IMG/VR virus record: IMGVR_UViG_3300023179_000084
Origin: an uncultured virus (IMG/VR IMGVR_UViG_3300023179_000084)
Taxonomy: Duplodnaviria; Heunggongvirae; Uroviricota; Caudoviricetes
Direction: 5' to 3' (one strand)
Length of the DNA: 20,000 bases
A model generated the notes under the pieces. It saw only the letters and a program-made list of their open reading frames with translations. It did not search any database and was not told the origin of the DNA. Each line of letters begins with the position of its first letter. The first letter of the stretch is position 1. Below, in pieces: positions 1 through 20,000 of the stretch. The translations under genes were made by a program, and so were the position numbers.

Positions 1-156
1 TTCACCACTAGTAATTATTCTAGTAACTTTACCACGTGCTGTACCACCACTACTTGACCAACTTACACTATCACCACGTTTTATGGTTCCAGCCTTAGCT
101 TTTTCAAGTTGATTTATAAGCATATTATAGAATTCTAGTTCATATAGTTTATTCAT
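1..156 (-). CDS. Partial (3'-truncated) protein with DUF2945/Hva1 Tudor-like motif
   Basis: Manual translation from ATG at 156 (RBS AGGAAG): MNKLYELEFYNMLINQLEKAKAGTIKRGDSVSWSSSGGTARGKVTRIITSGE..., GDxVSWxSxGGxAxGKV motif; runs off the window edge. Confidence 0.65.
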   Translation of the reverse strand, partial: MNKLYELEFYNMLINQLEKAKAGTIKRGDSVSWSSSGGTARGKVTRIITSGE

Positions 157-170
157 AATGATACTTCCTA

Positions 171-1181
171 CTATAGAATAGATTTAACAAACTTTTCACT
201 AGCTAGATTTTTTTGTTTTGATTCACACATAATATCAGCCCAGTCATTATGAGTTGCTGCCCAATGATTTACTATGTTATTCCAGTAGTAATCACTATGT
301 GCTCGCAATTTAGTTGCAGTAAAACCCAGGCTTGTAAGTAATTTGTAATCGGGTCGTTGGTCTGGGTCGTGTTCAACCAAGACATCTTCTCTGGATACTG
401 AATAGTGGATAACAGGTCTAACACCTCGCCACGAATCTTTAACCACTCTAATTCGTTTGTCATCTGGCTCAATGTATTCTCCTTTACTATATATCCAATG
501 ATGGTGTATATCTAAGACTAGTGCACAGTGATCTACAAGTTCTAGGCTGTGTTCTAGTCCCCAGGTAAATTCTGCATTTTCTATTGTTAAGATATTACGC
601 GCTTCTTTACTTAGCTTTCTAATGGCATCAATAATCCCTTTCGGACCGCGCTTTCCTCCAATATGAACATTACACTTAAAATCTTGAAATTTATTACCAT
701 AACCCATATAGCGGGCGATGTCAGTATGATACTCAAACTCAGTAATGCTGTTATCAACAATTCCATTATTATCACTTGCTAGTACACAAAATTGTCCTGG
801 GTGAAAACTAAGACGTACATCTTTACCTCTAGCAATATCACCCACTTTGCTAAGGTGTTTGTCTAAATAGTTAATTACATCTGGTTGAAAATAAAACCAC
901 ATCCAGTCTATATGAGTATATACTGGAAATAAATCACTGCTTATACGAAATTGACGTTGATTTTTTGGTAAATTACCTATCCACTCTATTTGTCGCTTTA
1001 GTACTTCACAGTTGTTATGTATAATTGTCCAGAGTTTTTCTACGGCTTTGTCTTTAGTTTGATTGTTTAAATAGGTTAATGTAGTTGTAGTTGTATTTAA
1101 TTTTTTATCTGCTTTATCGTGACTAGTTTGAATTTTACAAGCAAATCCAATTCTTTTTATATTTTGATCAAATGTGTGCAT
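171..1181 (-). CDS. uvsE: UV DNA damage endonuclease (UvsE/UvdE family)
   Basis: Motifs RIGFACK, FRISSDLFP, RLSFHPGQFCVL, LTIEN, LVLDIHHH, HYS, AHSDY, DIMCESKQK; likely start MHTFDQ at 1181 overlapping upstream stop (TAATG). Confidence 0.92.
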   Translation of the reverse strand: MHTFDQNIKRIGFACKIQTSHDKADKKLNTTTTTLTYLNNQTKDKAVEKLWTIIHNNCEVLKRQIEWIGNLPKNQRQFRISSDLFPVYTHIDWMWFYFQPDVINYLDKHLSKVGDIARGKDVRLSFHPGQFCVLASDNNGIVDNSITEFEYHTDIARYMGYGNKFQDFKCNVHIGGKRGPKGIIDAIRKLSKEARNILTIENAEFTWGLEHSLELVDHCALVLDIHHHWIYSKGEYIEPDDKRIRVVKDSWRGVRPVIHYSVSREDVLVEHDPDQRPDYKLLTSLGFTATKLRAHSDYYWNNIVNHWAATHNDWADIMCESKQKNLASEKFVKSIL

Positions 1182-1354
1182 TATTGCGGCCAACGATTGA
1201 TTGGACACACATTATTTAATTTTTTAGCATAAATCATTATTAATTTTTCTGTTTGTTGACAAGTATCCATTATTTTATTATAGCTAGTACAAAAACTACA
1301 AATTTTTGTACGAACTTCAAATAGTGAAGGTTGTTGTGGTTGATTAATATTCAT
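1181..1354 (-). CDS. Small Cys-containing protein (DUF6171-like)
   Basis: MNINQ...RTKICSFC...C...CPINRW; true start likely ATG 1354 since the longer ORF runs into tRNA-Leu. Confidence 0.65.
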   Translation of the reverse strand: MNINQPQQPSLFEVRTKICSFCTSYNKIMDTCQQTEKLIMIYAKKLNNVCPINRWPQ

Positions 1355-1360
1355 AGTATG

Positions 1361-1443
1361 TGGTACCCCAAGCGAGACTCGAACTCGCATGCTAAAGCAC
1401 TGGAACCTAAATCCAGCGTGTCTACCAATTCCACCATCGGGGC
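1361..1443 (-). tRNA. tRNA-Leu (anticodon TAG)
   Basis: Reverse complement folds as cloverleaf GCCCCGA...TTGGGGT-A-CCA, anticodon arm CTGGA-TTTAGGT-TCCAG, long variable arm, GTTCGAG T-loop. Confidence 0.95.
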
Positions 1444-1444
1444 A

Positions 1445-1639
1445 CTATTTTAGTGATTCTTTATATCGTTTAATATATTCACTATCTAAACTAGCATATT
1501 GACGAAATTTTTCTTTACCATACTTGTCGTAGTCGTGGTAGGCATCTTGTTCTAGTTTAACTAATTTTTCTATACTAAGAGCTTTAAGAAATCGCCATAA
1601 GTAAGCGTCTACTAAAAATTCACGTGTATATCCAGCCAT
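1445..1639 (-). CDS. Hypothetical protein
   Basis: 64-aa ORF with AGGAG RBS and upstream promoter. Confidence 0.75.
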   Translation of the reverse strand: MAGYTREFLVDAYLWRFLKALSIEKLVKLEQDAYHDYDKYGKEKFRQYASLDSEYIKRYKESLK

Positions 1640-1663
1640 GTCAAACTCCTATAATAATTATAT

Positions 1664-1692
1664 ATTATACTACTATTATAGTTATTTGTCAA
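1664..1692 (-). promoter_or_regulatory. Sigma70-type promoter
   Basis: TTGACA-N17-TATAAT on minus strand. Confidence 0.8.
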
Positions 1693-1694
1693 GT

Positions 1695-1874
1695 TTATAA
1701 TTCTTTGTTCCATTTATGAATAGGACAATGCACTTGACGTAATTTTACTTTTAATGGCATAAAACATCCACATTTAGTACATATCAATGCTTTATAGTGC
1801 TCACACTCTTTGCAAATATTTATTCTTTTTATAGAGAATGTTTCTAAGTCTTTATCTTCTGATGATATATTCAT
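1695..1874 (-). CDS. Small Cys-rich protein (DUF6171-like), not in ORF track
   Basis: Manual translation MNISSEDKDLETFSIKRINICKECEHYKALICTKCGCFMPLKVKLRQVHCPIHKWNKEL (59 aa); RxxICxxC...CxxCGC...CPxxKW pattern. Confidence 0.8.
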   Translation of the reverse strand: MNISSEDKDLETFSIKRINICKECEHYKALICTKCGCFMPLKVKLRQVHCPIHKWNKEL

Positions 1875-1884
1875 AGTATATTAT

Positions 1885-2100
1885 CTATAATCCTATTAGT
1901 TTTGCACAAGTAGTACAAATAGGATTTTCATCTAAATCAGGTATAAGCTTAGTAGACCATATGCCACAGTGTGTACATTGATCTATATGTTTTGTTAATT
2001 GTTCTAAATCTAAGCCATTTATATCTATATCAAGCTCATTGCAAACTTCATATAGTGATTTATAGGTTTTATTTAGATTTGTTTTTAGTTGTTGATACAT
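1885..2100 (-). CDS. Hypothetical zinc-ribbon protein
   Basis: 71 aa, CTHC...CTTC. Confidence 0.7.
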   Translation of the reverse strand: MYQQLKTNLNKTYKSLYEVCNELDIDINGLDLEQLTKHIDQCTHCGIWSTKLIPDLDENPICTTCAKLIGL

Positions 2101-2758
2101 CTACTTTATAACGATCATCTAACTCTTTATGAGTTTTTTCAAATTCTAGTAAAAACATAATGCAACACATAGCATGTGCTAGATGACTTAATCCTGACTC
2201 AGGATCTTTATCTTCACCATCATTAAATGCCATAATATGTCGCATTGCTGCAGCTAAGGGTCTACTCCAAGCAAATCCACTACGCCAGTTATGTTCTGAA
2301 TATTTATCAGCACCAAATTTCATTACTGCTGCTGTTTGTAGTAATGCTTCACTACTTAATAAATTAACTGGTAACTTATCACTATCAAATTTTAATGCAC
2401 TATTTGTGTTTTTTAATGTATCACTAGTGCTACTATTGAAAAAACTATTCCAAGTACCATTTATATTATAAGTTGGATCTGTATTTGTTATCATAGTAGG
2501 TTGTGCACCATAATTATTTAAATCAATACTATTGGTAGTATTGATTGATATACTACTAATTGTATTTATATCTTGAGTAGTTAGTGTGGGAATTGTAATT
2601 GTTTCAAATACTGCACATTCATATCCAGGATGATAAGGAGCTTCTTCAACTAAGCGCTTACCTTCTGGACTATTAGCTGCTGGTACGGTTTGATTAAAAA
2701 ATAAATTTAATTCTTGTTGCTCTGGTTCTAGTTTGGGCATAGTAGTAAAAGGGGGCAC
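2069..2758 (-). CDS. dATP/dGTP diphosphohydrolase domain protein (DUF5664) with T/N-rich N-terminal extension
   Basis: C-terminal KFDSDK...VMKFGADKYSEHNWRSG...AAMRH...GEDKDPESGLSHLAHAMCC; start uncertain (possibly 2740). Confidence 0.85.
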   Translation of the reverse strand: MPPFTTMPKLEPEQQELNLFFNQTVPAANSPEGKRLVEEAPYHPGYECAVFETITIPTLTTQDINTISSISINTTNSIDLNNYGAQPTMITNTDPTYNINGTWNSFFNSSTSDTLKNTNSALKFDSDKLPVNLLSSEALLQTAAVMKFGADKYSEHNWRSGFAWSRPLAAAMRHIMAFNDGEDKDPESGLSHLAHAMCCIMFLLEFEKTHKELDDRYKVDVSTTKNKSK

Positions 2759-2766
2759 TAGCCCCC
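2747..2766 (-). terminator. Rho-independent terminator after hsp20
   Basis: GGGGGC-TAGT-GCCCCC-TTTT on minus strand. Confidence 0.7.
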
Positions 2767-2770
2767 TGGT

Positions 2771-3172
2771 TTAGTTGATTGTAATTTGTTTAGGTTTTTT
2801 ACTTTCAGGTAATTGATGCTCTAAGTAAATATTAAGCATACCATCCTTATAGTCTGCATATTTAATTTTAATATGATCTTGTAAATACAAGCTCTTCTCA
2901 AAATTACGCATTGCTAATCCTCTATAGAGATAATACTTATCTCCCTGTTCCTGTTTACGGCCACGGATTGTCAATGTGTTCTCGTGAAGTTCTACAGTTA
3001 ACTCGTCCCTGCTAAATCCAGCAGCGGCTAACTCTACAAGCCAGTTACTTTCATCAATTTTTACAATATTGTGTGGAGGATAAGTTTTTGTTGTTGCGCG
3101 AACATTATCCAGTTGATTAAAGATTCTGTCGAATCCAATTAATGCATGATTAACTAAATCTAATTGTGTCAT
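2771..3172 (-). CDS. Small heat shock protein Hsp20 (IbpA-like)
   Basis: IGFDRIF, YPPHNI, ELAAAGFS, YLYRGLAMRNF, DGMLNIYL, PESKKPKQITI. Confidence 0.93.
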   Translation of the reverse strand: MTQLDLVNHALIGFDRIFNQLDNVRATTKTYPPHNIVKIDESNWLVELAAAGFSRDELTVELHENTLTIRGRKQEQGDKYYLYRGLAMRNFEKSLYLQDHIKIKYADYKDGMLNIYLEHQLPESKKPKQITIN

Positions 3173-3179
3173 AAAATTT

Positions 3180-3199
3180 CTCCTTAAGTTTCAAGCGAG
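3180..3199 (-). promoter_or_regulatory. ROSE-like RNA thermometer hairpin
   Basis: CUCGCUUGA-AAC-UUAAGGAG: U(U/C)GCU motif pairing with SD AAGGAG with bulged G, directly upstream of hsp20. Confidence 0.7.
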
Positions 3200-3391
3200 T
3201 TGTTATAGAGGTGTTTTACTAGCTTACCTCCTAGCTAGCCTCTGATTTTTGGGCAACCTGCAGTAACAGGGTTTTTAATCCCGGCATCTAGTTGTCCCGA
3301 TGTTATTACTGTAACCATCTTTGATACTAGATTTAGGCTTGTTGAGTTGTTTTATTATGCGTAGTCAACGGCCAAACACTACGTATTTAAT

Positions 3392-3420
3392 ATTATAACC
3401 TTAATAACAAAATTTTTCAA
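3392..3420 (-). promoter_or_regulatory. Sigma70-type promoter for hsp20 leader
   Basis: TTGAAA-N17-TATAAT. Confidence 0.75.
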
Positions 3421-3614
3421 GATAAGTTTTTTCTAGGTTTTAAAAGTGCGCCGCAGTCTTTGTTGTGTTTAATTTCTCTAACTATATCACTATTAATTGG
3501 TCCTTTTGCTAATGGACTAAAAGGATATCTACGGCAATAATCTTCGTATGCAGGTAAAAGTGTATTTACCACTAATTGTTCTAGTTCTGCTGTATAATTA
3601 ATAATTTTAGACAT
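3417..3614 (-). CDS. Hypothetical protein
   Basis: ORF from MSKII with GGAGGA RBS; promoter TTGTAA-N17-TATAAT at 3634-3662. Confidence 0.7.
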   Translation of the reverse strand: MSKIINYTAELEQLVVNTLLPAYEDYCRRYPFSPLAKGPINSDIVREIKHNKDCGALLKPRKNLS

Positions 3615-3706
3615 AATATCCTCCATTTCACATATTATAACAGCTTAATCATCTATTTACAAGTGTATTTTTTTATAGTTTGGCGCAACGTTGACTATAA
3701 TTTAAC

Positions 3707-3735
3707 TTGAAAAAATTTTGCCTAAGTGATAAAAT
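3707..3735 (+). promoter_or_regulatory. Sigma70-type promoter (divergent pair with 3634-3662)
   Basis: TTGAAA-N17-TAAAAT with TG extension. Confidence 0.7.
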
Positions 3736-3769
3736 TAAATTATTACAATTTTATTACAAAGGAATTTAA

Positions 3770-4249
3770 TTGAAACTATCTAGTACAATATTATTATTGT
3801 TACTGGTGCTTAGTTTATCTTTTCCTAATATATTATTAAATCCAACAAAACCTATAAACAATAACTATAAAATAAAACATGATATAACACAATTAAATTG
3901 TTTAGCTAAAAATATATATTATGAAGCTTTAGGAGAAGGTTTACTTGGTAAAATTGCTGTAGCACAAGTAACCCTAAATCGCGTAATTCACCAGCAGGAG
4001 TTTAATAAAACTATTTGTGGTGTAGTATACCAAAAAGACCAATTTAGTTGGACTAGTAGTAAGCATAGAATTATTAAAGACTACAAACAGTGGGAGGAAG
4101 CAAAATATATTGCTATTGGTGTTTTACAAGGTAAGCTATTTTTAGAAAACTTTGAAGCACTATATTTTCATGCTAATTATATTAAACCGCCGTGGAGAAA
4201 TAGTAAACAATATATAACTACTATAGGTAAACACATATTTTATTTGTAA
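3770..4249 (+). CDS. Cell wall hydrolase, SleB/Hydrolase_2 family, with N-terminal signal/anchor
   Basis: CLAKNIYYEALGE, AVAQVTLNRV, VVYQKDQFSW, ALYFHA, IGKHIFY; hydrophobic N-terminus. Confidence 0.9.
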   Translation: MKLSSTILLLLLVLSLSFPNILLNPTKPINNNYKIKHDITQLNCLAKNIYYEALGEGLLGKIAVAQVTLNRVIHQQEFNKTICGVVYQKDQFSWTSSKHRIIKDYKQWEEAKYIAIGVLQGKLFLENFEALYFHANYIKPPWRNSKQYITTIGKHIFYL

Positions 4250-4276
4250 GTTTGGGGTAGCAACTTAATTTTACAG

Positions 4277-4305
4277 TTGCTACCCTTTTGCATTTATGAT
4301 ATAAT
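4277..4305 (+). promoter_or_regulatory. Sigma70-type promoter overlapping hairpin 4254-4290
   Basis: TTGCTA-N17-TATAAT with TG; inverted repeat GGGTAGCAACT/AGTTGCTACCC followed by T-run. Confidence 0.65.
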
Positions 4306-4334
4306 TAATACTATTAATAACTTATTTAACCAAT

Positions 4335-5000
4335 ATGAATTCAGCACAAATTTGGTGGTCAACACCATACATAGATAAAACTATAGCACAAATTGCTCGT
4401 GTAAGTAATCCGCAAAATCAATTAAATAGTGAATATAAAAAGCTTCTAGAATACATGCTACGTTGCGGTCATGTTAGTCCATTTGAAATGGCTAATGTTT
4501 GCATGGAAATTAATACTACTAGAGATATTGCTCGCCAAATCTTACGACATCGTTCATTTAGTTTTCAAGAATTTTCTCAACGCTATCAAACTATTGAAGT
4601 ATTAGGTAGTTTAGATACTAATCGTGAGCCACGACTACAAGATACGCGTAATAGACAAAATAGTATTAAACTAGACTATACCAATGATAGTGATTGCGTA
4701 CTAGCCGCACAGTGGGAATATAGACTAAAGTCTATAGCAGAAGATATACAACGGCACTATGACTGGGCCATTAGTAGTGGTATAGCTAAGGAACAAGCAC
4801 GCGCTATTTTACCAGAAGGTTTAACTCCTAGTCGTATGTATATGAATGGCACCATACGTAGTTGGATTTTTTATTTAAAACAACGACTAGATCCTAGTAC
4901 ACAGTTTGAACATCGTCAAGTTGCTGAAAGTGCCTTAGAACAATTAAAACTAGTAGCCCCTGTAACTATGGCTGCATTTTTTCCAGAGGAATCTACATGA
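4335..5000 (+). CDS. thyX: Flavin-dependent thymidylate synthase
   Basis: ARVS, GHVSPFE, RQILRHRSFSFQEFSQRY signature, AKEQARAILP, GTIRSW. Confidence 0.95.
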   Translation: MNSAQIWWSTPYIDKTIAQIARVSNPQNQLNSEYKKLLEYMLRCGHVSPFEMANVCMEINTTRDIARQILRHRSFSFQEFSQRYQTIEVLGSLDTNREPRLQDTRNRQNSIKLDYTNDSDCVLAAQWEYRLKSIAEDIQRHYDWAISSGIAKEQARAILPEGLTPSRMYMNGTIRSWIFYLKQRLDPSTQFEHRQVAESALEQLKLVAPVTMAAFFPEEST

Positions 5001-5380
5001 ATGTAATCTTATACACTCTAGATTTTGAACCAATTATAGTAGTTGATTTACCAATGTGGATGCTTGATCATGTTGATAGATATGGTGGCTGTATGGTATC
5101 TGTTAAACGCCCAATTACTAAAAATTTTGTTGAACAAGTAGCAATTGGTACGGTTAAGGGTCCTGAGTGTGTAACTATTAGACAAGCTAAATTAAAGTGG
5201 CACGATGGTAGTATTAAAACTATACTAGTTACAGAAGATGAAGAATTAGCACTATCACTTAAGCCAGAGTGGTTACCTGGACAAAGATTACAGGTACAAA
5301 ATTATGAAACAGCTATTGATTTTTTAGGTAAAGCTCTTAAAAAAGAATTAAAGAAAAATAATCTTGACGATAATCTATAA
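4997..5380 (+). CDS. Hypothetical phage protein
   Basis: 127-aa ORF, ATGA overlap with thyX, GAGGA RBS. Confidence 0.8.
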   Translation: MNVILYTLDFEPIIVVDLPMWMLDHVDRYGGCMVSVKRPITKNFVEQVAIGTVKGPECVTIRQAKLKWHDGSIKTILVTEDEELALSLKPEWLPGQRLQVQNYETAIDFLGKALKKELKKNNLDDNL

Positions 5381-5416
5381 ATCAGTTATAATATATCTTT
5401 ATTTATTGGATATATA

Positions 5417-5644
5417 ATGGCTAAACCTCGTAGCATACTAAAACTTAACTTACCAAAAATTCCAGTAAATCGTGATACTAAGCATATTCCTAGTCGCGAT
5501 AGTGGTAGTGGTATAGGTGCTCGTAAGAATACTCCTATTTATACAGGGGGTAATATTATTGGTATTGGTACACTACATAAATCAAATGCTATACCTATTT
5601 TTAGTGAACAAGAAGCCAAAGATATTTCAGCAATGCGGAGATAA
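5417..5644 (+). CDS. Hypothetical phage protein
   Basis: 75 aa behind promoter TTGACG-N17-TATAAT (5364-5392). Confidence 0.75.
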   Translation: MAKPRSILKLNLPKIPVNRDTKHIPSRDSGSGIGARKNTPIYTGGNIIGIGTLHKSNAIPIFSEQEAKDISAMRR

Positions 5645-5645
5645 C

Positions 5646-5831
5646 ATGAAACTAACTAGAAAACAGATTGAGCAGCTATGTGAGATTGCAGATCACTTTC
5701 AAGATATAGAATTATTTGAACTTGAAGAAAGCATACTATCAGGTATAGGCCCAATGATAAGTGTTAAGTTTAGTTTATTTGGTAAAAAACCAGATACTAG
5801 TGTAGATATAACGGATGTTGGGAGTTGGTAG
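5646..5831 (+). CDS. Hypothetical protein
   Basis: MKLTRKQIEQL... with GGAGA RBS (3' part of the 5517 ORF). Confidence 0.7.
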   Translation: MKLTRKQIEQLCEIADHFQDIELFELEESILSGIGPMISVKFSLFGKKPDTSVDITDVGSW

Positions 5832-6031
5832 TGAACATTAAAATTCAACAAGAGTTTATAAAATGGTACTTTCATAAACCATTTCCTAACTATGATAGCA
5901 GCAATAATCGCAATAGTTTTTTAAATCAATTTTTAGATAATAATGTTAATTTTAATAGTGATACACTAAGATATTGGCTAGAACTAGCATTTCACGAAGG
6001 TGCTAAAGCGCAACAAAATCTTGAGAAATAA
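5825..6031 (+). CDS. Hypothetical protein
   Basis: 68-aa ORF in tightly packed operon; start may be GTG 5831. Confidence 0.65.
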   Translation: MVVNIKIQQEFIKWYFHKPFPNYDSSNNRNSFLNQFLDNNVNFNSDTLRYWLELAFHEGAKAQQNLEK

Positions 6032-6033
6032 AA

Positions 6034-6306
6034 ATGTGGAAAACTAATTTAGCAAACGATCACCTAGAAGAAATTAATCAGCGACTTAAATTATTAGAGG
6101 AAGCTGTTATGGAAATTAAAAATACACTTAGAGTACAGCCTATACAACCAGTAAAACCTGTAAATAATCTACCTAAAACTTGTACTAGTTGTGGTATGGC
6201 ACTAGATAAAATTACAGGATTTATTTGTAATATTTATCCGTGTCCATCAGGACTAGGATACGGCGAAAAATTACCGGAATATAAATTTAACAGAGAACAA
6301 GCATGA
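6034..6306 (+). CDS. Hypothetical protein (coiled coil plus Cys cluster)
   Basis: 90 aa, CTSCG...CNIYPCP. Confidence 0.7.
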   Translation: MWKTNLANDHLEEINQRLKLLEEAVMEIKNTLRVQPIQPVKPVNNLPKTCTSCGMALDKITGFICNIYPCPSGLGYGEKLPEYKFNREQA

Positions 6307-6938
6307 AAGTAATTATTGGCCCTTACAAAAGTTGGTTTGGCCCCTATCAGCTAGCAGATGCACTCATCTTTTGGCAAAAGGATAGTGACGAGTGTGTATG
6401 GGCTAATCGTGCACAAAAATTAGGCGACTTTTTTGCACATGGTTTTAGTGGTGAAAATCACGAAACTTGGTTTTATAAATTGTGCAATTGGATTGATAAG
6501 CGTCGTAGCAGACACATCTATGTTAGAATTGATAAGTGGGATACTTGGTCAATGGATCATACACTAGCCCATATCATTTTACCAATGCTTAAACAGCTTA
6601 ATGCAACTAAGCATGGTGCTCCGCTGATAGATGATAGTGATGTGCCTGTGGAATTGCAGAGTATTAGTGCCGAACCTAAACAGGATGAAAATGATGTTGA
6701 CAGCAATCACTTTAAGCGCTGGGATTGGGTTCTTGGTGAGATGATCTGGGCGTTTGAACAGCAGGTTAAGGATGACGATACTGATGAGTTCTATACTCAT
6801 CCTACTGAGCGTTTTAGTAGCTTGCAAGAAATGATTGATAATATCAAAGTTGATCGTACTGGTCTTGAACAACATCAAGCTCGCAAAGCAAATGGCTTTC
6901 GTTTATTTGGTAAATACTATCAAGCATTGTGGGATTAA
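6303..6938 (+). CDS. Conserved hypothetical phage protein
   Basis: 211 aa, ATGA overlap; IDKWDTWSMDHTLA, RWDWVLGEMIWAFE, GFRLFGKYYQALWD. Confidence 0.85.
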   Translation: MKVIIGPYKSWFGPYQLADALIFWQKDSDECVWANRAQKLGDFFAHGFSGENHETWFYKLCNWIDKRRSRHIYVRIDKWDTWSMDHTLAHIILPMLKQLNATKHGAPLIDDSDVPVELQSISAEPKQDENDVDSNHFKRWDWVLGEMIWAFEQQVKDDDTDEFYTHPTERFSSLQEMIDNIKVDRTGLEQHQARKANGFRLFGKYYQALWD

Positions 6939-6940
6939 TT

Positions 6941-7102
6941 ATGAACTTAATAACACTACTTATAATCTTTTTTTCACTAGTAGTAATTATTGTTAGGCGA
7001 ATAAACGCTACACAACAAGAACAACGAAGTTGGATTGATGCGGCATATACAAAACCTAATCTACACCAATATGCAGGTTATTGGCAGTGGCCTAAAAGCT
7101 AA
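6941..7102 (+). CDS. Small membrane protein, not in ORF track
   Basis: MNLITLLIIFFSLVVIIVRRINATQQEQRSWIDAAYTKPNLHQYAGYWQWPKS (53 aa), one TM helix. Confidence 0.6.
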   Translation: MNLITLLIIFFSLVVIIVRRINATQQEQRSWIDAAYTKPNLHQYAGYWQWPKS

Positions 7103-7167
7103 AAAGTTTATACTTGACATATAATCCTAGTCATAGTACAATATTATATTGATTAGGAAAACAAACC

Positions 7168-7785
7168 ATGAAAACTGTAAAAATTTTCGTACATGATCCC
7201 ATTATAGAACTAGACTGTGCACACGCACTTGCATCAGCACTTAAGCCAACCTTTAAGGTACAAATGCTTACCTTAGACACTTTACAAGACGGCATTTGGG
7301 ATGCAGATATATTTGCCATAGGCGGTGGTATTGGTGATAGTGATATGTTTGACCAACTATTTACACAAGAACATAAAGATACTATCAAACAGTATATGCA
7401 TGATGGTGGTAAATACCTAGGCATTTGCATGGGTGCTTACTGGGCCGATAAACTTTACTTTGATCTGACCACTATGTGTGTTAGACAGTATATTACTAGT
7501 AAAAATGCTGACATAAGTCATGAAAATCCTACTAGTGTTAAAGTTAACTGGTTAGGCGAAAAACATAAAATGTACTTTTATGACGGCTGCACATTTTATA
7601 ACCTACCCAAAGATGCAGATGTATATGCTAGGTATTCAGCTAACGATATGCCTATGGCAGTTATTGATGGTGATGTTGGCTTGATTGGCTGTCATCCTGA
7701 ATCAGAGTTTTGGTGGTTTGAAAATTTTAATCATCGTCATAATGAACTGCTACACAACTTTGCACTAAGTTTGCTCTATAACTAA
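7168..7785 (+). CDS. BPL-N / class I glutamine amidotransferase-like protein
   Basis: IGGG, GGKYLGICMGAY nucleophile elbow, GCHPE; promoter TTGACA-N17-TACAAT at 7114-7142. Confidence 0.85.
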   Translation: MKTVKIFVHDPIIELDCAHALASALKPTFKVQMLTLDTLQDGIWDADIFAIGGGIGDSDMFDQLFTQEHKDTIKQYMHDGGKYLGICMGAYWADKLYFDLTTMCVRQYITSKNADISHENPTSVKVNWLGEKHKMYFYDGCTFYNLPKDADVYARYSANDMPMAVIDGDVGLIGCHPESEFWWFENFNHRHNELLHNFALSLLYN

Positions 7786-7786
7786 C

Positions 7787-7864
7787 ATGGGGGTGGCTGA
7801 GTGGTTCAAAGCAACGGCTTGCAAAACCGTACAATCACGGGTTCAAATCCCGTCCCCTATTCCA
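7787..7864 (+). tRNA. tRNA-Cys (GCA)
   Basis: ATGGGGG/CCCCTAT acceptor, U discriminator, CCA, anticodon loop TTGCAAA, GTTCAAAT T-loop. Confidence 0.9.
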
Positions 7865-8019
7865 GAGCTAATAGATATGTTATACTAGAGTCACTAAGCA
7901 TTGAAACACTAGTAGTAGAAGTTAATGCACTGTTACGTTTAGGCTGGCAACCACAAGGTGGTGTTGCTAAAAATGAAACACACTATCTACAAGCAATGAT
8001 ACATACAGGAACACTATGA
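7801..8019 (+). CDS. DUF1737-like small protein; start uncertain, frame overlaps tRNA-Cys
   Basis: RYVILES...LVVEVNALLRLGWQPQGGV...YLQAM pattern; no in-frame ATG between the tRNA 3' end and the domain. Confidence 0.5.
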   Translation: MVQSNGLQNRTITGSNPVPYSRANRYVILESLSIETLVVEVNALLRLGWQPQGGVAKNETHYLQAMIHTGTL

Positions 8020-8195
8020 ATAAGATGTGGATTGATCCGCCCTATGGATGGAGGTATGGATTTCCTAAACTATATGATAGTGGCAAACCGCTAGATATAT
8101 GGTTAATTGAAAATGGTTATCCACAGGAAGATGTAAACTTTGCACTAAATTACTTACGTACCTGGCCACAAGCTACAGATAAAGTACCTGTTTAA
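8016..8195 (+). CDS. Hypothetical phage protein, not in ORF track
   Basis: MNKMWIDPPYGWRYGFPKLYDSGKPLDIWLIENGYPQEDVNFALNYLRTWPQATDKVPV (59 aa), AGGA RBS. Confidence 0.75.
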   Translation: MNKMWIDPPYGWRYGFPKLYDSGKPLDIWLIENGYPQEDVNFALNYLRTWPQATDKVPV

Positions 8196-8280
8196 ACCTT
8201 AAAAATTATTTATTTGACTAATAACTGGGTTGTGTGTATAATATATATATTGATTGATACACAACCCACAAGGAAAACAA

Positions 8281-8586
8281 ATGGAAAACAAAGCACAAAA
8301 CTATACACCAGAACAAACCAAAATGATTGTTGAACAGTATCAAAGTGGAACTCCTGTTGAGCAAATTGCCGAAATGCTTGGTAAAAGTACTCGTTCAATT
8401 GTAGCTAAACTTAGCCGCGAAGGTGTTTATGTGGCTAAAAGCAAACAAGCACAGCCGCGTGTTAAGAAGTCAGAGCTTGTTGAGCGTATTGCGGCCGCAG
8501 TAGGTGTTCCTAGCGAACTCTTTGAAAGTTTAGAGAAAGCTAACTTTGAGGTTCTTGAGCATCTTGCTAACAAGCTGGGTGTTTAA
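8281..8586 (+). CDS. T5 A2/D3-family DNA-binding protein (paralog 1)
   Basis: YTPEQT...IAEMLGKSTRSIVAKLSREGVY...ESLEKAN; AAGGA RBS; promoter TTGACT-N17-TATAAT at 8214-8242. Confidence 0.75.
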   Translation: MENKAQNYTPEQTKMIVEQYQSGTPVEQIAEMLGKSTRSIVAKLSREGVYVAKSKQAQPRVKKSELVERIAAAVGVPSELFESLEKANFEVLEHLANKLGV

Positions 8587-8937
8587 ATGAAAGTAGTCAT
8601 TAATAGTGACTATGGTGGTTTCGGCCTTAGTAGCGAAGCAATGGAGTTTATTGCCACCCGCAAAGGCTGGAACTATCAAATAAGCGATTACTACGAGCGT
8701 TGGTGGGAGCCTCAATCAGATAGTATTGAGTATAATGTATTTGGTGCTCAAATCTGGGACGTAGACCTACCACGCACTGATAGAGACCTTGTTGACTGCG
8801 TAGAACTACTAAGTGACAGATCATGGGGTAGAAATGCGGCACTTAAGGTTGTTGAAGTTCCTGATGAAGTTGAGTGGCATATTCAAGAGCATGACGGACG
8901 TGAGTGGATAGCAGAAGATCATAGGACATGGATGTAA
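8587..8937 (+). CDS. Conserved hypothetical phage protein
   Basis: MKVVINSDYGGFGLS...LKVVEVPDEVEWHIQEHDGREWIAE. Confidence 0.85.
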   Translation: MKVVINSDYGGFGLSSEAMEFIATRKGWNYQISDYYERWWEPQSDSIEYNVFGAQIWDVDLPRTDRDLVDCVELLSDRSWGRNAALKVVEVPDEVEWHIQEHDGREWIAEDHRTWM

Positions 8938-9116
8938 TGGAAACAATTGAACTAGATCTAACCGATAGTGAATTTTTAGAGCTAGCAAAACTAGCACACA
9001 ATCAAGACGTTACCTTTAACCAATTGGTAAATAATATGCTAGCAGATGCTGTAAGCTTAGACCTAGCACACAATCGCTTTGAAAAGATTGTTAATCAAAT
9101 TATACTAGCAACATGA
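8937..9116 (+). CDS. Hypothetical protein
   Basis: METIELDLTDSEFLELAKLAHNQDVTFNQLVN; TAATG overlap. Confidence 0.7.
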   Translation: METIELDLTDSEFLELAKLAHNQDVTFNQLVNNMLADAVSLDLAHNRFEKIVNQIILAT

Positions 9117-9322
9117 ATAAACAATTAGCTAAAGAATTTTATACTAAATCATTTAGTCGCTGGGCTAAAGCTGAACCTATTTTGCCAGAAGTATTTATGC
9201 AGTTGGTTGTAGAAGAGTGTATTAGGGTAATTGAAAATACTAAAGGGCCTAGTAAAATTATGGCCATACAAAATATCAAGCAACATTTTGGACTAACTCA
9301 AGATCAAAATGAGAATATTTAA
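9113..9322 (+). CDS. Hypothetical protein
   Basis: 69 aa, ATGA-type overlap. Confidence 0.7.
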   Translation: MNKQLAKEFYTKSFSRWAKAEPILPEVFMQLVVEECIRVIENTKGPSKIMAIQNIKQHFGLTQDQNENI

Positions 9323-9509
9323 GTATAATGAGTATGAGGATCAAGAACCTACCCTAGTTACTGAGCAAGAAATTCGTGCTAACTACTGGCCTTACTGGTA
9401 TAACGAAATGTGTGCTAAGCACGGTAAAGAACTAGTAGATACTAAATTTACCTTTGATGACTGTATCTATGCCTGGATTATTGAGAACTGGGCCTGGGAG
9501 GTTAAATAG
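9309..9509 (+). CDS. Hypothetical protein
   Basis: 66 aa, Trp-rich, operonic. Confidence 0.7.
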   Translation: MRIFKYNEYEDQEPTLVTEQEIRANYWPYWYNEMCAKHGKELVDTKFTFDDCIYAWIIENWAWEVK

Positions 9510-9763
9510 TGAATATTAAATTTAAGGCACTAGCAGATGAGTGTGGTTTTTGTCTCTGGACAGATGAATCGTGGAGACCCAAAGATCAGATTATCGACTG
9601 GTCTACCAACTATGACAAAGAGTTTGAAAAGTATAGCGAAGAGCTAGTTCGTTGGGTTATTCTATGCTGTGAAAGCAATCAGCTTGCACAGCAAAGTGGT
9701 AACCTTAAACAAAACTGGACTACTAAAACTTTGCAAGACTTTGGTTTAGCGAAAAAAATTTAG
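9509..9763 (+). CDS. Hypothetical protein
   Basis: 84 aa, GGAGG RBS, TAGTG overlap. Confidence 0.7.
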   Translation: MNIKFKALADECGFCLWTDESWRPKDQIIDWSTNYDKEFEKYSEELVRWVILCCESNQLAQQSGNLKQNWTTKTLQDFGLAKKI

Positions 9764-9765
9764 TC

Positions 9766-9794
9766 TTGAACTAATAACCTAAACACTGTATAAT
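9766..9794 (+). promoter_or_regulatory. Sigma70-type promoter for ncRNA/tRNA cluster
   Basis: TTGAAC-N17-TATAAT. Confidence 0.8.
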
Positions 9795-9801
9795 ATATAT
9801 T

Positions 9802-9920
9802 ATGGCTAGTGAGGAACACAAGATCCGCAAGGATTGACAGCTTTAAATGACATTTTGCCCTACCAAATAAATAATTATTTATCCTATACAAAATGTGCAT
9901 TGTAGCGACCACCTGCCATA
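9802..9920 (+). ncRNA. Putative structured RNA domain upstream of the hammerhead
   Basis: ATGGC/GCCAT closing stem, GATCC-GCAA-GGATT GNRA hairpin, ACATTTTG/CAAAATGT stem; no plus-strand ORF. Confidence 0.5.
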
Positions 9921-9925
9921 ACCAA

Positions 9926-10024
9926 ATCCTCTGATGAGCTGTTGCAATACAGTGAAACCCTAAACCCACTAAGCAGTTGCTGTGTATTTCAATCTACACA
10001 CCTGCTGCGGTTTAGGGTAAGGAT
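9926..10024 (+). ncRNA. Type I hammerhead ribozyme
   Basis: Stem I ATCCT/AGGAT; core CTGATGA (9931-9937); stem II GCTGT-TGCAAT-ACAGT; GAAA (9954-9957); stem III CCCTAAACC/GGTTTAGGG with extended hairpin; GUA cleavage triplet ending at 10019. Confidence 0.88.
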
Positions 10025-10027
10025 ACA

Positions 10028-10052
10028 AGCCAGCTAAGCTGGCTATTTTTTT
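10028..10052 (+). terminator. Rho-independent terminator-like hairpin
   Basis: AGCCAGC-TAA-GCTGGCT followed by T-run. Confidence 0.7.
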
Positions 10053-10056
10053 CTAG

Positions 10057-10210
10057 TAAAATAATTTTTATGGCTCTGTGCAAAATGTTTGACTAACAGC
10101 CCGACTACTAGGGTAAAACAGAATCCGTGATGTAGCCTAGTCAACTGCAACCAAGCACGGAGAGACATTAGTCTCTTAAACAGGTAGTAGTAGCCATAAA
10201 AATTATTTTA
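10057..10210 (+). ncRNA. Putative stem-closed structured RNA
   Basis: 19-bp closing stem TAAAATAATTTTTATGGCT/AGCCATAAAAATTATTTTA enclosing several hairpins and a possible pseudoknot (ACTACTA/TAGTAGT). Confidence 0.65.
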
Positions 10211-10211
10211 T

Positions 10212-10288
10212 CTCGGGGTAGTTCCAATTGGTAGAACACTGGTCTCCAAAACCATATGTTGGCGGTTCGAATCCGTCCTCCGAGGCCA
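10212..10288 (+). tRNA. tRNA-Trp (CCA)
   Basis: CTCGGGG/CTCCGAG-G-CCA, anticodon loop CTCCAAA, GTTCGAAT. Confidence 0.92.
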
Positions 10289-10293
10289 GATTA

Positions 10294-10369
10294 GCACCCA
10301 TCGTCTAGAGGCCAAGGACACTGCCCTTTCACGGCGGCGACACCGGTTCGAATCCGGTTGGGTGTGCCA
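10294..10369 (+). tRNA. tRNA-Glu (TTC)
   Basis: GCACCCA/TGGGTGT-G-CCA, anticodon loop CTTTCAC. Confidence 0.95.
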
Positions 10370-10374
10370 AACAA

Positions 10375-10449
10375 GCTGAATTAGCTCAGTGGTAGAGCAA
10401 CCGCCTTGTAAGCGGTAGGTCGTCAGTTCAAATCCGACATTCAGCACCA
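10375..10449 (+). tRNA. tRNA-Thr (TGT)
   Basis: GCTGAAT/ATTCAGC-A-CCA, anticodon loop CTTGTAA. Confidence 0.95.
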
Positions 10450-10463
10450 ACTAAGGAATAGTT

Positions 10464-10649
10464 ATGGGAACACTAAAACCAGGTGTAAATTATATTTATG
10501 AACGTGTAGATGGTGTTGTTTATGCTAGAGAATTTGGAGCACCACCAAATACCAGATTTCCAATAGGCTGGGACTATGTGCCTAATAATGACGATGACGG
10601 CCAGCCTGATGAAAGTCAGGAGTGGTACGATTTTGATCCAGACTGTTAG
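10464..10649 (+). CDS. Hypothetical phage protein
   Basis: 61 aa, AAGGA RBS. Confidence 0.75.
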   Translation: MGTLKPGVNYIYERVDGVVYAREFGAPPNTRFPIGWDYVPNNDDDGQPDESQEWYDFDPDC

Positions 10650-10657
10650 AGGAAATT

Positions 10658-11218
10658 ATGAATACTTGGCTAATCAGCGATACGCACTTTGGTCATGAGA
10701 ATATACTTAAGTTTACTAGAGATGACGGCACCAAATTGCGGGACTTTAGCACAGTAGAGGAAATGGACGAGTGCATGATTAACAACTGGAATAGTGTGGT
10801 TAACGCAAAAGACCGTGTTTACCACCTTGGTGATGTGGTCATCAATCGTAAGGCACTTAGTACACTCAGTCGTCTTAATGGTCGTAAGATGCTTATCAAG
10901 GGCAACCATGATATTTTTAAGGCCGACGAATACCTAGAGTATTTTGACGACATAAAAGCCTATCATGTGTTAGACGGACTCTTACTGAGCCATGTGCCAG
11001 TACACACAGACAGCTTGGGCAGATTTGGCTGCAACATACACGGACACCTACACTATCGTGAAGTACTTGACAGCAATGGTGTGGCAGACCTACGCTACTG
11101 GAATGTATCAGTAGAACGTATTGGCTACACACCTATCAGTCTAGAAGGGCTAAAGCACATGATTGTTAGCCTTGGTGGCAGCGTCGCAATGAAACCAAAC
11201 CCTAATGAAGTTACTTAA
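10658..11218 (+). CDS. Calcineurin-like metallophosphoesterase
   Basis: SDTHFGH, HLGDV, GNHD, SHVP, HGHLH motifs. Confidence 0.92.
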   Translation: MNTWLISDTHFGHENILKFTRDDGTKLRDFSTVEEMDECMINNWNSVVNAKDRVYHLGDVVINRKALSTLSRLNGRKMLIKGNHDIFKADEYLEYFDDIKAYHVLDGLLLSHVPVHTDSLGRFGCNIHGHLHYREVLDSNGVADLRYWNVSVERIGYTPISLEGLKHMIVSLGGSVAMKPNPNEVT

Positions 11219-11286
11219 CTAGACTTGACAAACCTTGCTAAACAGTGTAAAATATTATTTTAATTGACAGAAATCAAGGACACACT

Positions 11287-11505
11287 ATGGAACAGAAATC
11301 TGCGCTAGAGATCTTGCAAGCGTATGATAAACTATTAGCAACTGTAGAAGCAGCTCGTAGTTGTGGTGTTAGTGAAGAAAAGATGACCAGAAAGCTGGTA
11401 GCTATGCTTATTTGGAACATGGACGACCTACCACAAGACAAGTTTGACAAGCTGCATGACTTTAATGTTAAGTACTTGGGCAGATTAGATTTTGAAACAA
11501 TTTAG
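11287..11505 (+). CDS. Hypothetical protein
   Basis: 72 aa, AAGGA RBS, promoter TTGACA-N17-TAAAAT at 11225-11253. Confidence 0.75.
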   Translation: MEQKSALEILQAYDKLLATVEAARSCGVSEEKMTRKLVAMLIWNMDDLPQDKFDKLHDFNVKYLGRLDFETI

Positions 11506-11616
11506 GCTGTTGAAGGCTCGGCACACTGCCCCTGCTAGCCGTGCGGTGTGATGCCTAAAACGCCAAGCCTGAACGGTGTGTGCTTGGTGAAAGTGAGGAA
11601 TAGTCAATAGCCTAAA
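11501..11616 (+). ncRNA. Putative stem-closed structured RNA A
   Basis: TTTAGGCTGTTGA/TCAATAGCCTAAA closing stem; hairpins CACACTGC/GCGGTGTG and CGCCAAGC/GCTTGGTG. Confidence 0.6.
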
Positions 11617-11660
11617 AAAATTTTTACTTGAACTAGAGACCACAATACTGTATAATTATA

Positions 11661-11738
11661 TTATTGTGTTAGAGAACAATCGCCAGAAAGCACAACCAAC
11701 TAAATATCACTATTGCGGTGCTTCCTCTAATACAATAA
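11661..11738 (+). ncRNA. Putative small RNA B with own promoter
   Basis: Promoter TTGAAC-N17-TATAAT (11628-11656); 14-bp closing stem TTATTGTGTTAGAG/CTCTAATACAATAA; inner AAGCAC/GTGCTT. Confidence 0.6.
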
Positions 11739-11817
11739 AAATTATTTACTTGAAACTGTAATCCAACTACTATATAATATTTATATTGGCTGAGAGAACA
11801 ACACAACATGACTCAGC

Positions 11818-11965
11818 CTATTTGTTTAGTGTTATCAAGGTATCGTGCTAGGACGCTAGCACTATTCGGGTTCAATCAGCCGGAGACGAATCCTAAGATA
11901 ACTGCCTCGGCTCTGCAAGGGAAGCACCCTATTGCTAAATAGGCACGATAGCACTAAACAAATAG
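11818..11965 (+). ncRNA. Putative multi-branched RNA D
   Basis: Promoter TTGAAA-N17-TATAAT (11750-11778); 19-bp closing stem CTATTTGTTTAGTGTTATC/GATAGCACTAAACAAATAG; inner hairpins GTGCTAG/CTAGCAC, ATTCG/CGAAT, CCTATT/AATAGG. Confidence 0.65.
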
Positions 11966-11980
11966 TTAAAGGAGAATGAT

Positions 11981-12157
11981 GTGATTACTTATGGTCAATT
12001 GCTTAAGCGACTACAAAGTTTTTCTAAAGAGCAGCTCAAATGCACAGTAGTAGTCTTAGACAGTGCTTATGACGAGTATAATGAGATGAACACCATCTAC
12101 TTTAGCGGTCAAGAGAATGATATGTTCGATGAAGACCACCCCATTCTTGTGATCTAA
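11981..12157 (+). CDS. Hypothetical protein, not in ORF track
   Basis: GTG start after AAGGAG: MITYGQLLKRLQSFSKEQLKCTVVVLDSAYDEYNEMNTIYFSGQENDMFDEDHPILVI (58 aa). Confidence 0.7.
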   Translation: MITYGQLLKRLQSFSKEQLKCTVVVLDSAYDEYNEMNTIYFSGQENDMFDEDHPILVI

Positions 12158-12206
12158 AAATTTTTACTTGATTTATCAAACCCCCTAATGCTAAAATATT
12201 ATTATT

Positions 12207-12371
12207 GGGTAAACCAGGACTGCGACCCACCGAGCAGATAAGTTTTTAATTGTTGCTGAACTATTATCCTTAGCAACAGCCCACCCTAAAGGGTGAACCA
12301 GGACTGCCATTTATAAGTGCAGATAAGTTCTTAATTGTTGCTGAACCTAGCTCCTTAGCAACAGCCCAGCC
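12207..12371 (+). repeat. Tandem 84-nt duplicated structured RNA unit (12207-12286, 12291-12371)
   Basis: Conserved GGGTRAACCAGGACTGC-[var]-GCAGATAAGTTYTTAATTGTTGCTGAAC-[var]-TCCTTAGCAACAGCCC; promoter TTGATT-N18-TAAAAT at 12168-12197. Confidence 0.85.
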
Positions 12372-12379
12372 TAGTGTTA

Positions 12380-12518
12380 TTTATTAAAATTTAGAGACTG
12401 TATGCATCAGGTTGTGTTGTAACTAGTGTAGTGGTTCAACGTACCAGTAGGTTCTGGCCAGAACGCAAAAGTACTATAACCAAACACACTACAACCATTT
12501 GCTCTAAGTTTTAATAAA
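12380..12518 (+). ncRNA. Putative rod-like RNA F
   Basis: 17-bp closing stem TTTATTAAAATTTAGAG/CTCTAAGTTTTAATAAA; nested GGTTGT/ACAACC, TAGTGT/ACACTA, GTTCT/AGAAC. Confidence 0.6.
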
Positions 12519-13100
12519 GCACACTGTAGCTCTGTGGACATGATGGTAGCAATACCTGAAACGCTGTGGACCTCACTGTGTTTAGCTAAACCTCAACGTA
12601 ACCAGCAATGGCATAACAGTAACGGTTTAGGGTCAGACGCATAATGACTAAAAATGAAACATGCCTCAGCTAAGTACACTGAGTTACAAATGGTACAGGT
12701 AGCAACTACCCAGTGTTGCGTTAACTCATACGAGAATTGAGTACACAGTGGAGCTGATTCTGCCACGAGCATGGCAGCCAACCACTAGCCTCTAAGGTAT
12801 TACAGGCAGCGATGTAGTATTACCCTAACAGGCAAACTGCGCCAACAGATTAAAACTGGCAAAGCATTATACTAGTGCTGTATAAGTCGCTATCTACTAA
12901 TTGCAAGACACCACCTATGAGTGGTGATGTAGGTGCAAGCCCTACTAGCGCCAACTGCCCATCCTAGCTGATACCTAAGACTAAAAGCAAGTTGAGAACC
13001 TAAGGTTCGCTCTAGCACTCCAAGACCCTGGCTAGCTATCCAGCAACCTCAAAGAGCAAAGCTAGACTAGCAGTAGCAAGCTACTACATAAGTCTATAAA
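12518..13100 (+). ncRNA. Large structured ncRNA candidate containing a tRNA-like element
   Basis: About 580 nt with no long plus-strand ORF; many hairpins (GNRA loops GGTA-GCAA-TACC, CCA-GCAA-TGG), long-range CACTGTGT/ACACAGTG pairing; ends at a terminator. Confidence 0.55.
12886..12953 (+). other. tRNA-like element (non-canonical)
   Basis: CGCTA/TAGCG-CCA acceptor-like stem, T-arm GTAGG-TGCAAGC-CCTAC, anticodon-like CACCAC-CTATGA-GTGGTG with 6-nt loop, degenerate D-arm. Confidence 0.5.
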
Positions 13101-13111
13101 AAACGTACGTT

Positions 13112-13143
13112 CTAAAGCCCGCCACAAGCGGGCTTTAGTTTTT
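13112..13143 (+). terminator. Rho-independent terminator
   Basis: CTAAAGCCCGC-CACAA-GCGGGCTTTAG-TTTTT. Confidence 0.85.
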
Positions 13144-13232
13144 GTAAAAACTCCTATAGCAAAGAAAATTTTAGCTTGAAAAAATATCCAAGCATGTGAT
13201 ATAATAAAGTATAAATTATGGTAATTTAATAC

Positions 13233-13351
13233 TTGGTTTTGGCTGAGCTAAGGCGGGCCTAAAACTATAAAATTGAGCGAGCCCTGCCGAGTGTAACAAT
13301 GATATAGTTTTAGTCCAATGCCCGCTGCTTAGGGTCAAGCTAACAAAACCA
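13233..13351 (+). ncRNA. Long rod-like hairpin in leader of D2-like gene
   Basis: Promoter TTGAAA-N18-TATAAT (13176-13205); TGGTTTTG/CAAAACCA, GCGGGC/GCCCGC, CTAAAACTATA/TATAGTTTTAG stems. Confidence 0.55.
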
Positions 13352-13476
13352 CTAAATTTGATTGTTACTAAAATTTCGTTTTAAAAAAATAATTGTATTA
13401 ATTTTTATTTTAAGGGGGTAATGAAAATTTTGACTAATTTTCCGCTCCCCCAAATTGCCCACCTCTAGCGACTACA

Positions 13477-14211
13477 ATGAGACTAAGAAAACAAGACTTA
13501 CAAGAACTAGAATTAGATAGACTAGCTGATCTAACAGACCAAGAACTAGAAAAATTTGTTGTTGATGAAAATTTACATAACTATAGTAGTTGGCTATTAC
13601 CACAACTAGTAAGCGTATTTGGTCAGTGGCAGTTAAAAAGCTGTGGTAAAACTACTGTTAAACACAACTGTAGCAATAACTTTCAACGAGCTTGCTGGAG
13701 ACTTACTAGACTACGTCGTAGTTTACTAGTAAAAAATCAAACACTAGAGCCTCAATATGCACAGTTTACTCCACTAATACTACTAGGATTTAAACGCATG
13801 CAAAATATTAATTACAACTATTTTAGAAATTTTAGTGGATTAGAGTGGTTGCTAGAACCAGAACTTTATAGTGCACTAGTTGTAGAACCACCACAACTTA
13901 CTAGTAGCAGACTCCTAGCCATTAGACAGCAAGGATTACTTTACAAATCTGGAAAGAACAGTGGTAAGTATAGGCAGGCTAAAAGTACTTGGCAGCTTTA
14001 TGGAATTCAAGATACCGAACTTGGTAGTTACCCTAAACTTACGCAAACTATACTAACACAGTGCTGGTTAGCGCATCCACAACTGCGTAGTAGTACCATG
14101 ATCTTAGACCTTAATAACTGGGACAACTTACCAGATACTCTTGTTGAAGAAGTATTTGTACAACAAACTACAACAAAATTGCAGCAACCAAATTTGCCTT
14201 GGTTGGATTAA
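13477..14211 (+). CDS. T5 D2-like protein
   Basis: PQYAQFTPLILLGFKRMQNINY, LLAIRQQGLLYKSGKNSGK, PKLTQTILTQCW, C-terminal LPW resemble T5-family D2 as recalled; followed by a D3-like gene as in T5. Confidence 0.65.
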   Translation: MRLRKQDLQELELDRLADLTDQELEKFVVDENLHNYSSWLLPQLVSVFGQWQLKSCGKTTVKHNCSNNFQRACWRLTRLRRSLLVKNQTLEPQYAQFTPLILLGFKRMQNINYNYFRNFSGLEWLLEPELYSALVVEPPQLTSSRLLAIRQQGLLYKSGKNSGKYRQAKSTWQLYGIQDTELGSYPKLTQTILTQCWLAHPQLRSSTMILDLNNWDNLPDTLVEEVFVQQTTTKLQQPNLPWLD

Positions 14212-14258
14212 TTAGTTTAAATTTTACAGTTAACAGTTTAGGGTCAAAGGAAAAACAC

Positions 14259-14570
14259 ATGAAATATACTAAAGAAATTACAGATCGAATTGTTAATGAT
14301 TATAAAAGTGGAAAATCCACTCTAGAGATTGCTCAAAGTCTAGATGTCCCTGACCGTAGTGTGGTGGCAAAATTATCTAGCTTGGGTGTCTACCAAAAAA
14401 AGCAATACTTAAATAAAAGGGGTGAGGTGCCCGTCAAAAAGCAAGAGCATATTGAGCAACTAGCCCAATTGCTAGAGGTGCCATCGGATCAGCTAGAGAG
14501 TTTGGAAAAAGTAAACAAAAATGTACTTGTTTTAATTAAAAACAAATTATCTGACCCTAAACCGCACTAA
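14259..14570 (+). CDS. T5 D3/A2-family DNA-binding protein (paralog 2)
   Basis: MKYTKEIT...IAQSLDVPDRSVVAKLSSLGVY...LESLEKVNK; AAGGA RBS. Confidence 0.75.
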   Translation: MKYTKEITDRIVNDYKSGKSTLEIAQSLDVPDRSVVAKLSSLGVYQKKQYLNKRGEVPVKKQEHIEQLAQLLEVPSDQLESLEKVNKNVLVLIKNKLSDPKPH

Positions 14571-14582
14571 TTGTAGCAAACT

Positions 14583-14608
14583 AACCCAGCCATACGCTGG
14601 GTTTTTTT
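14583..14608 (+). terminator. Rho-independent terminator
   Basis: CCCAGC-CATAC-GCTGGG-TTTTTTT. Confidence 0.85.
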
Positions 14609-14625
14609 GTGCCTAGACTGGTCAG

Positions 14626-14845
14626 TTGATCTGGTTTAGGGTCAGAAATACTTACTTGACACTGGTGTTGAGTAGGCACTATAATGTTGGCGCCAAACTA
14701 CTAAATTTTTGACCCTAAATTGTAGTAGATTTTGGGTGCTGGAATGGTGGGATCAAAATTTTCTGACTTGTGTGGCTTGATCCGGTTTAGGGTCAGAATA
14801 ATTTACTTGACAATTGTCAAGGTTTTGCACTATAATATTGGCGCA
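14626..14845 (+). repeat. Two direct-repeat modules: GGTTTAGGGTCAG box + TTGACA-N18-TATAAT + TTGGCGC
   Basis: Boxes at 14633 and 14784; -35 at 14656 and 14807; -10 at 14680 and 14831. Confidence 0.8.
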
Positions 14846-14947
14846 GACTAGTAAATTTGTGGAGGTTTTCCACTTTAGCACTGGCGCAAGATTAGTTTTT
14901 GCACTTAGTTTTTGCACTGGCGCAGCACACCTAGGGGTGTGCTAAGT

Positions 14948-14995
14948 TCTAGAACCTATATCGTTCTGGTTTTTATAACGATATAGGTTCTAGAA
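14948..14995. repeat. Long inverted repeat
   Basis: TCTAGAACCTATATCGTT...AACGATATAGGTTCTAGA. Confidence 0.85.
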
Positions 14996-15046
14996 TTTGT
15001 AGCGGGATTGTGATAAGTTCTATAATTTGTTGCAACTTAGGGTCAG

Positions 15047-15128
15047 CCGACAAACGGTAGATTTGACCCGACAAACGGCGGTGATTTCGCTTGACACGGC
15101 GGCAAATTTTATGGTAAAATTTGGCGCC
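15047..15128 (+). promoter_or_regulatory. Repeat module: LytTR-type box pair + promoter + GGCGCC
   Basis: CCGACAAACGG at 15047 and 15068; TTGACA 15091-N18-TAAAAT; TTGGCGCC. Confidence 0.75.
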
Positions 15129-15249
15129 ACATGGTTCTAAATTATATAATTTATAATTGGGCTATGTACATAGCGAGCGTTATAGTTCGTATATAATGAG
15201 AATTACTGCGCTTATGATTTTTATAACAAAATTTGTCGACAAATTTCAG

Positions 15250-15420
15250 CCGACCAGCGGCAGGTTTTAGCCGATAAACGGCGGCCAAAACCCTTGACAC
15301 GTTGCAATTTTATATGATAAAATTGGCGCCCCCGCTATAAAAATTATAGCGGTCTAAATTCTATAATTTAGACCGCTATAATTTTTATATCATTTTAAAT
15401 TCTATAATTTAGAATGATAT
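15250..15420 (+). promoter_or_regulatory. Repeat module plus stacked AT palindromes
   Basis: CCGACCAGCGG 15250, CCGATAAACGG 15271; TTGACA 15294-N18-TAAAAT; GGCGCC; CCGCTATAAAAATTATAGCGG and related palindromes. Confidence 0.75.
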
Positions 15421-15423
15421 ACG

Positions 15424-15451
15424 AAAAATAACGGCCCGATCAGGGCCGTTA
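15424..15451 (-). terminator. Rho-independent terminator
   Basis: TAACGGCCC/GGGCCGTTA hairpin with T-run on minus strand. Confidence 0.75.
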
Positions 15452-15464
15452 TAGTTTTTAGAAC

Positions 15465-15770
15465 CTAGTCAACTAGGTCATGCTCAACGAATACGTCTAC
15501 AATGTGAGCAGGCATCTTTACAGTTTCCATATCGCTCCAGCGTCTAAGTGCGATAAGCTCGCCCATCTTGCGATCAAACTTATCATTACTAGAACACCAA
15601 GCAAAGCTTACGTTATAAAATTTAGCATTGCTACGGTCGATGGTAGGTTCGCAAACCATGGTCATGCCAGGTTCTAGATCGTTCGGTTTTTTAGTGTGAA
15701 CAAATCCGCCAAATTCGCGCAAAAACGCTTTGAGGTTTTTACGTTCCAATTTTTGAGTAGTGGTCAGCAT
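15465..15770 (-). CDS. Hypothetical phage protein
   Basis: 101 aa, AGGA RBS; AWCSSNDKFDRKMGELIALRR. Confidence 0.8.
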   Translation of the reverse strand: MLTTTQKLERKNLKAFLREFGGFVHTKKPNDLEPGMTMVCEPTIDRSNAKFYNVSFAWCSSNDKFDRKMGELIALRRWSDMETVKMPAHIVDVFVEHDLVD

Positions 15771-15824
15771 AGTATAATTCCTAGAGTGTTGTGAATTTTA
15801 TAGCGGGGCCGAAGCCCCTAAGAT

Positions 15825-16151
15825 TTATAACGGCTTGCTATTAGCAAGTGCGTCGAAAATCGCCTTGAGAGCGGATTTGTTCGCTTTGGTAAGCGATTCG
15901 ACATCGTTTTCGCTCAAGCGCAAAATCGCGCCGATAGCATCAGCCGTTACATCTTTTTTAACGGGTTTTTCGCCGTTCTTGTTTACATAACTTTTAGCGA
16001 TGTAAACTTTTTCACGCGAAAGTTTCGCTACAATTGAACGAACGGTTTTACCCATAGCTTGCGCTATAGATTCTACAGCGACACCCGCCTGATAATCCGC
16101 TATAATTTTTGCGGTTTGCTCGGCGGTATAGTTGACAGCCTTTTCAGCCAT
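15825..16151 (-). CDS. T5 A2-like pre-early DNA-binding protein (paralog 3)
   Basis: YTAEQT...IAQAMGKTVRSIVAKLSREKVY...ESLTKANK; AGGAG RBS; followed by GGGGC-TTCG-GCCCC hairpin (15805-15818). Confidence 0.8.
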   Translation of the reverse strand: MAEKAVNYTAEQTAKIIADYQAGVAVESIAQAMGKTVRSIVAKLSREKVYIAKSYVNKNGEKPVKKDVTADAIGAILRLSENDVESLTKANKSALKAIFDALANSKPL

Positions 16152-16289
16152 TGCTATAACTCCTAGATCGTGGGGGCTTGCGGTATTGCTTCCCTGCCAC
16201 AGAAAGCATTATACGCGCTTCCCAGCCCTAGAATGTCGCCCAGACGACAATTGGCTGCCATTCATCGGATATATAGGCGGCAGTGCCCG

Positions 16290-16374
16290 CCGACCAGTGG
16301 CACTCACCACCCGACGAACGGCGGCCCCAGGGGGTTGACACGGCCACAAAAATTATGATATAATTTTTGGCGCC
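16290..16374 (+). promoter_or_regulatory. Repeat module
   Basis: CCGACCAGTGG 16290, CCGACGAACGG 16311; TTGACA 16335-N18-TATAAT; TTGGCGCC. Confidence 0.75.
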
Positions 16375-16407
16375 ATATGGCTATAATTTTTATAACGATT
16401 TGATGTG

Positions 16408-16530
16408 CCGATAAACGGCAGACACCACCCGACAAATGGCAGCAAAATCTCTTGACACGGCCACAAAAATTATGATATAATTATATCATAATTTTGGCGC
16501 CAGCGCTCTAAATTCTATAATTTAGAGCTC
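16408..16530 (+). promoter_or_regulatory. Repeat module
   Basis: CCGATAAACGG 16408, CCGACAAATGG 16429; TTGACA 16452-N18-TATAAT within palindrome AAAATTATGATATAATTATATCATAATTTT; GGCGCC; GCTCTAAATTCTATAATTTAGAGC. Confidence 0.75.
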
Positions 16531-16538
16531 TATAAAAT

Positions 16539-16928
16539 TTATAACATTCTAACGATTGGATCGTTTTTATTTATATAATATTGATGAAATCTATTAGGTG
16601 GCAAGCCATACTCTTGCATCATCTTGCACCACATAGGCCCATGCCAAAAGTTAGTAGGATCATCGCCGTTGATTATAAAATCTGCAACATGAATTAGTTC
16701 GTGTGGTACAATTTCTAGAAGCATCTGCTGCTTATAACGGTTAAAAAATTTGCTTGAAAATTCTACCGAATGGATTTCACAGTGTGCCAATCCCGCAGTG
16801 CGCCACATACGGTTATTAATTTTAACCTTGGGAGCGTTATGTTTTTTGAGTTCGGGATAGGTTGCCTGTAGGGCAGCCCATACTAGATAAACTTGTCGTT
16901 CTACAATTTGTATCAGCGGCTTGGCCAT
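16539..16928 (-). CDS. SprT-like zinc metalloprotease
   Basis: RMWRTAG, HELIH (HExxH), HGPMW. Confidence 0.85.
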   Translation of the reverse strand: MAKPLIQIVERQVYLVWAALQATYPELKKHNAPKVKINNRMWRTAGLAHCEIHSVEFSSKFFNRYKQQMLLEIVPHELIHVADFIINGDDPTNFWHGPMWCKMMQEYGLPPNRFHQYYINKNDPIVRML

Positions 16929-17164
16929 ATTTTATACCTTAAAATTATTGCTACAAGAAACAGATTGATTGCGTAGTTTGCTATTAATATTATATCGCCC
17001 TTGGGTACGATATAAACAATCATAAAAACTTCGCCCCAAAACCACATCATTAAAAAAGGCCAGGTTAAACCGTCTGAATTTTTAGTACGATATGATTCTA
17101 GGGCTTGTGGTACTGCCGAAAAGGCGAGCATAAGCCCGCCAAGCCAACCTAGTAAATCAAGCAT
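16913..17164 (-). CDS. PQ-loop / SemiSWEET-like membrane protein
   Basis: Three hydrophobic segments, AVPQALESYRTKNSDGLTW. Confidence 0.85.
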   Translation of the reverse strand: MLDLLGWLGGLMLAFSAVPQALESYRTKNSDGLTWPFLMMWFWGEVFMIVYIVPKGDIILIANYAINLFLVAIILRYKIWPSR

Positions 17165-17843
17165 TGAAATGATCCTTGACTTGAAAGTTAGCCCATGAAT
17201 AGTTACAAATTTTAGATTGCCAATCTTTAGTTGCTATAACTTTTAGTAGCACAGGAATTTCATAGCCTGTTATATCTTCTAGAGCGGTATGTGGTTCTTT
17301 GGTGAAAGTACCCGTTACAAAACCTGCAACAGCTTCTGCATCCGTTCTAAAAGTCATATTGCCACGCTCGGTCGGAGCATTAAACAGATGGTTCTGCAAA
17401 ACATAACGCAAGTATGCTTTGCGGTGGCAAATGATTGCGGATGCCGCATACCATAGGCAAAACCTATTAGTGAAACCGTCTAGTATAATTCCTGTATTGC
17501 TACATTTTTCAGAATCAAATGTTAGGTTGTATGCAGTAAGTGTAGGGTTATAAAGTGTAATACATTTATCAAGCCAGCGATTTATAGCACCTACCGATGC
17601 CACAACGCGACGACCATCATCAAGCATAGTGTTATAATTTTTGATACGTCGCTCAAGATTAGCAGCATTGAAAAAACCGGTTTTCTCATTGTACCAAAGT
17701 GTAGAAAGTTCTAAATCTTTGACAATGACGGCAATACTGTCATAGATTTTACCACGACGATCAACGATAACTGCTGCAAAATCTATAACCTTGTTGTCGA
17801 TGGTGGTTTCAGTATCGACGACACAAAAGTATTGTTGTTTCAT
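17157..17843 (-). CDS. DEDDh 3'-5' exonuclease
   Basis: VVDTETT (ExoI), AYNLTFD (ExoII), HTALED (ExoIII). Confidence 0.85.
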   Translation of the reverse strand: MKQQYFCVVDTETTIDNKVIDFAAVIVDRRGKIYDSIAVIVKDLELSTLWYNEKTGFFNAANLERRIKNYNTMLDDGRRVVASVGAINRWLDKCITLYNPTLTAYNLTFDSEKCSNTGIILDGFTNRFCLWYAASAIICHRKAYLRYVLQNHLFNAPTERGNMTFRTDAEAVAGFVTGTFTKEPHTALEDITGYEIPVLLKVIATKDWQSKICNYSWANFQVKDHFNA

Positions 17844-17938
17844 AATTTATAACCTAATAAAGTGAGTGAGATGCTAGTATAGCACAAAAAAGCTGCAAGT
17901 GCATGCCGTTTGTCAGTTCCACACCGCCGCTCATCCGA

Positions 17939-18045
17939 CCGACCAGCGGTCGATAGCATCCGACGAACGGTCGGTCTAGCCCTTGACACGGCCACAAAAA
18001 TTATGATATAATTTTTGGCGCCACCGATATAAAAATTATATCGGT
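17939..18045 (+). promoter_or_regulatory. Repeat module
   Basis: CCGACCAGCGG 17939, CCGACGAACGG 17960; TTGACA 17983-N18-TATAAT; GGCGCC; ACCGATATAAAAATTATATCGGT. Confidence 0.75.
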
Positions 18046-18068
18046 ATGTTTTTTATAACGTGGAACCA

Positions 18069-18084
18069 TGTTCCACGTGGAACC
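18069..18084. promoter_or_regulatory. parS (ParB-binding) site
   Basis: TGTTCCACGTGGAACC palindrome matching chromosomal parS consensus; adjacent half-site ACGTGGAACC at 18058-18067. Confidence 0.75.
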
Positions 18085-18257
18085 TAGTCCCAAAGCTCTT
18101 CAGGTTCGCTGTTATAAGTTCTATATAGATCGTCGTACATTCTAGCAAGCCAGCCAGCATCTTGCCAGTCTTGTAGTGTTCCAAAACTTGGAACAACCGC
18201 ATACATTTTCTCGTAGAGTGTTATAAAATCTATTTGAAGTTGTGTGATAGTTTTCAT
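18084..18257 (-). CDS. Hypothetical protein, not in ORF track
   Basis: MKTITQLQIDFITLYEKMYAVVPSFGTLQDWQDAGWLARMYDDLYRTYNSEPEELWD (57 aa), AAGGA RBS. Confidence 0.75.
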   Translation of the reverse strand: MKTITQLQIDFITLYEKMYAVVPSFGTLQDWQDAGWLARMYDDLYRTYNSEPEELWD

Positions 18258-18472
18258 ATCAGTGTCCTTGTTTGCTGGGAATGTTATATTTAATCGTACA
18301 TAATAATTCTGTCATCTTTTATATCAATATGTTGCAGGGGGTTATCCTGCCCATATTCACTGTCATATATCATAACTCTTTTTTGTGGGTCAAATTGACG
18401 TAAAAAGTTAATCAAATCGCCAATGTTATAAATATCTTCCGATTTCATATCAGTGTCCTTGTTTGCTGGGAA
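18252..18472. repeat. 30-bp exact direct repeat (18252-18281, 18443-18472)
   Basis: TTTCATATCAGTGTCCTTGTTTGCTGGGAA twice, flanking a small ORF. Confidence 0.9.
18290..18448 (-). CDS. Hypothetical protein
   Basis: MKSEDIYNIGDLINFLRQFDPQKRV... (52 aa), AAGGA RBS. Confidence 0.7.
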   Translation of the reverse strand: MKSEDIYNIGDLINFLRQFDPQKRVMIYDSEYGQDNPLQHIDIKDDRIIMYD

Positions 18473-18923
18473 CGTAAACGCCCCTAATGTTAAAAAAATC
18501 ACAAACTGTTTTAAGATATTGAACATTGTCCTCATAGAACACAATGTCACAAATATTGAAACGATTTTTATAATCGGCTAAGATCGGTCTAAGTCCTGTA
18601 ACCTTTAGCGTACCACCTGAAGTGTTATCGCCTTCCGTTCTACTAACTATATGGTCAGGATCGCCTAACCGCGTGCTAATAAATTCAAGATCAGTGTCCC
18701 GCAAAATACGGGCAGTAGCGATAATAACAATACAGTAGGGATCAAGGTTATCTTTTTTATATTGTTCTGCAAGTGGTAACAAGCTGTCGTCCATAGCGCG
18801 ATGCTCATTTTGACGCCAGTAGCCAAGGTCGATACGCTCACCTGCGTTACTAAAAATAGTACGGTAGCGATGCAGTGAGCATACAATTGTGCCATCCATG
18901 TCATAGATTGCTATCCTTTTCAT
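18450..18923 (-). CDS. dmp: HAD-family deoxynucleoside 5'-monophosphatase (T5 Dmp-like)
   Basis: IYDMDGTIVCSLHR, DSLLPLA, IIATAR, FYEDN; resembles T5 dmp (WDLDGTIINSFHR...DTLLPLV...ICTAR) as recalled. Confidence 0.75.
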   Translation of the reverse strand: MKRIAIYDMDGTIVCSLHRYRTIFSNAGERIDLGYWRQNEHRAMDDSLLPLAEQYKKDNLDPYCIVIIATARILRDTDLEFISTRLGDPDHIVSRTEGDNTSGGTLKVTGLRPILADYKNRFNICDIVFYEDNVQYLKTVCDFFNIRGVYVPSKQGH

Positions 18924-19005
18924 TACAGTGTGCCTAGTAGTTGCTATGCCATAATTATACACGAAATCCCTGCCGTTGAAACCCCTAAAATCTGCCGCAC
19001 ATCAG

Positions 19006-19107
19006 ACGACCAGTGGTAGATTTGAGCCGACGAACGGTCACCAAAACCCTTGACACGGTTGCAAATTATATGCTATAATTTGGCGCCTCAGCTATAATTT
19101 TTATAGC
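19006..19107 (+). promoter_or_regulatory. Repeat module
   Basis: ACGACCAGTGG 19006, CCGACGAACGG 19027; TTGACA 19050-N18-TATAAT; TTGGCGCC; GCTATAATTTTTATAGC. Confidence 0.75.
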
Positions 19108-19124
19108 GATTTAATTTTTATAGC

Positions 19125-19140
19125 TGTTTCACGTGGAACC
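19125..19140. promoter_or_regulatory. parS (ParB-binding) site
   Basis: TGTTTCACGTGGAACC. Confidence 0.7.
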
Positions 19141-19269
19141 TGTGCTTGGTTTCACCGTTTTTCTGTTCTAGTTTTTTGTTCCTGTGCTTGCCCGCACCGG
19201 TTTGGGTACGCAGTGGCCCCTGCCGAGGCTTTTGTGCTAATTTATAGATTGGTTGTACAGGTATAATTT

Positions 19270-19494
19270 TCATAATAGTCTAGGCTTTCCAAAACCGCGT
19301 TTGTCCATTTCACCACGAACGCTATCAATCATATAACAGTTGCGCTCGTAACTAATTAGATCGTTATCATAATCCCAATGGCTGGCCGCGCTACCATCAA
19401 AATAGTCTAGCAGTTCGTCGTTGAGGTCTAGCAACTCTTGGTTCGATATAGTTGCTAGATCAGTGCCATCAGGCAGCATCATTGTAAAATTCAT
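19270..19494 (-). CDS. Hypothetical acidic protein
   Basis: 74 aa, GAGGAG RBS, ATGA overlap. Confidence 0.75.
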   Translation of the reverse strand: MNFTMMLPDGTDLATISNQELLDLNDELLDYFDGSAASHWDYDNDLISYERNCYMIDSVRGEMDKRGFGKPRLL

Positions 19495-19781
19495 AACATC
19501 AGCTCCTCAGCAGGATAAGTAATTTTACCATCAAATTCAAGTTGTTGTTGTTCAAATTGTGTAACATAGTCGTCATTGACCAGTTCCCAGCCAATGATAT
19601 ATTCTTTAGTATAATCGCCATCGTGTTCGATCATATCTTTGGCTAAAAGCATTTTAGCCAAAGCCTCAGCATCATCTGCTATGTTTTTTACAACATAGTC
19701 GTTGCCACCCTTCATTTTCCAGTAGGGGTTATGAGCCGAGCCGTAGTTCTCGCAGAATTGTGTAGTGATTATAAGTTTCAT
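19491..19781 (-). CDS. Conserved hypothetical phage protein
   Basis: 96 aa, ITTQFCENYG...YWKMKGG, GAGG RBS. Confidence 0.8.
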   Translation of the reverse strand: MKLIITTQFCENYGSAHNPYWKMKGGNDYVVKNIADDAEALAKMLLAKDMIEHDGDYTKEYIIGWELVNDDYVTQFEQQQLEFDGKITYPAEELML

Positions 19782-19782
19782 A

Positions 19783-19968
19783 TCAAACCTCGTATTGTTT
19801 AGCTAATTGTTCCTGATGCTTTGCCATTTTAGCATAAGCATCGCTTTTTGCAACATTGCCTGCAACTGTTTCGTTTTTTGAAATGATCCAGTATGCTTCA
19901 GCATTGCGGCGGGCTATGCGAAGCTTTACTTGTCGCATAAACTCGCTATATTTTCTGTTACGGTTCAT
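19783..19968 (-). CDS. Hypothetical basic protein
   Basis: 61 aa, GAGGA RBS. Confidence 0.7.
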   Translation of the reverse strand: MNRNRKYSEFMRQVKLRIARRNAEAYWIISKNETVAGNVAKSDAYAKMAKHQEQLAKQYEV

Positions 19969-20000
19969 CTTGCTATCCTCTGTCTTGCTATGCTTGTAAT

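Follow-up and report, generated by a model that had tools for sequence, protein, structure and literature searches.

Near-consensus promoters facing against the genes in the likely pre-early region of an uncultured T5-like phage

In T4-type phages, PeSL combine a near-consensus sigma70 promoter with a 17-bp spacer and a stem-loop that sometimes lies over the -10, and end in the Shine-Dalgarno (SD) sequence and start codon of the downstream gene; they are intergenic and border gene units subject to gain and loss (PMC2839356, PMC4122927). The T5 terminal repeat has a gene-free block of repeats and palindromes, the injection stop region, at the early-gene end of the dmp/A2 region, with host-protein binding sites in the first-entering DNA and the motif TAACCGCC near the left end (10.1101/866236). 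The mechanism that pauses DNA entry and turns off pre-early genes in T5-like phages has long been an open question. Entry of T7 DNA is driven by host RNA polymerase (RNAP), and the T7 A1-A3 promoters are strong host promoters in early-entering DNA that point inward and give long transcripts (PMC3737178). Work in E. coli describes collision-driven bidirectional terminators in which convergent promoters, both transcribing genes, meet at a hairpin with a poor U-tract; a hairpin that terminates poorly by itself blocks read-through when polymerases collide there head-on (10.1101/2022.10.23.513370). The lytic phage phi29 carries chromosomal-type parS sites that host Spo0J uses (PMC2731898). Here, we compare a phage locus with these systems.

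The eight sites and their gene context

The window analysed is a stretch of 20,000 nucleotides in a 73.7-kb contig from an uncultured freshwater phage that, by its sequence, is a Demerecviridae-like relative of T5. The region with the eight sites described below is likely the pre-early terminal repeat of this phage. The T5-like pre-early setting proposed in an earlier note was borne out, with homologs of dmp and A2 present and with terL-terS adjoining the region in relatives. The main features around the sites are as follows.

14583..14603, plus strand: terminator-like intrinsic hairpin ending the plus-strand genes ahead of the cassette block
15428..15452, called on both strands: terminator-like intrinsic hairpin downstream of the last minus-strand gene
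15825..16151, minus strand: A2/D5-family DNA-binding protein gene (PHROG D5-like; family HMM matches T5 A2, E 8e-5)
17157..17843, minus strand: conserved 228-aa gene, phrog_20187, function unassigned (PHROG match, synteny in relatives)
18450..18962, minus strand: homolog of T5 pre-early dmp, deoxynucleotide monophosphatase (blastp E 3e-10; family HMM E 3e-12)

The dmp homolog matched 519 records, and T5-like dmp/PNK genes were among the matches listed. Paralogs of the A2-family gene, 42-47% identical, lie at 14259-14570 and 8254-8586, both on the plus strand; tblastn with the A2-family protein gave no match, and there were no informative names among the 120 homologs listed. The operon led by the 228-aa gene includes PQ-loop (16913-17164) and SprT-like (16539-16928) genes. 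A1 was not matched by tblastn or family HMMs in this incomplete contig, Pfam and Atlas searches with ORF 13477 gave no usable match, and no DNA similarity to annotated phages was found. An Rfam search matched tRNAs and nothing else. A gene-free block of repeats and palindromes occupies 14570-15465, where the pre-early region meets the early genes.

We found the eight plus-strand copies of TTGACA-N18-TA(T/A)AAT where the earlier note had placed them (14656, 14807, 15091, 15294, 16335, 16452, 17983 and 19050); these are the only exact matches in the window, against a mean of 0.07 in window shuffles, and none of 200 dinucleotide shuffles reached eight. Across the contig, ten 18-bp-spacer sites score at least 11/12, namely these eight, one at 13176 and one far beyond the window. 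All seven gene promoters called at 11/12 or better between 1.6 and 11.8 kb have 17-bp spacers, as had been claimed, but the 18-bp site at 13176 precedes gene 13477-14211. The gap before TGGCGC had been given as 1-5 nt; it is 0-3 nt (0 at 15294), with 13 nt at 16452. GGCGCC occurs eight times in the contig, seven of these inside the cassettes. The sites do face against genes, although the statement that all local genes are on the minus strand fails for the gene just left of 14656, which is on the plus strand.

The cassettes were found again in about 40 related contigs, where they are located at gene-unit boundaries, and all 131 class A and B cassettes (see below), in 41 loci, oppose the local genes. 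As had been noted, they lead into no ORF: an SD and start codon follow within ~105 nt in 2/114 class A/B cassettes and in 11/34 17-bp promoters. A scan of bacterial genomes gave seven matches; three were fragments from this phage group that had been binned into MAGs, and four were lone promoter matches without the palindrome. We therefore ruled out a host chromosomal element as the identity of the cassette, and the scan pointed to no host.

Cassette anatomy, parS sites and helical phasing

Class A cassettes, six of which are in the window, contain two CCGAC-N3-CGG boxes, an extended -10, a perfect palindrome that includes the -10, GGCGC and further hairpins. The two class B cassettes (14656 and 14807) lack the -10 palindrome and these boxes and have a TTAGGGTCAG box.

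14656..14694, plus strand: class B reverse promoter (-35, 18 bp, -10, GGCGCC); TTAGGGTCAG box at 14636
14807..14845, plus strand: class B reverse promoter; TTAGGGTCAG box at 14787, 14-bp palindrome over the -35; two further TGGCGCA at 14882 and 14918
15047..15128, plus strand: class A cassette; boxes 15047 and 15068, -35 at 15091, -10 TAAAAT in palindrome 15103-15123, GGCGCC
15250..15389, plus strand: class A cassette; boxes 15250 and 15271, -35 at 15294, palindrome 15305-15325, hairpins 15332-15352 and 15336-15389 (25-bp arms)
16290..16374, plus strand: class A cassette; boxes 16290 and 16311, -35 at 16335, palindrome 16347-16369; shares 41 identical nt with the 17983 copy
16408..16528, plus strand: class A cassette, tandem copy; boxes 16408 and 16429, -35 at 16452, palindrome 16466-16495 (15-bp arms), hairpin 16505-16528
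17939..18084, plus strand: class A cassette with parS; boxes 17939 and 17960, -35 at 17983, palindrome 17995-18017, hairpins 18023-18045 (terminator-like) and 18058-18078, parS 18069-18084
19006..19155, plus strand: class A cassette with parS; boxes 19006 and 19027, -35 at 19050, palindrome 19062-19082, parS 19125-19140, terminator-like hairpin 19133-19155

The -10 palindrome is maintained with compensating changes in 99 of the 101 distinct class A copies, and a stem-loop over the -10 was seen in 0/13 class B copies. T at -15 is found in all 101 class A copies and TG in 80 of them; TG is found in 13/34 17-bp promoters. Hairpins follow within about 10-60 nt of the promoters, and the predicted hairpin transcripts have energies of -16 to -39 kcal/mol over 90 nt. 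A U-tract after the second hairpin occurs in 2/101 class A copies on the gene strand and in 22/101 on the reverse strand. The signal for which strand folds is weak (13 gene-strand and 6 reverse-strand wobble positions; 52 and 40 by energy). We rejected the idea that the boxes are mini-hairpins; their flanks pair inconsistently, with C-C in 42/193. A single-strand promoter of the Frpo type was also rejected; the class A palindrome pairs the -10 only and leaves the -35 unpaired. A literature search for cruciform-gated promoters yielded nothing of use.

Using the 16-bp chromosomal parS consensus, we found two parS-type sites with one mismatch, where 0.04 matches are expected, and 13 occurrences of perfect parS (TGTTTCACGTGAAACA) among class A copies. 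The sites are in the terS-proximal cassettes: 34/35 of those before dmp and 29/29 before the 228-aa gene have one, and 0/19 before the second A2-family gene.

Back-to-back with the reverse promoters are predicted partner promoters of the gene units.

16208..16268, minus strand: predicted partner promoter of the A2-family gene; -10 16208-16213, 127 nt from the 16335 -35, third box 16258-16268, poor -35
17876..17916, minus strand: predicted partner promoter of the 17843 operon; -10 TATACT 17876-17881, 107 nt from the 17983 -35, third box 17906-17916
18954..18959, minus strand: predicted partner -10 of the dmp-like gene, 96 nt from the 19050 -35

A partner -10 was called in 69 of 70 class A junctions, always at 96, 105-108, 116-117 or 126-128 nt. 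The distance between the two promoters thus changes in steps of about 10.5 bp in 69/69 called junctions (Rayleigh p about 2e-4 on 9 clusters), counts that are not phylogenetically independent and that come from a -10 calling rule set after a first look at the spacings. The partner -35 has at most 3/6 matches in 53/69 junctions. Of the 40 junctions in which a third box was found, 37 have it 35-36, 44-45 or 55-56 nt upstream of the partner -10; the other 29/69 yielded none. The box centres fall near -42, -52 and -62 relative to the partner promoter, which presumably resemble CRP class II/I positions. The four cassettes at 14656-15294 have neither a partner gene nor a partner promoter.

Possible roles of the cassettes

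The T5 motif TAACCGCC lies within the gap between terS and the first gene in 31/40 loci. T5 geometry, synteny, dmp/A2 homology and this motif suggest an entering end beside terS, in which case the sites would point outward. With entry from this side, the eight promoters would face DNA already inside the cell and the gene promoters would face inward. Loading of RNAP and short antisense RNAs at the sites, both raised in the earlier note, are plausible from sequence.

Our preferred reading, to which we give a probability of roughly 40%, is that the cassettes are unit-junction modules, each of which would park host sigma70 RNAP facing the gene unit upstream and have its phased operators in common with the promoter that follows. 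Host RNAP would bind the reverse promoter, sit head-on to the upstream unit and make short hairpin transcripts of about 35-100 nt. Read-through would be stopped by collision-driven termination at hairpins that have no gene-strand U-tract. The phased operators are probably common to the reverse promoter and the weak promoter of the next unit, and the A2-family protein is a candidate binder of the boxes. The four-cassette stack could form a final barrier between the pre-early and early regions and, being repeats, the cassettes double as points of exchange for gene units. This reading draws on the T at -15 and the extended -10, the near absence of an SD and start downstream, the opposed orientation at unit boundaries, the rarity of gene-strand U-tracts, the phasing, the poor partner -35 and the E. 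coli collision work.

Neither the -10 palindrome nor parS is required by a roadblock. The ordinary terminator at 15428-15452 already ends the last minus-strand gene, yet four cassettes follow without a unit to stop, and this counts against a roadblock, as do the weak signal for which strand folds and the junctions in which no third box was found.

Phasing and box positions would also fit a bidirectional switch, which we consider rather unlikely. Here an activator or repressor would occupy the boxes, with the A2-family paralogs as likely candidates. The reverse promoter would be a decoy, or a partner coupled through supercoiling, that sets when the weak gene promoter turns on and off, and termination would be secondary. 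Reports that negative supercoiling favours long spacers (PMC9303308) and that promoters with 18-bp spacers dropped most on relaxation (PMC8695583) agree with this, and the AT-rich palindromes over the -10 might extrude. However, the spacer effect is only about twofold (PMC9303308), the four cassettes between 14656 and 15294 lack a partner gene, and there are no boxes in class B. It is doubtful that the cassettes are an entry brake, in which outward RNAPs stacked at the end of the first-entering region would halt transcription-driven entry while host ParB on parS holds the left end, giving two-step entry without A1 or DnaA boxes. All pre-early genes run inward and therefore, on the braking idea, host RNAP would draw the later DNA into the cell in the manner of T7 (PMC3737178). 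An elaboration of it, just as doubtful, has palindrome-gated promoters loading outward host RNAP, host ParB again holding the parS-marked left end and A2-family proteins on the phased boxes giving release, so that T7's motor is reversed. The gene-free four-cassette block lies where T5 has its injection stop region, 11-20 kb contains no consensus DnaA boxes, A1 has no match and parS is in terS-proximal cassettes, all in favour of a brake; against it, cassettes also lie between internal units and the ordinary terminator is already ahead of the block.

The remaining readings are less probable. The cassettes could be sources of short antisense RNAs that silence pre-early mRNAs by pairing with their 3' ends; strong reverse promoters, stable predicted hairpin transcripts and terminator-like calls at 18023 and 19133 speak for this. 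We regard it as improbable since just 22/101 copies have the reverse-strand U-tract, the predicted RNAs scarcely extend into coding sequence, Rfam had no match and the phasing is left unexplained. Metatranscriptome runs X15 and X20, from one sample, are contigs covering 30/30 and 23/30 bins and, because they cover silent stretches too, are uninformative on strand or starts. The earlier note suggested that RNAP at these sites might pull or ratchet the genome into the cell, or that the sites might act as an RNAP sponge. Near-perfect, co-oriented promoters in a probable first-entering region would suit pulling if this lineage injects the opposite end first. As far as the inferred T5 geometry holds, pulling is very unlikely: with the entering end at the terS side the sites face outward, hairpins follow at once and phasing links the sites to gene promoters. 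For a sponge, eight sites per infecting genome are probably too few to matter. It is similarly very unlikely that these are DNA-processing marks, whether GGCGC is nicked as in T5 or the promoters prime duplication of the terminal repeat. GGCGC is on the strand equivalent to the nicked strand of T5, whose major nicks read R/GCGCRGG, but exact R-GCGC-RGG is absent from the region and R-GCGC is frequent genome-wide. Least probable, we think, are PeSL-type recombination cassettes with a relic promoter and palindromes kept perfect by template switching. A four-gene unit and its cassette are present in the window and in two related loci (L001 and L051) and absent or replaced elsewhere, tandem copying varies cassette number, and a joint of 16200 to 18954 (a promoter-module swap) was seen in 4/4 runs, probably from related strains because the likeness is 90%. 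This reading leaves the retention of the extended -10 and the 18-bp spacer, the phasing and the fixed orientation unaccounted for.

The cassette is a compact, repeated and clonable element with >100 natural variants, among which compensating changes and helical phasing tell which parts matter, and reporter assays in E. coli can examine its function in the absence of the phage. A reverse promoter that proved to be a dedicated roadblock would be an example of a promoter maintained solely to place RNAP, and a natural insulator part. An entry brake, if true, would be T7's entry motor reversed and the long-sought stop signal.

Comparison with known systems

Like PeSL, the cassettes are intergenic, have a near-consensus promoter and a stem-loop, and border gene units subject to insertion and deletion; a downstream co-oriented gene with SD and start was not found. 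By contrast with PeSL, the strong promoter here is reversed, ORF-less and 18-bp, with phased boxes, AT-rich stems and parS. As in T5, a gene-free repeat and palindrome block closes a dmp/A2 region on its early-gene side, candidate host-protein sites are in the putative first-entering DNA and TAACCGCC is near the left end. Here, however, all genes run inward, no consensus DnaA boxes occur in 11-20 kb of the window, and of dmp, A1 and A2 only A1 was not detected in the incomplete contig. The T5 major nick site, R/GCGCRGG, is not in the region, and the T5 and Vibrio phage VspSw_1 regions contain no such reverse 18-bp promoters and no parS. As in phi29 (PMC2731898), chromosomal-type parS sites occur in a lytic phage, with no partition genes detected in the window; here they are set into promoter cassettes near one end. 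As in T7, strong host promoters lie in what is probably early-entering DNA, but promoters placed as in T7-type entry, pointing away from the entering end, were not found, judging from synteny and the left-end motif; these promoters would point outward and meet hairpins at once. The arrangement of convergent promoters around a hairpin with a weak U-tract, described for E. coli (10.1101/2022.10.23.513370), is present here. There, both RNAPs transcribe genes, whereas here one promoter appears dedicated and lies a few tens of bases from the hairpin.

Reverse promoter cassettes and their anatomy

An exact search of the window for TTGACA-N18-TA(T/A)AAT gave eight matches, all on the plus strand (14656, 14807, 15091, 15294, 16335, 16452, 17983 and 19050), compared with a mean of 0.07 and a maximum of 1 in 200 shuffles. 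This confirms the eight promoters with 18-bp spacers that the earlier note had described. In the whole 73,723-bp contig, 10 sites scoring at least 11/12 have the 18-bp spacer, and seven of the eight GGCGCC sequences are within cassettes, that is, reverse near-consensus promoters with this spacer and GGCGC. TGGCGC was displaced at 16452 as described (13 nt), but its distance from the –10 is otherwise 0–3 nt rather than 1–5 nt. Likewise, 17-bp spacers are found in gene-driving promoters at 1.6–11.8 kb, but the promoter at 13176 has 18 bp and precedes a gene.

Related loci came from two overlapping viral-contig scans (46 mapped, 41 once five known duplicates were removed). Among the promoter-like sites surveyed, 179 were distinct and had complete flanking sequence: 101 of class A, 13 of class B (14656 and 14807 in the window), nine of class C (beside terS), one other GGCGC-bearing site and 55 others. 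A Shine–Dalgarno sequence and start occurred downstream in only 2 of 114 class A and B cassettes, which upholds the claim that these promoters lead into no ORF. These data show that the reverse-promoter cassettes are real and conserved.

Class A cassettes have two CCGAC-N3-CGG boxes starting 23–24 and 44–45 nt upstream of the –35. At positions left free by the scan patterns, all 101 have T at –15 and 80 have TG, compared with TG in 13 of 34 promoters with 17-bp spacers. The –10 is inside a perfect inverted repeat whose arms are at least 8 bp long in 95/101 copies (99/101 with a wider centre window), versus 0.3% of spacer shuffles and 0/34 of the 17-bp promoters; no such repeat was found in class B (0/13) or class C (0/9). 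The repeats have 37 different sequences in which an A-run before the –10 is matched by a T-run after it, and the left arm has TTTT in the 22 TAAAAT variants. Core folding in the window gave z of –1.8 to –5.6 for the six class A cassettes and –1.9 for 13176; class B cassettes did not stand out, nor did three of the four control promoters. More hairpins lie downstream of GGCGC in class A, followed by a U-tract on the reverse strand in 22/101 and on the gene strand in 2/101; wobble asymmetry (13 gene strand versus 6 reverse) weakly favours the gene strand. An 11/12 promoter-like site with a 17-bp spacer is also present at 16132–16160 (plus strand), within the start of an A2-family gene; it may be a by-product of coding, and several relatives have comparable sites.

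The parS core occurs downstream of 61/101 class A copies and in no other class; only cassettes near terS have it. Two parS-like sites, conserved in relatives, are in the cassettes nearest the probable left end:

18069–18084, parS-like site in a cassette
19125–19140, parS-like site in a cassette

Phage phi29 is described as using host Spo0J at sites of the chromosomal parS type (PMC2731898).

Phasing with the predicted gene promoter

Class A cassettes preceding a gene unit are arranged back to back with a predicted promoter of that unit (the partner). Its –10 is good but its –35 is poor, matching at 3/6 or fewer positions in 53/69 junctions. A partner –10 was called in 69/70 distinct junctions. 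The distance from the reverse –35 to this –10 was 96, 105–108, 116–117 or 126–128 nt in 69/69 called junctions, a count that skips first copies of tandem pairs and uses a calling rule fixed after seeing the output of a simpler one (66 twice; 64 and 244 at tandem copies). The 10.5-bp resultant was 0.89 (p about 3e-6) for 16 distinct family-distance values and 0.97 (p about 2e-4) for nine clusters, where relatives are not independent. Periods of 7, 8 and 13 gave no signal, and 9 and 12 were weaker than 10.5. A third box, on the gene strand, was found in 40/69 junctions and was 35–36, 44–45 or 55–56 nt upstream of the partner –10 in 37 of these. The third box and the phasing of about 10.5 bp point to proteins on one helix face that would link the reverse and gene promoters. 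A2-family paralogs are the obvious candidates for binding the boxes.

Genomic setting and the probable entering end

We take the contig gene order to be T5-like, as judged by eye from ORF translations with provisional gene labels. TerL of one related locus (L003) is 49% identical to Demerecviridae TerL (best 40 matches), and ORF 18450–18962 matches T5 dmp (E 3e-10). Small paralogs at 8254–8586, 14259–14570 and 15825–16151 are D5-like, and their family profile matches T5 A2 (E 8e-5); a fourth copy adjoins terS in relatives. T5 A1 had no match in the contig or related loci. The pre-early region is thus, by sequence, T5-like with three to four A2/D5 paralogs and dmp, and A1-less as far as detectable. 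From the terS side, the conserved order is terL, terS, A2-family gene, cassette, dmp, cassette, 228-aa gene with PQ-loop and SprT-like genes, cassette, A2-family gene and small gene, then as many as two cassettes each of class A and class B before oppositely directed genes. This order matches the arrangement outlined for T5, in which the first DNA to enter is the terminal repeat, ending in a gene-free repeat block adjoining the early genes (AY543070; 10.1101/866236).

Elsewhere, the window has an endonuclease (171–1208, phrog_8420), presumably of the UV-damage type, Hsp20 (2771–3172), thymidylate synthase (4335–5000) and five tRNAs. About 1.5 kb at 11590–13150 is almost ORF-free, lies downstream of several plus-strand promoters, has a repeated unit (12240–12370) and is closed by a terminator at 13112; it had no Rfam match and may encode stable RNAs, as annotated in T5. 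A conserved 244-aa ORFan (13477–14211) that varies between strains adjoins the repeat border downstream of promoter 13176 and had no match in Pfam, PHROG or Atlas.

In T5, TAACCGCC occurs at base 35 and just past the right end of the repeat, and is absent from 13–62 kb. It or its A-variant is within the gap between terS and the first gene in 31/40 loci (background, 13 matches in 633 kb), and eight of the other nine have a one-letter variant. From this and the T5-like gene order, we place the probable entering end on the terS side, past window base 20000. Class A and B cassettes are opposite to local genes in 131/131 cases (41 loci, oriented by majority with gene direction read independently), so with this entering end they would point outward.

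In part of the contigs, the terS gap has a class C reverse promoter (for example, L005:2115–2397) 56–57 nt from the first A2-family promoter, and the other strand after it carries the T5 left-end-like TAACCGCC. In T5 itself (L009:60–130), a promoter-like site at 114 scores 10/12 and faces outward; its –10 occupies the loop of a long hairpin following dmp. Repeats of TTTAGGGTCA occur at 12627, 13329, 14238, 14560, 14636, 14718, 14787 and 15037 and in the terS gap of L003, L025 and L028. They cluster, facing inward and at times as tandem TTTAGGG, at both probable terminal-repeat borders; they may be analogs of the T5 DRD repeats and could mark sites of terminus processing.

The window, L001 and L051 share a unit of four genes and its cassette; in L049 another segment takes its place, and most other loci lack it. 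Cassette number varies through tandem copies. A joint from 16200 to 18954 was found in contigs of 4/4 runs (two RNA runs being assembled contigs from one sample), and five further joints link cassette regions. Because detection used 90% likeness with sides down to 24 letters, these joints most likely reflect related strains.

Possible function and comparison with known elements

The earlier note proposed, among other roles, that the reverse promoters may help host RNA polymerase pull the genome in. In T7, polymerase is described as drawing DNA in by inward transcription from A1–A3 (PMC3737178). Since the cassettes probably point outward, this idea suits the gene promoters and not the eight reverse promoters. 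A gene-less reverse promoter facing U-less hairpins fits, by analogy, collision-driven termination, where a poorly terminating hairpin is reported to fix the position of a head-on block (10.1101/2022.10.23.513370). The reverse promoter would fire at the hairpins closing each unit, and phasing would couple it to the promoter of the next unit. Against this, four cassettes lie past an ordinary terminator with no unit to stop, and a roadblock needs neither palindrome nor parS. These features leave room for a supercoiling-coupled switch (PMC9303308; PMC8695583) and for an entry brake. The cassette GGCGC also resembles a T5-type nick motif and is on the strand equivalent to the nicked strand described for T5 (PMC3517423; PMC10644984), but the full T5 nick consensus was not found in the cassette region.

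Reverse 18-bp promoters scoring at least 11/12 and parS were both absent from the T5 and VspSw_1 regions, the two phages tested, and in bacterial genomes the cassette is present solely as stray phage pieces. Among the matches listed from the open-access literature, none described it; the first T5 genome paper and the iss papers lie outside that scope. The function given here is an unproven proposal for a real, conserved element that is kin to known kinds. As described in the PeSL sources (PMC2839356; PMC4122927), promoter, stem-loop and unit shuffling are common to both, but PeSL drives a downstream gene whereas the cassette promoter is reversed and gene-less. The cassette resembles a PeSL turned around and placed in an iss-like context, yet belongs to neither.
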